Below, piece by piece: positions 1-64,000 of a DNA stretch of 64,000 nucleotides. Position 1 is the first letter of the stretch. Each line of letters starts with the position of its first letter. The notes under the pieces are model-generated. The model saw nothing but the letters and a program-made list of their open reading frames with translations, had not been told where the DNA came from and ran no database searches. The stretch comes from an uncultured Clostridia bacterium. GTDB lineage: Bacteria; Bacillota; Clostridia; TANB77; CAG-508. The DNA lies in assembly GCA_947626025.1 (NCBI GenBank), contig CANQQQ010000002.1, positions 2,239 to 66,238 on the forward strand. The letters run 5' to 3'. The translations under genes were made by a program, and so were the position numbers.

Positions 1-2306
1 ATATATTTTTAGCTTCTAGAATATTTTTTAGGCTATTTTCTGTATCTATATAATCTTTATTTTTCATTTTAGTAATCATAAAAATGTAATCTTTATATAA
101 GTCAGGAAATAAATTTTTTATCTCATTTTCGTACTTATTTTTTCTCTCTTTAGATATGTCATTTTTCCAGACATAAAAAATTAGTTCTTTTTTGGTTAAA
201 GCATCATATATGCTTTGAATTGAATTATTATCTAATAATTTTTTTATCATTAATTCACAAATATACTCTATTATATAATTTGATAAATTAATATATGTTA
301 AATCTTTAACCGATATATATTTATATTTTATACATAAATCAATTATTTTTTCGAAAGCATCTCCTTTTCTTCTTTCAAACATTATCTCTTCTCTAAGATC
401 CATATTACTTTTTGAATCTTCTTCTAAAAATCTTTTAACTATTTTAGTATTCAAAATCTCTACGATGGTTTTTCTACCAAATTTGTCTAATATATCAACA
501 TTATTATTTATAAATCTTAGAAAACTTGCGACATCTTTATCAGAGTTTAGTTGCCTTAGTAATTTTTTTATTCTATTTATATTATAATTCTTTATTATAA
601 ATTCTTTTATTAGTGTATCATCCATATAAAAATATATTTCTTCTTTAAATCTATCTTTATAATTCAAAATATATGTATTAATTATATCATCGAGTTTTTC
701 TAGTTTATTTATCATTTTACATTCATGAAGTATTATAGAAAGTAGTCTATTATTTATTATATATAAATCTAATACATTATCTATTTTAGAAATATCCATT
801 ATTTTTACATAGATTGTTAAGAATCTAACCTTAAATCTATTATCATTCATAATTTTTTCTTCATTTATTGTTAAAAAATATTTTAAATTACTTAATTCAA
901 TTAATTCATCTGGAACATAATTGTCTAATATATTATCTATTATTGATAATATATTGTTTATATAAATAGTATAAAATTCATCGATTTTACTATTAAAGTT
1001 AATATTAATAAGTATATTACTACATTCTTCTAATACACTTTTATAATTAATCCTAATGATATTTGAAATATAACTATCGTTATAACTCAAATATTGATAT
1101 AATTTTGTATATTGAAAAATCATTTTCTGACATATTTTTACTATATATTCTTTATCCGCAGTTTCAAAATTAATATTAAATAATAAGTTTAATAAATTGT
1201 CTTGTTTTTCTATATTATTATACACAAATTCTAATATTAACTTCCTATATACTTCAGATTCACATACTATATAAGAAATAGTATTAAACCAAAATGGATC
1301 AATTTCTTTATTTTCATTTATAACTATTTTGTATAGATTACTGTTGGAAAAATTATTTTCAATTATCTCATTTGCAGCCAAAAATTCCAATAACTCCTTA
1401 TTTTCAAATTGTAAAATTTCTCCATCATTTAATAATAATTGATTATTCAAAAAGCTTTCAATTATATCTTTATTCATAATATAGTTTTTTATGTCTAAAT
1501 AGTTTATTCTACTTAAAAATGTAGTAAACTCTTCAATGGTTAAGTTTATTTTCCCAGACATCATCATAACTAAAGCCATTGATTGTAATATTTTTTTATG
1601 AATATTCTTTTCTATTTTTGTATTTGCCCTATTATTCAATGTGTCTAAATGATTGTTGACTATTAAGTTTAATATGTTGTATTTATTAACTTTTTCCAAA
1701 TTATTAATCTGTTCTATATTATCAATTATATAAATTAAAAATCTCGGAATTTTTAAAAGACTTTTAATATCTTCTATATCTGAATTATCTATATTTTTAT
1801 TTTTTAATATTTCCACTACCTTACACTCTTCAATAGGCATTATTTCATATACATTGTTTGTAGTATTCAACATATTATTTTTTTGTAAAAAATCTTTTCT
1901 ACTTGAAACAATAACTTTTTTATTATTAATTTTAAAAATATAATTTATTACTTCTTCTATTATATTTACATTAATTTCGTCTAAACCATCAAAAATAACT
2001 ATTTCATTTTTATCTAAGATTTTCTTTTTTATTTCACTTAATTTACTATATCTTTTTAATTCAAGTAATAATGTTTTTCTTTTTGCTTTGTTAAACCTAC
2101 TATTAATTAAATTTAAGAGATATGTTTTACCTATCCCATTACTTCCTGTTATTATAGATATACCTTTTTTATTTTCTAACATAGAAATAAATTCATCATG
2201 ATTTGCTATTATGTTTTCCTCACTATATTCATATTTATTATTTTCTTCATTATTTAATTGATAATTAATGCCATCTTCAAATAATTTAATAATTTTTTGC
2301 TCAACC
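1..2306 (-). CDS. NACHT-family STAND NTPase, partial. The start codon is at 2306 and the C-terminus runs off the window at position 1 (>768 aa). It is absent from the ORF track because there is no stop codon in the window.
   Basis: My own minus-strand translation gives MEKVEQKII...ISIITGSNGIGKTYLLNL (Walker A, GxxGxGKT), then IVIFDGLDE (Walker B; the DGLDE form is the NACHT hallmark), then KVIVSSRKDF (the NACHT [ST]xR motif). A long Asn/Ile/Leu-rich helical C-terminal region follows for more than 500 aa. There is a strong RBS, aaaaggagaattaaATG. The reading frame stays open to position 1. Confidence 0.7.
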
Positions 2307-2356
2307 TTTTCCATTTAATTCTCCTTTTATATTTACAATTATGTCTTTTTATTTTA

Positions 2357-3352
2357 CTAAGTAATATTATTCTTTATATTCTCTAATTTGTTCCTATCCG
2401 AAAATAGCATGTTAATCATTTTTTTTACTACCATTTCTAGTTCACAGCAAATATGTAATATAACCCAGTTTTTTCTACTATATTCTGAATAATCAAATGA
2501 GAAATTACCATCCATTATTTCACTAGCAAACTCTTCAATCAATTTTTCAAATGATATAAAATCTCCATGTGCTATTTTATTTCTCATTTTTCGTAATTTT
2601 TTAGGTATAATATTTTTTAAATCTTCAGGATATTCATCATCTAAAAAAGTAATTAACTTTTTATCTAATTCATATTCTTTTTCCTTTTCCAAAAACAACT
2701 GGCATAATGAATATAATTTTAAAAAGTGATATTCATTATAATCATTATCTTTGAAAAAGGAATTTATTAGATAATCTAACTGTAAATAATCATTTTTACT
2801 AACGAGAAAATTATCAATTTTTTTCCCCCATAATTTTAGTGAACTAATATATTTTTTTATATTACAAGTGTAATGTAAAAATCCATATGGATTATTAAAA
2901 TGATTATTAGAAGAATATATACAATGTGGTATATTTCCGCTTTCACTTATATTACATATAAAATTTATTATTTTTTCTGCGTAATCATTTTCGCATAATC
3001 TACCATCAAAACAATTTGTTTCCCAGCCTCCTAATGGCATGTCATTATAATTATAATCTAAATATATACAAATCATATTGTCAACGATTTTATGTATCAT
3101 TTTGCAATTACTCATATTTTCCATTTCTGTTGAAAAACATACACTTGAATAGAATTTTTTCACATCGAATGGTGATTTTAAATTATATCTTTTTGAATTC
3201 TGATCAATTGTTTTTTTTGCTAACACCACCTCTTTGTATAACGCATCATTCCAATTATTATTTCTTTCGTTAGGAAGATTGGCTATATATAATCCTAATT
3301 TTTTTGATATACAAATAGGTTTTATTTTTCCATAAATATTTAATACAACCAT
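2357..3352 (-). CDS. Hypothetical 331-aa protein with a C-terminal HEPN-type Rx4HG motif (KLRKMRNKIAHGD). It is a putative RNase effector.
   Basis: The ORF track protein has the motif R-N-K-I-A-H-G in its C-terminal third, matching the HEPN consensus R[NHQ]xxxH seen in Abi-type HEPN proteins. It sits 50 bp upstream of, and on the same strand as, the NACHT NTPase gene. Confidence 0.5.
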   Translation of the reverse strand: MVVLNIYGKIKPICISKKLGLYIANLPNERNNNWNDALYKEVVLAKKTIDQNSKRYNLKSPFDVKKFYSSVCFSTEMENMSNCKMIHKIVDNMICIYLDYNYNDMPLGGWETNCFDGRLCENDYAEKIINFICNISESGNIPHCIYSSNNHFNNPYGFLHYTCNIKKYISSLKLWGKKIDNFLVSKNDYLQLDYLINSFFKDNDYNEYHFLKLYSLCQLFLEKEKEYELDKKLITFLDDEYPEDLKNIIPKKLRKMRNKIAHGDFISFEKLIEEFASEIMDGNFSFDYSEYSRKNWVILHICCELEMVVKKMINMLFSDRNKLENIKNNIT

Positions 3353-3474
3353 TATAACTCCTCGTATATTTTATAAATCATCCAAAAATATTTCTTTAAT
3401 TTGTTATCAAAAAAGCAAAATAATTCTGTAATATATATTACTATTATCTTGCTTTTCTTTTGTTAATTATTTTT

Positions 3475-3675
3475 TTATTGATTGTCTTCTTCTACTTCAC
3501 TTAATTCAATAAAATCTTCTTCTGGACTATTTTTATAAGAACGACTTAAATGATAATGTCCACCATCTACACTGCAAGTCTCACATTTACATGTTACAAA
3601 TTCATGAATACCTTTTGATTCAATAATTTGTCTGCAGTGTTTGCATTGAATTTTATTTGATATTATCTTTTCCAT
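3475..3675 (-). CDS. Small zinc-ribbon protein (66 aa; CxxC ... CxCxxC) with an acidic C-terminal tail.
   Basis: The cysteine pattern is C11/C14 and C29/C31/C34. It lies between the methyltransferase and the HEPN gene on the same strand. Confidence 0.4.
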   Translation of the reverse strand: MEKIISNKIQCKHCRQIIESKGIHEFVTCKCETCSVDGGHYHLSRSYKNSPEEDFIELSEVEEDNQ

Positions 3676-3701
3676 AATTTCATTTCTCCATTTTCATTTT
3701 A

Positions 3702-5966
3702 TTAATACTTATATTCTTCGTTATCTTCTGCAACCATTAAAATATTATCTTCTTCTATTTCTGTACTATATTTTGATTCAGAGATTATCCTATTCCATGC
3801 TATCTTATGTTCAAAATTAATTTCCGTATCTTGTGATAAATTCCTTACATAATTGTTTATAAAAGTATCTGTACTATTAATTAATCTTAAATAATATTTT
3901 AATGTATCAAATACACCATTAACTATAATCTGACATCCATGTTCAGTTCTAATATGTTCAATTAAATTATCTATTTTTATTCTTTCCTCTTCATCGCAAT
4001 GTACTGTACTTAATATATAATATCTTTGAATATTAGTATCTTTAATCTTTTTATATGCATCCATCACCATTATTGAGTCTGGTTTTATATCAAATTTAAC
4101 CTCGACAATTTCATATAGCTCTTTGCTTTTTATATCTCTTACTACTATATCTCCTGTTGCTCCACTACTTCTATCGCAAGATGTATGTGAATTTAATGGT
4201 TCTAGTTCTTTTCCTTCAAATCGTTTTAACTCATTAATTATACACTCATATATACTATATATTGCAATAACTGGTAGTATTGATGCCCCTCTAGATGAAT
4301 ATTTATAATAAAAATGTTTTTTAAGATATTCTAATATATCAATGATATTTAATGTTCCTTCTCTTTTTATTGGATTGATTATTGCTACTGCTTTCTGTTG
4401 TTTGTTTAATAAACATAATTTTATTATAGCTTTAAGATATGTATTTGGATTTGAATTATTTTCTTCAATATCATTTAGGATTTTTAAGAATGCGTCTTTT
4501 ACTTGTTTATTATTTATTTTACCAGGAAAGTCTAATGTAAATGGATATGGTTGTTCTATACTTCTTGTTAACCAACCAGATTCCTTCATTGCACCATAAA
4601 ACTGTTTGGATTTCAAAAATGGAGTTACATATTTGGTATCGAAACTTCTTCCACTATATCCATTTTCTAAACTAATTTTATGATATCTTACATCTTGTTC
4701 TGGATGTAAGCACTTATATGTTATACTAGAAAACAATGCCGTAAAAACTCCTTTTGAAGTTTCTTCTGCATCAGTAATATTTTTTACCCATTTAATTTGC
4801 TCATTATTTAAATCTAATTCACTTATATTTTTTATGTTTTCTGATTCCAAATATATTTTTTCTAAAAACTGAGTTGGATTATTCATTATAACATCTCCTT
4901 CATCAAATAACTGTTTTTTTATTTGTCTAGCTATTTCTTGTATCATATTTACACATACACTATTTCCTATTCTTTCATAAAGTTTAGCTTTAGATCCGAT
5001 TTTTTTAAAATTTTCTGGAAATCCCATAAACCTATAACATTCATTTAATGTCAATTTTCTAACATTAGTTCCATCATATATCCAATATCTTCCACATGTT
5101 TCTTGAGATGCTATTGTAGGATGAATTCCTTCTATTGAATATATTCTATTAGGCTGTTTATGTACTCTTGATAAATTTTCTGTACCTGGCCTCACTCCAA
5201 CTGTTCGCATTTTTTTATTCCTATATCCAGCAAAAATTAGTCCTGACTTTTCTTGCCTTTTAGCTTGTTTTATTATAGTATATTCATTTGGATTAAGATA
5301 TTCAAATTCTCCTGACTTATCTAAAAAGTCTCTCATTGATTCTATTGTTATTTTTTCAATTTTATTAAAATCAAAAAATTTCCCTATTTTGTTTCCGACA
5401 ATTATAATTCTTTCTCTATTTTGAGGTACATTAAAATCCTTTGCATTAAGTACCTTATATTGTACAGTATATCCTAAACTTTGTAATGCTGATATCATTA
5501 CTCTTAAAGTATTTCCTTTATCATGTTTCTCTAAATTTTGAACATTTTCTAATACAAAAACTTTTGGATTTTTATTTTCTAGTATTCTACATATATCAAA
5601 AAATAAAGTTCCTCTTGTATCATCATAAAATCCTTTTTGTTTACCACTTATTGAAAATGCTTGACATGGAAATCCTGCACATAAAACATCAAACTCTGGT
5701 ATAGTATTAACATCTACTTTTGTTATATCACAATATGGATCATCTCCAAAATTTTCTTTATACATATTGCATGCATGTTCATCTATTTCTGAACTAAATA
5801 CGCATTTATAGCCTTCTCGTTCAAAAGCAATTCTAAAACCTCCTATACCAGCAAATAAATCTATAAATCTAATATTTTTATTTTCCATATTATTATTCCT
5901 TTTACTTATAAATACTCTAGTATAATTTATATCATAAAATGACATTTTTCTCAACTTATGCTTCAA
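3702..5966 (-). CDS. DNA (cytosine-5)-methyltransferase with a ~380-aa C-terminal extension carrying a PD-(D/E)xK-like motif. The actual start is probably the ATG at 5888 (MENKNIRF...), which has an AGGAA RBS.
   Basis: The N-terminal half carries the C5-MTase motifs: motif I FAGIGGF, motif IV GFPCQAFS (the catalytic PC) and the ENV motif VLENV. The C-terminal extension contains GDIVVRDIKSKELYEIVEVK, which fits a D...ExK nuclease-like core. Confidence 0.8.
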   Translation of the reverse strand: MKHKLRKMSFYDINYTRVFISKRNNNMENKNIRFIDLFAGIGGFRIAFEREGYKCVFSSEIDEHACNMYKENFGDDPYCDITKVDVNTIPEFDVLCAGFPCQAFSISGKQKGFYDDTRGTLFFDICRILENKNPKVFVLENVQNLEKHDKGNTLRVMISALQSLGYTVQYKVLNAKDFNVPQNRERIIIVGNKIGKFFDFNKIEKITIESMRDFLDKSGEFEYLNPNEYTIIKQAKRQEKSGLIFAGYRNKKMRTVGVRPGTENLSRVHKQPNRIYSIEGIHPTIASQETCGRYWIYDGTNVRKLTLNECYRFMGFPENFKKIGSKAKLYERIGNSVCVNMIQEIARQIKKQLFDEGDVIMNNPTQFLEKIYLESENIKNISELDLNNEQIKWVKNITDAEETSKGVFTALFSSITYKCLHPEQDVRYHKISLENGYSGRSFDTKYVTPFLKSKQFYGAMKESGWLTRSIEQPYPFTLDFPGKINNKQVKDAFLKILNDIEENNSNPNTYLKAIIKLCLLNKQQKAVAIINPIKREGTLNIIDILEYLKKHFYYKYSSRGASILPVIAIYSIYECIINELKRFEGKELEPLNSHTSCDRSSGATGDIVVRDIKSKELYEIVEVKFDIKPDSIMVMDAYKKIKDTNIQRYYILSTVHCDEEERIKIDNLIEHIRTEHGCQIIVNGVFDTLKYYLRLINSTDTFINNYVRNLSQDTEINFEHKIAWNRIISESKYSTEIEEDNILMVAEDNEEYKY

Positions 5967-5977
5967 AATTTTTACAT

Positions 5978-6364
5978 TTAATTTTTATGAAAAAAATTAT
6001 CATAAGGATAACCTGCTTCAATATATAACTCTGTTAACTCCATTTTATATTTTTCTAATAACTCCAAATACTTTTGCTTAAATACATTCTTGCAAATCCA
6101 TTCTACCCCTTCTTTTGAAATTACAACTTTTTTATTAAGTAAGAATTTATATTTTTCTAAACCACTATCACACATTTTCTTAATTGCTTTTCTAATAGTA
6201 ATATCTTTTTTCTTAAAATACTTACACAATTGTTTTATATCCATGTCTTCATTCCACCAGTTCTCCTTATGCTCTATTTTCAATAATTCTTCATATTGCT
6301 TAATTCTATTTTCAAAGAAATCCACATCAGCACCTATCAAAGATTTTTCTTTTTGAAAATACAC
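5978..6364 (-). CDS. Hypothetical 128-aa protein with a GTG start. It ends 11 bp upstream of the methyltransferase gene.
   Basis: It is an open reading frame with a basic helical segment, DIKQLCKYFKKKDITIRKAIKK, that could bind DNA. The sequence upstream of it (6365-6500) has stop codons in all frames. Confidence 0.3.
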   Translation of the reverse strand: MYFQKEKSLIGADVDFFENRIKQYEELLKIEHKENWWNEDMDIKQLCKYFKKKDITIRKAIKKMCDSGLEKYKFLLNKKVVISKEGVEWICKNVFKQKYLELLEKYKMELTELYIEAGYPYDNFFHKN

Positions 6365-6760
6365 TTGATTTAGCTATGCACATGCTTCAACTAAAACAAA
6401 ATATTTTCTACCTCTAATTTTTTCACTTCTCCATCTACAAGTTGGATTTTTTTAGCATCACATCTATAGCTTTTCTTAAATTCATATGCTTCATTTTTTC
6501 CTATGCTTAGTATTTATTCCTAATGAATGAAATCTACTTAGAATTTTATTATATGATAGAAAAATACTATCAAAAAATCGCTACAACTTAGTTTGCTGTA
6601 GCGATATAAAAATGATTTCGATGGTAACACTCGAACTTACGTACACGGCATAAGTTATCTGTAATCGCTCTGCTCAACAGCTAACTTAACCTTCTGGTTA
6701 TGAGATTTTATATTTCACATAGATAAATTTTTTATATATTCTATCTATATATTATCAATA

Positions 6761-7588
6761 TTAACCATTCATCATTGATTTTAAAGTTTTTCCATCTTTA
6801 TTTTTCCATTCTGTTAACCCATTAGCATTCCTACCTAATACCATAGCAGCTGCCGTTGAAGGAGATAAAAATAATGTGTCTTTTGCAAAAATATTGTTTT
6901 TATTTATTATTTTCTCACTTCTTAGGTCATTCCATCTATTTCTCAAGGATTGTGAACTCGCATCTCTAAATTTACTGTTGCTCTGTGAGCCTTTAAATAC
7001 AATAAAGCCATCACTCGTTAGTGCCCCTACTGCTTTTAGTCCTATAGAATTTATGTAATACATTTCATCTAATTGTACTTCTTTTTTTGTTACTATTTTA
7101 CTAAATATTTTGTACCCTAGTGCAGTAGTTATCATTTCGATAATCTCTATTACTTCCTGCATTTCGGAGATTTCTAGTTCTGTTAATGGTGATTCTGTCG
7201 TATTTTTTCTATTTTCAATTCTAAACCTTTTTGCTCCTTTAGCTTTTTTAAATAAATAATTTTCTAAGTATCTTATATTCCCCTTGTTGAAACTATTGTC
7301 ATTTCTTATAAAAATTAAACTCTCATTCCAAAAGTCTTTATCAGATAAATGCTGTATTAATCTTTTATATACATTTTCTGACTCTCCAATATATGCATAT
7401 AGCTCCCCATCTTTCTCTCCAAATAATATATATACTCCTGCATACGCTATGTCTTCTCTATCCTTGCAGTTTTTTACTTTTGTTTTTGGAATCTTATATG
7501 CCAATATGTTAGAATTGCTAAGTTCACATTTTATCCTTCCATCGATTTCACCATCTACTAAAAATAATTTTATATTTTTTTGATACAT
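6761..7588 (-). CDS. GIY-YIG nuclease family protein with a DUF4357-type C-terminal domain.
   Basis: The N-terminus reads GVYILFGEKDGELYAYIGESENVYKRLIQH, a GIY...YIG core. The C-terminus reads FKGSQSNSKFRD...FLSPSTAAAMVLGRNANGLTEWKNKDGKTL, which is typical of DUF4357. Confidence 0.65.
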   Translation of the reverse strand: MYQKNIKLFLVDGEIDGRIKCELSNSNILAYKIPKTKVKNCKDREDIAYAGVYILFGEKDGELYAYIGESENVYKRLIQHLSDKDFWNESLIFIRNDNSFNKGNIRYLENYLFKKAKGAKRFRIENRKNTTESPLTELEISEMQEVIEIIEMITTALGYKIFSKIVTKKEVQLDEMYYINSIGLKAVGALTSDGFIVFKGSQSNSKFRDASSQSLRNRWNDLRSEKIINKNNIFAKDTLFLSPSTAAAMVLGRNANGLTEWKNKDGKTLKSMMNG

Positions 7589-7710
7589 TATATTCTCCTT
7601 ATTTTCCTTTTACTTCTATAAATGTTATTTGTAAGCCTAACTGCTTAATTTTTTTTCTAATTTATTTTTCTTTGATAATTTAAACTGTAATAATTTTACA
7701 TTTACCTCTA

Positions 7711-8091
7711 CTATTCAACATCTATTTTCCATAATCCGTGTTTATTGCAATAAGCATATATTGTTGCTCCTGGAACATATTTGCAATGAGCTATAGCTTC
7801 TTTTCCTGGTTCTAAATATGTTGTTATTTCCTTGTTCCCACTTACTATAGTTATCCATTCTATATAATGTTCTTCTTCCATTACATGATTTACTTTTACA
7901 AATATTTTTCCTTCTTTTACCTCATATGTAGGGACATGTTTCTCTATTGCTGCATCTACTGAATTTGGTATTAATGTTTTCATTTGCTCACCACAACATG
8001 AAATCCCATTTTCATCACATTTACAATTATTTACTACTTTTACTACTGCTCCACATTTTGAGCATTGTTTTACTATAAATTCTTTATTCAT
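7711..8091 (-). CDS. dfx: Desulfoferrodoxin (superoxide reductase, 2Fe type).
   Basis: It is 126 aa. There is an N-terminal desulforedoxin-like CxxC...CC site (CSKCGAVVKV...CKCDENGISCCGEQM) and a C-terminal neelaredoxin domain with His and Cys ligands (HVMEEEH, HCKYVPG...YCNKHG). Confidence 0.85.
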   Translation of the reverse strand: MNKEFIVKQCSKCGAVVKVVNNCKCDENGISCCGEQMKTLIPNSVDAAIEKHVPTYEVKEGKIFVKVNHVMEEEHYIEWITIVSGNKEITTYLEPGKEAIAHCKYVPGATIYAYCNKHGLWKIDVE

Positions 8092-8262
8092 AATTTTACC
8101 TCCATACGTTTTCTGTAATATAATTTATCACATTTATAAGCAATTATCAATAAAATTTCTCGATAACATTATTTTTATTATACATAACATGCCTATTTCC
8201 TTGCTTTTCCTCTTAGATTATGATATAATTTTATTATCAAATGAAAGGAGGATAAGTAAGTT

Positions 8263-8391
8263 ATGCCACGGAAAAACCACAGGAAACATAGACATATTAG
8301 AAATGACAAAAGGAACTGGACAAAACAACTGCTTAACGAATTGAAGGAAGAGCAGAAAGATCAGAAAAAGTGCATAGCACCAAATACTTAA
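8263..8391 (+). CDS. Small basic protein of 42 aa (MPRKNHRKHRHIRNDKRNWTKQLLNELKEEQKDQKKCIAPNT). It is absent from the ORF track.
   Basis: There is a strong RBS (aaaggaggataagtaagttATG), a sigma-A-like promoter upstream (ttgctt ... gatataat) and an intrinsic terminator directly downstream at 8409-8446. Confidence 0.4.
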   Translation: MPRKNHRKHRHIRNDKRNWTKQLLNELKEEQKDQKKCIAPNT

Positions 8392-8408
8392 CTTATACTC
8401 TGTAATTT

Positions 8409-8446
8409 GCCCCATAGCTGTAGCTATGGGGCGTCTTTATGATTTT
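8409..8446 (+). terminator. Rho-independent terminator.
   Basis: A 10-bp perfect stem (gccccatagc / gctatggggc) with loop tgta, followed by a T-rich tail (tctttatgatttttt). Confidence 0.7.
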
Positions 8447-8612
8447 TTACATTATTAGTATTTTTTATCTTTAAGTCTAATATTAGTATAAATAATATAC
8501 TTATGTTTACATTTTGTTGATTTTATGTTATAATATTGCCGTTAGTTACTATTAATTGTTGGAGCTTGATTTCATCCAACACACGCTTCTTTTTAAAGAA
8601 AGGAGAAACATT

Positions 8613-8762
8613 ATGAAACACATTAAAACATTGTCATCGCGTGATTACAAGGAATCAATGAAAAAGGGCGGATGTGGCGAATGCCAAACTTCCTGCCAAT
8701 CAGCTTGCAAGACATCTTGTACAGTTGGGAATCAGCACTGCGAAAATATCGAGAACAAGTAG
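8613..8762 (+). CDS. scfA: SCIFF (six cysteines in forty-five residues) precursor peptide for a radical-SAM-modified RiPP.
   Basis: The 49-aa product MKHIKTLSSRDYKESMKKGGCGECQTSCQSACKTSCTVGNQHCENIENK matches the conserved clostridial SCIFF core GGCGECQTSCQSACKTSC. The RBS is aaaggagaaacattATG. The true start codon is internal to track ORF 8556..8762. Confidence 0.8.
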   Translation: MKHIKTLSSRDYKESMKKGGCGECQTSCQSACKTSCTVGNQHCENIENK

Positions 8763-8952
8763 TTGTGTTGATGCTGAAGGGGACAGGCCTTACGGTCTGC
8801 CCTCTTTTTACATAATGGAAAGTATGACTTTTCTATCATACCAATCCCAAAATATTATCGCCTTTTAAATTTACTCATTTCACTTGTAATTTCAAGTTCT
8901 CAGTAACAAATTAAACAAAAATATTCGATTTTTCTTATTTGTTTTATATATT

Positions 8953-9864
8953 TTAGTTCATTTGGACTTTTCCAATTATATCTGATAAATTTTCAATGTT
9001 GTGCTTCTTCATGTATTTTTCTACTCCTTCAATTGCTTTTATTGAAGTATCTGGTGCAATGAAGTTTCCTGTTCCTATTGATACTGCTGTTGCTCCTGCC
9101 AACATGAATTCTATTACATCATCTCCAGTTACAATTCCTCCTAGTCCTAATATAGGAATTTTAACTGCTTGTGCTACTTGATATACCATTCTTACTGCTA
9201 CTGGCTTAATGGCTGGTCCTGATAGTCCACCTGTGTTATTCGCTAATACAGGTCTTTGCTTGTCTATATCTATTTTCATCGCTAATAATGTATTAATTAA
9301 TGATACTCCATCTGCTCCTGCATCTTCTGCTCCTTTTGCAGGCTGAGTTATGTCTGTTACATTTGGAGTAAGTTTTACAATTAATGGTTTACTAGTTAAT
9401 GCTTTTCTTACTTGTGTTGTAACCTCTTTTACACCTTCATATGAGGTTCCAAATGCCATACATCCTGCTTTTACATTTGGACATGATAGATTTAATTCTA
9501 CTGCATCAATGTCTAATGTATTTAATATTTTTGAAAGTTCTACATATTCATCTATTGAATTACCGCAGGCATTTACTATTATATTTGTATCGAATTTTCT
9601 AAGCCATGGTAAATCATAATTCATAAAGTATTCTACTCCAGGATTTTGAAGTCCTATTGCATTTAGCATTCCACTAGCTGTTTCACATACTCTTGGTGGT
9701 TTATTTCCGTCTTTTAATTTTAATGAAGTACCTTTTGTAACTATTCCTCCTAATTTATTTAAATCTATATATTCTGCAAATTCTCTTCCATATCCAAATG
9801 TACCTGATGCTACTGTAATTGGATTTTTCATTTTCATTCCTGCTAAATTTACTTCTAAATTCAT
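8953..9864 (-). CDS. pyrD: Dihydroorotate dehydrogenase, catalytic subunit (class 1B).
   Basis: 303 aa beginning NPITVASGTFGYG, showing the typical PyrD family signature. It is adjacent to pyrK. Confidence 0.9.
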   Translation of the reverse strand: MNLEVNLAGMKMKNPITVASGTFGYGREFAEYIDLNKLGGIVTKGTSLKLKDGNKPPRVCETASGMLNAIGLQNPGVEYFMNYDLPWLRKFDTNIIVNACGNSIDEYVELSKILNTLDIDAVELNLSCPNVKAGCMAFGTSYEGVKEVTTQVRKALTSKPLIVKLTPNVTDITQPAKGAEDAGADGVSLINTLLAMKIDIDKQRPVLANNTGGLSGPAIKPVAVRMVYQVAQAVKIPILGLGGIVTGDDVIEFMLAGATAVSIGTGNFIAPDTSIKAIEGVEKYMKKHNIENLSDIIGKVQMN

Positions 9865-9936
9865 TTCTATCTCCTTCCATATTTTACAATTAAATACGTC
9901 TTTGATAAATGTGTATAAATCAGTATCTTTATTCTA

Positions 9937-10722
9937 TTATATTTCAACTTCTGTGGCGTTGAATACTGGCCCATTTTTACATACGTGTTTATAGTTTACG
10001 TTATCATTTCCTACATATTTTACTGCACAGCCTAGGCATACACCAATTCCACATGCCATTCTTTCTTCTAATGATATTTGACATGGTATATTTTCTTCTT
10101 TTGCAAAAGCTTGAACTGCTTTTAACATTGGAAGAGGTCCACATGCATATATGCAGTCTGGTTTATTCTGCTTTGCGTCTTCTTTTAAGAAGTTTATTGC
10201 AAATCCTTTTTTTGCATAAGATCCATCATCTGTAGTAAGTATTAGTTCATCACATACTTTTTTAAATTCGTCTTCTAGCATAACAAGATCTTTATTTCTA
10301 AATCCTATATATATACTAGAATTAACTCCTGCATTTTTTGCTCTTTTTGATAGTTCATACAATGGGAATATTCCTATTCCTCCTCCTATTATCGCTATAT
10401 TTTTATAACCATCAAACTTGAATGTTCCATATCCTAAAGGCCCCATTATATCTAATAGTTCCCCTTCTCTTCTTTTTGATAATAATTCTGTGCCATTTCC
10501 TTTTATTTGGAAAATAAATTCTACTTCATCTTTGTCTTTATCTACATTATAGATACTTATTGGTCTTCTTAATAAAGGCTCTATGTTGTCAACTACTCTT
10601 ATTTCTAAGAATTGTCCTGGTTTTGCTGATTTTGCAATCTCTGGTGCTAATATTGTCATCTTACAAATGTCATCTTTTAGAAATTCTTTTTTTACTAATT
10701 TACATTTTACGTTGAATGGCAT
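9937..10722 (-). CDS. pyrK: Dihydroorotate dehydrogenase electron-transfer subunit.
   Basis: 261 aa with an FAD/NAD-binding fold and a C-terminal 2Fe-2S cysteine cluster (CGIGVCLGC). Confidence 0.9.
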   Translation of the reverse strand: MPFNVKCKLVKKEFLKDDICKMTILAPEIAKSAKPGQFLEIRVVDNIEPLLRRPISIYNVDKDKDEVEFIFQIKGNGTELLSKRREGELLDIMGPLGYGTFKFDGYKNIAIIGGGIGIFPLYELSKRAKNAGVNSSIYIGFRNKDLVMLEDEFKKVCDELILTTDDGSYAKKGFAINFLKEDAKQNKPDCIYACGPLPMLKAVQAFAKEENIPCQISLEERMACGIGVCLGCAVKYVGNDNVNYKHVCKNGPVFNATEVEI

Positions 10723-10740
10723 TGTCTTTCCTCCTTATAT

Positions 10741-11679
10741 TTATTTTGCTATATTTTTTATAGCTGAATTTAATTCATCTCTCATTCTAATTGCTTCTGC
10801 TCTTGTTGCTTCAGCATATTGCTCTTCTTTGTACTTATCTTTCCATGTTTCTGATTTATAAGCACACATTAGGCTTCTTGATGCATTTATTATTCCTCCT
10901 AATCCGTTTTTATCAAATCCCAATGCTATGTCTTCTGCTTTTCCCCCTTGTGCCCCATATCCTGGTATTAAGAAATATGAGTGTGGCATTATTTTTCTTA
11001 ATTCCTGAAGTTGTTTTGGATATGTTGCTCCTACTACTGCAGAAATACTACTATATCCGTATTCTCCCACTAAGTCCTTGCCCCATTCATTAACTAATTT
11101 TGCTACTTTTTTATATAATTCTTCTCCATCTTCCATCTTCAAATCTTGTAATTCTCCTGAAGATTTGTTAGATGTTTTTACTAATACAAAGATTCCTTTT
11201 CCATATTTCGCACAATCATCTACAAAAGGTTTTATTCCATCTGTTCCTAAGTATGGATTTACTGTGACAAATTCAACGTCAAAAATACTATGGTTTATAT
11301 CTCCTATTGTTGTTCTTCCTATTGCAGCATTTGAATATGCTTGGGCTGTAGTTCCTATATCTCCTCTTTTCATATCTGCAATTACTATCATTCCTTTTGA
11401 TTTAGCATATTTACACGTTTCATCGAATGCTTTCATTCCTTCTATTCCAAACATTTCATAAAATGCGATCTGTGGCTTTACTGCTGGAATAATGTCATTT
11501 GTTGCGTCTATTAATGCTTTGTTAAATTCTAAAATTCCTTTACATGCTCCATCTAATGTTTGAGGATATTTCTTTCTTATGCATTCTGGTAACATATCAT
11601 ATCTAGGGTCTAACCCTATTACAGTAGGATTATCCATTTTCTTTACTTTATTTATTAACTCATCTATTGCATTTTTCAT
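10741..11679 (-). CDS. pyrF: Orotidine 5'-phosphate decarboxylase (long, type 2 form).
   Basis: 312 aa starting VIGLDPRYDMLPE and sitting within the pyr cluster. Confidence 0.85.
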   Translation of the reverse strand: MKNAIDELINKVKKMDNPTVIGLDPRYDMLPECIRKKYPQTLDGACKGILEFNKALIDATNDIIPAVKPQIAFYEMFGIEGMKAFDETCKYAKSKGMIVIADMKRGDIGTTAQAYSNAAIGRTTIGDINHSIFDVEFVTVNPYLGTDGIKPFVDDCAKYGKGIFVLVKTSNKSSGELQDLKMEDGEELYKKVAKLVNEWGKDLVGEYGYSSISAVVGATYPKQLQELRKIMPHSYFLIPGYGAQGGKAEDIALGFDKNGLGGIINASRSLMCAYKSETWKDKYKEEQYAEATRAEAIRMRDELNSAIKNIAK

Positions 11680-11697
11680 TTTTCATTTCCTTCCTAT

Positions 11698-12975
11698 TTA
11701 TTTGTTTTCATATACTACATTTCCAGAAACGATTGTATATTCAACTTCTCCTTTTAATTTTTTTCCTATCCAAGGACTATTCTTTGATTTTGATACTATC
11801 ATTTCTTTTGTATAAGTATATTCTTTATTTGGATCAAACACTGTTAAATCTGCTGTAAATCCTTCTTTTATTTGACCTTTATCTTTTAATCCTAAAAGTT
11901 CTGCTGGTCTATATGACATTAATCTTACCATGTCCATATAGTCTATGTATCCTGGTGCAACAACGTTTGTGATTGTTGCAGGAAGTGCTGTTTCAAATCC
12001 AATTATTCCGTTTGGTGCACTTGCTAATCCTTTTGCTTTTTCTTCTTCTGCATGTGGTGCATGGTCTGTAATTATTGCATCTATTGTTCCATCTTTCAAT
12101 CCTTTTATTATTGCAAGTTTATCTTTTTCTTCTCTTAATGGTGGATTCATTTTTGCATTAACGCCTGATTTTAGAACCTCTTCAACTGTAAAGCTATAAT
12201 AATGTGGGCATGTTTCACATGAAACATTTACTCCTCTTTTCTTTGCATCTCTTATCATGTTTACAGATGTTTCTGTGCTTATATGACATATATGTGCATG
12301 AATTTTATTGGTTTCTGCTATTACAATATCTCTTGCAGCCATTATTTCTTCTGCTTCTGGTAAAACTCCTATTACTCCTAACTGATCTGCAACTTTTCCT
12401 GCATTTATGGCTCCAGCTGATACTGATTTTTCTTCACAATGTTCTGAAGTAAAGCTTCCTAATTTATTTATTTCTAACATTGCTTCTCTTATTGTTTTTG
12501 CATTTGATACTGGGCATCCGTCATCTGAGAATGCTACGCATCCTGCATCTAACATTTCTTTAAAGTTGACTAATTCCTCTCCTTTTTCACCTTTTGTGAT
12601 ACTTGAATATGGTAATATATTACAAAGATTTACTGATTTTGCTTTATCTAATATATACTTTATTGTTTCTGGATTGTCTGGTACCGGATTTGTATTAGGC
12701 ATTGGACATATTGTTGTAAATCCACCTTTTACTGCACTTTTTGCTCCAGTTTCTATTGTTTCTTTATGTTCAAATCCTGGTTCACGTAAGTGACAATGCA
12801 TATCTATCATTCCTGGCATAATATATAACCCTGTACAGTCTATAACTTTTTCTGCATTATCTTTTAATTCCTTTCCTAATTTTACAATTTTTCCATTTTC
12901 AATTAAAATATCCATTTTATCATTTAACTTACTTGCATAGTCTAAAACTGTACCATTTTTTAATAATAGTGTCAT
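11698..12975 (-). CDS. pyrC: Dihydroorotase.
   Basis: 425 aa with metal-binding DMHCHLREPG and DHAPH motifs. It is the first gene of the pyr cluster on the minus strand. Confidence 0.9.
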   Translation of the reverse strand: MTLLLKNGTVLDYASKLNDKMDILIENGKIVKLGKELKDNAEKVIDCTGLYIMPGMIDMHCHLREPGFEHKETIETGAKSAVKGGFTTICPMPNTNPVPDNPETIKYILDKAKSVNLCNILPYSSITKGEKGEELVNFKEMLDAGCVAFSDDGCPVSNAKTIREAMLEINKLGSFTSEHCEEKSVSAGAINAGKVADQLGVIGVLPEAEEIMAARDIVIAETNKIHAHICHISTETSVNMIRDAKKRGVNVSCETCPHYYSFTVEEVLKSGVNAKMNPPLREEKDKLAIIKGLKDGTIDAIITDHAPHAEEEKAKGLASAPNGIIGFETALPATITNVVAPGYIDYMDMVRLMSYRPAELLGLKDKGQIKEGFTADLTVFDPNKEYTYTKEMIVSKSKNSPWIGKKLKGEVEYTIVSGNVVYENK

Positions 12976-13261
12976 ATAAAATACCTCCTATTTTGTTTTT
13001 CCGTAATATAATATCATTTTTTTCATGTTAATTCAATAGAAATGCACAAATTATTATTTTTTTAAAAATAATTCTTCAAATAGTGTCTAATTATCATTTA
13101 TTGACTTTGATTTCACAATATTTATATACTTTTCTTTCTTAAAATAAATTTTTTATAGTTTTCTAATATTTTTCTACATTTATATACAAATTATAATTTT
13201 TTATTTGATTTATCTAAAAATTAATGCTATAATGATTAAAATTTAATTTGGAGGGAATTTT

Positions 13262-14125
13262 ATGAGTGATTTAGTATCATATTTATTTGAAACAAATGCG
13301 ATAGAAGTATGTCCTGAGAATAAGCCTTTTTTCCTTACTTCTGGAATGATTTCTCCATACTTTGTAAATACTCAATATGTATATGGAAGCAAAGAGTCTG
13401 CTTCTGATTTATTATCTTATATAGATAGTTTACTTTCTGATAGAATGAACTTACCTACATTAGTTTTTGATAGGGTCTTTACTCAATATCTATCAAATAA
13501 TATATTCAATGATGTTATTAATATTATGATTGAAGCTATAAAATCAAATGTTAATATTGATGAAATTGATTACATATCTGGTGGAGAAAGAAGAGATTGG
13601 TTTTTTTCTAATGTAATTGCTTATTTATTGAAAAAACCACACATAACAATTTTTAAAGATCATGAAACTCTTGTAAGTAATCATGATTTTTCGACTACTA
13701 AAAAAATTAGTGATTTATCTAATAAAAAAGTATTACATGTTACTGACTTAGTTACTTCAGCTTCAAGTTTTTCTCGTTTCTGGATTCCAGCTATACGCGA
13801 TTTAGGTGGAGAAATGGTTGCTACATGTTTTATTGTTGATCGTAAGCAAGGTGGAAATGAACTTCTTACAAGTGAAAATATTAAACCTATATCATTAACT
13901 TGTATTGATATTAATACTTTTAAAAAAGCTTTTGATTTAGGAATTATAAATTCCGCTTCTTTGGAATTAGTTGAAAAATTTATAGAAGATCCTTATACTT
14001 CTATGAGAAATTTCCTTCTTGAACATCCAGAGTTTATAGAGGAATCTTTGAAAGCAACTGACCCAAAGACTCCTGGTAGAATTAGAAATCTATTAGATAA
14101 TGATTTATATAATTTAAAAGGATAA
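13262..14125 (+). CDS. Divergent orotate-phosphoribosyltransferase-like protein (type I PRTase fold) with a degenerate PRPP-binding motif and a C-terminal extension.
   Basis: FFLTSGMISPYFVN resembles the PyrE FxLKSGxxSPYF motif. The PRPP loop reads VLHVTDLVTSASS where VLIVDDVITTGGT would be canonical. The protein is 287 aa, compared with about 190-220 aa for PyrE. It is transcribed divergently from the pyrC promoter region. Confidence 0.5.
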   Translation: MSDLVSYLFETNAIEVCPENKPFFLTSGMISPYFVNTQYVYGSKESASDLLSYIDSLLSDRMNLPTLVFDRVFTQYLSNNIFNDVINIMIEAIKSNVNIDEIDYISGGERRDWFFSNVIAYLLKKPHITIFKDHETLVSNHDFSTTKKISDLSNKKVLHVTDLVTSASSFSRFWIPAIRDLGGEMVATCFIVDRKQGGNELLTSENIKPISLTCIDINTFKKAFDLGIINSASLELVEKFIEDPYTSMRNFLLEHPEFIEESLKATDPKTPGRIRNLLDNDLYNLKG

Positions 14126-14163
14126 AAAATTATTTTTATTTAGGTATAAATTTCCTATTGGAT

Positions 14164-14200
14164 AAAAAATAACCGCCATTTAATGGCGGTTACTTTTTTA
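14164..14200. terminator. Bidirectional intrinsic terminator between two convergent genes.
   Basis: The stem is aaccgccatt / aatggcggtt, flanked by an A-run on one side and a T-run on the other. Confidence 0.7.
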
Positions 14201-17200
14201 ATATTCTAGTACGAATTTCTTAATTCCTGCTACTCCTGTTACTAATATTGCTATTACAATTGTTGTTAAGATAATATATTTTATTCCTGTATTTATTCCT
14301 GTTTTTATTACTAGTAAAACTGGTGCATCATCTATATCGTCTTCTCCTGTTACTTTGTTGTCTGGAGTTGAATCAATATCTGGTGTATTGCTAAAGTTTG
14401 AATCTTTGCTTATTTCTGCAACATTTACTTTTCTGCCTAAATTTTCTTCTCCATTTATCCATGTTAATATTATTTGAACTTCTGCACTTTCTCCAGGTAG
14501 CAATAATGTATCTTCTAATTGCGCTGTAGCAACTGTTCCATCTGCTCTTATATACCATTCTGGATTATCTTCTTGTCTAAATTCTAGTCCTGCTGGTATA
14601 TAATCAGTTATTTCTTTTGCATAACCTGATATTTCACCTTCGTTTGTAATCTTTATTGTATATGCAAATTTTACAGTTACTTTTTTTACATCCTTAGACT
14701 TTATTTCTACTTTTAAATCTGGTTCTGGATTTTCATATCCTGTATGACCTGATTCTGTTATTGTTGTCTCTCCATTTTCTGTTACTATTGCTCTTGTTAC
14801 CCATTTTAATAGTGATAAGTCGAAATATTGTACTTTTACATCTTCATAGTCTATATCATCTTCATGATTTTTGTCATCATATTCTTCATCTCTATTTGGA
14901 ACTGAGTCTATATCTGTATTACTATCTTCTGATATTTGTGCTACATTTACTAGTATTCTGCTTTCTTCTCCTACTTGTGTTACTTTATAGTTTACTTTAA
15001 ATGCTATTTGAACATCTCTATAAGCTGGATTTTTATCGCTTAGTTCATCGTTCTTATCAAATGCTTTTATTAAATTATCTCTTCCAGTTTCTTTTTCTTG
15101 CTCTTCTGATAAGTAATCTGTTACTAAGTATTTTGCTTTATTTACGTCTGTTGTTTCGTTATGATTTTCGTCTAACATTACCCATCTATATTCTTTATTC
15201 AATTCACTATCTACTATAAATTCTAATCCATATGGTACATCATCTGTTATTTCATTTGCATATCCATCTATTTCTCCTTCGTTGTATATTCTTATTGTAT
15301 AAATTACTGTATCGCCTGTACATACTGTTACTGGATCTTTCTTATGTGTATATTTAATTTTTCCATTATCATCTATGCTTAATTCTGGATATCTATCATT
15401 TATTTTTGTACGCATATCTGCTGAATGTACTTCTGTGATGAATTTTCTTAATGCTAAATCGAAAGTACCTATTACTTTAACTTTATCATAATCATCATCA
15501 TCTTCTTGTCCTGGTACATAAGGATTATCTTCTAATTCCTCTTTATAATGTGGTAACTCATCCTTTGATGGAATATCTAAGTTCTCATCTGGTTTTGAAT
15601 CCAAATCTTCAACTGAAGAATCTCCTTTGGTGTCTGTAAATTCTGTTATTTCTGCTATATTTGTTTGAATCTCATCTATCTTCGCTTTTTCTGATACTTT
15701 ACATCTAATTGCTACATCGATGTAATTTAATGTATCTCCTCCATCATATGCTGATAATAATTTTCCATTTTCTCTTGTTCTATATACTCCATATGTATCA
15801 GTACTTGACTTTGCTGTTATAGATGTAGATATTTCTCTTGTATTTTCATCATATTCCCAATCAAATCTTTGATTTAATTCATCATCTTCAATAAATTCTA
15901 AATATTCTGGTAAATAATCTGTTATTTTGCTTACATACGCATCCATATTTCCTTCGTTGTATACTCTTATTATGTACGTTACTAAATCTCCTCTTGTTAC
16001 AGATACTGCTTTCTTTGGATGTTTATATGTTGCTGTTCCATATCCCTGTTCTGCAATTCCTTGCTTTAATGAAGTCGTATCTACTACTGGTTCTCTTGCA
16101 TACTTTCCGTTTTCGTCTAATATTCTTTTATCTCCTACTTGCACTATGAATTTTCTTAACGCTAAATCATATTTTGGAAATACTATTATTAATTTTTCAA
16201 AGTCATCATCATCTTGATTTCCTGGTATGTAGTCCTCTACTCCAATTTTGTCATCTCGATACTCTTGCCATCCTTGTTCTGTTTCTGGTAAGTTTTGAGT
16301 TACATTATTTGGTTTTGAATCTCTATCTATACCCTCTTCTAATATTTGTGTTCCATTTTTGTCTTTCATTCCTGTTATTTCTGCTATATTTGTAATTTTA
16401 TAGTCTTCTATAATTCCAGTTTCTACTTCTGGTTCTAATACTTTACATGTTATTTGTATATCTATATAACTTAATTTATCATTTATCTCATCATAAGCTG
16501 GTATTAAAATACCCCCTCCTATAACTTCGCCAATTAAGTCTGTTAAATTATCACTTGCACCTGTTATTTTTGTTAATTTTGTTGATCTTGCTTTACTTTC
16601 AAATCTATCTACTCCTTGTTGACCATATTCTCTATACCATTCTTCACTTTCAACATAGTCTAGATATTTTGATAAGTAATCTGTTACCTCTGTTATATAT
16701 GCATTTACATTTCCTTCATTATATATTCTTAAAGTATATGTTACTTTATCACCAACACTTACTTTTACTGGTTCCTTATCATGATTATATTCTGCTGTCG
16801 TTTTTGTTCCGTTTCGTAAATTTGTAGTATCTGGGTCTGGTATTCTTTCTGATAATTCGTCTGCTGTATATACTGTTACTCCTTTTGAATCCACAACTTT
16901 GCTTATGAATTTTCTTAGAGCTAAATCAATGCTTTCTTCTATTATTCTTTCATTTTCTATTGTTATAGTTATTGTATTTGTTGCTCTATCTATATTTACT
17001 TCTCCTACTGAAGTATTTATCTTTTCTAAAGTTACATCATCTAATTCATAATTTAAATTATCATCTGACTCTTTTTTGTTTACAGTTACTTTAATAGTTC
17101 CTTCAACCTTATTATATCCTGTTGGTGCTGATTTTTCTGTTATTTCATATATATCAGCAATATCCACATTATCTTCATTTATTTGTACATTATCTCTTAT

Positions 17201-19459
17201 TATAACAGTTCCGTCTGTTCTAGTTGTATAGTCTGTTCCATCTACTGTAAATACTGCTCCTGGTAATCCAATTCCATTTGAATTTACTTTCTTTAATAAT
17301 AGTCTATACCCACCTATTAATTCTTCGTTTTGAACAGTTACCGTTATTGTGTTTGTTGCTCTATCTATTTCTACTGTTCCTGCTGAAGTATTTGTTTTGT
17401 TTAATGTTACATCATCTAATTCATATTTTAAGTGATCATCTGATTCTTTTTTACTTACTATTGCTGTAATTGTTCCATCAATTTTCTTATATCCTGTTGG
17501 TGCCGTTTTTTCTGTTATTTCATATATGTCACTCATATTTACATTATTTTTGGTAATTTTTACATTTTCTTTTACTGTTACTTTTCCATCTGTTCCCGTT
17601 GTAAAGTCTGTTCCATCTACTGTAAATACCGCTCCTGGTAATCCTGTTCCACTTGAATTTACTTTCTTTAATACTAGTTTATATTCACCTGTCATTTCTT
17701 CATTTTCTACAGTTATGGTTATTGTATTTGTTTCTCTATCTATTTCTACTCTTCCAAATGAAGTATCACTATTTTGTAAGTATACATTATCCACTTCGTA
17801 ACTTAAATGGTCTGCTGATTCCTTTTTACTTACTACTAATTCAGCCATTCCTGAAAGCTTTTTATACCCTTCTGGGGCAGTTTTTTCTGTTATTTGATAT
17901 GTATCATTTGAACTTACATTATCTTTTGTTATCTGTACATAATCTTGTACTATTACTTTTCCATCTGATCCTGTTGTATAATCTCTTCCGCCTACTGTAA
18001 ATACAGCACCTGCTAATCCCTCTCCTTTAGTATTTTGTTTTTTTAATACTAGTTTATATCCGCCTGTTATTTGTTCGTCTTGCACAGTTATAGTTATTGT
18101 GTTTGTTGTTTTATCTATTTTTACTTTACCTGATGAACTACTTACTCCATCTAATTCTGCCCTATCTATTTCATATTTTAGATTGTCACTAGATTCTTTT
18201 TTTGTTACTGTTAATTGTATTGTTTTATCATATTTTATATATCCTGCTGGAGCTCCTGTTTCTACTATTGTGTATGAATCTTGTGAAGTACTATTTCCTT
18301 CAGTTATTTTTACACCATCTGGTGTAACATTTACTGTTCCATCCTCTCCTGTTGTATATGTCTTGCCATTTACTGCAAATTCTGCTCCTGATAATGTCTT
18401 TCCGCTTTTATCTACTTTCTTTACAATTACGTTATATTCTCCCTCTAGCTGTTTTTCTTCTGTTACTGTTACAATTGGTTGAGCCTCTTGATTTGCATAT
18501 ACTGTAATGACTCTATTAGGATTTCCGTGTGCAATATCATAGTTAGTTTTACTTTGTGCATTATCAACAAAATATTTGTATACCATGTTTACATAGTATT
18601 CTCTTATCCTTCCTGCTGCTTGATCTGTGTCTCCAAGTTTTTCTGGAAATAGTGTTGAATATGTCGTTAAAACACCATTATCTTTTGATATATATATTGC
18701 TGGAATTCCAGTTGATCCTCCAATAGAATTTTCAAATAATGAATGATTTGTTAAATTCCAAATAGCTAATTGTTGAGCAATTTCTATGTCAAAATCGGTT
18801 ATTTCTGCATTAGTACCTTCTGCTTCTAGTTCTTCTATTGATTCTTGTATTGTTCCAGTCATTTGTATAGTTCCATAATCAGTACAAGGAATCTTACTTA
18901 GGAAATCTTGTTTATTTTGTTCACCAGGTATGTACATATTATCTAATATCCATACTAATTTATTTATTGTTTTTGTATCATCATTTTCATCAAATGCTAG
19001 CACGTTTTTTCCAGCATATTTTGTTCTTAATGCGTTTAATTCTGTTAATATTCCACTGTTATTTGTATATTTTAAGTTAAAAGGCTCTGCATATGTACTT
19101 CTTGAAATTCCCTTTATTTCACTTGTTGAACTACCAGCATGTGCATCAGATGTAAATAAATTGCCACTACCATCACCGAAATCTCCATATCCTTGTGCTA
19201 AGCAATAAAATACATCATCAGTAGTTATCGGTGTCTGCTGGTTATATGGTTGTATATTCCATATGTATTTTAAGCTGTTTGAAGCTTGCGATGAACTTTG
19301 AAAAGCATATACGTAAGTGCCTGTTCTATCTGTTCTTTGCGAATTTATACCAAATTTTGTATAACTCGTTGCCGCTTGTGTACAACCTGTGGAAATTACT
19401 AGTGCTATTATTAACACAACTCCAATTTTTAGTAATAGATTTTTCATAATAAATTTCAT
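14198..19459 (-). CDS. Giant cell-surface adhesin of 1753 aa. It has a signal peptide, a putative N-terminal thioester domain, about five Cna-B/SpaA-type isopeptide domains, three large DUF11-type repeats, and a C-terminal IKTG motif followed by a TM helix and basic tail.
   Basis: The signal peptide is MKFIMKNLLLKIGVVLIIALVIS. The N-terminal domain has Cys in VFYCLAQGYG and Gln in EIAQQLAIWN, which together resemble the TED Cys ... [TS]QxA[VI]W pair. There are repeated GAEFAV/GAVFTV...DG and ETGAPAGY/TEKTAPEGY Cna-B signatures. Three modules of about 230 aa begin DLALRKFI and contain GDKVTYTLRIYNEGN, a DUF11-like motif. Confidence 0.7.
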   Translation of the reverse strand: MKFIMKNLLLKIGVVLIIALVISTGCTQAATSYTKFGINSQRTDRTGTYVYAFQSSSQASNSLKYIWNIQPYNQQTPITTDDVFYCLAQGYGDFGDGSGNLFTSDAHAGSSTSEIKGISRSTYAEPFNLKYTNNSGILTELNALRTKYAGKNVLAFDENDDTKTINKLVWILDNMYIPGEQNKQDFLSKIPCTDYGTIQMTGTIQESIEELEAEGTNAEITDFDIEIAQQLAIWNLTNHSLFENSIGGSTGIPAIYISKDNGVLTTYSTLFPEKLGDTDQAAGRIREYYVNMVYKYFVDNAQSKTNYDIAHGNPNRVITVYANQEAQPIVTVTEEKQLEGEYNVIVKKVDKSGKTLSGAEFAVNGKTYTTGEDGTVNVTPDGVKITEGNSTSQDSYTIVETGAPAGYIKYDKTIQLTVTKKESSDNLKYEIDRAELDGVSSSSGKVKIDKTTNTITITVQDEQITGGYKLVLKKQNTKGEGLAGAVFTVGGRDYTTGSDGKVIVQDYVQITKDNVSSNDTYQITEKTAPEGYKKLSGMAELVVSKKESADHLSYEVDNVYLQNSDTSFGRVEIDRETNTITITVENEEMTGEYKLVLKKVNSSGTGLPGAVFTVDGTDFTTGTDGKVTVKENVKITKNNVNMSDIYEITEKTAPTGYKKIDGTITAIVSKKESDDHLKYELDDVTLNKTNTSAGTVEIDRATNTITVTVQNEELIGGYRLLLKKVNSNGIGLPGAVFTVDGTDYTTRTDGTVIIRDNVQINEDNVDIADIYEITEKSAPTGYNKVEGTIKVTVNKKESDDNLNYELDDVTLEKINTSVGEVNIDRATNTITITIENERIIEESIDLALRKFISKVVDSKGVTVYTADELSERIPDPDTTNLRNGTKTTAEYNHDKEPVKVSVGDKVTYTLRIYNEGNVNAYITEVTDYLSKYLDYVESEEWYREYGQQGVDRFESKARSTKLTKITGASDNLTDLIGEVIGGGILIPAYDEINDKLSYIDIQITCKVLEPEVETGIIEDYKITNIAEITGMKDKNGTQILEEGIDRDSKPNNVTQNLPETEQGWQEYRDDKIGVEDYIPGNQDDDDFEKLIIVFPKYDLALRKFIVQVGDKRILDENGKYAREPVVDTTSLKQGIAEQGYGTATYKHPKKAVSVTRGDLVTYIIRVYNEGNMDAYVSKITDYLPEYLEFIEDDELNQRFDWEYDENTREISTSITAKSSTDTYGVYRTRENGKLLSAYDGGDTLNYIDVAIRCKVSEKAKIDEIQTNIAEITEFTDTKGDSSVEDLDSKPDENLDIPSKDELPHYKEELEDNPYVPGQEDDDDYDKVKVIGTFDLALRKFITEVHSADMRTKINDRYPELSIDDNGKIKYTHKKDPVTVCTGDTVIYTIRIYNEGEIDGYANEITDDVPYGLEFIVDSELNKEYRWVMLDENHNETTDVNKAKYLVTDYLSEEQEKETGRDNLIKAFDKNDELSDKNPAYRDVQIAFKVNYKVTQVGEESRILVNVAQISEDSNTDIDSVPNRDEEYDDKNHEDDIDYEDVKVQYFDLSLLKWVTRAIVTENGETTITESGHTGYENPEPDLKVEIKSKDVKKVTVKFAYTIKITNEGEISGYAKEITDYIPAGLEFRQEDNPEWYIRADGTVATAQLEDTLLLPGESAEVQIILTWINGEENLGRKVNVAEISKDSNFSNTPDIDSTPDNKVTGEDDIDDAPVLLVIKTGINTGIKYIILTTIVIAILVTGVAGIKKFVLEY

Positions 19460-20045
19460 TCCTTCCTAGAATATTTATAATAATAAAAACTTTTTTCTCT
19501 CAATTAATATATATACTATACAAATATATTTTAAACTTTTTTTATATAAAGTCAATGGTAGTATTTTGTCGAATTATATTATATCCTTGATTTTTACTTA
19601 CGGATAAAAGAAAAAAGAACTATATTCGAGCTAATATTACATTTGTATAACATTTTTAGTTCTTAATTTTAACATTTGTTTTCTTTTCTCTATTTTCCTA
19701 ATCTTTCCAATTTTAATAAGTATATAATAATTCTACAAAGTTATATTCTCTTTTAAGATTATACTACATTTTATAACATTTTGCAACAGTTTATGTAATT
19801 TATCGAGACAAATTTAATTTAATTTACGCTTACAAGATATTTTATATTTTATAATATTGTAATCTATTCAATTTTATTGCATACTATATAATATCCAGAG
19901 TCCATCACAAATTGATAAACTTTTCTTAATATCTATTGACTTTTTTGTATATCTCTGTTATTATATTTAAGCAACAATTTTATATAAACATCATACTTTA
20001 ATAAATGAGTTGCAAATCACATACTGAATATTAAGTTTTCTATTT

Positions 20046-20120
20046 TGCAGGTATAGTTTAGTGGTAAAACATAACCTTGCCAAGGTTAAGTTACGGGTCC
20101 GATTCCCGTTACCTGCTCCA
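20046..20120 (+). tRNA. tRNA-Gly (GCC).
   Basis: Cloverleaf: acceptor gcaggta/tacctgc, anticodon stem taacc/ggtta with loop ttGCCaa, T-loop, and an encoded CCA. Confidence 0.85.
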
Positions 20121-20144
20121 AAAAGGCACACGCTATATATTTAT

Positions 20145-20160
20145 GGCGCCTTAGCCAAGC
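20145..20160 (+). pseudogene. Duplicated 5' fragment of tRNA-Cys (GGCGCCTTAGCCAAGC), including 6-7 nt of upstream flank, followed by a GC-rich insert of about 86 bp.
   Basis: There is a 22-23 nt direct repeat, atttatggcgccttagccaagc at 20139-20160 and attttatggcgccttagccaagc at 20260-20282. These bracket a GC-rich segment at 20161-20246 that contains GTTCGAAC and a cagcg...cgctg hairpin. Confidence 0.5.
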
Positions 20161-20265
20161 TGCTGAGGCTGTTCGAACGTAGTGAGTTACAGCGTCAGTA
20201 TGCAGCGAGCGTAGCGAGTCGCTGGTAAGTAAACTTATTCGTGAGTAATTAATTTAATATTTTAT

Positions 20266-20339
20266 GGCGCCTTAGCCAAGCGGTAAGGCACGAGTCTGCA
20301 AAACTCTGATGGTCGGTCCGACTCCGACAGGCGCCTCCA
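20266..20339 (+). tRNA. tRNA-Cys (GCA).
   Basis: Acceptor ggcgcct/aggcgcc, anticodon loop ctGCAaa, T-arm ggtcc/ggacc (loop gactccg, no canonical TTCGA), and an encoded CCA. Confidence 0.85.
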
Positions 20340-21349
20340 AAGAAAAATCGTAAAAACGTTGATATATCAATGCTTTTATGATTTTTTAATACTTTTTGAT
20401 TAAAAGTAAAAATTCAGTGTTTTCAGTACTTTCAGAAGTTAGAAAATTAATTATTCAATTTATATGTGACAAAAATGTGACAAAAAAATTAATCATTGTG
20501 TATAAAAATGTAACAAAATAAATTTTATATTTACATAAATACAAAAACATAAAATATATGTGATATAATAGAATAAATATATTTAATAGGATATTTTTAG
20601 ACAAATGTTATATTTACAATAGAGCATTAATAGAACAGCAAAAAATTAAAAATATCTAATTTTAAAGAATTACTAAATTATGTAAATATATTTTGGCTAA
20701 TTTCAAAAATATGTTATAATAAGTCAAAATAAAATATGTAATTTAATATAAAAAATATAGAAATGAGGGATTTAATAGGAAAAAATTTTTTCTTGAAAAT
20801 TGGAGAAATTTACTAATAGGAGGGCTACTAGTGGGTATATTAAGTAATGTTATAGGTGGAATAATACTTAATAAATTGATTTCTAATAATACTACAAACA
20901 TTAACATTATTCAAAATAATAATTATTATATTTACTTTCAAGAAAATGAAATACAATATAATGAAAAAATTATTTAAGATGTTATAGGGAGGTAATGTCT
21001 AGGAAATATAATACAAGTTAAAATGATGATTTTTTTAAATAGATATATAAGGAGGTATAAATAGGCGAGTTTTTTTTAAAATAATAACTAGCATAATAGG
21101 AATAGCATTGGAATTAACGATAGGTGGAATAACAGGAAAAATATGTGCTATAGTAGTAAAAGAAATATTAGATGTTATGATAGAAAAATGTTTAAATAAA
21201 AAAATTTCCAAAGTATAAAAAAATTGTAATGTTCGCTTGAAAAAGAAAGAAAAATATTGTATAGTATAAATCATAGGAAATGAGATAAAAGTAGATTTGT
21301 GTTGCCACTTTACTAGATAGTTTTACTATCAGAAAGTGAGGTGGTGTTT

Positions 21350-21463
21350 ATGAGTTTTGTACTATTTTTAATAATAGCCTTAATGGCTTCTACAACTATA
21401 AACGTAGCCTTATTAACTATTATATACATACAATATGTAAATTCAATAATAAATAAGGAATAA
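21350..21463 (+). CDS. Small hydrophobic peptide of 37 aa (MSFVLFLIIALMASTTINVALLTIIYIQYVNSIINKE). It is absent from the ORF track.
   Basis: The RBS is gaaagtgaggtggtgtttATG. The product would form a single predicted TM helix. A strong terminator follows at 21467-21518 (aacaacacattc/gaatgtgttgtt plus a T-run). Confidence 0.3.
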   Translation: MSFVLFLIIALMASTTINVALLTIIYIQYVNSIINKE

Positions 21464-21744
21464 AATAACAACACATTCTGCTCTTGACCGAAAGGAATGT
21501 GTTGTTATTACTTTTTATAAGTGGTAACCATATTGCTATGGTTTCTCATTTTCTATCTATATTATACACAGATTTTAAGAATTTGTCAAATGGAATTTTG
21601 ATTGAATACTTTATAATGTGTTATACAAAATTACACAATGTTATATAAAATTAGATTATATGTGACAAAAATGTGACAAAATAAAATTACAAATATTATA
21701 AAATTCACTATTCAAGCATATTGTAGAGGCTAGTCTAGTCGACA

Positions 21745-21876
21745 AAAGCCTCCAAATGTGCGACCTTAACAGGTCGCAATTAATAATTAATAATGAATAA
21801 TGAATAATATTTAATTAGTATAGAAGCACATTTGGAATTATTTACTATTCATTATTAATTCTTCATTATTCATTAA
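21745..21876. repeat. Copy 1 of an intergenic GAATAAT-heptad repeat element. It has a left ccaaatgtgc arm, (GAATAAT)n, a core atttaattagtatagaagcacatttggaattatt and a right (ATTATTC)n run.
   Basis: It is directly comparable to the copies at 23655-23765 and 24729-24836 and to the partial copy at 49784-49828. The arms ccaaatgtgc and gcacatttgg are inverted. Confidence 0.7.
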
Positions 21877-22130
21877 ATACAAATTTTTAATCATCAAATT
21901 TTTATTATTACATATATCTTTTTATCCAACTTTCGAAGAAAGGTTTTATTCTATGAAAGAAAATCCATTGTTAGAACAATCATTAAATTTCGCATGTGAA
22001 ATTATTAAATTGCAAAAGTTTTTATTAAAATGTTTATCTTTAAAGAAAATGTTGGTTTCTAGCTTAAATACCGTAAAATCAAAACTATAGATATTAATGC
22101 TTTGTTAATCAAAGTTTACACAAGGAAGGA

Positions 22131-22778
22131 ATGAATTTATTTATGAATAATCTCACTAATAATGAGCCATTAAATAAAGACTTAAACTTAGTAAAATATG
22201 AAACAGTTGATATTAAGAATTTAATTTATTGCATTAGAGGAAAACAAGTTATGCTAGATAGTGATGTAGCAATGTTATATCATTATGAAACTAAGAAAAT
22301 AAATCAAGCAGTAAAAAGAAATATTGATAGGTTTCCAGAAAAATTTTGCTTTCAGTTAACAGAAGAAGAATTTATAAATTTAAGGTCACAATTTGTGACT
22401 TTAAACGAAATTAATATAAATGCAGAGCAAGAAAATAACTGGTCACAATTTGTGACCAGTTCAAAAAGTGATAATAGCAAGCATAGAGGAAAAAAATATT
22501 TGCCATATGTCTTTACAGAACAAGGTATAGCAATGTTATCGGGTTTGTTAAAAAATGATATAGCTGTTCAAGTAAGTATACATATTATGGATGCATTTGT
22601 TGAAATGAGAAAATTTATTTCCATAAATGGATTTCATGATAGGTTTATTATTATAGATAACAAAGAGCTTTATCATTGCGGAGCATCACTCAAAGACTTA
22701 GGAAAAAAATGCTTTGGGATTAATAAGATAGAGGGAATAGAATTTATAGAAAATATTAATAAAATAATTAATTTTTAA
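22131..22778 (+). CDS. ORF6N-domain (phage antirepressor/Bro-like) protein.
   Basis: IRGKQVMLDSDVAMLY...TKKINQAVKRNIDRFPEKFCFQLTEEE matches the ORF6N family consensus. KYLPYVFTEQGIAMLSGLLKND is also typical. The gene contains two internal GTCACAATTTGTGAC palindromes. Confidence 0.6.
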   Translation: MNLFMNNLTNNEPLNKDLNLVKYETVDIKNLIYCIRGKQVMLDSDVAMLYHYETKKINQAVKRNIDRFPEKFCFQLTEEEFINLRSQFVTLNEININAEQENNWSQFVTSSKSDNSKHRGKKYLPYVFTEQGIAMLSGLLKNDIAVQVSIHIMDAFVEMRKFISINGFHDRFIIIDNKELYHCGASLKDLGKKCFGINKIEGIEFIENINKIINF

Positions 22779-22856
22779 TATCTTTATATAAGCTAAGTAT
22801 TTCATTTTTTTCTGTGTTATAGTATAATCATAGTAAATTATATGGAGATATTTTAT

Positions 22857-23555
22857 ATGGTAAAGAAATACTTTGAAGACTGGAATAAATTTGAAAAAAT
22901 ATTTTTAATATGTGGACTGTTAGTATCAATAATATCAGCTATTATTTTTAATGGAACTATAATTGATACTTTATATACATCACTTTATCTTATTACTGCA
23001 TTATTAATGTCAAAAGGAAAAGTAGAATCTTATTTTGTAGGTTTTGTAAGTGTATTTTTCTATGGAATAATATCATATAATCAAAATTATTATGGCGAAT
23101 TGATTATTACAGCATTTTTAACATTTCCCATAATGATAATAGGTATTATATCTTGGCTAAGACATCAAGATAAAGAAGATGACACAGTTATTATAAGTTC
23201 ACTATCTAAAAAAGAAATAACTATAGCATTGCTTTCTCAATTAGTATTGTTCTGGATATATTATTTCTTATTAAAAGCATTTAATACAGATTTATTAGTA
23301 ATTAGTACCATTTCAGTTGTAACAAGTGTTTTGGCTAGTTATTTTGAAGCTAGAAGAAGTGAATTATCATTATTTTGCTATATAGCAAATGATTTAGTAA
23401 TAATATTATTATGGTTAATTCCTATTATAAATGGTCAAACAGAACTAATATCAGTTTTAGTTGGTCCTATATTATTATTAATAAATGATATATATGGAAG
23501 TTATAATTGGATTAGATTAAAGAAACAGCAAAAAGAAAAAGGTATAGGAGAATAA
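22857..23555 (+). CDS. pnuC: Nicotinamide riboside transporter PnuC.
   Basis: A polytopic membrane protein of about 230 aa, and the sequence (WLRHQDKEDD, ANDLVIILLWLIP) is PnuC-like. The start is taken as the second ATG (22857). Upstream are a GGAG RBS and a tataat -10 at 22823. Confidence 0.75.
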   Translation: MVKKYFEDWNKFEKIFLICGLLVSIISAIIFNGTIIDTLYTSLYLITALLMSKGKVESYFVGFVSVFFYGIISYNQNYYGELIITAFLTFPIMIIGIISWLRHQDKEDDTVIISSLSKKEITIALLSQLVLFWIYYFLLKAFNTDLLVISTISVVTSVLASYFEARRSELSLFCYIANDLVIILLWLIPIINGQTELISVLVGPILLLINDIYGSYNWIRLKKQQKEKGIGE

Positions 23556-23654
23556 AAACTTTCTAAAACTACATTAACACTACATTAATTTTTACATTCT
23601 GTGCCTTGTAAACATTGATATTACTGTGCTTTTAAAAATATAAAACCAGAGTAT

Positions 23655-23765
23655 GCCACCAAATGTGCAATGTATGCACATTGCAATTAATAATGAATAT
23701 TGAATAATGAATAATCTTTGATTAGTAAAGAAGCACATTTGGAATTATTCATTATTAATTCTTAT
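23655..23765. repeat. Copy 2 of the GAATAAT-heptad repeat element.
   Basis: The sequence is ccaaatgtgc + small hairpin + aattaataatgaatattgaataatgaataat + attagtaaagaagcacatttggaattattcattattaattctt. Confidence 0.7.
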
Positions 23766-24634
23766 CTTTTTCTTTTTTATTGCTACCTTTACTTAATTGT
23801 TTTTGATTTATGTATTGATAACTTAAAGCATTTTCTTTACTAACAACAGATTTTCCTAGTTCTTTTTCCATATCTTCTCTTGCAACTTTAGCTACATGTC
23901 CACCTTTTTTAGCTATCTCTTTATTTGCTTTAAGTCCATAAGGTTTATGTTCTTTTGCAAGTTCTCTTGTTGCAATTTCGCCTAAATCAGCTAAAGCTAC
24001 TTCAACATCTGTCATATTATCTCTTAATGATTCTTTTCTAATATTTTTATACTCTTTATATTCACTAGCCTTCATTCCAGACCATTCTTGATATATCTCA
24101 TTTGTGAGTACTGCATATTCATAATTTTGTTTTATTCCATTTGCTTTCCATACATCTGTTAATTTCTTTCTATCCAAAATTCCTTTTAACCTTGCTTCAA
24201 TCCATTTATCTGAATATCCGGTTGTTTCTGTAATAATCAATGGCTCTACTCATAGCAATTTCTGGATCAAATACTTCATCAACTCTTTCTTTTCCCATTT
24301 GTGCAAGCCATAACTTAAAAGGTTCTGCTTTTGGACTTGGTATTGACTCAATTAGTCTTAATATTCCTTGTGTATCTAAAGCATCTCTCATTCTCATTTT
24401 TCTATCTGGAGCCATCATTTTCAACTGACTACATTTTGTAGTCAGTTCACTTCCTTCTTTTTTTAATCTATTTTTTAATACTGACCAATATTTTCTTGGC
24501 TCTTTACTATCAGTTAAAGCGCTAACTACATCAACAACACTAAAATAATAATCGCCTTTATCTGCATCCCAAATACTTCTAATTTCTTTGCCTTCAAATA
24601 AATTTGAAATTGTATCTAATTTATTGTTTTCCAA
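23755..24634 (-). pseudogene. DinD / Bro-N-like DNA-damage-inducible protein, split by a +1 frameshift near 24219-24221 (track ORFs 24206..24634 and 23755..24240).
   Basis: The upstream ORF ends ...DPEIAMSRAIDYYRNNRIFR* and the downstream ORF begins (L)IITETTGYSDKWIEARL. Removing one C from aac-cgg-ata gives the continuous ...IDYYRNNGYSDKWIEARLKGI..., the expected single Bro-N/DinD-like protein of about 300 aa. Confidence 0.55.
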
Positions 24635-24728
24635 TATAAATTCTCCTTTCTTAAAAATATAAATTATTAATAACTATAGATATTATAGCAAACATTAGTT
24701 CTGTTTGCAATATTTATATATAATTTTT

Positions 24729-24836
24729 TAATAATGAATAGTGAATAATGAATAATGAATAATGAATAATATTTAATTAGTAGAGAAGCACATTTGGAAT
24801 TATTCACTATTCATTATTAATTCTTCATTATTCATT
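24729..24836. repeat. Copy 3 of the GAATAAT-heptad repeat element. It lacks the left ccaaatgtgc arm and has 5 heptad units.
   Basis: The sequence is aataatgaatagtgaataatgaataatgaataatgaataat + atttaattagtagagaagcacatttggaattattcactattcattattaattcttcattattcatt. Confidence 0.7.
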
Positions 24837-24956
24837 AAAATACAAAACAAATATAGAATTGTTTCATTTCTAGCATTACAGCTTAGTAAATTTTGCATTT
24901 TTTATGTAAATATGGTATAATATATCTATATAAAATACCACAAGGAGGTAAGTATT

Positions 24957-25355
24957 ATGACTATTAACTTTAATTATGAAACAGCAAACTTAACGGAGCA
25001 AGAGCGGTTAGAAGTTCGCAAACAGCTAAAGGAAAAATTGGACGAACTCGATATGGAGTTGGGACTCATTCCTAATAGCACCTTTTTCTTTGGGATACCA
25101 TTTGACGTTTCACAAATGTCGAGGAAAGAGTTGGATTCTGTTCAGCGTGATGTTACTCTCTTACTGGCGAATGTCCTTATGTGGCTTGAGGATTTACCTC
25201 TCAAGCATCATAATACATCAATGTATGTATTTGATACATATTTCCAGTTCGATAAAATGAGCTACAACGATTTATGGACCTCAAAGAAAGACTGCCTGAA
25301 CTTAGTTCAATTAATTGCTGAAGAGAAAGATGCGCGAAACCATGCTTTTTTTTAA
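24957..25355 (+). CDS. Hypothetical 132-aa protein with GC content clearly above its surroundings.
   Basis: The RBS is caaggaggtaagtattATG. A terminator hairpin follows at 25398-25430. The GC content is roughly 40% against a ~27% background. Confidence 0.5.
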   Translation: MTINFNYETANLTEQERLEVRKQLKEKLDELDMELGLIPNSTFFFGIPFDVSQMSRKELDSVQRDVTLLLANVLMWLEDLPLKHHNTSMYVFDTYFQFDKMSYNDLWTSKKDCLNLVQLIAEEKDARNHAFF

Positions 25356-25426
25356 AATACTCTACTGAATTTCAGTATTGTATTTACCGTAATATAAGGA
25401 CACAGATTTATCTGTGCCCTTATATT

Positions 25427-27019
25427 TTATTCTATTTCTAGATATTCATTGTATGTGCATTCTTTATCTATTATCTTGTCCTTCTTTATATCTATTATTC
25501 TATTTGCCACTGTTTGTGTTAATTGATGGTCATGTGATGTGAATAATATATTTCCTTTAAATTTAATCATTGCTTCGTTTATTGATGTTATGCTTTCCAT
25601 ATCTAAGTGATTTGTAGGTTCATCAAATATTAAGAAATTTGCTCCTGACAACATTAGTTTTGATAGTACACATCTAACTTTTTCTCCACCTGATAGCACT
25701 TTCACTTTTTTTAGTGCTTCTTCTCCAGAAAATAACATTCTACCAAGGAACCCTCTAACATAAGTTTCGTCTGGATCTTTTGAATATTGTCTTAACCAAT
25801 CTGTAATACTCACATCTTGCTCAAACAAATAGTTATTATCTTTTGGAAAATATGCATGTGATATTGTAGTTCCCCAAGTTATTGTTCCTGAATCAGGTTC
25901 TACTTCTCCTGCAATTATTTGAAATAATATAGTTTTAGCTAGTTCATTGTCTGCTAAAAATGCAATTTTATCATCACTCTTAACTGTAAATGATATATTA
26001 TCTAATATTTTTTCTCCATTTACAGTTTTTGTGATATTCTCTACTTTCAATATTTCTTTTCCTGGTTCTCTATCTGGTTTAAAGTCTATATATGGATATT
26101 TTCTATTAGATGGTTTAATTTCCTCTAATTCAATTTTCTCTAATGATTTTTTTCTTGATGTCGCTTGCTTTGATTTTGAAGCATTAGCACTAAATCTTGC
26201 AATGAATTCTTGCAATTCTTTTATTTTTTCTTCTTTCTTCTTATTTGCATCTTTGGCTTGTTTTAATGCTAATTGACTAGATTCATACCAAAAGTCATAA
26301 TTTCCTGGATATACAGTTATTTTTCCAAAGTCTACATCTGCAATATGTGTACAAACTTTGTTTAGGAAATATCTATCGTGTGATACGACAATTACTGTAT
26401 TTTCAAAATTTATTAAAAATTCTTGCAACCAGTCTATTGTTTTCAAGTCTAAATCGTTGGTAGGCTCGTCCAAAAGTAATATATCAGGGTTTCCAAATAA
26501 ACTTTGAGCTAATAGTACTTTTACTTTATCTTTTGCTTCAATTTCTCTCATATACTTATCATGTAATCCACTTAATATTCCTAAATCATTTAATAGTGTC
26601 GCTGCATCCGCTTCTGCATTCCAACCATCTAACTCTGCAAATCTTTCCTCTAGCTTTGCCGCTTTCATTCCATCTTCTTCTGAAAAATCTGGCTTTGCAT
26701 AAATTTCTTCTTTTTCTTTCATTATTTTGTATAGTTCTTCATTTCCCATAATTACTGTATCTAGAACTTTATAATCTTCAAAAGCAAAGTGGTCTTGTTT
26801 TAAAACAGAAACTCTTTCAGTTTTATCATGAGTAACTTCTCCTTTGCTAGGTTCTATTTCTCCTGATAGCACTTTTAAAAATGTAGATTTTCCTGCGCCA
26901 TTTGCCCCTATAATTCCGTAACAGTTTCCTTTTCCAAATCTAATATTTACATCTTCAAATAAAACTCTTTTTCCAAATCTTATTGTAACTCCTGTTGAAA
27001 CTAGCATTCTAACTCTCAT
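25427..27019 (-). CDS. ABC-F family ATPase with two ABC cassettes, a linker and no TMD. It is possibly an antibiotic-resistance-type ribosome protection protein. The likely start is the second Met, at 27007.
   Basis: There are two Walker A motifs (GANGAGKST and a second cassette), two ABC signatures (LSGGEKVR) and Walker B LLLDEPTNDLD. A charged linker of about 80 aa (KKKEEKIKELQEFIARFSANASKSKQATSRKKSLEK) separates the cassettes. The 5' leader is about 75 nt and carries a 10-bp hairpin. Confidence 0.85.
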   Translation of the reverse strand: MRVRMLVSTGVTIRFGKRVLFEDVNIRFGKGNCYGIIGANGAGKSTFLKVLSGEIEPSKGEVTHDKTERVSVLKQDHFAFEDYKVLDTVIMGNEELYKIMKEKEEIYAKPDFSEEDGMKAAKLEERFAELDGWNAEADAATLLNDLGILSGLHDKYMREIEAKDKVKVLLAQSLFGNPDILLLDEPTNDLDLKTIDWLQEFLINFENTVIVVSHDRYFLNKVCTHIADVDFGKITVYPGNYDFWYESSQLALKQAKDANKKKEEKIKELQEFIARFSANASKSKQATSRKKSLEKIELEEIKPSNRKYPYIDFKPDREPGKEILKVENITKTVNGEKILDNISFTVKSDDKIAFLADNELAKTILFQIIAGEVEPDSGTITWGTTISHAYFPKDNNYLFEQDVSITDWLRQYSKDPDETYVRGFLGRMLFSGEEALKKVKVLSGGEKVRCVLSKLMLSGANFLIFDEPTNHLDMESITSINEAMIKFKGNILFTSHDHQLTQTVANRIIDIKKDKIIDKECTYNEYLEIE

Positions 27020-27095
27020 TCCTTTCTGCGTAAATCTAGAGTGAAAACATAGTATTTTTCACTCTAAATCGCTTCACTATTTTCATAATGTGCAT

Positions 27096-27124
27096 ATTAT
27101 ACAATATTTTTTCTTATTTGTAAA
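27096..27124 (-). promoter_or_regulatory. Putative sigma-A promoter of the ABC-F gene (-35 TTTACA, 17-nt spacer, -10 TATAAT, mRNA sense).
   Basis: Plus-strand tgtaaa at 27119-27124 and attata at 27096-27101. This is a sequence match only. Confidence 0.35.
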
Positions 27125-27212
27125 TAATTTGTAATTCTCAAACTTATTATAAATATTTAGTTTATACTACTGAGTCTAACTAAAAGTCCATGTTTAATCT
27201 AATTAATATTAC

Positions 27213-27881
27213 TTAAAAAATAATTTTTAGAATTATATTATTGTCGTACATCATTTTTCCTATTTTAGATGAATTTATTGCTTCTAAAATTGCTGAATTT
27301 TCAAGTGTTGGTGAAAAAATAGATAATATTGCTAGTAATATGTATATAATAAGTAGTCCTTGTAATACCCCATATATTGCTCCGCCCAATTTGTTGAACT
27401 GACCTATAATTGGCAACTTTGAAATAAATTTTGCTAATACTTTTACAAATATCAATAATATTTTTGATACTATAAATACTAATATTCCTACACCTATTTT
27501 TATTAAATTATCTGCAACTGTTTCTGACACATTATTGATTATATCTTTTTCTGTTTGTTCTACATGCTGTTTTTCCTGTTCTATAAAACTATTTATATAA
27601 TCAGTCATAACTTTTGGTGAATTATCTTCAGTCTCTTGTTTTTCTTCATCATTAATAACGTAAGATGCAACTGTTCCACTAATAGCTTCTTTTAACGTTG
27701 GTTGTATTGTGGTATTTTTTATTATAAAATTAGATATTGGTGTATATAATAAAAATGCTATTACCAATGCTATTAAAAATCCAAGAATATTTACTCCTAC
27801 TCCTATTAAGCCCTTTTTGTATCCTAAGAAAATGCATAATAACATAATTGCTAGTATTATAATATCTACTATAAACGCCAT
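27213..27881 (-). CDS. CvpA-family membrane protein.
   Basis: An N-terminal membrane region (IVDIIILAIMLLCIFLGYKKGLIGVGVNILGFLIALVIAF) typical of CvpA, followed by a hydrophobic C-terminal region. Confidence 0.55.
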   Translation of the reverse strand: MAFIVDIIILAIMLLCIFLGYKKGLIGVGVNILGFLIALVIAFLLYTPISNFIIKNTTIQPTLKEAISGTVASYVINDEEKQETEDNSPKVMTDYINSFIEQEKQHVEQTEKDIINNVSETVADNLIKIGVGILVFIVSKILLIFVKVLAKFISKLPIIGQFNKLGGAIYGVLQGLLIIYILLAILSIFSPTLENSAILEAINSSKIGKMMYDNNIILKIIF

Positions 27882-27896
27882 TTTATATCCTCCGTT

Positions 27897-29114
27897 CTAT
27901 AGATTTATTATTTCTATTCTATCTCTGTATACAATACCCGCTATTGAACTTCCTAGTGCAATATCAGATATTTCTTGACTAGTTCTATATTTTTTCTGTA
28001 ACCATCCCAAAGTATTTATGAACTCTGCTTCTGAACCTAAATTTATTGCTATATTTGAATCATATACTTGCAATGCCTTTACTGTACTATCTACTTCATA
28101 TTTAATTTCATTATTGTTATAAATATTTTTTATTATTATGTTTGTACTTGTACTAAATAGTCCATTTGACTTCTCTAAAGCATATACAATATTATTTTTA
28201 TTTTTTATTTCTGCCATTATTGTTTTGTTTTCAAATTTTAATACTTCTGTATCTTGACCTTTTTCTATTGAGTGAATACTATTATCATAAATACATATCA
28301 GTTTTTCCTTATCTTGATATTTAATGTTTGTAATTAAATCTCCCTCATTTGCTGATATACTGTATTCGACAGAATTTGTTGGATCACTATTTGCTTTTTC
28401 TATAGAAATTATTTTAATATTTGATTGTATTATAGCTTTACTAGTATCAACTTCTGCTATTGCTAAATATTTATTATTTTCAGATATATCTGTTGCTATT
28501 GCTATACTTGAAGAAAGATATGTTTTAAATAATTCTTTCCCATCTGTATTAAATATAATAACTATGTTTTTATATGAAGTTCCTTTTTCTATCACTGATA
28601 CATATCCATTATTATTGACATTTATTTCTTCTATTTCTCCTTCTACTGAACTTTGCCATAAAATATTTCCACCAGATATCAAATAAATATTATTTCCTTT
28701 TTTTTCTGCAATGCATAAATATCTATTATTCGAACTATAAATTGGGTTACTAACATTTATTTCTATTTCTTCTGTTTTATTTCCGTTTGATCCATATAGA
28801 GATAATATATTTTTTTCAAGTACTGTTATATATTTATCATATGCATACACACTTGGGTTATTTGACGAGTCTATTTCAATATATGTAATATCTGTGTTTT
28901 CTATATTCTTTCTAAGAATATACGTATTTATCCATTCCCTTATACTTCTATTATTTATGTATAATACAATTACAACTATTAAAACTACAATAATTGCTAA
29001 AACTATTCCTATTCCAATTTTTCTTTTCATTGTCAGTTTTTCTTTATACTTGTTAAAGTCTATAATGCCCATTTGTTTCATCTCCTTGAAATAAGTATGT
29101 ATAAATTTTATCAA
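27897..29114 (-). CDS. Membrane-anchored hypothetical protein (DUF5711-like, repeat-rich extracytoplasmic domain).
   Basis: There is a single N-terminal TM helix (KIGIGIVLAIIVVLIVVIVLYI) followed by repeated beta-rich segments. The true start is probably MKRKIG. Confidence 0.45.
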   Translation of the reverse strand: MIKFIHTYFKEMKQMGIIDFNKYKEKLTMKRKIGIGIVLAIIVVLIVVIVLYINNRSIREWINTYILRKNIENTDITYIEIDSSNNPSVYAYDKYITVLEKNILSLYGSNGNKTEEIEINVSNPIYSSNNRYLCIAEKKGNNIYLISGGNILWQSSVEGEIEEINVNNNGYVSVIEKGTSYKNIVIIFNTDGKELFKTYLSSSIAIATDISENNKYLAIAEVDTSKAIIQSNIKIISIEKANSDPTNSVEYSISANEGDLITNIKYQDKEKLICIYDNSIHSIEKGQDTEVLKFENKTIMAEIKNKNNIVYALEKSNGLFSTSTNIIIKNIYNNNEIKYEVDSTVKALQVYDSNIAINLGSEAEFINTLGWLQKKYRTSQEISDIALGSSIAGIVYRDRIEIINL

Positions 29115-29156
29115 ATATAAAAAAAATAGACAATAGTTTTTTATTAATATAATTAA

Positions 29157-30183
29157 TCACTTAAATAATAAAATGGTAATTATTTGAAACAATCCTATAA
29201 TACCAAAAATAGGATAGATTACATTTACTAAATTTGCAAATCCTACTAGAGATATTGGGATACCTAATGTACACATTACAACATTCATAATTTTATATAT
29301 CTTTTTATTATTTTTGCTTATATTTGTTAAGAAATTATATCCTTCTGAAATTGCTGTTGTAAAAATTGCTATTAAAATAATTATACTATATAAAATTTTA
29401 TATAATCTTCCAAACTTATTTGCAATATACAACATAGGTATTTCTACTTGACTATTCATATTTATTAGTAACAAATAGATAATCATTGCAAGCATCATAA
29501 ATATTGTAGCCGTAAGAATTGCTACCTTTAAGCAATCTTTTTTACTACCCAAATATTTACTCATTATTCCTGTTAAACCTATTAGAGTTATACTATTATA
29601 ACTTGTATATATAATTCCACTAAAAATCCATAGAAAATTATTATTTATTTTTATTATATTTTTATTTTCTATATTATTAATATTATTTATTCCAAAAAAA
29701 ATAAAAATAATAATTATTATTGGTATAAGAATTGTATTTATTTGTATGATTTTTTCCGCATTTTTATTAAATGTAATATAGCATAAAACAACTAGAAATA
29801 CAGCACTTATCACTTTATTTATGTAATATTCCTGATAAAAGTAAGCAGAGAATCCAGCTATCATTATATAAAATGAACTTATTAAAAATATATTTATTAT
29901 TATTTTTATTATATTTTTTATTATTTTATTATTTATTATTTTATTTAATAATTCATCATAATTATTTAAATTATATTTTTTTGATATTAGTAAAGTTTTA
30001 TAAATAATCACTCCTAAAAATATCGAAGCTATGGCTATTCCAAAAATTCCCCATACTCCAAACGAATAGAAAAAAGAATATATCTCTTGCCCGAGATGCA
30101 AATCCTGCTCCAATTATTATTCCTATTATTGCAAATGTTATTTTAATAATATTTATCATTAAACTTATCTTCCCTTCAGGCAA
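29157..30183 (-). pseudogene. YkvI-like membrane protein (GAGFASGQEI signature family), interrupted by a +1 frameshift at about 30093.
   Basis: Track ORFs 29998..30183 (...IIIGAGFASRARDIFFF) and 29157..30113 (...GQEIYSFFYSFGVWGIFGIAIAS...) overlap. Deleting one C in gca-tct-cgg-gca restores ...IGAGFASGQEIYSFF..., the conserved N-terminal motif of this transporter family. Confidence 0.55.
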
Positions 30184-30253
30184 AAATATAGATTATTTTT
30201 CACACAAAAAAATCACCATACTTATTTTATGGTGATTTTTTTATTTTATGACT

Positions 30254-31717
30254 TTATTTTCTACGTTTTCTCATTATCCAAATAACAAATCCTACAAGTA
30301 TTATAATTACAGGGAAGCCAAAGATTATTATCCTTACCACTAAATCTTCTGCTTCAGTTGGTGTATATGTAACTGTAGAATATGTTTTTCTTATTGCAAT
30401 TGTATCTGTCCTTTCCGTTAAATATGATATTGAGTTTAATACTAAATCTTCATTATTATAAAAATATATTGCACTAGATGATTCGTCATTTATTGTTATT
30501 GGATAATCTGTTGCAAATAAACTATTCGCATATACTATTAAATTAGAAACTACGCTATTTTCTTCACTACTTTCTATTGTTTTTGTTGCTAACGCTCCTA
30601 TTACATAAGATTTAACTGTTTCGTCATTTGCAGGAGTTGACGAAGTTACTGTGAAATTTGATCTATAAAATGATTGTTCACTCGTCGTTAGTAGTGGAGT
30701 TACTGTTACTCCTAATTCTGATAACTTTTCTTCATTTTCAAATTCTATTTTTCCTGAATCTATAAATAATACCTTTCCACTTGGAGAAATTGCATTTGTA
30801 ATTTCTGATTCAGTACTTAGTGTAGGAAGTATTAAATCTTGTGTTCTCACAAGCATTGTTGATGGATCTTGCTCTAAAATAATTCCATCATTTGAAACAT
30901 TAACTCCATATACATCTAATATTTTTCCTATATTATCTAAGGCTCCTCTATTTGAAAAATCTGAAAGCCATAATATATCTCCACCATTATTAATATATTT
31001 TATAATTAAATCTGTTTCAAAATCTGTAAAATCTGTATCTGGGGATGCTATTATTAACGTTTCGCAATCTTCAGGTATTTCATTTCTAACCAATAAATCT
31101 AATTCTTCGACTTCATTTACTTCACTTTTTAGATCTTCTGTCAATGTCATAAAATAATCATTCATTCCATATTCACTATGTCCTGTTAAAAAGTATATTT
31201 TTGGCGTACTCTGTAAAGTAACCCCTAATATTGAATTAGTCATCTTTTGCTCTGTTAAATCAATTTGTTCATAAGTTGTATAATTATATGTAAAGAAGTC
31301 ATAATCGTCTGCTTTTATACTTCTTCCCTCGCAAGCAAATACTACTATTCCATATTCTGCATTTGACTCAACATTATATTGTTCAGCCAAATCAGGTCTA
31401 GACTGTGCAGATACAACTTCAACTTTTATATTATCTTTATATTTTGCATATTGTTTTGCTAAATCTACTATAGAAGAATTCTCCTCATATCCAAACATGT
31501 AGATATTTATCTCATTATCAATATTTTTCAACTGATTTTTTGATTCTTCAGATAAACTATAAAACCTCTCACTTGTTAAATCTATATCTGTTATATCTAA
31601 TGCTTTTACTCCTAAATTTATTGCTAAATATATTGCAATTATAATTGCAATTAAAAGAATCGTAAAACTTGTTTCCCTTAACCATTTATTTTTTATTATT
31701 TCTAGTATTTTTTTCAA
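30254..31717 (-). CDS. GldG-like auxiliary component of an ABC-2 transporter.
   Basis: An N-terminal TM anchor plus a large extracytoplasmic domain and a C-terminal TM helix. The gene sits with an ABC-2 permease and an ATPase in an apparent operon. Confidence 0.55.
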   Translation of the reverse strand: MKKILEIIKNKWLRETSFTILLIAIIIAIYLAINLGVKALDITDIDLTSERFYSLSEESKNQLKNIDNEINIYMFGYEENSSIVDLAKQYAKYKDNIKVEVVSAQSRPDLAEQYNVESNAEYGIVVFACEGRSIKADDYDFFTYNYTTYEQIDLTEQKMTNSILGVTLQSTPKIYFLTGHSEYGMNDYFMTLTEDLKSEVNEVEELDLLVRNEIPEDCETLIIASPDTDFTDFETDLIIKYINNGGDILWLSDFSNRGALDNIGKILDVYGVNVSNDGIILEQDPSTMLVRTQDLILPTLSTESEITNAISPSGKVLFIDSGKIEFENEEKLSELGVTVTPLLTTSEQSFYRSNFTVTSSTPANDETVKSYVIGALATKTIESSEENSVVSNLIVYANSLFATDYPITINDESSSAIYFYNNEDLVLNSISYLTERTDTIAIRKTYSTVTYTPTEAEDLVVRIIIFGFPVIIILVGFVIWIMRKRRK

Positions 31718-31732
31718 TTCTATCTCACCTCA

Positions 31733-32413
31733 TTATTTTAAATTTTTTCTTCTTTGAAGAATAATTATTGTTAGTATAATGCACATTATTGTAAATGTAA
31801 CTAATGCTATTGTTTCCTCAACAGGAATAATTCCTTCTACAAATTTTTCATATAGGCCCATAAAAGATATCATTGAAAATTTATCTGATAAATTTGTAAT
31901 ATACATTGATGCAAAGAAAAATGCAAATGTAATAATATATGCAATAATTGGTTGATTTGTTATACTAGAAGCTAGTTCACCAAAAGATATATACGCCATC
32001 GTCAACAATAAAAATCCTATCAATGTAGTTCCTAAAGTTGATAAATCTGGTGTTCCAAAGTGACTTATTATAGCTAAATATACAAAAGAGAATATTTCAG
32101 TAGCTATAACAACTACTATTGCTGATAAAAACTTTCCTAATACTATTCCTGTTATACTCTTAGGAGAAGTCATTATTAATTGATCTGTTCCGTTTTTTCT
32201 TTCTCCAGCAAACATATTCATTGTTAATATTGCTATTATATATGTTAAAATAACTGCACTATCAAAAAATACATATGAAAAGTTTAAGATTCCCGGATAA
32301 TATGTATATCTGTAAAAAATTATACTAGATACTTCTAAAAACAATCCTATAAAAACATATCCTATTGGAGTAAAAAAGTATGTCTTTAGTTCTTTTTTTA
32401 ATACGGCTAACAT
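31733..32413 (-). CDS. ABC-2 family transporter permease.
   Basis: A 226-aa protein with six TM helices, next to the ABC ATPase. Confidence 0.7.
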   Translation of the reverse strand: MLAVLKKELKTYFFTPIGYVFIGLFLEVSSIIFYRYTYYPGILNFSYVFFDSAVILTYIIAILTMNMFAGERKNGTDQLIMTSPKSITGIVLGKFLSAIVVVIATEIFSFVYLAIISHFGTPDLSTLGTTLIGFLLLTMAYISFGELASSITNQPIIAYIITFAFFFASMYITNLSDKFSMISFMGLYEKFVEGIIPVEETIALVTFTIMCIILTIIILQRRKNLK

Positions 32414-33444
32414 TAATTTTTACCTCCTTCTTCTATAGAATCTTCCTCATTTTTCTTTTTCATTTCCTTAATTACTTCTTCTTCATTTTCGTTATTTTCT
32501 TCATCTATACTATAATTATTTATTAATTGTAAGAAAGCATCTTCTAATGTTGCTTCTGTTTTCTTTAACTCTAATATTGTTATTTCATTCTTTGCAAAAT
32601 TTTCAGCAATCTCTTTTCTTATATCCTTATTATCTTTTGCAAATATTGCATATTGTTTTGTTCCATCGGAATTTTCATTTACTAATTTTATTTCTTTTAT
32701 ATCAGTTATCTTCTCTACTACCTCATCTATCTTATTGTCATTATCTTCTACTGTTACTGTTAATATATTTTTATCACTTACTTTGTCCTCTAAGTTTTTA
32801 GGTGTATCAATAGCTAAAATTTTGCCTTTATCTATTATCATAACTCTTTCGCATATTTGACTTACTTCTGATAAAATATGTGAACTTAATAAAACTGTAT
32901 GGTCTTTTCTTAATGATTTTATTAAATCTCTAATTTGTTTTACTTGTTGTGGGTCTAATCCTACAGTTGGTTCATCTAATATTAAAACTTTAGGATTTCC
33001 AATAAGTGCTCCTGCCATACTTACACGTTGTTTATAGCCTCTTGATAAATGTCTATTTAGTGTATTTTGGACTTCCTTTAAACCAGTTTCTTCAATTACT
33101 CTTTGTACCTCTTCTTTTTTCTGTTTTCTTTTAACTCCCTTTAAGTCTGCCATATAATCTACAAACTCTTTTACAGTTAAATCATTATAAATAGGTACTG
33201 CTTCTGGCATATATCCTATTTGTTTTTTTGCCTTTTTAGGCTTTTTATTCATGTCATATCCATCTATTTCTATTCTTCCCTCTGTAGGTTCAATATAGCC
33301 TGTTATCATATTCATAGTTGTTGTTTTGCCTGCACCGTTTTTGCCAAGAAAACCTACAATTTCCCCTTCTTTAATGTCAAATTTAATATTATTTACCGCT
33401 GTGAAGCTACCATATTTTTTTGTAACATTTTCTACCTTAATCAA
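32413..33444 (-). CDS. ABC transporter ATP-binding protein.
   Basis: Walker A GKNGAGKTT, signature LSRGYKQRV, Walker B LILDEPTVGLD, and a C-terminal accessory domain. Confidence 0.9.
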   Translation of the reverse strand: MIKVENVTKKYGSFTAVNNIKFDIKEGEIVGFLGKNGAGKTTTMNMITGYIEPTEGRIEIDGYDMNKKPKKAKKQIGYMPEAVPIYNDLTVKEFVDYMADLKGVKRKQKKEEVQRVIEETGLKEVQNTLNRHLSRGYKQRVSMAGALIGNPKVLILDEPTVGLDPQQVKQIRDLIKSLRKDHTVLLSSHILSEVSQICERVMIIDKGKILAIDTPKNLEDKVSDKNILTVTVEDNDNKIDEVVEKITDIKEIKLVNENSDGTKQYAIFAKDNKDIRKEIAENFAKNEITILELKKTEATLEDAFLQLINNYSIDEENNENEEEVIKEMKKKNEEDSIEEGGKN

Positions 33445-33643
33445 TTTTATTTCCTCCTATAAAATTTGATATTAAAATATTATCACGCTTGTATTGTCTT
33501 TGCAATACATTTCACAAAAAATTTACAGTTTTCTTACGGAAATAATAATTAGGAGACATTATGTGACATTTTATAAATTTATAACAAATTTCTTATAACC
33601 ACTTGACTTCATATGATTTTTGTGTTATTATATTTAAGCATTA

Positions 33644-33720
<77 letters not shown>

Positions 33721-33825
33721 AAAGCAATCTTATACGAACCCTGTATAAGTTAATCCACCATATTATTAATTCGTATAAAATTGATAATATGGTGGATTTA
33801 TTATATTAAAAAGGTGATAATAATT

Positions 33826-34221
33826 ATGAATAATATAGATTTAATGAATTACTGGATTGAAAGTTCTGATAGAGATTATGAATCAATGAAAAAAAACTTT
33901 GAAACGAAACAATATACTTGGTCATTATTTTTCGGACATTTAACTATAGAAAAATTATTAAAAGCATTATATGCTAAAGTAAACAAAGATAATCCATATC
34001 CACCTAAAATTCATAATTTAGTTATATTAGCCAAAAGATGTAATATTGCACTAGATGAAAAAAAGACTACAATATTAATTACATGTAATTCATTTAATAT
34101 CAGTGCAAGATATGAAGATTATAAAGATGAATTTTATAAAAGATGTACAGAAGCATATACTTATGAGCAGATAAAAAATATTGAGGAGGTTAGAACATGG
34201 CTAAAGGAAATGTTGATATAG
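33826..34221 (+). CDS. HEPN-domain protein, the toxin-type partner of a HEPN/MNT pair.
   Basis: FFGHLTIEKLLKALYAK...KIHNLVILAKRC is a HEPN-family (pfam05168-like) helical domain. It overlaps the downstream nucleotidyltransferase gene by 25 nt. The RBS is aaaaaggtgataataattATG. Confidence 0.65.
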   Translation: MNNIDLMNYWIESSDRDYESMKKNFETKQYTWSLFFGHLTIEKLLKALYAKVNKDNPYPPKIHNLVILAKRCNIALDEKKTTILITCNSFNISARYEDYKDEFYKRCTEAYTYEQIKNIEEVRTWLKEMLI

Positions 34222-34514
34222 AAATTCTAAAAAACATAGAAGAATATATTAAAGAAATATCAAAGCATTATAGCATTAAAGCAGTATATTTATTTGGCTC
34301 TTATGCTAAGGGAACAAACACTGAAGATAGTGATATAGATGTAGCAATTATTATTAATAGTGATAATAATGTTTTTGATTTAATGGTTGAACTTATGATG
34401 TTAACACAAAATATAGATTTAAGAATAGAACCACATCCTATAAAGGTAGAAGACTTTGAAGAAGGAAATCCTTTTGTTCAAGAAATAATTGATACAGGAA
34501 TAAAAGTAGCATAG
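34197..34514 (+). CDS. Minimal nucleotidyltransferase (MNT) domain protein, the antitoxin-type partner.
   Basis: LFGSYAKGTNTEDSDIDVAII carries the GS...DxD nucleotidyltransferase signature. Confidence 0.8.
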   Translation: MAKGNVDIEILKNIEEYIKEISKHYSIKAVYLFGSYAKGTNTEDSDIDVAIIINSDNNVFDLMVELMMLTQNIDLRIEPHPIKVEDFEEGNPFVQEIIDTGIKVA

Positions 34515-34551
34515 TAAACAATAATTGAATAGAGAAGGAATAATATTTTTT

Positions 34552-34707
34552 ATGGAAAATTATATAAGAGTTGGAATAGGTGTAATGATTTTAAACGGAA
34601 ATAAAATATTATTAGGACATAGAGCCAAAAACAAAAAAGATACTGGTGGAATTTTCGAAGTTAATATATTTATTAATTTTTTCTCTACAATTTACATTTT
34701 ATATTAA
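34552..34707 (+). pseudogene. N-terminal remnant of a NUDIX hydrolase.
   Basis: MENYIRVGIGVMILNGNKILLGHRAKNKK matches the NUDIX N-terminal strand (VGVGxxIxNxxxxxLLxxR). The frame terminates before the NUDIX box, and only about 195 nt are available before the next gene. Confidence 0.4.
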
Positions 34708-34745
34708 TAAACAATATTGCATGGGAAAGGAGAAAGCAAAATAAT

Positions 34746-35477
34746 ATGTTGTTAAAAAACTGTATTTATTTTATTTTAATAGTAATTAGTTTACTTTCTA
34801 TACCAATATTGATTTATTCAATAAAAAATAAAAGCAAAAATAATAGTAAAAGTATAAAAATAATTATTATTTTTTATATAATATACTTAATTTTAGGTGC
34901 TGTTGTTATCCCAGATATTTTATGTTTAGATATAGGACTTGAATTTTTACTTATAGAATTTGTAGTCTTGATCGCTATAATAATTTATCTTATATCTACT
35001 ATTATATGTTCAAAGAAAATTAAAAAAAGCAATGAAATATTTTCTTTATCTAAAAAAACGATAGTATTTACATTGTTGTTGATTATATTACCTATTTTGT
35101 TATTTTTGGGTAGTTTCATTAAAGAATATTATTTAATAATGAATAGTGATTTAGTATTAGTATATAATTCACGTGGTAATGGTGGATTTGGAAATAGTAC
35201 GGAATTTGCATATGCAATTAATGAAAAATATTGTAAAGAAATTAGTTTGGGTATTGGAGTTGGAGATTATAGCTTAGTAAAATATTTACCTAAAAAAGCA
35301 AAAAAGATAGATAATATTAAAGATATAAGTAATTTAGGTAATTATGATATATCTTTTGATAGCAATGACAAATATATTTCAGTATATAAAAATGGTAAAC
35401 TTATTCACGAAGAGCAACTTAATTCAAGTTATTTTAACATTGATTTTGAAGGAGGTTTTTATATAAATAATAATTAA
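34746..35477 (+). CDS. Hypothetical polytopic membrane protein with a C-terminal soluble domain.
   Basis: Four hydrophobic helices followed by a ~110-aa hydrophilic domain. A terminator hairpin lies at about 35595-35640. Confidence 0.45.
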   Translation: MLLKNCIYFILIVISLLSIPILIYSIKNKSKNNSKSIKIIIIFYIIYLILGAVVIPDILCLDIGLEFLLIEFVVLIAIIIYLISTIICSKKIKKSNEIFSLSKKTIVFTLLLIILPILLFLGSFIKEYYLIMNSDLVLVYNSRGNGGFGNSTEFAYAINEKYCKEISLGIGVGDYSLVKYLPKKAKKIDNIKDISNLGNYDISFDSNDKYISVYKNGKLIHEEQLNSSYFNIDFEGGFYINNN

Positions 35478-35688
35478 TTAAAAATTATGGACAATTGAAA
35501 TTTATTATCTTATAAAATATATTATTATTCCATTTCTTAAATATATAGAGTTCGGTTTTAGAAAGTTTCGGTTCACCAAAGTATTGCTATTCGAACTTGG
35601 GTAGCAATTTTTGTTTTAATTTATATAAAAAACATTATCAGTTATTGAGACTGGTAATGTTTTTTAATATAAATTATGCATTTACTCA

Positions 35689-36264
35689 TTATTTTATATT
35701 TTTATTTCTAATGTAATCCCCATCAAATTCATTTTCAAGTATATCCATATGTAATTTATCATAATACTTTCCGTTTAAAAATATTTCTTCTCTACTTTTT
35801 CCTGTATCTTTAAACCCACATTTTAAATAACATTTATGAGCTCTTTCATTTATTGCAAGAAGGTCTAATCTTATGCTATGTAAATTTAAATATTTAAATC
35901 CATATTCTAATAATAGTCTTATGGCTTCTGTACCATATCCATTGTTCCTATAATCTTTATCCCCAATAAATATTCCAAGTACTGCACTTCTTTCAATCCA
36001 ATTAAAATGTTCTAATCCTATTGTTCCAATTAATTTATCATTATTTAATTCAATAATACTAAAATTTCTGTTATCAGTATTTTTTGCTGAATTTTCAAGC
36101 CATTCTTTTTCTCCACTTAATGTTGTTATTTGTCCACTCCTACCAGTATAATCTGTAACTTGAAAGTCATTCATCCATTCAGTAAATTTTTCTATTTCTT
36201 CATCTGATACATCTTTTGGAGATAAATATATTCTATCTCCTATTAATTTTTTAAAATATTGCAT
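35689..36264 (-). CDS. GNAT-family N-acetyltransferase (RimL-like).
   Basis: 191 aa with an acetyl-CoA-binding GNAT fold (RNNGYGTEAIRLLLEYGF). Confidence 0.8.
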   Translation of the reverse strand: MQYFKKLIGDRIYLSPKDVSDEEIEKFTEWMNDFQVTDYTGRSGQITTLSGEKEWLENSAKNTDNRNFSIIELNNDKLIGTIGLEHFNWIERSAVLGIFIGDKDYRNNGYGTEAIRLLLEYGFKYLNLHSIRLDLLAINERAHKCYLKCGFKDTGKSREEIFLNGKYYDKLHMDILENEFDGDYIRNKNIK

Positions 36265-36417
36265 AATTTATTTCTCCTTTGATTTTTATAATTATTCTGA
36301 TAATCTACTCAAAAAAATTATATAATATATTTAATTTATTTACAATTATTCTTGGTAAAAAAAGTATCTACCTCATTTGGTCAATACTATCATTCATTTT
36401 TTATATTAATCTACTGT

Positions 36418-36852
36418 TTATTCAATGGTAAACTCTGCATATAATTCGATTTCTCCATCACTTGTTGACACAGTTTTTACTATTCTATATTCTCCATTTT
36501 CTAATTCTCCATATCTTTCAGACCAATCTATATTAAAGTCTAGTTTCCCTGTTTTTCCAGGATAATAAGCAGGCCACTTAACTATATAGTTACCTTTTGT
36601 TTCTACAGATTTCCACTTTCCGTTTTCTCTTTTTTCTACGCTATAATCCTCGCCATAGCAATGTTTTTTATTATTATCTTTTATTAAAACTGTAGCACTT
36701 GTCTTTGTTAATGTTCCCTCTTTTATTGTCATTATTATACCAGTGCTATCCTCTGATATATTTTTGTTAATTATTATAAATATTGCAAATAATACTGCAA
36801 GTATCGCTAAAACAATTAATGTAATTGTTAATCCTTTTTTCATTATTATCAC
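36418..36852 (-). CDS. Small membrane-anchored beta-rich protein, paralog 1 of 3.
   Basis: MIIMKKGLTITLIVLAILAVLFAIFIIINKN is the TM anchor. The rest is TIKEGTLT...W..SERYGELENGEYRIVKTV...IELYAEFTIE. Confidence 0.6.
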   Translation of the reverse strand: MIIMKKGLTITLIVLAILAVLFAIFIIINKNISEDSTGIIMTIKEGTLTKTSATVLIKDNNKKHCYGEDYSVEKRENGKWKSVETKGNYIVKWPAYYPGKTGKLDFNIDWSERYGELENGEYRIVKTVSTSDGEIELYAEFTIE

Positions 36853-37023
36853 CTTTTACATTATTTTTGTATTATAATACTATCATACTATTTATATTAT
36901 TTCAACCATTGTAATATTATCGAGAAAATTATACATTAGTTGATTTTTGAAATTTTACATTTTAAACAAGTATCTACCTCTTTTGGTAAATACTATTATT
37001 TATTTTTTATATTAATTTACTGT

Positions 37024-37455
37024 TTATTCAATGGTAAACTCTGCATATAATTCGATCTCTCCATCACTTGTTGACACAGTTTTTTTTATCCTATATTCTC
37101 CGTTTTCTAATTCCCCATATCTTTCAGACCAATCTACATTACATTCTATTTTTCCATCTTTCCCAGGTATCAGTCCAAGAAGATTAAATGTATATCTATT
37201 AATTGGGGGTATTGATTTCCATTCGCTATTTTCTTTTTTATCTATACCATAACTTTCTCCACAACTATAATCACTTCTGCTTTCTAAAACAATTGTTGCA
37301 CTTCTCCTCGTTAATGTTCCCTCTTTTATTGTCATTGTTATACCAGTGCTATCCTCAGATATATTTTTGTTAATTATTATAAATATTGCAAATAATACTG
37401 CAAGTATCGCTAAAACACTTAATGTAATTGTTAATCCTTTTTTCATTATTATCAC
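37024..37455 (-). CDS. Small membrane-anchored beta-rich protein, paralog 2 of 3.
   Basis: The N- and C-terminal 30 aa are nearly identical to paralog 1. The central region is diverged. Confidence 0.6.
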   Translation of the reverse strand: MIIMKKGLTITLSVLAILAVLFAIFIIINKNISEDSTGITMTIKEGTLTRRSATIVLESRSDYSCGESYGIDKKENSEWKSIPPINRYTFNLLGLIPGKDGKIECNVDWSERYGELENGEYRIKKTVSTSDGEIELYAEFTIE

Positions 37456-37626
37456 CTTTTACATTATTTTTGTATTATTATACTATCATACTATTTATAT
37501 TATTTCAACCATTGTAATATTATTGGGAAAATTATACTTTAGCTGATTTTTGAAATTTTACATTTTAAACAAGTATCTACCTCTTTTGGTAAATACTATT
37601 ATTTATTTTTTATATTAATTTACTGT

Positions 37627-38064
37627 CTATTCAATGGTAAACTCAGCATATAATTCGGTATCTCCATCATTTGTAAATACTTCTTTTACTATTCTATATT
37701 CTCCATTTTCCAATTCTCCATATCTTTCAGTCCAATCTAGATTAAAGTCTAATTTCCCAATCAAAGAACTACAACTAACAGCAGGAACAAAATATCCCTT
37801 TATCTGAGTTACTGATTTCCAGTTATCATTTTCTTTTTTTTCTATATTATAATCATATCCACAACTAACATCCTTTCCTTTTATTATAATTGTTGCACTT
37901 GTCTTTGTTAATGTGCCTTCTTTTATTGTCATTGTTATATCAGTGCTATCCTCAAATATATTTTTGTTAACTATTATAAATATTGCAAATAATACTGCAA
38001 GTATCGCTAAAACAATCAATGTAATTATTAATGCTTTTTTCATTATTATCACCTTTTCTTTCAT
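37627..38064 (-). CDS. Small membrane-anchored beta-rich protein, paralog 3 of 3.
   Basis: It has the same architecture, and the flanking intergenic DNA is also duplicated (unit of about 605 bp). Confidence 0.6.
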   Translation of the reverse strand: MKEKVIIMKKALIITLIVLAILAVLFAIFIIVNKNIFEDSTDITMTIKEGTLTKTSATIIIKGKDVSCGYDYNIEKKENDNWKSVTQIKGYFVPAVSCSSLIGKLDFNLDWTERYGELENGEYRIVKEVFTNDGDTELYAEFTIE

Positions 38065-38544
38065 TTCTATAGTATTATACTACCATGCTATTTACATTAT
38101 TTCAACCATTTTATATTATTTTTAAAATATTTTGAAGTTAATATATTTATTAATTTTGAAAGAATATTTGTATATTTATAGTCAATTTTAAGATAGAAAA
38201 ATAATATAAACTATATTTATTTTATCTAAAGGAAGTTTTCATATGACTAATAATTAATCTGAATAATATAGATATTTTTTTGATAAAATAATATTATATA
38301 TAAATATATTGCATTGATAATATTTTTATATCATATAAAATATTATTTTAAAAAGTTTATACTTATAGCAAAAATATTAATTAATTTTATAATTGGTTTA
38401 CATATTGTGTTTTACTGTAGATTATGATATAATACATACGATTTGGAAAATTACCATATTCAGAAACTTTCACTTATATTTGTTACTTTTTAACATTTTT
38501 TAAATGAACTATTATTGAAGTTCCATAATGAAAGGAGCGATATT

Positions 38545-39063
38545 ATGGAAAAGAAAAAAATTTTAGTGTTAACCTGTTATAAAGAGAAGCAGGATCATAT
38601 TGCTCGGTTAATAGAAGAAAGCTCAGAGTTCATGATTTTCAACGCATTTAGTGAGTTTTCATCTTATTCTTCTAGTTTTCCAATGTGCTTCAACTTGCCA
38701 AATGTTACAGAAAATCCTGATCTTATAATTATTTCATTGCCACCTGATTGCACAACTGCCGTCTTAACATGGGCTTCCGTCAGGTCGATTCCAACCGTTG
38801 TTGTTGCATCAAAACTTCCTCAGTATCTTTTGATTAGCATAAGAGATTATTACAGTAAAATGATGCCCATTTTCATGTTCAGTAATATTAAACGGAGTAT
38901 TAGAATGAGGATTATTTCATTCATTTTACATGTATCGAGTGTTTTAAATGGCAATGAAACTAAGGCACAGAATGATATAGTTTCGAAAAGCATTTTATCA
39001 TCTGTATCTTTTCTAATTAAACAGAAAAAAGGATTTTATAGTCTTGATTCTCTGTTAGATTAA
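38545..39063 (+). CDS. Hypothetical protein with a receiver-like N-terminus (KILVLT...PDLIIISLPPD) but lacking the phospho-acceptor acidic residues. Its GC content is above background.
   Basis: The RBS is aaaggagcgatattATG. A terminator follows at 39085-39120. Confidence 0.4.
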   Translation: MEKKKILVLTCYKEKQDHIARLIEESSEFMIFNAFSEFSSYSSSFPMCFNLPNVTENPDLIIISLPPDCTTAVLTWASVRSIPTVVVASKLPQYLLISIRDYYSKMMPIFMFSNIKRSIRMRIISFILHVSSVLNGNETKAQNDIVSKSILSSVSFLIKQKKGFYSLDSLLD

Positions 39064-39084
39064 TAAGTGAAAGTAAAACAAATA

Positions 39085-39120
39085 AAAGGAAAATCTTTGA
39101 TTTTCCTTTTATTTGTTTTT
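39085..39120 (+). terminator. Rho-independent terminator.
   Basis: The stem is aaaggaaaatc / gattttccttt and it is followed by tatttgttttt. Confidence 0.65.
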
Positions 39121-39278
39121 GCCGACTTAATTTTAGGAATTAAACTTAGTAAATCTCAATGTAATAGTGATTGTCACATTTTATATAATAGCGAAATTTG
39201 TCTTTCTTATTATATAAAGAAATGATGACATAGTTCTTCTTGTGTCTATGCCACCATTTTTATCTAAATATATTCATT

Positions 39279-39473
39279 TTAATCATTTACTTTTGAATAT
39301 AGACCTATTGATATTAAACCTGAAATTCCTACAAGTACATATATAATTCTACTTACTACACTCATTGTTCCAAATATTGTAGCAACTAGGTCAAAGTCGA
39401 ATAGTCCAATTAATAACCAATTTAATGCTCCTATTATTACTAAAGTAAGAGCAATATAATATAAAACTTTCAT
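39279..39473 (-). CDS. DUF378-family small membrane protein.
   Basis: IGALNWLLIGLFDFDLVATIFG matches the DUF378 consensus. The leader is unusually long (more than 300 nt) and contains direct repeats. Confidence 0.7.
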   Translation of the reverse strand: MKVLYYIALTLVIIGALNWLLIGLFDFDLVATIFGTMSVVSRIIYVLVGISGLISIGLYSKVND

Positions 39474-39642
39474 AGTAATATCATCCTTTCTAGCATAAAT
39501 CTAATTTAGGATATAATTAAATTTTAATTTTATCCTTAATTATAAATATTTAGATATCATTATTATATTTCTTTTTTCAAAATTTATTCATTTTTTTTAA
39601 ATTTTGTTGTTTTTTGAAAACTGAAAAATCACTCTAATCAAA

Positions 39643-39795
39643 TTTTGCTTCGCAAATTTATCATGCTCCTAAAATAGACTTACAGGAGGTTCTGTTTCTC
39701 CATCTATGTAATTTTCTTCTTTTTTGCCTGATAAATTTGCTTCGCAAATTTATCATGCTCCTAAAATAGACTTACAGGAGGTTCTGTTTCTCCTG
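39643..39795. repeat. Two direct repeats of about 61 bp, each carrying an 8-3-8 palindrome (AAATTTGC-TTC-GCAAATTT), in the leader/promoter region of the DUF378 gene.
   Basis: The sequence aaatttgcttcgcaaatttatcatgctcctaaaatagacttacaggaggttctgtttctcc occurs at 39643-39703 and again at 39735-39795. The second copy extends into the hairpin cttacagga/tcctgtaag. Confidence 0.75.
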
Positions 39796-40113
39796 TAAGA
39801 AAATAATATAATTGGGGGCTATGTAGAGGAAAGTTTTCTGAAAATTTGGGAGCCAGAAAAAAGATTTTAAATTTTTTCTTTCCCCTACAAGTTTAAAAAC
39901 ATAATAAATAATCTACGATAACTAAAACTTTAATCTAACAAATGATTAAAATTTTTATACCGCTTTATACTTTTATCTAACAGGATTTTTTGGATTTTTT
40001 AAATAGATTTAAAAATCATTTGATACAAAAAATATTGATTATTTGATAAAAATATATAAAGAATAAAAAAGTTATTTCTTTGTACCCATAATAGCATGCT
40101 TTATAATAGTATG

Positions 40114-40654
40114 TCAACAACTTTTCATCGACATCATTCGACAAACTATTATAGCGGTAGCTATTCCAACCACATCTGCCATTAATGCTGCATATAATAC
40201 AAATCTTGTTTTCTTTATTTTTACTACTCCTGTATATACTGCTATTGTGTATAGTGTTGTTTCTGTTGCACCCATTATTACTGATGCTATTATACCTATT
40301 TCACTGTCAACTCCATAAGTTTTCATTATACTCGTAGCAGTTGCTATGGATGCACTTCCGAGAAATCGGTCTTAATAGAGCAAGTGGCAATATTTCTGTT
40401 GGAAATTTTATAAAGTTTAATATTGGGGACAAAATTTGTCCTATGCCGTCTATAACACCTGAACTTCTTAAAGCCCCTATTGCTAAGAATAATCCAATAA
40501 GTGTTGGTAAAATTTTTATAGTTGTTTCTAATCCTTCTTTAGTTCCATCTACAAATATATCAAATACTTTTTTCTTTTCAATTAATCCATATAATATAAT
40601 TATAAATATTACAAACGGAACTGCAATTATAGAAATATAGTTTATTATTTCCAA
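40114..40654 (-). pseudogene. spmB: Spore maturation protein B, split by a +1 frameshift at about 40360 (track ORFs 40307..40654 and 40114..40326).
   Basis: The upstream ORF ends ...LALLRPISRKCIHSNC. The alternative frame reads ...ISGSASIATATSIMKTYGVDS..., matching the downstream ORF. Removing one C from tct-cgg-aag restores the expected contiguous protein of about 180 aa. Confidence 0.6.
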
Positions 40655-40691
40655 TATACTTCCTCCTCTTCGTTAATATACAAGTGCTTTC

Positions 40692-41282
40692 TTATTTATT
40701 TCTTAATATAAATAACTTCACAGCCGTGATTCCTGCAATTGCTGCACATATTGTTGCTATCCATACTGGTACAATTATCGCCGTAGGATTTTTTGATTGT
40801 AAAGATACTCTTATCGCAATTATTGTTGTAGGTATTATTTGTAAAGATGCTGTATTTAGTACAATTAACATTGCCATAGAATCTGATAATCTATCTTTAT
40901 TTCTATTGCATTTTTGTAATTCTTCCATTGCTTTTAACCCTAATGGAGTAGATGCATTTCCTATTCCCAAAATGTTTGCAGTCATATTCATAGCAATTTT
41001 TTCTTTTGCCTCTTTATTGTCCTTAATTTCTGGAAATAACCAATTCATCACTGGATTTAATAATTTAGTAAATTTTACAATTAAATTTGTGCTTTGTGCT
41101 ATTTTCATAATTCCACACCATAAGCACATTGCTCCCAATAGACTTATACTTAATGAAACCGCTTCATTAACTGAATTAAAAATTTCTGTATTTACTTTCT
41201 CTATATTACCTGTAAATGTTGCATAAATATATGAAATTATTATAAATATTGGCCAAATAAAATTTAACATATTTATTATCAT
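40692..41282 (-). CDS. spmA: Spore maturation protein A (nucleoside-recognition-domain membrane protein).
   Basis: 196 aa. The segment NMTANILGIGNASTPLGLKAMEEL is typical of SpmA. It lies directly upstream of spmB. Confidence 0.8.
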   Translation of the reverse strand: MIINMLNFIWPIFIIISYIYATFTGNIEKVNTEIFNSVNEAVSLSISLLGAMCLWCGIMKIAQSTNLIVKFTKLLNPVMNWLFPEIKDNKEAKEKIAMNMTANILGIGNASTPLGLKAMEELQKCNRNKDRLSDSMAMLIVLNTASLQIIPTTIIAIRVSLQSKNPTAIIVPVWIATICAAIAGITAVKLFILRNK

Positions 41283-41504
41283 TCCTTTTCAGTATAAATG
41301 TAGTATAGAAAACAATTGAGTGTTATAAATAGTTTCTATCACTAACTACTCCACTCTTGTTAAACTCTATTCTTCTAAATAAAAAAAATACATTAATTTT
41401 GGTAAATTTTTCATTGACCTTATTATACAAATTATGCTATTATATAAACGTGGCTTTACTTTAAAAACATCAAAAGAAAAAACAGCTTTTAAGGAGGAAT
41501 TTCT

Positions 41505-41771
41505 ATGATAAAATCTACAGGAATCGTTAGAAGGATGGACGAATTAGGTCGTGTAGTAATACCTATGGAGCTTCGTAATCAATTTAAAATAGTAGAGAAA
41601 GATCCTATTGAGATTTTCGTTGACGGCTCTTCTATAGTTTTAAGAAAGTATGAACCTAATTGTATTTTTTGCGGAAGTACAAAGGATTTATATGAATATA
41701 ATGATAAGCTTATCTGTAGTAAATGTGCCGAAAAAATTAGTAACTTAAAAAGTAAAGAAGAAAAAAAATGA
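41505..41771 (+). CDS. AbrB/SpoVT-family transcriptional regulator with a C-terminal Cys-rich tail.
   Basis: GIVRRMDELGRVVIPMELRNQ is the AbrB N-domain swapped-hairpin signature. The C-terminus carries CIFCGS...CSKC. The promoter is ttgacc N18 tattat, with RBS aaggagg. Confidence 0.8.
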   Translation: MIKSTGIVRRMDELGRVVIPMELRNQFKIVEKDPIEIFVDGSSIVLRKYEPNCIFCGSTKDLYEYNDKLICSKCAEKISNLKSKEEKK

Positions 41772-41789
41772 TGGATTTTCCATCATTTT

Positions 41790-42626
41790 TCATTTTATAA
41801 ACTGTTTATATATTTCATTCTTAGGTACGTTTCTATCTTTCGCTACTTGCTTTATAATTTCCTTATTTTGATATCCTAATTTCTCATAATATTTATAATG
41901 TTCTTCTATACTCAACTTATTTAATTCCTCTGCGTCATTTGCATTATTTTGATTTTTATCTATTATAATAACATACTCCCCTTTTGGTTCTGTTATTTTA
42001 TTAATACACTCTTTTACTGTACCCCTTTCAAAGCTTTCGTGAATTTTAGTCATTTCATGTGCTAGCACAATTTTCCTATTTTCAATTATATCTTCTAAAT
42101 CTTTCAAAGTTTCTTTCAACTTATGTGGAGCTTCATATAATATAGTTGTATTTTTCGCAAATTTAATTTCTTGTAATTTTTCCTTTCTGTTCTTATTATT
42201 CATTGGTAAAAATCCAATAAAAGTAAATTCTTTTGTATCTAATCCAGATGAAATTAATGCACAAATTAAAGCACAAGCTCCTGGTATTGGTACTATATCT
42301 ATATTATTTTCTATAGCTTCTTTTACAATCTCTTCTCCTGGATCTGATATTGCCGGAGTTCCTGCATCTGTTACTAACGCTATGTTTTTACCTTCTAGTA
42401 TTTTTTCAATTATTTCTTTTATTCTTTTTTCATCACTGTGTCTCTGATAGCTTATCAATGGTTTTGATATTTCTAAATGATTTAATAATTGCAAAGTATG
42501 CCTTGTATCTTCAGCTACTATTATATCTACTTCTTTTAATATTCTAACAGCTCTTAATGTTATATCTTCTAAGTTTCCTATTGGAGTTGCTATTAAATAT
42601 AATTTACCTGCCATTTTACAATTCAA
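41790..42626 (-). CDS. rsmI: 16S rRNA (cytidine1402-2'-O)-methyltransferase.
   Basis: LYLIATPIGNLEDITLRAVRILKEVDIIVAEDTRHT, a tetrapyrrole-methylase-fold RsmI signature. Confidence 0.9.
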   Translation of the reverse strand: MNCKMAGKLYLIATPIGNLEDITLRAVRILKEVDIIVAEDTRHTLQLLNHLEISKPLISYQRHSDEKRIKEIIEKILEGKNIALVTDAGTPAISDPGEEIVKEAIENNIDIVPIPGACALICALISSGLDTKEFTFIGFLPMNNKNRKEKLQEIKFAKNTTILYEAPHKLKETLKDLEDIIENRKIVLAHEMTKIHESFERGTVKECINKITEPKGEYVIIIDKNQNNANDAEELNKLSIEEHYKYYEKLGYQNKEIIKQVAKDRNVPKNEIYKQFIK

Positions 42627-42632
42627 TCCTCT

Positions 42633-43376
42633 CTAAATTTTTTCACATAATTTTAATATTTCTTCTCTATATGATCCATCTTCATTATAAATAATAAGAG
42701 GCTCTAAAACTTTTAAAAACTTTCCTCCATTTTTTACCGCTTTTATCAATACTTCATTAGGTGCTTTATTTATTTTTGGATATATAAACCTTATTTCCTT
42801 TGGTTCTAACTTATATCGTCTTAGATATTCTATTATATCAGCTATTCTCTCTGGTCGATTTATCATATAAAATGCTCCATAATCTTTTAGTTCTTCAGAT
42901 GCAACTCTTATAAAGTCTTCTAAATCTGCTGTTATCTCATGTCTTGAAATCATCTTTATATTATTTTCATTAACAACACCTGTATCTTTCTTTTTATACG
43001 GTGGATTTGTAACAACCACATCAAACTTAGCCTGTCCAAGACTTTTAGATATATTTTTAATATTATCATTAATTATTTTAACATGATCTTCTAAATTATT
43101 TAATCTTACACTTCTTTCTGCCATTTCAGCCACTTCTTTTTGTATTTCTATTGCTATTACTTGTGCATTTTCTATTTTTTGAGATAATAATATTGCTATT
43201 ATACCGGTTCCAGTTCCTAAATCTAAAATTTTACTTTCTTTTTTTTCACATTTTGCATAATTTGCTAATATTACACTATCAATTCCAAAACAAAACCATT
43301 CTTTATTTTGAATTATTTTTAATCCTTTATATTGTAAATCATCTATTCTTTCGTTTTCTTTTAATTGTATTTCCAT
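42633..43376 (-). CDS. tRNA (adenine-N6)-methyltransferase, YabB/TrmN6-like SAM-dependent MTase.
   Basis: ILDLGTGTGIIAIL (motif I) and VVTNPPY (the NPPY amino-MTase motif). It is adjacent to rsmI, as yabB is to yabC in Bacillus. Confidence 0.75.
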   Translation of the reverse strand: MEIQLKENERIDDLQYKGLKIIQNKEWFCFGIDSVILANYAKCEKKESKILDLGTGTGIIAILLSQKIENAQVIAIEIQKEVAEMAERSVRLNNLEDHVKIINDNIKNISKSLGQAKFDVVVTNPPYKKKDTGVVNENNIKMISRHEITADLEDFIRVASEELKDYGAFYMINRPERIADIIEYLRRYKLEPKEIRFIYPKINKAPNEVLIKAVKNGGKFLKVLEPLIIYNEDGSYREEILKLCEKI

Positions 43377-43463
43377 ATTTTCCTCATTATCACTATTTAA
43401 TATTTCATTGAATATTATACATTAAAAGTATAAATTTTTCAATAAATTGAAAGGACTGATTAT

Positions 43464-43679
43464 ATGGAAGAAAGGATTTTTTATAGTTCTTCTCCTACAG
43501 ATACTCAAAATAGGGCAACCCCTAATCCTCCTCATGCTAATAAAAAGCCTAAGAAAAATAAAATAAATTTTGCAGAGAAAAAAAATAATACAATTAATTC
43601 TTTACATGAAGTTGAAAGTTTTTTAAATGATCTTAAACATTTTAAACGATACATTCACCTATATAAATTTTTTAAATGA
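43464..43679 (+). CDS. Hypothetical small basic protein of 71 aa.
   Basis: An ORF with a modest RBS, and a bidirectional hairpin downstream at 43680-43705. Confidence 0.3.
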   Translation: MEERIFYSSSPTDTQNRATPNPPHANKKPKKNKINFAEKKNNTINSLHEVESFLNDLKHFKRYIHLYKFFK

Positions 43680-43698
43680 TTAAAAGCCTTAATTGCTT

Positions 43699-44250
43699 TT
43701 AATCATTTCTTTCAAAATTTTCTGTAAAATTCATATATCCATCCATAAACTGCTGATTTTCTTCTCCATCAATTAAAATTCTAACAAATGTCACTTCATT
43801 TAATTCTGTCAAAGTATCTACTATAGAATAAACTGTTTTTATCTCGTTTTCTAATCCACCTACATGATTGTTAATAAATTCCTTTGAAAAATCTATATAT
43901 ACAACATTTCCATTTATATATGCATTATTTATTTTTGTTCCCTGCGGTATAGTAACTTGTAAATTCTCTGCCTTTGGTCCTTCTATTAACATTTGTAACA
44001 GTTCTCTATATGGATTATCTGCTAATAATTTAGCATCTATCATACGACTTTCCCTAACTACTTCTCCTGTTTGTTTATCCTCAAAATATAAAGATATTAT
44101 TGTCTTTCGCTCTTGTTCTTCGCTGATTTCTTCTTCTGGTGTTATTTCGCTCTGTACCTCTACCTCTTGTCTATTTCTCGTACAAAAGAAAATAACCCCT
44201 CCTATAATTAATAAAATTACTAGAACTATTATCAGTCTTTTACCTTTCAT
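43699..44250 (-). CDS. GerMN-domain lipoprotein or membrane-anchored protein.
   Basis: An N-terminal TM/signal (LIIVLVILLIIGGVIFFC) and a GerMN-like domain (ISLYFEDKQTGEVV...VTIPQGTKINNAYINGNVVYIDFSKEF). Confidence 0.55.
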   Translation of the reverse strand: MKGKRLIIVLVILLIIGGVIFFCTRNRQEVEVQSEITPEEEISEEQERKTIISLYFEDKQTGEVVRESRMIDAKLLADNPYRELLQMLIEGPKAENLQVTIPQGTKINNAYINGNVVYIDFSKEFINNHVGGLENEIKTVYSIVDTLTELNEVTFVRILIDGEENQQFMDGYMNFTENFERND

Positions 44251-44448
44251 TTTAACACCAACCCTTTCTTAAGATATAATTTCAAAACTTGTCTTTATTA
44301 TTTTCTTTTTAATTTATATTCTAACATCTAGCATTTAGAACTTTGTTTTCCATTTTATTACATTGACTTTTTTCTTAATTCATTATAGAATGTGATATAA
44401 TTGTAGATAAAAAGTTTTGTGTTAAAATTAAGGAGGAAATATAATTTT

Positions 44449-47400
44449 ATGGAAAATATTAATACATTACATGTTGGTCTTGACGTTGGTTCTACAACTG
44501 TTAAAATAGCGGTATTAGATAATGAATTAAACACATTATATACTGCATATGAAAGACATTTTTCAGACACGAAAAATACCGTTTGTAATGTTTTAAAAAG
44601 CTTAGTAGAAAAATATCCTGACAACACTTTCACAATATCACTTACTGGTTCTGGAGCTATGTCTGCTACAAAATTCTTGGATTTACCTTTTATTCAAGAA
44701 GTTGTTGCATGTAAACGTGCTGTTGAAAAATATATACCTAAAACAGATGTAGTTATAGAACTTGGTGGAGAAGATGCAAAAATAATATATTTTGATAAAT
44801 CTGTTGAGCAACGTATGAATGGAACCTGTGCAGGTGGTACAGGTGCTTTTATAGATCAAATGGCAAGCTTGTTACATACAGATACAGAAGGCTTAAATGA
44901 ATTAGCAAAAAATTATAAGACAATATATCCAATAGCCTCTAGATGTGGTGTTTTCGCGAAAACTGATATACAACCACTAATAAATGAAGGTGCAGCAAAA
45001 GAAGATATTTCTGCATCTATTTTTCAAGCTGTAGTTAATCAAACTATAAGTGGGCTTGCATGTGGTAGACCAATACGTGGTCATGTTGCTTTCTTAGGTG
45101 GACCTTTAAATTATCTTTCTCAATTAAGACAAAGATTTATAGAAACTTTGGGGCTAACTGATGAAACAACAATAGTTCCTGAAGATGCTCATTTACTTGT
45201 TGCAAAAGGTGCAGCTCTTGATTCCGTAAGTTCAAATCCAATTTCTGTAGAGAAATTAAAAAGTAAGATAGAAGTTTTAAAAATGTCTCATAATGATGCT
45301 TCAATGCCTCTAAAGCCTTTATTTTCTATAGATGCAGAATATGATGAATTTAAAAAAAGACATGCAAAAGCTACTGTAAAAAGGAAAAATCTAAAAGATT
45401 TCAAAGGTGACTGTTTTATTGGTATAGATGCTGGATCTACAACTACAAAACTTGTAGTGATTGATAGAGATAATAATCTATTGTACTCTTTATATAGAAA
45501 TAATGAAGGTGACCCTTTAAAAAGTGTTATAGAAATGTTAAAAGAGACATACTCTGTACTTCCTAAAGAAGCTATATTAAGATTTTCTGGAGTTACTGGA
45601 TATGGTGAAAAATTAATACAAACTGCTTTAAATGTAGATTTAAATGAAATAGAAACTATCGCACATTATAGAGCAGCTTATGAATTTATGCCTAATGTAA
45701 CTAGTATAGTTGACATTGGTGGTCAAGATATGAAATACATAAAAATGAAAAATGGAGTAATTGATAATATAATGCTAAATGAAGCTTGTTCCTCTGGGTG
45801 TGGTTCATTTATTGAGACTTTTGCAAAAAGCTTAAATCTATCAATAGAAGATTTTGTGGAATCTGCTCTAGAATCAAGAACTCCTGTTGATTTAGGTTCA
45901 AGGTGCACTGTATTTATGAATTCAAAAATAAAACAAGCACAAAAAGAAGGATATTCTGTTGGAGATATTTCTGCAGGATTATCTTATTCTGTAATAAAAA
46001 ATGCTATACAAAAAGTTATGAAAGTTAGAGATCCTGAAACTCTAGGAGAACATATTGTCGTTCAAGGTGGAACTTTCTATAATGATGCTGTACTTCGTGC
46101 TTTTGAATTAATTGTAGGTAAAGAAGTTGTACGTCCAGACATTGCTGGTTTAATGGGAGCCTATGGTGTTGCTTTACTTGCAAAAGATCAATATGAAGCA
46201 AATTTAGATATGGAATATACTTCTACTTTATCTAAGTTAGTAGATTTAGATAGATTAAATATACAAATAACTCATACTCGTTGTAATGGTTGCGAAAATC
46301 ATTGTTTACTTACAATAAATAAATTTAGTAACAATAAACGTTATATTTCGGGAAATCGTTGTGAAAAAGGAACTGGTGTTATATCTTCTAACTCAAAGCT
46401 TCCTAATTTAATAAAATATAAAAATGAAAGATTATTCAGTTATGAACCTTTGCCAGAAGATAAAGCTTTTCGTGGAGTAATAGGTATTCCAAGAGTTTTA
46501 AATATGTATGAAGATTATCCTTTCTGGTTCACTTTTTTAACACATCTAGGTTTTAGAGTTATACTTTCAGAAAAAAGTACTAGAACAACTTACGAAAAAG
46601 GTATGGAATCAATGCCATCAGAATCAGTATGTTATCCTGCTAAACTATCTCACGGTCATATTAAAAGTCTAATTGATTCAGGTATAAAAACAATATTCTA
46701 TCCTTGTATACCTTATTCAAGAAAAGAATATGCCAAAGCCGATAACCATTATAATTGCCCTATTGTAATTTCTTATTCTGAGGTAATAAAAAATAATGTA
46801 GAGGAATTAAAAAATATAAAATACCTTAATCCTTTCTTACCTTTTGACTCAAAAAATCTAGTCAAGAGAATATTAGAATTAGATGAATTCAAGGAATATA
46901 AGTTTACCAAGAAAGAATTATGTGAAGCTGCAGAACTTGCAGAACAAGAATATCAGAATTTCAAACATGATATCCAAACAAAAGGTCAAGAAACATTAAA
47001 ATATATGGATGAACACAATCTAAAAGGTATTGTTCTTTCAGGTAGACCTTATCATGTCGATCCAGAAATAAATCATGGTATAGATACATTAATAACCAGT
47101 CTAGGGCTATGCGTCCTTACGGAAGATTCAATTTCGAACCTTACAGAAGCCAAAAGACCTCTTCGTGTAGTTGACCAATGGGTATATCATGCAAGATTAT
47201 ATGCCGCTGCTGATTTTGTAGGAAAGCACGACAATTTAGAACTTGTTCAACTTAACTCATTTGGTTGTGGAGTTGATGCAGTTACAACAGATCAAGTTGA
47301 AGAAATACTTTCAAGTTATGAAAAAATGTATACTCTAATAAAAATAGACGAAGTTAATAATCTTGGAGCTGTACGTATTCGTATTCGTTCTCTCCTTGCT

Positions 47401-48783
47401 AGTATGCAGAAAAGGCTTGCGAATAAAAAATCTAGTGAAACTTCAAAAGGTAATTATGGAATTACTAAAATTCCTTTCACAAAGGAAATGAGAAAAGATT
47501 ATACAATTCTAATACCACAAATGGCACCTATACATTTTGAACTTATTGAAACTGCTGTTGCTTCTTGTGGATATAAAGTAAAATTACTAAGAAAATGTAC
47601 TCCAAATACTGTAGAAACTGGTTTAAAATACGTAAATAATGATGCTTGTTATCCTTCAATTTTAACAACAGGTCAAATGATTGAAGCATTACAATCTGGA
47701 GAATATGATTTAAATAAGACTGCATTAGTAATGTCTCAGACAGGTGGTGGTTGTAGGGCAACTAATTATATTGGATTTATTAGAAAAGCTTTAAAAGACG
47801 CTGGGTTCTCACAAGTACCAGTTATATCTTTTAATTTTGTCGGTATGGAGAAAAATTCAGGATTTAAAATTTCTCCTGAAATGATGGAAAAACTTTTGAA
47901 ATCTGTTGTATATGGTGATTTACTACAAAAGATGCTTATGAAAAATAGAGCTTATGAAGTAAATAAAGGCGAAACAGAAAAACTTTATAATACATGGCTA
48001 GAAAAATGTAAGGTGATTTTAACAAAACCAGGTACAAAAGCATTTAAACAGAGTATATATGATATAGTAAATGATTTTGAAAAAATCGAATTAGATACAT
48101 CAATAAAGAAACCAAAAGTTGGAGTTGTAGGCGAAGTACTAATAAAATATCATCCTTTTGGAAACAACTTTGTAGCAAATGTTTTAGAAAATGAAGGAGC
48201 AGAAGTAGTTCTTCCTGACTTCATGGGATTTATAAAATTTATTGCAACACATAAAATTACATTTAACGAATTATTAAAAACAGATAAAACTAAAGCTACT
48301 ATATTTAAATTAGCAATAAAATTAATGGATATTTTTGAAAAAGACGTAAGAATTGCACTATCTAATTCAAACAAAGGATATATGCAACCATGTAATATTT
48401 GGGAATTAGAAGAAAAAGTAAAATCAGTATTATCTATTGGAAATCAAACAGGTGAAGGTTGGTTTTTAACAGCTGAAATGATTGAATATATTGAACATGG
48501 AATACCAAATATAGTCTGCGTTCAACCATTTGCTTGTTTACCTAATCATGTTGTAGGAAAAGGTGTAATAAAAACTATACGTGAACAATATCCTAATGCT
48601 AACATCTCTCCTGTTGATTATGACCCTGGTGCTAGTGAAACAAATCAAACAAATAGAATTAAATTGTTGATGACAGTGGCAAAAGATAATTTATTAAAAA
48701 TAGAAAAAGAATTAAATGCAATTAATAAAGAAAATTCCGATGTTATAGAAAAAGAAATTAATTATGATAAGAAAAACTCTTAA
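44449..48783 (+). CDS. Fusion of an acyl-CoA dehydratase activase (two BadF/BadG/BcrA/BcrD ATPase domains) with a 2-hydroxyacyl-CoA-dehydratase-like protein (YjiL/YjiM-type).
   Basis: There are two repeats of the actin-like ATPase signature ([16 protein letters not shown] and [16 protein letters not shown]), and Cys-rich C-terminal HgdB-like domains. The RBS is taaggaggaaatataattttATG. A terminator follows at 48807-48838. Confidence 0.8.
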
Positions 48784-48806
48784 AAGAGACTAATTAGATT
48801 ATTGTA

Positions 48807-48838
48807 GGGAGGTGCTGTTTCATGCACCTCCTTTTATT
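48807..48838 (+). terminator. Rho-independent terminator.
   Basis: The stem is ggaggtgc / gcacctcc with loop tgtttcat, then ttttatt. Confidence 0.7.
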
Positions 48839-49879
48839 ACAATTGTAAAATACTTGTAATATTTCACATATTTTTTAAAAAGTTATCCACAAAGTTATCC
48901 ACATTTTGAATTTTAGCTCTCTCTTTAGGCGTTTAGCACTTTTATTATTTTCTTATGAATATTTTGAAACTTTTAATTGTAGTTTTGTCTTTTATGTCAC
49001 ATTTTTCTGTGATATTTTTTATATCTTCTTATTATGTTTCCTTTTGATTTTTTAAGCAAAGTAAGGTTGAAATCTATTGAAAATACTAATTTTTCAATTT
49101 TAAGCTTTTATATTCAAGAAAAAATCCTTTCGATTTTTTCACTAGTTTATCTATTAATTACATACTTTTGATTGTTTTTTATTTTTGCTTTTTTGATCAA
49201 GTAATTTTATATAATTTTATCTCATTTTTAGCTAGTTTTTATCCACAATTATTCCCCTAGGGGATATTACTATTATGTTTCAAATTTGAAATATTTAGCC
49301 TTTCCCTTTCTCATCCTTTTTCTTGTTTTTTCAATCAAACGTATAATGATCTCTTTTTAAATTTATATTATTTTTTTATTAATATTTAATATTAATTTAA
49401 TTTTATTTATATTTTTTATAAAATTAATTTTATTTTTTATTTTTATTATTTTAAATTTTAATATTATTTTTTATTATTTATTTTAATAATTATTTTTAAC
49501 TTTATAATTACTTCAATCTACTTTTCTCTTTATTGTCTTTTTATAATTACTATTTCTTGCAATTAGACTTCCCGCTATATTTTCGTATTGATATTGTCTT
49601 TTGGTTAACCATCGCCATATATATCAGCTTAATTATGTCTAGTATAAATTAGCTAGTATTTCTACATTTAATTTTATTTATTTAATTTAATTTTATTTTA
49701 TTTTTTTATTTTTATTTAATTTATTTTATTTAATTTAATTTATTTAATTTTATTTTTTATTTATTATTATTTTAATACATTAATTATTCATTATTCATTA
49801 TTCATCATTCATTATTAATTATTCATTGTAAAAACAAAAAAAGAGCATGCTCTCGCGCATGCCCTATCATCTTATTTTA

Positions 49880-52800
49880 TTAATCTAAGAATCCTATATC
49901 ATTTATATGTGGTCCTTTTCTTGTTTTACGTATTATTAGTACTATTAAGTATCCCGTTATAGCCATTGCCATTATTATTGTTACAACTATCATTGCATTT
50001 ACTTTCCAACCTGTCTTTATACTTACTATTATTGTTGCCTCTGATAAGTCATCATCTTTGTTTGTATCATCATAGTTTGCTGAGTTACTTCCTCCAATTA
50101 ATTCTGCTTTGTTAGATATTGAGCCTAAGTTTCCTTGATCGTTTATCCATTTTAATGTTACTGCTAGATCCTTACTCTCTCCTACTCCTAATTCTACTTC
50201 TGCTTCTAATGTTCCATCTGCATTCTTTGTCCAATATGCTGGAATTGTTACCATTTCAAATCCTTTTGGTACCCTTTCTAGTACTTTTACTTTTCCTGCT
50301 AGTTCTCCATCATTTGTTACTTTTATATTGTATCTTGCTATTACTTCTGCCTTATCTACTTCAGCTGATTTTAACTCTACTTTTACTAGTTTATTGTCCT
50401 TTATATTTAACACTTGTCCATTTAATGTTACTCCTTCTAGAGTTTTCTCCATACTGAAGTTATAAATCATTTTTCTATAATAGTATATTACTGTAGTTTC
50501 TTCTTTTCCTATTTCTCCTTCTGTATTTTCTGTGTCTTTTACATATACATAGTATGGTATTTCTTTTTTATCTGTTTCGTATTTTTCTCCTACTGCTCCT
50601 GTTATCTCATATGAATATGTTCCTTCTTCTGCTTCTCCTTGTATTTCTTCTTCTGTTTCAACATCTACATATTTTACTATTACTTTTCCTTCTACATTTA
50701 TATCTGTATCTGCTCCTGTTGTTCCTACTTCTACTGTGTCTGATGAGTCTAACTCTATTTTTCCTGTTACAGTGTTTGTCATTTTCTCTTTTGTTAAGTC
50801 TATATCTTTGTATACTAAACTTATTTCTTTTGTTATATTTATTATAAATACATTTCCTTCTGGACCATTAATAAGTTCTCCTATACTTTCCTTATTTTGA
50901 TTTTCTCCTGTTTCAGTATTTATCTGTTTTAATTCTTCTGTCCATGTTATTGTTTTTGCTTGTTCATCATATATTCCACCATCTAATATTGAGTTTTCTT
51001 TATCTATTGCAAATGGTAGTGTATCTACTATTGTTATTCTTCCTCCTCCTATGTAGTTTGATAATTCTGATCTAAAGTTTATTGTATAATTTGCTTTTTC
51101 TTCTGTACTTGTTATCTCACTAGGTCCTTCTTTTGTTATTGTTGTATTATTAAAACTTCCTTGTTCTGAATTATTATATGTGTTTATTACTGTGTATGTA
51201 TAATTTGTTATTTCTTCTGTCTGTGTTTCTTCGTTTGTTATTACTGCATCATTATAATATTGTAAATCTCCTGGTACTGTTTCACTTTCTGTTACTATAT
51301 ATGTTATCTTTTCTCCTTCTGCATTGTATTTATTAATTCCTTTTTCTTCATATGTCCAATTATTTTGTGCATTTAATACTTGCGTTATTGTTTCATTGTT
51401 TGGCATTACTTTTATATGTATTGTTACACTTTCTGGTCTCTTTACATTTATATCTTCATTATCATTCCATAATTTTACTACTTTGAAGTTTGCTTTATAT
51501 TCTTGTTTTACTACTACATTACTTTCTGCTTCTCCACTTTCAAATTCTTGGTCTTTTTTATCTTCTACATGTCCATCTGGATAATATGTTATTGTCTCTC
51601 CTTTAACTCTATTTACTAGGTTTTGTGTTACATCTTGGTCTTTATATACTAATGTTATGTCTTTTATTATTTCTTCTACATAATCTCCATCTTCAAATGT
51701 ATCTACCATTACATCCTTTGTCCATGTTATTGTTCTACTATCTTCGTCATAGTCTCCTTCTTCTATATTTGATTTTGTTAAATCTATCTTTGCTGGTAAT
51801 GTATCTACGATTTTTATTGTTACTTTTCCTATATAATTTGTTACTCTTGTATTATATGTTATTCTATATGAAACTCCTTGATTCTCTCTTGTTAATACTA
51901 CTTCTCCTGCTTCATTTGTTGCTGATGTTACTTCTTTTCTTATGCTATCTACTATACTTGGTGTTAATAATTTATAATAATAACTTACTTCTATTGGTGT
52001 TGTTTCATATGTTCCTGTCCATCCTGTTGGATGTTCTTCTATACATTCATAGTTTTCTGGTATTTCGCTTGACATACTTGTTGTATAGGTTTCTCCATAT
52101 TCTCCCTCTTTTGTTTCATCTGCTACTAATCGTGTATTTGTATATCTATCTTGCTCTTGTTCTGCTTCTTCATCATATATATAATGATGTACTATTACAT
52201 AGCATCCTTCTGTATCCCTTTTATAATAGTAATTTACTTCCAATGATCCATCTGCTAATATTTGTACTGTTCTTGGTTCAGGTGATATAAATCCTACATA
52301 ATCTTTTACAGGTGGTGTTACCATTTCTCCTGTGGTTCCTGTTTTATTTTCTGTATCCGCTAATTCATAGTTTTGATCATTTTCTATATCTGCATTTCCA
52401 TCTAATTTTTGCTTCCAATGTTTTACTACATATTCTGTATTTGTTGCTGCATCCCATTTTGCATAATATGTCTTTTCTTCAGTTTCTTCTGTTCCTATTT
52501 CTAGTACTCTATCTCCACTAAATTCTTGATCTGTATACCAACCTGCAAATGTATATCCTTCTTTTGTTACATCTGTTGGTAATGTTGCTCCTACTCCATA
52601 TGCATATTCTGTTATACTATCTCCGTTTATTGTTCCTTCATTTGGATTTAATGTTACATTATATTTATTTCTGTCATAGTATAATTTTAATACTAAGTTT
52701 CCATCTTCTGTTATTGTTCCTTCTGCTTTTCTCTGGTCATATTCTTGGTTTTCTGTAAATCCTGTATATGTTCTTGCAACTGCTGTTACTCTTTGTCCTG

Positions 52801-55800
52801 TTGTTCCTGTTCTTATTTCTTCCTCTGGTGGCTCTTCATATCCATTTAAACTTGTATTTTGTTTATAATGTAGTATCTTATATTGTATTCCTCCACTTGC
52901 TGTTGCATTTGCTGTTAAGTCTACTGCGTGTGTTGGCATATCAAATATATATGGGTTATTTCCACTTTCTGCTATTCCTGTTCCTGTCCAGTTACTCCAT
53001 TCATATCCATTTGAAATAACTGCTCTTACTGTTACTTGTTGTCCTACTCTATATGTGCCATCCCCACTAACACTTTGTATTCCTGTTCCTTCATGTAATG
53101 TTACTTGATATGTTTGTCTTTCTATATCTACTTGCGTTGTCTTTGCCTCTGTTACTTGATATGATTGTATACTTGCTTCTTTATACGTTTCTGTTGCTGG
53201 TGTACTCCAACTTACTGTTTCCCCATATTCATATTCCTGATTTATTTTATCTTCATAGTCTCCATATGTTCCATCTCCATTTTGATATCTTACTTGTACT
53301 ATTTGTCTGTATTTATTTATAGTTTCTGTTCCATTTGCTGTTAAGTTTACCTCTCCTGCTGGCATTGTAAATGTATATGTTTGCTCATTAGATCCTTCTA
53401 TTCCTGTTCCTGTCCAGTTTTGCCATGCATAACTATATTGATCCGTATTTTCTTTTAATGTTGCTGTTACTGTTACTGTTTCTCCATATAAATATGTACT
53501 TGCATTGGCAGTATTTACATTACCACTTGCACTAACACTTTGAATTCCTGTTCCACTATTTAATGTTAAATTATAACTATTTCTTGTATAATAGAAGTTT
53601 ATTACTGTAGAACCATTTCCATTTATTTTTATTGTTTCTTCATATGGTTGTGGTGAAGTAAATCCATCATAGTTTTTAATGTATGTTTGCTGTGTTTGCT
53701 TTGTTACTGCTGTGTCTGTTGTTCCTGTCAAATTATTTTGGTCAGTTGTTATCTCTTCATAATTTGTTTCACTCTTTGGTTCTGCTGCTGATCCCAATTT
53801 CTGTTTCCAATGTTTTATTATATACTGTGTATCATTTTTTGCTGTCCATACAGCATTTACTTCCATGTCTCTTGTTACATTACTTATATCTTGATCCCAT
53901 GAAAGTGTATATCCAGGTTTTGACCAAGCTGGTGGTATTGCTCTTTCTCCATGCTCTACTTGTTTCGTTTGTGTAGTTGTTCCATCTTTAAATTTTACTG
54001 AATGTTTTTCTATTGTCCATTTTGCGTAATATGTTTTTGCTCCTGTCGCTGTTGTACTTACATTTGTTACTCTATTTCCAGAAAATGTGCTACTTTCATA
54101 CCAACCCTCAAATGTAGCATGGTCTCTTGTTACATTTGTTGGTAATGCTTCTCCTACTCCATATGTATATTGTCTTATATAATCACCATTTATCTGTCCT
54201 TTATTTGTATTAAATGTTACATTATATTTATTTCTATCATAATAGAATTTTAAAGCTAAAGTTCCATCTCCTAGAACCTGTGCACTAGCTAATCTATCAG
54301 GATACGTTTTATTTTCTGTAAATCCTGTATATGATTTTGCTGTTGCGGTAACAGTTTGTCCTGTTGTTCCTGTCTTATTTTCTGTATCAATTAAATTATA
54401 TCCATTTAAACTAGTATTCTGCTGATAATGTTCCACTCTATATGCTACTCCACTTTTTGCTGTCCATTTTGCATAATATGTTTTTTCTCCCGTTGTCGTT
54501 GTTCCTATACTTTCCACTTTGCTTCCTGAAAAATAACTAGTTGCATACCAGCCAGCAAATGTATATCCCTCTTTTGTTACATCTGTTGGCAATGTTGCTC
54601 CTACTCCATATACATATTCTGTTATATTTCCTTTATTTATTTTTCCTTCGTTTACTTCTAATGTTACATCATATTTTTTTCTATCATAATATAACCTTAA
54701 TATTAAAGATCCATCTCCTAAAACCTGTGAACTAGCTAATCTATCGCGATATGTTGTATTTTCTGTAAATCCCGTATATGTTTTTGCAGTTGCTGTTACA
54801 GTAGCTTCTGTCGTTCCTGTTTTCGTATCTGTATCTTTCAAATCATATCCATTTAAACTTGTGTTTTGTTGATAGTGTTGCACTTTATATGTTATACCAC
54901 TTTTAGGTGTCCACTTGGCATAATATGTTTTTTCTCCTGTTTCTGTAGTAGATATCTTGTAAACTCTTGCAGTTGAAAATGAACTGTCTGTATACCATCC
55001 GCCAAAGGTATATCCTGCACGTGTTACATTTGTTGGTAATGTTGCTCCTGTTCCTCTTGTATATTCTGTTACTTCTCCAGCATTAATTGTTCCTCCATAT
55101 AATTCATAATTTATAGGATATACATTATCAGCAGTAATCTGTAAAGGTGTATACTGGAATTTAGAACTTCCATATGTTCCATTTCCAAGCTGTCCATAAT
55201 AACCATTACCCCATAGCCATAAATCACCATTAACATCTATTGCACCACTTATACCGTTGTCAGCATATATTTTAGATATTTTAACACCATTAAAATTTAT
55301 AAGAGTTGGGTTTGACAATATTGTATTTGTATTTGTATCTCCTGTGCCTAAACAACCAGAAGAGTTCGATCCAAACGTATATACATTTCCATCACTGTCT
55401 AGTGCTAAACAGTGACTCCATCCTACTATATCGGTAAATTTCTTATCACTTACTTTTTGTGGTGTAGAAATATCTTGTGAACTATTATCATTTATAGCTC
55501 CCCATCTCCAAATTAGTCCGCTTTTATCTAAAATAACTGCCCCGCTTGCTCCAGAAACTATTTTCTTTGCTTGTATACTAGTTAATTTCGCTGGTACAGT
55601 TTGAACTTTCGTTTCACCTACTGTGCTATTTCCTGTTCCTCCATTGCCTAATTGTTTTCTACTATTTGATCCCCAAGTCCATACATAGCCACTAGTATCA
55701 ACTGCCATACAAAAATAACCATCTGTCTCAACTAGATTAAATTTTGTACTTCCTGTACTAGTTATCCTTTGAAAAGTGGATTGTGTAGTACCAGTTGTTC

Positions 55801-56419
55801 CATTTCCCAATTGTCCCCACGTATTTGATCCTCTTGTCCATATTCTATGTTGGTTATCTAATGCAATTATCACATCTTGAGCTAAATCTACATCAATAAA
55901 AGTAGTTCCTGAGCTGATTTGTTGTGGAGTTTTTTGAGATGATGTTGATATTCCACCCCAATACCATATATTTCCATCTGTATCTATTGCTACTGTAGCA
56001 TGTTCATGTGTTTTTATAGTTTTAAAAGTTCTTCCATAATCTATTTTCATTGGTACATAGTTATGATCACCATACTGCAATCCTAGTGAATATTCATCTC
56101 TTCCTCCCCAGCCCCATACAGTGCCGTCTTTGTCCTTACCTATAACTACATGTCCAATTGTTACCTCGTCAAATTTTATTGGATATGGAAAGTCTGTTTT
56201 TGTAAATACATTTGAAACTGATATTTCTGACTCTGGCTCTTCGTTAAAAGCCCTATCTCCTATTGTATCTGTTCCTCTTCTAATTGCTACTATTCCTAAA
56301 ATAAATACTGATAGTACTAATATTACAATCATCATAATTATCGAAGTCTGTAATATTTTTAATTTTCTAAGGCGACTACTTTTCGCTCCAAATACATTTT
56401 TTCTCCATCTTGGTTCCAT
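49880..56419 (-). CDS. Giant surface protein of 2179 aa. It has an N-terminal TM anchor, an RCC1-repeat beta-propeller, multiple Listeria-Bacteroides (InlB B-type) repeat domains, a C-terminal DUF11-like domain and an SIKTG + TM + basic tail.
   Basis: There are seven RCC1-like WG...GQLGNG blades (VWGWGGRDEYSLG, IWYWGG, VWTWGSNSRKQLGNGG, YTFGSNSSGCLGTGD, LWLWGNGYYGQLGNG). The repeated unit YTFxGWYTDxxFSGxxV...GEKTYYAKWT is the pfam09479-type repeat. The C-terminus reads VSIKTGWKVNAMIVVTIIMAMAITGYLIVLIIRKTRK. A terminator hairpin lies at 49830-49868. Confidence 0.7.
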   Translation of the reverse strand: MEPRWRKNVFGAKSSRLRKLKILQTSIIMMIVILVLSVFILGIVAIRRGTDTIGDRAFNEEPESEISVSNVFTKTDFPYPIKFDEVTIGHVVIGKDKDGTVWGWGGRDEYSLGLQYGDHNYVPMKIDYGRTFKTIKTHEHATVAIDTDGNIWYWGGISTSSQKTPQQISSGTTFIDVDLAQDVIIALDNQHRIWTRGSNTWGQLGNGTTGTTQSTFQRITSTGSTKFNLVETDGYFCMAVDTSGYVWTWGSNSRKQLGNGGTGNSTVGETKVQTVPAKLTSIQAKKIVSGASGAVILDKSGLIWRWGAINDNSSQDISTPQKVSDKKFTDIVGWSHCLALDSDGNVYTFGSNSSGCLGTGDTNTNTILSNPTLINFNGVKISKIYADNGISGAIDVNGDLWLWGNGYYGQLGNGTYGSSKFQYTPLQITADNVYPINYELYGGTINAGEVTEYTRGTGATLPTNVTRAGYTFGGWYTDSSFSTARVYKISTTETGEKTYYAKWTPKSGITYKVQHYQQNTSLNGYDLKDTDTKTGTTEATVTATAKTYTGFTENTTYRDRLASSQVLGDGSLILRLYYDRKKYDVTLEVNEGKINKGNITEYVYGVGATLPTDVTKEGYTFAGWYATSYFSGSKVESIGTTTTGEKTYYAKWTAKSGVAYRVEHYQQNTSLNGYNLIDTENKTGTTGQTVTATAKSYTGFTENKTYPDRLASAQVLGDGTLALKFYYDRNKYNVTFNTNKGQINGDYIRQYTYGVGEALPTNVTRDHATFEGWYESSTFSGNRVTNVSTTATGAKTYYAKWTIEKHSVKFKDGTTTQTKQVEHGERAIPPAWSKPGYTLSWDQDISNVTRDMEVNAVWTAKNDTQYIIKHWKQKLGSAAEPKSETNYEEITTDQNNLTGTTDTAVTKQTQQTYIKNYDGFTSPQPYEETIKINGNGSTVINFYYTRNSYNLTLNSGTGIQSVSASGNVNTANASTYLYGETVTVTATLKENTDQYSYAWQNWTGTGIEGSNEQTYTFTMPAGEVNLTANGTETINKYRQIVQVRYQNGDGTYGDYEDKINQEYEYGETVSWSTPATETYKEASIQSYQVTEAKTTQVDIERQTYQVTLHEGTGIQSVSGDGTYRVGQQVTVRAVISNGYEWSNWTGTGIAESGNNPYIFDMPTHAVDLTANATASGGIQYKILHYKQNTSLNGYEEPPEEEIRTGTTGQRVTAVARTYTGFTENQEYDQRKAEGTITEDGNLVLKLYYDRNKYNVTLNPNEGTINGDSITEYAYGVGATLPTDVTKEGYTFAGWYTDQEFSGDRVLEIGTEETEEKTYYAKWDAATNTEYVVKHWKQKLDGNADIENDQNYELADTENKTGTTGEMVTPPVKDYVGFISPEPRTVQILADGSLEVNYYYKRDTEGCYVIVHHYIYDEEAEQEQDRYTNTRLVADETKEGEYGETYTTSMSSEIPENYECIEEHPTGWTGTYETTPIEVSYYYKLLTPSIVDSIRKEVTSATNEAGEVVLTRENQGVSYRITYNTRVTNYIGKVTIKIVDTLPAKIDLTKSNIEEGDYDEDSRTITWTKDVMVDTFEDGDYVEEIIKDITLVYKDQDVTQNLVNRVKGETITYYPDGHVEDKKDQEFESGEAESNVVVKQEYKANFKVVKLWNDNEDINVKRPESVTIHIKVMPNNETITQVLNAQNNWTYEEKGINKYNAEGEKITYIVTESETVPGDLQYYNDAVITNEETQTEEITNYTYTVINTYNNSEQGSFNNTTITKEGPSEITSTEEKANYTINFRSELSNYIGGGRITIVDTLPFAIDKENSILDGGIYDEQAKTITWTEELKQINTETGENQNKESIGELINGPEGNVFIINITKEISLVYKDIDLTKEKMTNTVTGKIELDSSDTVEVGTTGADTDINVEGKVIVKYVDVETEEEIQGEAEEGTYSYEITGAVGEKYETDKKEIPYYVYVKDTENTEGEIGKEETTVIYYYRKMIYNFSMEKTLEGVTLNGQVLNIKDNKLVKVELKSAEVDKAEVIARYNIKVTNDGELAGKVKVLERVPKGFEMVTIPAYWTKNADGTLEAEVELGVGESKDLAVTLKWINDQGNLGSISNKAELIGGSNSANYDDTNKDDDLSEATIIVSIKTGWKVNAMIVVTIIMAMAITGYLIVLIIRKTRKGPHINDIGFLD

Positions 56420-56769
56420 GGATATTACCTCCTAGCTTAATTGCATCTTAATTTTCTTATTCTATTATAATAAGTGGATTTACTCATGTAAATGGTCTAA
56501 TTAACCTAAGAGAAAAGGCTTCCACGTTTTTTATTACGGAAAGCCATTTCTTTTATATTATTATTTTATTATTAAGTTTTTGTTACTTTTATGTTATATT
56601 TTGTCGTTTTTTCTAGGGAACAGCCATATAATAGGAATTTTTAACTTTTATTAGTTCTGCTGATTTGAATTTGCAAATGAAAATAATCAAATCTCAAAGG
56701 TAATTTTTTTATATAATAGAAGAATAAACTTACCTATTATATAAAAAAATCATAGCCTTGCTATGATTC

Positions 56770-56845
56770 TTGGTGGGCAATCGGGGGGTCGAACCCCGGA
56801 CCTTCTGATTAAGAGTCAGCTGCTCTACCAACTGAGCTAATCACC
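56770..56845 (-). tRNA. tRNA-Lys (CTT).
   Basis: The reverse complement reads GGGTGATTAGCTCAGTTGGTAGAGCAGCTGACTCTTAATCAGAAGGTCCGGGGTTCGACCCCCCGATTGCCCACCA. The anticodon loop is cTCTTAAt, read as CTT. A terminator follows at 56740-56768. Confidence 0.75.
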
Positions 56846-56927
56846 CATATATTAATTAGCTTATTTATTATAGCATATCTTTTTAGGTATGGCAAGGACA
56901 AATGACAATTTTTTTTACTTTTTATTT

Positions 56928-57123
56928 TACTCCCAGAAAAACACTTCTGCAACTGTAACCTCTAATGCTTTTGCTATACTTTTCATTACATCTATCGATG
57001 GATTTTTTCTAGTACCTTTTTCTAAATGACATATATATCCGTGCTGATATTCCTGTTCTTAAAGATAGTTCATTTAGTGTAATACCCTTATTTATCCTAA
57101 ATTCTTTTATTCTATTTTCGCTC
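56928..57123 (-). pseudogene. Cro-like XRE-family HTH regulator (about 65 aa), interrupted by a +1 frameshift at about 57041. It is absent from the ORF track.
   Basis: The minus strand reads MSENRIKEFRINKGITLNELSLRTGISA and then shifts. Removing one C from gca-cgg-ata gives ...GYICHLEKGTRKNPSIDVMKSIAKALEVTVAEVFFWE*, a canonical HTH_XRE protein. The RBS is ggagtgatttaaATG. Confidence 0.5.
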
Positions 57124-57448
57124 ATTTAAATCACTCCTTTTATGACAATAAAATATTATCATATTACTTGTTGACAAGTCAATACTTTTATGGTATTTTT
57201 AAATAAAAACATTGTTTAAAGATTGTAAACCCTTTATAACACTAGATATTTTTTTATTCGACCAAAATCAATCAGTAAAGTTATTTTTCTAATAGACAAT
57301 TTTATTGCATGAAATTATTACATTTTTTTAAGACAAAATATAATTGCTAAAATATCGGTTTTTTTGTAAATTTTTGCATTTACTGCTAGACAAATGGTGT
57401 TTTTTTGTGTATAATATTATTATATTTTTAAGAAAGAGGTTGAAGATT

Positions 57449-58027
57449 ATGATTGGTGGTATGCTTGCAAAAGCTAGAAAAGCTAAAGGAATGACAAAGA
57501 CTGAACTTGCTAGACTTACTGATATTAACATCGGACATTTAACTCATATTGAGAAGGGAGAGAGAAATCCAAGCCATAAAGCATTAAAAACCATTTGCAA
57601 AGCTCTTGATATCCCATATCAACAATTAATGTATACATATGATAAAACTATTAATGAAGAGCAAGAAAGTTATAATGTTGTAAAACATATTTCATATGAT
57701 AAAATTCTTGCTGTTGATAGTCTTGATAGTTTCATTGATTGCCCATCAGACATGCCAAGTGCTGCTATCGCAGTTAAAATTCAAGATGACTCAATGAGCA
57801 AATCTTTCGAGAAAGGTACATATGCTTTTATAGAATTTAACACCCCGTTAAATAGTAAAGATTACGGTTTATTCAGCTATAATGATCAAGTTCTTATTAG
57901 AAGATTTTATGACAAGAGAGGAAAAATTACTTTAAAAGCAGAAAATCCAAGTATTAAAGATATTCAAGTATCAAATTCAGATACTTTCTATATAATTGGG
58001 AAAGTATTGACAAAATCTAAAAAATAG
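57449..58027 (+). CDS. CI/LexA-like repressor: an XRE HTH domain plus an S24 peptidase domain.
   Basis: The N-terminal HTH is MTKTELARLTDINIGHLTHIEKGERNPS. The C-terminal S24 domain has Ser in IQDDSMSKS and Lys in IRRFYDKRGKITL. It is divergent from the Cro-like gene across a 325-bp region that contains the palindrome acttgttgacaagt. Confidence 0.75.
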   Translation: MIGGMLAKARKAKGMTKTELARLTDINIGHLTHIEKGERNPSHKALKTICKALDIPYQQLMYTYDKTINEEQESYNVVKHISYDKILAVDSLDSFIDCPSDMPSAAIAVKIQDDSMSKSFEKGTYAFIEFNTPLNSKDYGLFSYNDQVLIRRFYDKRGKITLKAENPSIKDIQVSNSDTFYIIGKVLTKSKK

Positions 58028-58052
58028 TTAAATATTTTATATATAATTTATT

Positions 58053-58081
58053 CTATCATATGAAAGTTCTCCTGTTACAGG
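58053..58081. terminator. Bidirectional terminator hairpin.
   Basis: The stem is gaaagttctcctg / caggagaactttc with loop tta. Confidence 0.65.
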
Positions 58082-58107
58082 AGAACTTTCTTTATCAGAT
58101 ACTATTT

Positions 58108-58749
58108 CTATTTTACACATATATAGTCTTTTATACTCTCGTATTTTGCATTTCCTATTCCAGACACATTTTTAATATCCTCAATTGTTTTAAAGTTTCC
58201 ATTTGTTGTTCTATATTCTACTATTTTCATTGCTGTTGCCTCTCCAATGCCTGATAAACTCATTAATTCTTCTATAGTTGCTTTGTTTATATTTAATTTT
58301 CCTGTTGTATTTTTGCTTTCTCCATTATCTATTACCACATTTACTTTTTGTTCCTCTATTTCTGCTATTTCTTCTTCTGTGTCTGTTATTTTAGGAATAT
58401 AAATCTTTTGTCCATCTTGTAATGCATATGCTAAGTTTATTGCTGTTAAATCCGCTTCACTTGTTAATCCTCCTGCTGCTTCAATCGCATCTACTATACG
58501 ATCTCCTTGCTTTATCTTTACTATACCTTCATTTTTGACTGCTCCTGTAACATGTATTATTATTTCACTAATATTTTCTTCTACTTTCTCTTCATTTTCT
58601 TTGTCATTTGTTTCATCTTCTATCGCTTCATTTATTACAGAATAATCATAATCTCTTGTTTTTGTCGTCATATAAAATATAAATATGCCTACAACAATAA
58701 CACCAGCTATTATAATAGCGGTCTTTTGCTTTGATGATAGCATTTCCAT
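58108..58749 (-). CDS. comEA: Competence protein ComEA (helix-hairpin-helix DNA receptor).
   Basis: An N-terminal TM anchor, an SLBB-like domain, and a C-terminal tandem HhH (LNINKATIEELMSLSGIGEATAMKIVEYR...IKNVSGIGNAKYESIK). Confidence 0.8.
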   Translation of the reverse strand: MEMLSSKQKTAIIIAGVIVVGIFIFYMTTKTRDYDYSVINEAIEDETNDKENEEKVEENISEIIIHVTGAVKNEGIVKIKQGDRIVDAIEAAGGLTSEADLTAINLAYALQDGQKIYIPKITDTEEEIAEIEEQKVNVVIDNGESKNTTGKLNINKATIEELMSLSGIGEATAMKIVEYRTTNGNFKTIEDIKNVSGIGNAKYESIKDYICVK

Positions 58750-59098
58750 GATACCCTCCTTTCATCAGTATTTAATTGTTCTTTGGAATTTTGCCTTTAG
58801 AAAAATAAGGCTTTTGAAATTTAATTTGTTCTTGAATTCAAATTATTTTAATTTTAACATATTTATAAAAAATTTCAATAGATATAATTATATTTTTTAA
58901 AAAACAATAATTTCCATTGATACTTATACTAGATAGATACAAAAATAAATTAGTCTTTGAATACTCTTGCTCTTTTCGAGTTTAATTTGCTAATAAAAGC
59001 AAGCAAATTTTAAACATAATATCCCTTTTTATTCAATAGGAATTCACTATTCCATAAAAAATGACTAATAAAATTTCTTTATTAGCCATTTTTATTAA

Positions 59099-60049
59099 TT
59101 ATAATAAAGGATCTATTGTTTCTTTTATAACATTATCAAGTGTATTCCAGCTAAAATCAAACTGTTCTTGTTCTTTTTGTGTTAGTCTTAGTTTTAGTAT
59201 TTCTCTTACTCCATTACTATTTATTACTGCTGGAACACCAATATAAAGACCTTTATGATTATATTCTCCATCTAATTGTGTTGATACTGGTAAAATTTGA
59301 TTCTCATCACCAATTATTGCTTTTACTATATTTGTGAGTGCTAATCCAATTCCGTAATACGTTGCCTTCTTTTTATTTATAATCTCATATGCAGATTGTT
59401 GAACATCTCTATAAATATCATCTAAGACTGTTAAATCTTGATGTCTATCTTCCAAGACCTCTACTATTTTTTTGCATCCAATATAGCAATGTGTCCATGG
59501 TACAAATGATGAATCTCCATGCTCTCCCATGATATATGCATGAACATTTTTACTATTTACACTAAGATATTCGCCTAATATATATCTTAATCTTGCAGTA
59601 TCTAATACAGTACCTGAACCTATTATTTTATTTTTAGGAAATCCTGATACTTTTGCAACTACATATGTCATAATATCTACAGGATTTGTCGCAATAATAA
59701 ATATTCCCTTAAACCCAGCTGAAACTACTTTTTTTGTAATCTCCTTCATTATTTCCGCATTTGTTTTAGCTAAATCAATTCTTGTTTGACCTGGTTTCTG
59801 TGCTAGCCCAGCTGTAATAACAACAATACTTGCATCTTTACATTCTTGGTAATCTCCTGATTTAATATTAATTCTTGAAGGTGCACATGAAATTCCATGT
59901 GACAAATCCATAGCTTCTCCTTCTGCTTTATCTTTTTGTTCGTCTATTAAAACCAACTCATTTATTCCACCTTGATTTAGTAATGAGTATGCAAAACTCA
60001 TTCCTACAAAGCCTGCTCCTACTAATACAATTTTTCTCTTTTCTAACAT
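59099..60049 (-). CDS. ldh: L-lactate dehydrogenase.
   Basis: KIVLVGAGFVGMSFAYSL is the NAD-binding site. The catalytic loop is also present (GEHGDSSFVPWTHCYIG). Confidence 0.9.
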   Translation of the reverse strand: MLEKRKIVLVGAGFVGMSFAYSLLNQGGINELVLIDEQKDKAEGEAMDLSHGISCAPSRINIKSGDYQECKDASIVVITAGLAQKPGQTRIDLAKTNAEIMKEITKKVVSAGFKGIFIIATNPVDIMTYVVAKVSGFPKNKIIGSGTVLDTARLRYILGEYLSVNSKNVHAYIMGEHGDSSFVPWTHCYIGCKKIVEVLEDRHQDLTVLDDIYRDVQQSAYEIINKKKATYYGIGLALTNIVKAIIGDENQILPVSTQLDGEYNHKGLYIGVPAVINSNGVREILKLRLTQKEQEQFDFSWNTLDNVIKETIDPLL

Positions 60050-60080
60050 TTAATACTCCTTTCTTTTTCTATTAAGTAAT

Positions 60081-63000
60081 CTATATACTATTACTATTTA
60101 ATTTCATAGATAGTAATTTACTAATTCCACTTTCTTCCATTGTTACACCATATACTGTTGAAGCTTGTTCCATCGTTCCTTTTCTATGTGTTATGGTTAA
60201 AAACTGTGTCTCGCCTGCAAATTTCTTTAAATATTCTGCAAATCTATATACATTTACATCGTCTAATGCCGCTTCAATTTCGTCTAATATACAGAATGGT
60301 GACGGATTTATTTTTAACATTGAAAATAACAATGCAATTGCTGTAAAAGCTCTTTCTCCACCAGACAATAGCATCATGTTCTGTAATTTTTTTCCTGGTG
60401 GTTGAACTCTTATCTCTATTCCAGTTTCTAAAATATTGCTTTCATCTTCGAGTATAAGTTCTGCCATCCCACCACCAAAAAGTTCTTTAAATGTAGCCTT
60501 GAAGTTTTCATTTATTATATTAAATTGTTTTACAAATTGTTCCTTCATAGTTTCTGTCATTTCACTTATTACGTCTTTTAGTTGTGCCATTGAATTTTCT
60601 ACATCTAATCTTTGTTCACACATGAAATCATATCTTTCAGAAGTATTCTTATATTCTTCAATAGAATCAACATTTACACTTCCTAAGTCTCTAATTTCCT
60701 CTCTAATATTGCTTGCAGATTTAGTGGCTACTGCAATATTATTTGGCTTTTCATAATTCTCTGGCACATTATTTGGTGTTAATTCGTATTCTTCCCATAA
60801 TTTATTCGTTACTTCTTCTATATCTTGTTCTACTTTTTCCTTTTTTATTTCTATTTTAGTTATTTCTGATTTTATTTTTTCTAATGTATCAAATTGGCTC
60901 AAAACTTTATCTTCTGTACTTTGAAGTCTTTCATTTTTTTCATTTCTTTCTTGTTTTAATTCTTGTACTTTAGTGTCTCTTCCTTGTATGCTTTTATCCA
61001 TTTCTATTAATTGATTTTCAAAGTCTTTTATATTTTGTAATAACTTCTCATTTTCCAAAGTCAACTTTTGCATATTATCTTCTTTATTTTTTATACTTAC
61101 ATCATTTGTAGTAATTTCATTCTTAATTCTTTCAACAACCTCATCTATGGACATTTCACTCTCATTAAAAGAATTTACTGATATCTTTAAGTTAGTTACA
61201 TCAAAATTTAAATCATCAATATATTTTTGATTATCCTTATTTAAGCTAGCGTATTCGTTAATTATTGCATCTAATTTTTCTTTTTTGCTATCTAGCTCTT
61301 CTATCTCTTTTTGTGTCTGTGCTTTCTTTGTTACGCTATCCTCTTTTTGGGTATTTATATCTGCTAATTCATCCTTTAGTTTTTGTATGCGGTTTTCACA
61401 TTTTGCAATATTTTCCTCTGCAGAGTTCAATCTTTGTTTATCTGTTGCATATTGTATTTCTATTTCTTTTAAATTTTCTTCTAAAGTCTTTGATTTTTCT
61501 AATACTTCTTCTACTGATTTTTCATAATTATCTTTTTCCTGTTTTAATTTTTCTATTTTTTCTTCAATATTTTTCAATTCTTTTTCTAATTCTTTTATCT
61601 CTCCAGCTCTTCCTAAAATATTAACTGTTTTAGTTGGTACTGATCCACCACTAATAACTCCTGAAGGGTTTATTATATCACCTTTAAGTGTCACAATTTT
61701 AAATGCATATTTATTTTGTTTTGCCAATTCTATTGCTTGATCCATATCTTCTATTATTATTGTTCTTCCAAGTAAGCTTTGAATTATGCCATCATACTTA
61801 GAATTATATTTTACTAAATCAGAAGCTATCCCAAAAATTCCCTGAACATTTTTAGTATTAACATGCTCAATTTTTTTGCCCCTTACTGCAGATATTGGTA
61901 AAAATGAAGCTCTACCTATTTTATTTTCCCTTAAATATTCTACTAATTTTTTCGCATCTTTTTCTGTTTCTGTTACTATATTTTGTAATGCTCCTCCCAA
62001 TGCCATTTCTATGGCTAATCCGAATTTAGGTTCAACTTCTATTAGACTACTTAATACTCCTTCTACTCCTTTAGATAGTTCTTTATTCTTTTCACAATCT
62101 AATAAGAGCGTTTTTACACTTTTAGTATACCCTTCTTTTTCCTTCTCCGTTTCTTGTAAAAATTTAAGTCTAGATTCTTTTAATCTATATTCTGATAATA
62201 TCGAATTTATTTTATCTTCATAATCTTTTATTTTATTTTCACTTTCTTCTCTACTCTTGGAAATTTCTTCTAAATTTGATATTATCTCTTTTCTTTTATT
62301 TTCGATATTATAAAATACCTTTGCAATATCCTCTTTGGTAAGTCTTGTACTATCTAATTCAGAAACCCCTTGTTGAATTTCTACTTTTACAGTCTTTTCT
62401 CTTTTTTCTAAATTTTCAATATTTACATCATAAGCACTAAGTTGTGCTGTTTTTTCAAACTTACTATCAACACATTCTTCCACAACTTTTTTATGTTCTT
62501 CTATTTCTTTTTCTTTTTCTGATAATTTATTATTTAATTCATCTAATTCTTTTTGTTTTTCTTCTAATTCTTTCTCAAACTTTTCTTTATTTGCAAATAA
62601 ATTTATTTTTTTGGCTTCCTTTTGTTTTACTTCTTCTTCTAATTCCTTTTTCTTTTCACTTAATTCTAAAATCTCTTCTTCAAATCTTTTATAATTTTCA
62701 TTATTATTAGTTATTCTCTCATTTATAACTTTTATATCTGAACTTATTTTCTCTTTTTCTTGTAATGTTGTCGCTTCTAAATTGTGTAAATTTTCTATTT
62801 CTTCAGTAATAGAATCAATATTTTCTTTTAATTGCTGTTTCAATTTATTTATTTCATCTAATTTACTACTTTCCTCATCTCTTTGAATATTTAATGTATT
62901 AGTATCTTCTATTATTTTTGTTAATTTTTCTTTATTTTCATTTATATTGTGTACAAATAAACCTATCTCAATATTTTTTAATTCTTCTTTTAAATTCAAA

Positions 63001-63644
63001 TATTTTTTTGCTTTTTCTGCTTGTACTTTTAATGGTTCAAGATTTTGTTCAATTTCACATATTATATCATTAATTCTTAATAAATTTAGTTTTGTTTGTT
63101 CAAGTTTTTTCTCTGCCTCTATCTTTCTTGCCTTGTATTTCACAATTCCTGATGCTTCTTCAAATACATGTCTTCTGTCTTCTGATTTATTGCTCAATAT
63201 CTCATCTATTCTACCTTGTCCAATAATTGAATATCCATCTTTTCCTATTCCAGTATCCATAAATAATTCTACTATATCTTTTAGTCTGCAATTTGTTTTA
63301 TTTATTAAATATTCTGACTCACCACTTCTAAATAATCTCCTTGTAACTGTTACTTCTGTATATTCTATTGGTAACTTGCCATCAGTATTATCAAATACTA
63401 AAGATACCTCTGCAAATCCTAATGATTTTCTGCTCTGTGTTCCAGCAAATATTACATCCTCTGACTTTTGTCCTCTTAAGGATTTCATACTTTGCTCACC
63501 TAAAACCCATCTTATTGCATCAGAAATATTGCTCTTACCTGACCCATTTGGTCCTATAACAGCAGTTATTCCTGGCATTAATTCTAGTGTGGTTTTATCG
63601 GCAAATGATTTAAACCCCTGTAATTCTAGTTTTTTTAAGTACAT
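60081..63644 (-). CDS. smc: Chromosome segregation protein SMC.
   Basis: 1187 aa. The N-terminus has Walker A GPNGSGKSNISDAIRWVLG, followed by long coiled coils, a hinge, the C-terminal signature LSGGERAFTAIALLFSM and Walker B CILDEIEAALD. Confidence 0.95.
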   Translation of the reverse strand: MYLKKLELQGFKSFADKTTLELMPGITAVIGPNGSGKSNISDAIRWVLGEQSMKSLRGQKSEDVIFAGTQSRKSLGFAEVSLVFDNTDGKLPIEYTEVTVTRRLFRSGESEYLINKTNCRLKDIVELFMDTGIGKDGYSIIGQGRIDEILSNKSEDRRHVFEEASGIVKYKARKIEAEKKLEQTKLNLLRINDIICEIEQNLEPLKVQAEKAKKYLNLKEELKNIEIGLFVHNINENKEKLTKIIEDTNTLNIQRDEESSKLDEINKLKQQLKENIDSITEEIENLHNLEATTLQEKEKISSDIKVINERITNNNENYKRFEEEILELSEKKKELEEEVKQKEAKKINLFANKEKFEKELEEKQKELDELNNKLSEKEKEIEEHKKVVEECVDSKFEKTAQLSAYDVNIENLEKREKTVKVEIQQGVSELDSTRLTKEDIAKVFYNIENKRKEIISNLEEISKSREESENKIKDYEDKINSILSEYRLKESRLKFLQETEKEKEGYTKSVKTLLLDCEKNKELSKGVEGVLSSLIEVEPKFGLAIEMALGGALQNIVTETEKDAKKLVEYLRENKIGRASFLPISAVRGKKIEHVNTKNVQGIFGIASDLVKYNSKYDGIIQSLLGRTIIIEDMDQAIELAKQNKYAFKIVTLKGDIINPSGVISGGSVPTKTVNILGRAGEIKELEKELKNIEEKIEKLKQEKDNYEKSVEEVLEKSKTLEENLKEIEIQYATDKQRLNSAEENIAKCENRIQKLKDELADINTQKEDSVTKKAQTQKEIEELDSKKEKLDAIINEYASLNKDNQKYIDDLNFDVTNLKISVNSFNESEMSIDEVVERIKNEITTNDVSIKNKEDNMQKLTLENEKLLQNIKDFENQLIEMDKSIQGRDTKVQELKQERNEKNERLQSTEDKVLSQFDTLEKIKSEITKIEIKKEKVEQDIEEVTNKLWEEYELTPNNVPENYEKPNNIAVATKSASNIREEIRDLGSVNVDSIEEYKNTSERYDFMCEQRLDVENSMAQLKDVISEMTETMKEQFVKQFNIINENFKATFKELFGGGMAELILEDESNILETGIEIRVQPPGKKLQNMMLLSGGERAFTAIALLFSMLKINPSPFCILDEIEAALDDVNVYRFAEYLKKFAGETQFLTITHRKGTMEQASTVYGVTMEESGISKLLSMKLNSNSI

Positions 63645-63837
63645 CTTATATGTCCTTCCTTAATAAATATCTCATATATTTTATCGCAAAAAAACAAAAA
63701 AAACAATAAATTTAGTCAAATATACATGATAAATTCACAAAATATCATATTGATTAGTTATATCAAAAATTTATTTAATCTATTGAAAATAAGACATAGA
63801 TAAAATATAATGTTAAAAAAAGAAAGGAATGGTAGTT

Positions 63838-64000
63838 ATGTTAGAAAATAATGTTTATCACAAGAAAAAAAGGAAAAAGCGTAAACTTAATTATCCTAGA
63901 ATTATTATATTTCTTATTGTTTTAGGAATAATTATTTGGCGTATTAGTTTTTTATTATCAAATAGATATTCATCAAATGATTTTAATATAAATGATAGTA
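63838..64000 (+). CDS. Hypothetical membrane protein, 5' partial (it runs off the window end).
   Basis: The RBS is aaaggaatggtagttATG. The product begins MLENNVYHKKKRKKRKLNYPRIIIFLIVLGIIIWRISFLL, a TM segment. Confidence 0.3.
   Translation, partial: MLENNVYHKKKRKKRKLNYPRIIIFLIVLGIIIWRISFLLSNRYSSNDFNINDS

Follow-up and report, generated by a model that had tools for sequence, protein, structure and literature searches.

The first 3352 positions of the window, by which we mean the whole 64,000-nucleotide stretch of DNA that was analyzed, probably hold two adjacent immune candidates that are evolutionarily independent of each other, each consisting of a single gene, in a defense island. One of them (gene A) would encode an RNase of the HEPN type, and the other (gene B) appears from its sequence and a structural model to encode a self-contained STAND-type protein whose domains are in an unusual order, a candidate defense gene in its own right. 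The original prediction had proposed a dedicated module in which a HEPN effector acts in trans for a NACHT sensor that has no effector of its own. That module is unsupported because gene B carries a nuclease-like domain, because only close relatives have the two genes together, and because gene B has been swapped for other genes in one of the loci that retain gene A (L010).

Both genes are on the minus strand. Gene A is a stand-alone, two-domain ORF of 331 aa at 2357..3352, upstream of the NTPase gene on the same strand as first described. Gene B starts 42 nt downstream, after a spacer (2315..2356, minus strand) that had been put at 50 bp and that contains an AAAGGAG ribosome-binding site. No terminator-like site was found in 2100-3800, the spacer included, and the sole terminator found follows gene B; co-transcription of the two genes here is plausible. 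Promoter scans were discarded as evidence because the DNA is AT-rich and the counts equaled those of shuffled controls. Upstream of gene A lie a Cys-rich DUF7695 protein of 66 aa (3475..3675, minus strand; Pfam PF24749, 1.3e-23) and a C5 DNA methyltransferase of 754 aa (3702..5966, minus strand; Pfam DNA_methylase 1.1e-93, PADLOC MTase_II 2.4e-108). The methyltransferase has a 400-aa C-terminal extension without annotation, with a D..ExK-like string at aa 605, and is a further member of the defense island, a low-GC region that sits between the pyr operon and lepB/holB. The NTPase gene had been missing from the list of ORFs because its frame runs off the window edge, as the original prediction recognized: beginning at ATG 2314, its 771 codons continue without a stop down to base 1 (1..2314, minus strand). 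A contig that shares 13,352 identical nt with the window (L001) supplies the gene beyond base 1 (L001:13352-14929) and gives a full length of 1296 aa, of which the 771 codons in the window would encode a NACHT-like STAND NTPase module and then Ile/Asn-rich helical repeats.

The NTPase module of gene B spans about aa 45-340, at the extreme N-terminus where it had been placed. Its motifs, all three already noted in the original prediction, are a Walker A P-loop GSNGIGKT at aa 57-64 (2123..2146, minus strand), a Walker B IVIFDGLDE of the NACHT-type form hhhhDGhDE at aa 105-113 (1976..2002, minus strand), and SSR at aa 137-139 (1898..1906, minus strand), in the position of the NACHT 'TSR' sensor-1 arginine. 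Conservation was scored over 32 family members, down to 40 % identity. Residues G57, N59, G60, G62, and K63 of Walker A, D109, G110, D112, and E113 of Walker B, and S137 and R139 are invariant, with S138 conserved in at least 90 %, and by sequence conservation the motifs are beyond chance. Koonin and Aravind are said to have defined the NACHT motif set in 2000 as a Walker A GxxGxGK[ST], a Walker B hhhhDGhDE with an extra acidic pair, and a downstream [ST][ST]R; gene B has the whole set, at spacings of 46 and 30 aa. The best-conserved stretch of the protein is about aa 236-320, with a peak of conservation at aa 241-320, and begins with the segment KNIHKKILQSMALVMMMSG (aa 236-254; 1553..1609, minus strand), in which I238, H239, L243, and Q244 are invariant and H239 may correspond to the histidine found in the winged helix of STAND NTPases.

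Profile comparisons were made with the window protein and with its family. The Pfam NACHT model (PF05729) gives the window protein 18.5 bits, below the gathering cutoff of 26.7 and with Walker A alone aligned, and is matched by 29 of the 32 members at E 0.1 or better (best 5e-06), with AAA_22 scoring equally. Scans of both gene A and gene B against Pfam, PADLOC, NCBIfam, and PHROGs returned nothing above threshold, and a profile search of the whole gene B family against PDB sequences returned chance or P-loop matches only. What holds of the NACHT identity first proposed is the motif set and the recurrence of matches to the NACHT clade, always below threshold, and gene B is likely a NACHT-like STAND NTPase. 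At least 36 full-length homologs were found by homology search, a number that underestimates the family since the word index was saturated by low-complexity words; with the index so saturated, a profile search with the NTPase module for distant Pfam-labeled STANDs recovered only fragments of the gene B family itself.

The remainder of gene B supplied a candidate for the effector that had been thought absent. The protein is rich in Ile (15.6 %) and Asn (13.2 %), as originally noted, and has a predicted repeat region of about 800 aa made of HEAT/ARM-like helical repeats. A model of aa 760-1296 (pLDDT 84.1) ends in an α-βββ-α-β-α-β unit that contains the PD-(D/E)xK core, α-βββ-α-β in which strand 2 carries D and strand 3 carries (D/E)xK, and E1175, D1202, E1217, and K1219 in this region are invariant in 32 homologs. 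As modeled, gene B carries its own C-terminal PD-(D/E)xK nuclease-like domain, and its order is an N-terminal NACHT-like NTPase, helical repeats, and a C-terminal nuclease-like domain. The earlier statement that no effector is fused to the NACHT protein was an artifact of the window edge, which hid the C-terminus of the 1296-aa product. In the mechanism we propose, the repeats would bind a phage-derived trigger, NTP-dependent oligomerization of the NTPase module would bring the nuclease domains together, and these would cut DNA, so that infection is stopped or the cell is killed.

Gene A is a separate case. Its C-terminal domain (aa 163-331; 2360..2866, minus strand) is all-helical and HEPN-like, and contains the segment KLRKMRNKIAHGD (aa 252-264; 2561..2599, minus strand) with the Rx4H motif R257-N-K-I-A-H262-G. 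The protein had been described as ending in this segment; 67 residues follow it. R257, N258, H262, and G263 are invariant across 41 close members of the family, and the R, H, and G of the motif are also invariant in 34 divergent representatives, some of which have S or C in place of N. R257-x4-H262 conforms to the conserved Rx4-6H motif of the HEPN superfamily. The window protein has no match to Pfam HEPN profiles at E 1 or better, and none of the PADLOC Abi models was matched by gene A, nor any HEPN family above threshold. Weak Pfam matches do occur among the 41 members, to pEK499_p136 (10/41), Swt1 (8), RiboL-PSP (6; best 4e-05), MAE_28990 (2), and AbiU2 (1), and one member carries the UniRef label 'Apea-like HEPN domain-containing protein'. 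The HEPN identity proposed for the 331-aa protein is consistent with the invariant Rx4H motif and finds no echo in Pfam for the window protein itself; judged by sequence, the C-terminal domain is likely HEPN-like and gene A a predicted RNase.

A homology search returned 310 matches for the gene A family, and in a set of 1.84 billion representatives the family forms 208 clusters (50 % identity), with lengths nearly always of 330-390 aa. Its members are found mostly in Firmicutes, one of them on a Lactococcus cremoris chromosome (L031). In the AlphaFold2 model of gene A (pLDDT 87.3), aa 1-160 (2873..3352, minus strand) form an α/β domain for which no structural or sequence relative was detected. 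Foldseek returned nothing significant for the model against the PDB, and profile searches of PDB sequences with the whole family or with the divergent C-terminal domain gave chance or P-loop matches only. Within the α/β domain, the loop DMPLGGWETNCFDGRLCE (aa 104-121; 2990-3043, minus strand) is near-invariant and is modeled with low confidence. We propose that the N-terminal domain would hold the HEPN RNase off until infection or stress is sensed, and that the HEPN domains, once released, would assemble the composite Rx4H active site usual for such domains and cut RNA.

The neighbors of gene A are varied defense and mobile-element genes, with no family represented in more than 5 of 89 neighbor proteins. 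Several candidate partners were rejected. DUF7695 as a conserved partner or antitoxin accompanies gene A in the closest relatives only, being found by jackhmmer only in L001, L007, and L010 and present also in L052. The small ORFs upstream of gene A are mutually unrelated and some are probably spurious, and the large upstream genes of the Bacilli branch are common to L032 and L034 only and not to L033, the gene A sequences of L032 and L033 being 74 % identical. A 110-aa ORF upstream of gene B homologs of 48 % identity reflects local synteny only and is absent from L001.

Whether the two genes travel together was asked across divergent members of both families, where a dedicated two-gene system should co-occur, and this one does not. 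Gene B adjoins gene A in only 2 of 36 genome loci with a gene A homolog (L007 and L008). With the window contig L001 and L052 the paired loci total four, and their NTPase is at least 71 % identical to that of the window. An NTPase homolog is absent from 33 of the 36 loci, including L009 and L010, where gene A is 75-79 % identical, and a gene A homolog is absent from all seven divergent gene B contexts (40-58 % identity); in L043-L051, the 5-6 kb around the gene B homologs contain none. The original prediction had suggested examining the conservation of this neighborhood and had named a failure of the genes to co-occur in other genomes as grounds for abandoning it, and beyond close relatives such a failure is what was found. 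In L010 an OLD+UvrD cassette occupies the slot of gene B while the flanks, gene A included, are retained; the flanks of L001 and L010 are 81-83 % identical, with breakpoints at the gene B boundaries. Downstream genes also differ between the 93 % identical gene A homologs of L020 and L022, and among L032, L033, and L034 despite gene A identities of 74-75 %. Adjacency of A and B is a trait of one narrow clade, and its likeliest explanation is one insertion event in a defense hotspot and not a functional dependency.

The same loci bear on an alternative in which A and B form a two-gene system restricted to this clade, with the STAND protein sensing phage and the HEPN protein either contributing a second RNase output or being activated in trans as its partner. 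The shared strand, the short spacer with its ribosome-binding site, and a terminator after gene B and not between the genes would suit such a system, as would a block of DUF7695, A, B, and a 97-aa ORF that is kept in three contexts (NTPase identity 71-85 %, A-B gap 12-42 nt). The block persists in L007/L008 (gene A about 80 % and gene B 71 % identical) and in L052 (gene B 82 %) despite different outer contexts. We nevertheless consider this system unlikely, since gene B has an invariant nuclease triad of its own, this clade included, and gene A is found in none of the seven contexts whose gene B is at most 58 % identical. The relatives of gene A in L009 and L010 stand without gene B, gene B alone was exchanged in L010, and co-occurrence within one narrow clade amounts to one evolutionary event.

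It is decidedly unlikely that one or both genes are non-immune, gene A being an RNase of toxin-like or housekeeping function or an addiction factor of a mobile element and gene B a mobile-element NTPase-nuclease engaged in DNA transactions. No defense model was matched above threshold, Tn7 TnsD/TnsE, MobA, and integrase genes occur near gene A, and L052 adjoins conjugation (TrbC/T4SS) genes, but defense systems ride such elements too. All seven divergent gene B contexts are defense islands in which recognized defense genes dominate, among them type III and type I R-M, ThsB-TIR, NERD, RVT, SIR2, OLD, Fic, and GmrSD genes, and the slot of gene B is also that of the Gabija-like OLD+UvrD cassette. 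Additionally, neither protein was found on catalogued phages or plasmids, save for a weak partial match of gene B to an Arcobacter plasmid ORF. A further idea, to which we give similarly little credence, is that A and B of this clade provide a dual output under one sensor, A cleaving RNA and B cleaving DNA, and more broadly that the gene A family is a portable HEPN module for neighboring STANDs, with the loop DMPLGGWxTNCFDGRxCE as a docking or trigger surface. That gene A acts in trans as a common HEPN effector or amplifier for whichever STAND NTPase adjoins it, with the sensor swappable, is very improbable: three unrelated STAND-like NTPases do come next downstream of gene A, on its strand and at short gaps (gene B; in L022 a 1087-aa protein 55 nt away with weak NACHT and AAA_22 matches; in L034 a 1597-aa protein 4 nt away with weak nSTAND and AAA_16 matches), but they account for only 4 of 36 genome loci in 3 lineages, the nearest relatives lack a STAND (L020 against L022, L032/L033 against L034), other genes follow gene A elsewhere (HsdR, OLD+UvrD, an LA2681-HEPN protein, a LysM amidase, CHAT, MobA), each STAND could accommodate an effector domain itself, and STAND genes are common in defense islands (PMC13581612).

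Two independent single-gene candidates thus remain our preferred reading of the locus. If the predictions hold, gene B presents a STAND/NLR-like immune architecture in reverse order, NTPase first and nuclease last, which would bear on how oligomerization is coupled to effector activation. The roughly 200 clusters of gene A would make up a compact HEPN family whose regulatory domain is a fold orphan and which has no gene as a partner. Neither family is represented at threshold level in Pfam, NCBIfam, PADLOC, or PHROGs, so defense-finder tools in their present form would overlook the two. That genes adjoin at the edge of a window is weak evidence; here the architecture that had been proposed was overturned by the 525 residues that had been missing, together with the survey of neighborhoods.

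Among known systems, the best-covering library match to the NTPase module of gene B is EruA (NCBIfam NF058535, 'NACHT domain-containing antiphage protein EruA'), weakly matched by 22 of 32 members, with gene B aa 49-319 aligned to model positions 23-305 (best family E 6.9e-08). The two are alike in size (1318 positions versus 1296 aa) and in having a NACHT module at the extreme N-terminus. However, the window protein scores 21.5 bits, and scores overall are about 20-30 bits, against a cutoff of 1000 bits, and the alignment does not extend past the NTPase module; with scores so far below the cutoff, gene B is not an EruA member and is at most a distant relative. HyoA (NCBIfam NF058534) is weakly matched by 6 of 32 members, and a literature search found no antiphage paper for EruA or HyoA. 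The mad8 model of MADS (PADLOC PDLC04140) is weakly matched by 21 of 32 members over the NTPase module (best E 1.3e-06), and the window encodes a DNA methyltransferase two genes upstream. MADS membership was rejected, as the alignment is confined to the P-loop module (aa 48-268; the model has 314 positions) and the other gene B contexts lack the methyltransferase; no other mad genes were recognized in the four island proteins scanned against PADLOC.

Gene A resembles the HEPN abortive-infection and toxin proteins (AbiD/F, AbiJ, AbiU2, AbiV, the C-terminal domain of AbiA, and the RiboL-PSP, pEK499_p136, Swt1, and Apea families) in its invariant R-[NSC]-x3-H-G motif within an all-helical C-terminal domain, in the weak matches of its members to several families of this group, and in being a single gene in defense and mobile regions of Firmicutes. 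It differs from them in its N-terminal 160-aa α/β domain, which is without a relative, and in having no MNT-type antitoxin or other conserved partner.

For gene B, the closest parallels are with nuclease effectors and with Avs/bNACHT proteins. Mrr- and Cap4-type domains are named effector types of Avs (PMC13581612), and the Shedu nuclease is regulated by an N-terminal ATPase (PMC12137116). The C-terminus of gene B differs from the PD-(D/E)xK defense effectors in having no sequence match to Mrr, Cap4, or DUF4263, or to any nuclease model of Pfam or PADLOC, and its nuclease activity is predicted. Avs/bNACHT proteins usually place the effector at the N-terminus, the NTPase in the center, and the sensor at the C-terminus (PMC13581612). 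Gene B departs from this tripartite order, with an NTPase from about aa 45 and a nuclease-like domain at the extreme C-terminus after the repeats, and it matches no Avs, bNACHT, or Pfam NACHT model above threshold. It shares with them a NACHT-style P-loop STAND NTPase, a large region of helical repeats of a kind suited to sensing proteins, a predicted nuclease-like effector, and a place in a defense island, and the logic of sensing, oligomerizing, and activating an effector is likely common to both.

Extending gene B, the NACHT-like NTPase gene, past the window edge and surveying the neighbourhoods around it and gene A, the HEPN-like predicted RNase gene, changed the reading of this locus: gene B has a predicted effector of its own, and its pairing with gene A is without support. 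Gene A is a 331-aa ORF on the minus strand (window 2357-3352). Its stop lies 42 nt from the gene B start, an ATG at 2314 on the same strand that is preceded by AAAGGAG. As originally predicted, gene B runs off the window and was missed by the ORF track; reverse-strand translation is open from 2314 to base 1 (771 codons), and the gene went unlisted because ORFs leaving the window edge are not included. The same list holds a 1753-aa ORF at window 14198-19459 (minus strand). Looking up the exact sequence of gene A's protein led to L001, a 31-kb metagenome contig that is identical to the window across all 13,352 overlapping bases and that carries gene B complete, at 1296 aa.

Along L001 the genes run pyrC-F-K-D, desulfoferrodoxin, GIY-YIG/DUF4357, a small ORF, a C5 methyltransferase carrying a long C-terminal extension, DUF7695, gene A, gene B, a convergent 97-aa gene, an AAA_14/DUF4143 ATPase, a SWIM protein, lepB, and holB. 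The stretch flanked by the housekeeping genes is a low-GC island (16-21 % GC in the A/B region versus 27-36 % in the adjacent pyr genes). The C5 DNA methyltransferase (window 3702-5966, minus strand, 754 aa) matches Pfam DNA_methylase over aa 32-351, and its C-terminal extension of ~400 aa has no Pfam match. At aa 605 the extension holds GDIVVRDIKSKELYEIVEVKFD, which resembles D…ExK, and it may be a fused restriction nuclease. The 275-aa GIY-YIG nuclease with a C-terminal DUF4357/RAMA-like region (window 6761-7588, minus strand) is likely a further defence-island member, and the 413-aa AAA_14+DUF4143 ATPase followed by the 524-aa SWIM zinc-finger protein, downstream of gene B beyond the window edge (L001:15766-18667), may form another two-gene unit. 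Directly upstream of gene A is the Cys-rich, 66-aa DUF7695 protein (window 3475-3675, minus strand), which is found beside gene A in the closest relatives only (L007, L010, and L052). Co-transcription of the two genes is probable in this organism, since the 42-nt A-B gap contains no terminator and a bidirectional one lies after gene B, an arrangement also compatible with simple packing within the island.

All of the quoted NTPase strings are present in gene B: GSNGIGKT at aa 57, IVIFDGLDE at aa 105, and SSR at aa 137. A database search restricted by word-index saturation returned at least 36 full-length homologs of ~1290 aa, a lower bound, with identity down to 40 %. In an alignment of 32 homologs, the invariant residues are G57, G62, and K63 of Walker A, D109, G110, D112, and E113 of Walker B, S137, R139, P190, and R191, and, at the C-terminus, E1175, E1192, K1198, K1199, R1200, D1202, E1217, T1218, and K1219. 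Gene B itself had no above-threshold match in the four libraries scanned. Across the 32 members, AAA_22 was matched by all, Pfam NACHT weakly by 29 (best 5e-06), the NCBIfam model "NACHT domain-containing antiphage protein EruA" by 22 (best 6.9e-08), PADLOC mad8 by 21, and HyoA by six. The motif forms of gene B, hhhhDGhDE with SSR ~30 residues on, are those reportedly used by Koonin and Aravind (2000) to define NACHT NTPases. Because of these weak family-wide matches and motif forms, a NACHT-like module is a plausible reading. The original prediction held that no effector is fused to the NTPase; the window edge created this impression, as the full-length protein carries a predicted PD-(D/E)xK nuclease at its C-terminus.

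Gene A belongs to a genuine, compact family, with 310 matches in a first search and 208 clusters in an exhaustive one over 1.84 billion representatives. Full-length members are nearly all 330-390 aa and span the whole profile, which indicates that the two-domain architecture is fixed and that fusions are almost absent. The proposed HEPN motif, KLRKMRNKIAHGD, is present, but at aa 252-264 of 331 it is internal rather than terminal. Forty-one members all have R257, N258, A261, H262, and G263, and the R, H, and G are likewise unchanged in 34 more divergent representatives, where the N is sometimes S or C. The window protein matched no model in the four libraries. Family members repeatedly gave weak matches to five different HEPN Pfam families and one is named "Apea-like HEPN domain-containing protein" in UniRef, so the C-terminal domain is best read, with fair confidence, as a predicted HEPN. 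For the N-terminal domain no relative could be detected. Its best-conserved stretch, DMPLGGWxTNCFDGRxCE, is where the structural model is least certain: this nearly invariant loop (DMPLGGWETNCFDGRLCE, aa 104-121, window 2990-3043, minus strand) has the lowest AlphaFold confidence in the model (pLDDT 54-61) and may serve in interaction or ligand binding.

The original prediction named a lack of co-occurrence in other genomes as grounds for its refutation. Scanning one genome per species gave 36 loci with a gene A homolog, in Clostridia, Bacilli (among them a complete Lactococcus cremoris chromosome), Negativicutes, and one actinobacterium. A gene B homolog adjoins gene A in only two, L007 and L008, whose gene A is ~80 % and gene B 71 % identical to those of the window; L009 and L010 have no adjacent gene B even though their gene A is 75-79 % identical. 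Conversely, tblastn and a family HMM found no gene A homolog in seven divergent gene B contexts (L043-L051, 40-58 % identity), all of which have recognised defence genes around them (type I and type III R-M, ThsB-TIR, NERD, reverse transcriptase, SIR2, OLD, Fic, and GmrSD). At L052, where gene B is 82 % identical, the block DUF7695-A-B-97aa is kept in a different outer context that adjoins conjugation genes. A MazG-like gene (~100 aa) and an SLFN-g3-type helicase gene (594-623 aa) also recur beside gene B homologs, as a pair in L044/L045 and L052 (L044:8935-11142, L045:4984-7191, L052:1521-3638) and with the helicase alone seen in L049 (L049:3076-4947). Because they recur in three otherwise different contexts, they may constitute a separate defence pair.

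All-against-all clustering of the genes around gene A revealed no partner family up- or downstream. Taken together, the neighbours comprise UvrD, OLD, ResIII, Tn7, MobA, and integrase genes, and the genes that immediately follow gene A at other loci encode HsdR, an OLD+UvrD pair, an LA2681-HEPN protein, a LysM amidase, CHAT, MobA, and two unrelated STAND-like proteins. The last two (L022:11079-14339, 1087 aa, weak NACHT and AAA_22 matches; L034:11049-15839, 1597 aa, weak nSTAND and AAA_16 matches) would suit a gene A that serves whichever STAND protein sits downstream. That idea is weakened because L020 and L032/L033, the nearest relatives, lack them: downstream genes differ between gene A homologs that are 93 % (L020/L022) or 74-75 % (L032/L033/L034) identical. 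Comparing the DNA of L001 and L010 gave the most telling result. The two match at 81-83 % identity over gene A as far as the gene B start codon, and do so once more immediately beyond the gene B stop. The segment between is exchanged (L010:11036-16340 versus L001:11039-14929): in place of the 1296-aa gene B, L010 carries a Gabija-like OLD+UvrD block made up of an OLD (AAA_15+TOPRIM) gene, a UvrD helicase gene, and a 398-aa gene. Matching flanks around different content imply that gene B was exchanged as a unit with gene A left in place, and mark the slot as a defence-gene exchange hotspot. Although the sequence observations behind the original prediction largely stand and its domain guesses are plausible, its two-gene HEPN + NACHT architecture finds no support in view of the independent distribution and this slot swap, and cooperation of A and B within the window's clade is improbable. 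They are two neighbouring, uncharacterised, and probably independent single-gene defence candidates.

What the analysis shows is conserved motifs, predicted folds, a setting in defence islands, and the independent distribution of the two genes; the proposed activities are drawn by analogy. As in single-gene HEPN abortive-infection proteins, the orphan N-terminal domain of gene A would gate an RNase built from the Rx4H motif. Gene A resembles the many HEPN Abi and toxin families, though it falls into none of those with a model, and its neighbourhoods contain no MNT-type partner. As in STAND immune proteins, the helical repeats of gene B would recognise a phage product, NTP-dependent oligomerisation would follow, and the clustered C-terminal nuclease domains would cut DNA. 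In STAND immune proteins the effector is usually N-terminal, the NTPase central, and the sensor C-terminal (PMC13581612), whereas gene B has its NTPase first and its predicted nuclease last. The EruA model aligns at positions 23-305 with aa 49-319 of gene B, and judging from this position N-terminal NACHT placement may be common to both, with gene B falling far under the EruA cut-off. Control of a C-terminal nuclease by an ATPase, as predicted for gene B, is also proposed for a GHKL-Shedu protein (PMC12137116).

What the first reader, a model, noticed from the sequence alone, without database searches (positions are those of the whole stretch)
2357..6364. Co-directional defense island: methyltransferase with nuclease-like C-terminus, zinc ribbon and HEPN/NACHT genes
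Five consecutive minus-strand genes separated by 11 to 121 bp make up a compact island. In transcription order they are a 128-aa unknown protein, a 754-aa C5 methyltransferase, a 66-aa CxxC zinc-ribbon protein, the HEPN protein and the NACHT NTPase. The methyltransferase has an orthodox catalytic N-terminal half (FAGIGGF, GFPCQ, ENV). It then continues for about 380 aa with no methyltransferase similarity, and this extension contains GDIVVRDIKSKELYEIVEVK, a D...ExK nuclease-like motif. No separate restriction endonuclease gene is present. If the C-terminus is a PD-(D/E)xK nuclease, this is a single-chain restriction-modification enzyme built on a C5 methyltransferase, which is an uncommon arrangement. 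The adjacent zinc-ribbon and 128-aa proteins are uncharacterized and could be controller or specificity partners.
Basis: partly seen in the sequence, partly recalled or inferred. Interest (0 to 1): 0.6.

Follow-up and report, generated by a model that had tools for sequence, protein, structure and literature searches.

The report
Fused cytosine methylase–restriction enzyme gene
One gene in this clostridial defence island encodes both halves of a restriction-modification system, a cytosine-5 DNA methylase joined to a complete restriction endonuclease; this natural fusion is unusual but recurs across several bacterial phyla.

Summary

- **The gene:** ORF 3702..5966(-) most likely starts at ATG 5888, giving 728 aa. 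It joins an M.HhaI-like C5 DNA methyltransferase to a complete type II restriction endonuclease.
- **Nuclease evidence:** D606, E622 and K624 are invariant. The AF2 model (pLDDT 87) matches EcoT38I (GRGCY^C) over its full length.
- **Gene linkage:** in about 55 other genomes the same nuclease is a separate gene directly downstream of a DNA methyltransferase, either C5 or N4/N6.
- **Likely target site:** host DNA around these genes is depleted of GDGCHC (O/E 0.08-0.28 in fused loci; 0.52-0.68 in two-gene loci). That is the SduI/SacI/BanII specificity group.
- **Origin of the fusion:** fused forms make one clade in Clostridia, Fusobacterium, Mycoplasma, Helicobacter pylori and Bacteroidales. It arose by loss of the M stop codon.
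- **Internal start:** the ancestral R ribosome-binding site and ATG (4900..4884) are retained in most members. Free R is probably also made.

The partner idea fails. The 128-aa ORF is a decayed remnant of a ~207-aa gene. That gene and the zinc ribbon (DUF7695) are backbone genes flanking a variable cargo slot. HEPN plus NTPase is a separate module. HEPN is supported; NACHT is only weakly supported. No activity was measured.

The parts
3702..5888 (-). Fused M-R gene, 728 aa from ATG 5888. The open frame extends to TTG 5966, which would give 754 aa.
   Evidence: The ORF is. AAAGGA lies upstream of ATG 5888. A 728-aa gene is called on an independent assembly, L093. Single ORFs of 705-755 aa with the same architecture occur in 24 other genomes.
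4914..5873 (-). C5 DNA methyltransferase domain (residues 32-351 of the 754-aa ORF), M.HhaI-like.
   Evidence: Pfam PF00145 E 1e-93. TIGR00675 E 2e-95. Full-length alignment to M.HhaI, including the target-recognition region, E 1.6e-69. Motifs FxGxG, PCQ, ENV, QxRxR and GN are invariant in 23 fused genes.
4884..4900 (-). Internal Shine-Dalgarno-like AAGGAG (4900..4895), an 8-nt spacer, and in-frame ATG (4886..4884) at the M/R junction. Putative start of a free 394-aa R product.
   Evidence: Sequence. 20 of 23 fused genes keep an ATG here. 14 of those 20 have GGAG/GAGG 4-11 nt upstream, against 4 of 272 other internal ATGs (Fisher p 4e-16, not corrected for phylogeny).
3705..4886 (-). Complete type II restriction endonuclease module: a helical recognition half plus a PD-(D/E)xK core. 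Catalytic codons are D606 (4151..4149), E622 (4103..4101) and K624 (4097..4095). D598 and E619 are also invariant.
   Evidence: Conservation. AF2 pLDDT 87.3. Foldseek hit to 7edb_A (EcoT38I with DNA): E 7e-10, TM 0.64/0.69 over 370 columns. Homologues lie next to a methyltransferase gene.
3475..3675 (-). 66-aa zinc-ribbon protein, Pfam DUF7695. A backbone gene on the downstream side of the cargo slot, not an R-M partner.
   Evidence: PF24749 E 1e-23. phrog_7042. The same gene follows unrelated cargo in L083-L086. Among the fused loci it is present only in L001.
5978..6582 (-). Decayed copy of a ~207-220 aa backbone gene on the upstream side of the cargo slot. Only the last 128 codons (5978..6364) remain open.
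   Evidence: 87% nucleotide identity to L001 5257..8292. Stops and a frameshift in 6365..6582 relative to the intact L001 and L002 genes. Intact homologue in L083-L086, E 1e-93.
6577..6605 (-). Terminator-like hairpin ending the upstream GIY-YIG gene. It coincides with the right-hand limit of homology to L001.
2357..3352 (-). 331-aa protein with a C-terminal HEPN-type RNKxAHGD motif (R257..H262). A separate module.
   Evidence: The motif is conserved at 95% or more in 121 sequences. Homologue P0165 is named 'Apea-like HEPN domain' by UniRef. No Pfam, NCBIfam or PADLOC hit. No significant fold hit.
2..2314 (-). N-terminal 771 aa of a 1296-aa P-loop NTPase, cut by the window end. It follows the HEPN gene.
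   Evidence: Translation. Only weak AAA, NACHT and EruA hits, all below cut-off. 82% identical full-length homologue in L083. Full gene visible in L093.
6761..7588 (-). GIY-YIG plus DUF4357 protein (PADLOC candidate system PDC-S14). A neighbouring, independent island member.
   Evidence: PDLC04925 E 4e-95. PF14267 and PF01541. No full-length homologue in any related locus; only partial GIY-YIG-region hits in L046 and L083-L086.

Best explanation
The gene at 3702..5888(-) encodes a natural single-chain type II restriction-modification enzyme.

**Domains**
- The N-terminal ~325 aa form an M.HhaI-like SAM-dependent cytosine-5 DNA methyltransferase with its own target-recognition region.
- The C-terminal ~390 aa form a complete, self-sufficient type IIP-like restriction endonuclease of the EcoT38I/SacI structural kind. 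It has a helical recognition half and a PD-(D/E)xK core (D606, E622, K624).

**Proposed mechanism (inferred)**
- Both halves read the same short site, most likely within the GDGCHC set.
- The methylase marks the inner cytosine of host sites.
- R domains dimerise on unmethylated incoming DNA and cut it with Mg2+.

**Origin**
- The fusion arose once, from an M-then-R operon in which the M stop codon abutted the R start codon. The stop was lost.
- The R ribosome-binding site and ATG were kept. The gene therefore probably yields both M-R (728 aa) and some free R (394 aa).
- Methylation needs only a monomer, whereas cleavage needs a dimer. A fused enzyme should therefore methylate first when it enters a new cell. 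That would suit a controller-free cargo gene.

**Setting**
The gene is cargo in a variable slot of an ICE-like or phage-like backbone. In this genome that backbone has decayed into a ~13.5-kb chromosomal defence island.

**Shown versus inferred**
- Shown: domain identities, conservation, fold match, gene linkage, site depletion, ORF continuity across genomes, and the modular context.
- Inferred: both enzyme activities, the exact site, internal initiation, and timing by assembly.
For: **Methylase**
- PF00145 E 1e-93 and TIGR00675.
- Full-length match to M.HhaI.
- All catalytic motifs invariant in 23 fused genes.

**Nuclease**
- D598, D606, E619, E622 and K624 are invariant in 37 homologues of 44-62% identity and in the fused clade.
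- The AF2 model has pLDDT 87.3 with an alpha-beta-beta-beta-alpha-beta core.
- Foldseek top hit is EcoT38I REase with DNA: E 7e-10, TM 0.64/0.69, 370 of 382 columns. BstEII and N.BspD6I follow.

**Linkage**
- Of the 80 best loci from 584 relatives in species-representative genomes, 25 have the fused ORF.
- About 30 have a closely related Dcm gene immediately upstream on the same strand.
- About 22 have a PF01555 N4/N6 methyltransferase gene in that position; 8 of 8 tested, E ~1e-50.

**Specificity**
- In ~1 Mb of these loci, the four most depleted of 2080 hexamers are GAGCCC, GAGCTC, GTGCAC and GAGCAC. All are GDGCHC.
- GDGCHC O/E is 0.08 in H. pylori loci and 0.28 in the other fused loci. Control motifs ADGCHT, TDGCHA and CDGCHG give 0.8-1.1.
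- The window has 11 sites against 20.6 +/- 4.4 in shuffles.
- H. pylori is on record with GDGCHC and GWGCWC restriction enzymes (PMC3849833).

**Fusion history**
- Split relatives show 'TAA ATG', TAATG or ATGA junctions.
- Fused forms make one clade in an NJ tree.

**Internal start:**

**Feasibility and timing logic**
- An engineered C5-methylase/REase fusion, RM.Eco29kI, restricts phage (PMC3039593).
- The monomer-M versus dimer-R argument is made in PMC12707154.

**Cargo context:**
Against: - No enzymatic activity was measured.
- The C-terminal half gives no hit in the local Pfam, NCBIfam or PADLOC, nor by sequence against PDB, even with a profile.
- The 'RE_SacI' label comes only from precomputed annotations on homologues and was not reproduced locally.
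- Similarity to EcoT38I is structural only (16% identity), and the query is a predicted model.
- Site depletion in the window itself is modest. H. pylori depletion is species-wide, so it is not specific to carrier strains.
- The loci analysed are not phylogenetically independent.
- The SD-like GGAG could be a by-product of Glu/Gly-rich linker codons. Three fused lineages lack the junction ATG.
- REBASE could not be consulted, so the enzyme may already be catalogued there.
Confidence: 0.8

Rival explanations
1. The protein is only a methyltransferase. The C-terminal domain is a degenerate former nuclease kept as an extra DNA-binding or targeting module. On a mobile element this could act as an anti-restriction orphan methylase.
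For: Databases name the fused proteins simply 'DNA cytosine methyltransferase'. The gene sits in a cargo slot of a transmissible element, where orphan methylases are common. Decayed copies exist: L026 has lost the R start and N-terminus, and L030 has a frameshifted R.
Against: All five acidic and lysine residues of the nuclease motif are invariant across 23 fused genes from several phyla at 55-65% identity. A binding-only domain would be free to lose them. Strong depletion of GDGCHC around fused genes implies cutting pressure.
Confidence: 0.1
2. The five co-directional genes form one multi-component defence system. The 128-aa and zinc-ribbon proteins act as controller or specificity subunits, and HEPN plus NTPase act as effectors coupled to the methylase.
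For: The genes are tightly spaced on one strand with 11-122 nt gaps. The order DUF7695, HEPN, NTPase recurs in L083-L086.
Against: In L083-L086 the same flanking genes enclose MazG-like and GIY-YIG/helicase genes instead of the R-M gene. In L001 the R-M gene is followed by AAA_21, RloB and TIR genes, not by HEPN and NTPase. 22 of the 24 other fused loci have neither flanking gene. The 128-aa ORF is a pseudogene remnant. HEPN homologues occur alone in other islands.
Confidence: 0.04
3. The fusion is an assembly error, or a very recent inactivating or accidental read-through in this one genome. The real system would be an ordinary two-gene M plus R operon.
For: Two-gene relatives differ from the fused form by a single stop codon. 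The window and many of the related loci (L001-L095) come from metagenome assemblies.
Against: The uninterrupted ORF is found in 24 other genomes. These include complete isolate genomes: H. pylori HUP-B14, Fusobacterium sp. SB021, Mesomycoplasma ovipneumoniae and Lachnospiraceae oral taxon 107. The fused forms make one old clade. Three independent assemblies of this locus agree.
Confidence: 0.02
4. The system is a fused R-M enzyme as described, but the junction SD and ATG are only a vestige or a linker-codon by-product. A single 728-aa product would then carry all the activity.
For: GGAG arises naturally from GAA-GGA-GAA (Glu-Gly-Glu) codons, which are common in flexible linkers. L008, L011 and L016 lack the ATG yet keep all catalytic residues. 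Translating ribosomes would occlude an internal site.
Against: Linker residues vary freely (EGD, SGG, KGV, ERG, KEN, MEV), yet the ATG and a purine-rich core at 5-9 nt persist in 18 of 20 genes that keep a junction ATG (14 of 20 with strict GGAG/GAGG). Other internal ATGs show this in 10 of 272. Met is the only conserved residue in that stretch.
Confidence: 0.4

Closest known systems
EcoT38I restriction endonuclease (PDB 7EDB; GRGCY^C)
   Same: The whole-chain fold match covers both the recognition and catalytic halves: Foldseek E 7e-10, TM 0.64/0.69. Its site is a subset of the GDGCHC set that is depleted around this family.
   Different: Identity is only 16%, and no sequence-level hit appears even with a profile. 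EcoT38I is a free-standing protein, whereas here the module is the C-terminal half of a methylase polypeptide.
SacI / SduI-Bsp1286I-HpyF36IV / BanII / HgiAI group of type IIP enzymes (GAGCT^C, GDGCH^C, GRGCY^C, GWGCW^C)
   Same: Many homologues carry a precomputed Pfam RE_SacI (PF09566) label. GAGCTC is the most depleted palindromic hexamer in the two-gene C5 loci, and all six GDGCHC classes are depleted in fused loci. H. pylori, which carries the fused gene, has reported GDGCHC and GWGCWC enzymes.
   Different: The RE_SacI hit was not reproduced with the local Pfam. The sequences of these named enzymes were not available for comparison. The cleavage position and exact site of this enzyme are unknown.
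M.HhaI (GCGC C5 methyltransferase)
   Same: The alignment is end to end, including the variable target-recognition region with the RIYS...GI...T block, E 1.6e-69.
   Different: The recognition loops differ. GCGC-containing sites (RGCGCY, WGCGCW) are not depleted in carrier loci, O/E 0.90-0.95, so the specificity is probably not GCGC. M.HhaI has no nuclease extension.
Type IIC/IIG combined R-M enzymes (Eco57I, MmeI, BcgI; BtgZI as the odd one)
   Same: Endonuclease and methyltransferase lie in one polypeptide.
   Different: The known ones pair a small PD-(D/E)xK domain with a gamma-class (BtgZI: alpha-class) amino-methyltransferase. They share one specificity module and cut at a distance (PMC4081073). 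Here a C5 methylase and a complete type IIP-like endonuclease each bring their own recognition apparatus, in the order M then R.
Engineered RM.Eco29kI fusion (PMC3039593)
   Same: A type IIP endonuclease and a C5 methylase were joined by removing the stop/start overlap. The product methylates, cuts and restricts phage 100-fold. It is a laboratory model of exactly this evolutionary step.
   Different: It is artificial, has the order R then M, and uses a GIY-YIG nuclease. Its authors could only speculate that natural counterparts exist.

Membership tests
C5 DNA methyltransferase (Pfam PF00145 / TIGR00675 dcm) | Profile match above the curated cut-off | tested here: met
   PF00145 314.7 bits against a cut-off of 22. 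TIGR00675 320.5 bits against 100.65.
C5 DNA methyltransferase (Pfam PF00145 / TIGR00675 dcm) | Catalytic motifs I (FxGxG), IV (PCQ), VI (ENV), VIII (QxRxR) and X (GN) | tested here: met
   All are present in the window protein and invariant in 23 fused genes.
C5 DNA methyltransferase (Pfam PF00145 / TIGR00675 dcm) | Transfers methyl to C5 of cytosine in a defined site | not testable with these tools
   Needs bisulfite, EM-seq or nanopore data, or an in-vitro assay.
PD-(D/E)xK restriction endonuclease | D...(D/E)xK catalytic residues on an alpha-beta-beta-beta-alpha-beta core | tested here: met
   D606 lies at the start of strand 2, and E622-x-K624 lies in strand 3 of the model. The residues are invariant.
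PD-(D/E)xK restriction endonuclease | Structural similarity to a solved restriction endonuclease | tested here: met
   7edb_A (EcoT38I) E 7e-10, probability 1.00, TM 0.64/0.69. BstEII E 4e-3.
PD-(D/E)xK restriction endonuclease | Mg2+-dependent site-specific DNA cleavage | not testable with these tools
   Requires biochemistry.
Type II restriction-modification system | The endonuclease gene is linked to a DNA methyltransferase gene | tested here: met
   Fused in 25 loci, adjacent to Dcm in ~30, and adjacent to a PF01555 N4/N6 methyltransferase in ~22 of the 80 best loci.
Type II restriction-modification system | Host and element DNA avoid the recognition site | tested here: met
   GDGCHC hexamers are the four most depleted of 2080. 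O/E is 0.08-0.28 in fused loci against 0.8-1.1 for control motifs. The window has 11 sites against 20.6.
Type IIC (combined R and M in one chain) | Both catalytic modules lie in one uninterrupted polypeptide | tested here: met
   A continuous ORF is seen in the window, in three assemblies of the same locus, and in 24 other genomes.
Type IIC (combined R and M in one chain) | Usual architecture: N-terminal nuclease plus gamma-class N6A methylase sharing one specificity module, with cleavage outside the site | tested here: not met
   The order is M then R. The methylase is C5 class. The nuclease module is a complete stand-alone-type enzyme. Review description in PMC4081073.
Pfam RE_SacI (PF09566) | Profile match above the gathering score | tested here: inconclusive
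   There is no hit at E<=1 on the window domain or at E<=0.1 on eight homologues with the local Pfam copy. Many homologues carry a precomputed PF09566.18 label.
Controller (C) protein or specificity subunit of an R-M system (proposed for the 128-aa and 66-aa ORFs) | Co-occurs with the R-M genes across genomes | tested here: not met
   These ORFs are present only in L001 and L002. They also flank unrelated cargo in L083-L086. The 128-aa ORF is a pseudogene remnant.
HEPN domain (331-aa protein) | Conserved Rx4-6H motif in an all-helical domain | tested here: met
   R257-N-K-x-A-H262-G-D is conserved at 95% or more in 121 sequences. The C-terminal half of the model is helical.
HEPN domain (331-aa protein) | Profile or fold match to a described HEPN family | tested here: inconclusive
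   No hit in the local Pfam, NCBIfam or PADLOC. Foldseek against PDB gives nothing below E 2. The only support is a UniRef name 'Apea-like HEPN' on homologue P0165 and PF18736 on P0238.
NACHT / STAND NTPase (2..2314) | Match to the NACHT profile above cut-off | tested here: not met
   PF05729 gives 18.5 bits against a cut-off of 26.7, over 20 residues (the P-loop only). EruA gives 21.5 bits against 1000. AAA_14 and AAA_22 are also below cut-off. It is a P-loop NTPase; the class is unresolved.

The most novel reading that the evidence does not exclude
This would be a previously uncharacterised natural class of single-chain R-M enzyme, in which a complete C5 methylase and a complete type IIP endonuclease each keep their own DNA-recognition apparatus.

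It would express two isoforms from one ORF, M-R and free R, through a conserved internal ribosome-binding site. R activity would then be set by dimer assembly and isoform ratio rather than by a controller protein. That would make a self-timing, one-gene R-M cassette.

This design would explain its spread as cargo between Firmicutes, Fusobacteria, Mollicutes, Bacteroidales and Helicobacter. It may also correspond to the H. pylori GDGCHC and GWGCWC enzymes, for which no paper on the genes turned up in the searched library.
Probability: 0.35. Interest if true: 0.65.

Novelty: new variant of a known kind. Interest (0 to 1): 0.52.

Why it matters
**A gap in the textbook picture.** Textbook combined (type IIC/IIG) enzymes all use amino-methyltransferases and a shared specificity module. 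A natural, widespread fusion of a C5 methylase with a full type IIP endonuclease fills that gap. It is the natural counterpart of the engineered RM.Eco29kI model of how R-M genes fuse.

**Annotation.** Automatic annotation calls these proteins plain 'DNA cytosine methyltransferase'. It calls the free-standing nuclease homologues 'hypothetical protein' or even 'DNA methyltransferase'. More than 2000 database proteins therefore hide a restriction endonuclease.

**Practical use.**
- The inferred GDGCHC-type specificity predicts a restriction barrier in gut Clostridia, mycoplasmas and H. pylori that matters for genetic manipulation.
- The retained internal start offers a testable mechanism for dosing a toxic nuclease without a controller gene.

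**Context.** The analysis also defines a cargo hotspot, between a ~207-aa gene and DUF7695, in a clostridial mobile-element backbone.

Tried and rejected
**Searches that gave nothing**
- Direct profile searches of the C-terminal half against Pfam, NCBIfam, PADLOC and PHROGs gave nothing usable.
- Sequence and profile searches against PDB chains gave only noise.
- The RE_SacI label could not be reproduced.
- Literature searches for natural C5 methylase-REase fusions, RE_SacI, and the genes of HpyF36IV, Hpy8III and SduI returned nothing specific.

**Hypotheses considered and rejected**
- *A GCGC-type site.* The methylase resembles M.HhaI, but RGCGCY and WGCGCW are not depleted, O/E 0.90-0.95.
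- *The neighbouring GIY-YIG/DUF4357 gene as the separate endonuclease.* No full-length homologue accompanies the R-M gene elsewhere, and it matches an independent candidate system, PDC-S14.
- *The 128-aa and DUF7695 proteins as partners*.
- *Phase variation or slippage at a homopolymer near the junction giving an M-only product.* A7 tracts are scattered, as expected for AT-rich genes, and none is conserved at the junction. The TAATG overlap in the window's +1 frame is not conserved either.
- *An excess of M stop and R ORF in the same frame among two-gene relatives.* The count is 14 of 30, and I judged it not significant given relatedness.

**Inconclusive**
- The fold search on the HEPN-like protein model gave no hit.

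Full report
**What is in the sequence.** Window positions 1..7600 carry six minus-strand genes in a 19-28% GC stretch.
- The fifth gene, the NTPase, lies at 2..2314. It is cut by the window end.
- Upstream at 6761..7588 is a GIY-YIG/DUF4357 gene.
- The long ORF has a canonical C5 methyltransferase in residues 32-351 (PF00145 E 1e-93, TIGR00675 E 2e-95).
- Its real start is probably ATG 5888, preceded by AAAGGA, which gives 728 aa. A gene caller made the same call on an independent assembly of this locus.
- The remaining ~390 aa match nothing in Pfam, NCBIfam, PADLOC or PDB sequences.

**The C-terminal half is a restriction endonuclease module.** Four lines of evidence agree.
1. *Family size and form.* A database search found 2021 relatives. 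Many are free-standing ~370-aa proteins and others are fused to PF00145.
In the numbering of the 754-aa ORF this is HxSxD598, G-D606, E619, E622-x-K624, then K640 and R648-Y-Y.
3. *Structure.* The AlphaFold model is confident (pLDDT 87.3, pTM 0.77). It places D606 at the start of one strand and E622-x-K624 in the next, within an alpha-beta-beta-beta-alpha-beta core preceded by a ~200-aa helical region.
4. *Fold match.* Foldseek against the PDB gives EcoT38I restriction endonuclease bound to DNA as the clear top hit (7edb_A, E 7e-10, TM 0.64/0.69, 370 aligned columns). BstEII and N.BspD6I follow.

The match covers the whole chain. The module is therefore a complete type IIP-style enzyme with its own recognition half, not just a cleavage domain.

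**Gene linkage shows it is the R of an R-M pair.** A scan of one genome per species found 584 relatives, and I examined the best 80.
- In 25 loci the nuclease is the C-terminal half of a single 705-755-aa ORF. The N-terminal half is a close relative of the window's methylase. Hosts include Clostridia, Lachnospiraceae, Fusobacterium, Mesomycoplasma ovipneumoniae, five H. pylori strains, Rikenellaceae, Muribaculaceae and Epulopiscium.
- In about 30 loci it is a separate gene immediately downstream of such a Dcm gene.
- In about 22 loci no Dcm is present, and the gene directly upstream is a PF01555 N4/N6 DNA methyltransferase (8 of 8 tested, E ~1e-50).

The protein always sits behind a DNA methyltransferase, whatever that methylase's chemistry. 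That is how a restriction endonuclease behaves.

**Likely recognition site.**
- I computed maximal-order Markov observed/expected counts over ~1 Mb of these loci.
- Among all 2080 strand-merged hexamers with expectation of at least 15, the four most depleted are GAGCCC, GAGCTC, GTGCAC and GAGCAC. All are instances of GDGCHC.
- GDGCHC O/E by group:

| Group | O/E | Observed / expected |
|---|---|---|
| H. pylori fused loci | 0.08 | 7 / 86 |
| Other fused loci | 0.28 | 35 / 127 |
| Two-gene C5 loci | 0.52 | 167 / 322 |
| N4/N6-paired loci | 0.68 | 168 / 246 |

- In the two-gene C5 loci, GAGCTC is the most depleted palindromic hexamer (O/E 0.31).
- Control motifs ADGCHT, TDGCHA, CDGCHG and GCGCHC stay at 0.8-1.1.
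- The window has 11 sites against 20.6 +/- 4.4 in shuffles, and none of 100 shuffles was lower.
- This fits the structural neighbour EcoT38I (GRGCY^C). It also fits the precomputed RE_SacI label (GAGCT^C) and a published table listing H. pylori enzymes HpyF36IV (GDGCHC) and Hpy8III (GWGCWC), with genome-wide depletion of those sites (PMC3849833).
- The methylase aligns end to end with M.HhaI. GCGC-type sites are not depleted, however.
- I infer a GDGCHC-type site methylated on the inner C. The exact site for the window enzyme remains unproven.

**How the fusion arose and what it still carries.**
- Two-gene relatives have the M stop codon abutting or overlapping the R start: 'ctt TAA ATG aaa' in frame in L042, TAATG in L041, and ATGA in L033 and L046. 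One substitution would therefore fuse the frames.
- An NJ tree of the nuclease domains puts all fused forms in one clade. An archaeal two-gene locus is its sister, and a few decayed copies are nested inside. This points to a single old fusion that then spread horizontally.
- Across 23 fused genes, every methylase motif and every nuclease catalytic residue is invariant. Both halves are therefore under selection.
- The ancestral R start is retained. 20 of 23 fused genes keep an in-frame ATG 6-9 codons before the conserved start of the nuclease domain.
- 14 of those ATGs have GGAG or GAGG 4-11 nt upstream (18 with a relaxed core). For all other in-frame internal ATGs the figures are 4 and 10 of 272 (Fisher p 4e-16, not corrected for phylogeny).
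- The surrounding linker residues are otherwise free to vary.
- In the window the element is AAGGAG (4900..4895), 8 nt, then ATG (4886..4884).
- I therefore think a free 394-aa R is made alongside the 728-aa M-R protein. The alternative is that the purine-rich core is only a by-product of Glu/Gly linker codons. I cannot exclude this, and three lineages lack the ATG.

**Proposed mechanism.**
- The methylase half protects host sites.
- The nuclease halves, with or without free R, dimerise on unmethylated sites and cut.
- A recent review argues that combined polypeptides pass through a monomeric, M-active and R-inactive concentration range on entering a cell (PMC12707154). That would remove the need for a controller protein.
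- An engineered C5-methylase/endonuclease fusion, RM.Eco29kI, works in vivo and restricts phage 100-fold (PMC3039593).
- These steps are inferred. No activity was measured here.

**The neighbours are not partners.**
- Nucleotide homology to the closest relative (L001, uncultured Clostridium, 87%) runs from 6582 to 3547. That span covers the 128-aa region, the R-M gene and the first two-thirds of DUF7695.
- In L001 and L002 the '128-aa' gene is an intact ~207-215-aa ORF. In the window its first third carries stops and a frameshift.
- In L083-L086 the gene order is: DUF6076, HTH_17, phage replisome organiser, DnaC-like, the ~210-aa gene, then MazG-like plus a GIY-YIG/ResIII/SLFN-type helicase, then DUF7695, HEPN-331, the 1296-aa NTPase, and finally type IV secretion genes.
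- The ~210-aa gene and DUF7695 are therefore backbone genes of an ICE-like or phage-like element, and they bracket a variable cargo slot. In the window, L001 and L002 that slot holds the R-M gene.
- L001 has AAA_21, RloB and TIR genes after DUF7695 instead of HEPN and NTPase.
- An independent assembly of the window's own locus (L093) shows the whole island. The order is: pyr genes, desulfoferrodoxin, GIY-YIG/DUF4357, the remnant gene, M-R, DUF7695, HEPN, NTPase, a 97-aa gene, AAA_14/DUF4143, three unknown genes, then signal peptidase and holB. It has no transfer genes and looks like a decayed remnant of the element.

**The HEPN and NACHT labels.**
- The 331-aa protein belongs to a family of more than 300 proteins. 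An RNKxAHGD motif is conserved at 95% or more, and one member carries a UniRef 'Apea-like HEPN' name.
- Its model is confident (pLDDT 87.8) but finds no PDB neighbour.
- It occurs with the 1296-aa NTPase, with an unrelated 1087-aa NTPase, or alone next to Wadjet, a type I R-M plus TIR, or a serine recombinase.
- The NTPase has only sub-threshold AAA, NACHT and EruA hits. 'P-loop NTPase' is safe; 'NACHT' is not established.

**Comparison with what is known.**
- A standard review describes type IIC enzymes as an N-terminal PD-(D/E)xK domain plus a gamma-class methylase. BtgZI, with an alpha-class methylase, is the one exception it names (PMC4081073). It mentions no C5-based example.
- A genome survey found that only 0.9% of type IIC systems resemble two-gene type II systems, mostly in Firmicutes (PMC4176335).
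- I found no paper describing this fusion, but I could not consult REBASE, which may list it.
- I therefore rate it a new variant of a known kind: an ordinary type II R-M pair in an unusual, conserved single-chain form.

**Verdict.** The nuclease and single-chain R-M reading is supported with about 0.8 confidence. Specificity within the GDGCHC group has about 0.7 confidence, and exactly GDGCHC about 0.5. Functional internal initiation has about 0.5-0.6. The partner roles for the small flanking ORFs are rejected.

Noticed in passing
window 4884..4900 (-); junctions of L001-L027: A conserved Shine-Dalgarno-like core plus an in-frame ATG sits at the methylase/nuclease junction of the fused genes. 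This is the retained start of the ancestral R gene and suggests a second, R-only product.
   Followed up: yes
L028, L031-L033, L035-L037, L039, L043, L046-L052, L054-L056, L064, L066: The same nuclease family is paired with a PF01555 N4/N6 methyltransferase instead of a C5 methylase. These loci fall in two separate clades of the nuclease tree, so the methylase partner was swapped at least twice.
   Followed up: partly
L083-L086 (e.g. L083 4827..7894); L001 5241..8454; window 3475..6582: There is a cargo hotspot between a ~207-220-aa backbone gene and DUF7695 in a clostridial ICE-like or phage-like element. It holds either the M-R gene or a MazG-like gene plus a 594-aa GIY-YIG/ResIII/SLFN-type helicase. 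In L001, AAA_21, RloB and TIR genes follow and interrupt DUF7695.
   Followed up: partly
window 2..2314 (-); L083 9037..12927: The 1296-aa NTPase contains an internal duplication: residues ~276-670 also align to ~830-1219 of the full-length homologue. It has no family assignment above threshold.
   Followed up: no
window 2357..3352 (-); L081, L087, L089-L092: The HEPN-motif 331-aa family (more than 300 members) appears in varied defence and mobile-element settings. These include Wadjet JetABCD, type I R-M plus TIR, the end of a serine-recombinase element, and positions upstream of two unrelated giant NTPases. Its conserved N-terminal ~240 aa (W110, D116-G-R118, C120-E121) has no known fold match.
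   Followed up: partly
window 6761..7588 (-): A GIY-YIG plus DUF4357 protein matches PADLOC candidate defence system PDC-S14 (E 4e-95) and phrog_12629. It sits between the island and the chromosomal desulfoferrodoxin gene.
   Followed up: no
L020-L023, L025 (H. pylori): GDGCHC sites are almost absent around the fused gene in H. pylori (7 observed against 86 expected). This matches published species-wide depletion and the reported HpyF36IV and Hpy8III enzymes. No paper linking those enzymes to this fused gene turned up in the searched library.
   Followed up: partly
L026 6981..7111; L029 3295..4824; L030 6938..8013: These are decayed copies of the fused system. L026 has an in-frame TAA and has lost the R N-terminus. 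L029 has a methylase broken by several stops. L030 has a frameshifted R with no methylase nearby.
   Followed up: no
L042, L034, L044, L045, L061, L073-L076, L080 and others: In 14 of 30 two-gene C5 loci, the M stop codon and the R reading frame are in the same frame and separated by a single stop. A one-base change would recreate a fusion there.
   Followed up: partly
window 8613..8762 (+): A 49-aa SCIFF ranthipeptide precursor (TIGR03973, E 5e-25) has no radical-SAM maturase gene immediately downstream. The next gene is pyrD on the opposite strand.
   Followed up: no
one search hit list (e.g. P0058, P0078, P0079, P0081): Free-standing nuclease homologues are named 'DNA methyltransferase' or 'DNA (cytosine-5)-methyltransferase 1' in public records. 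The name was probably propagated from the fused proteins, so this looks like a systematic misannotation.
   Followed up: no
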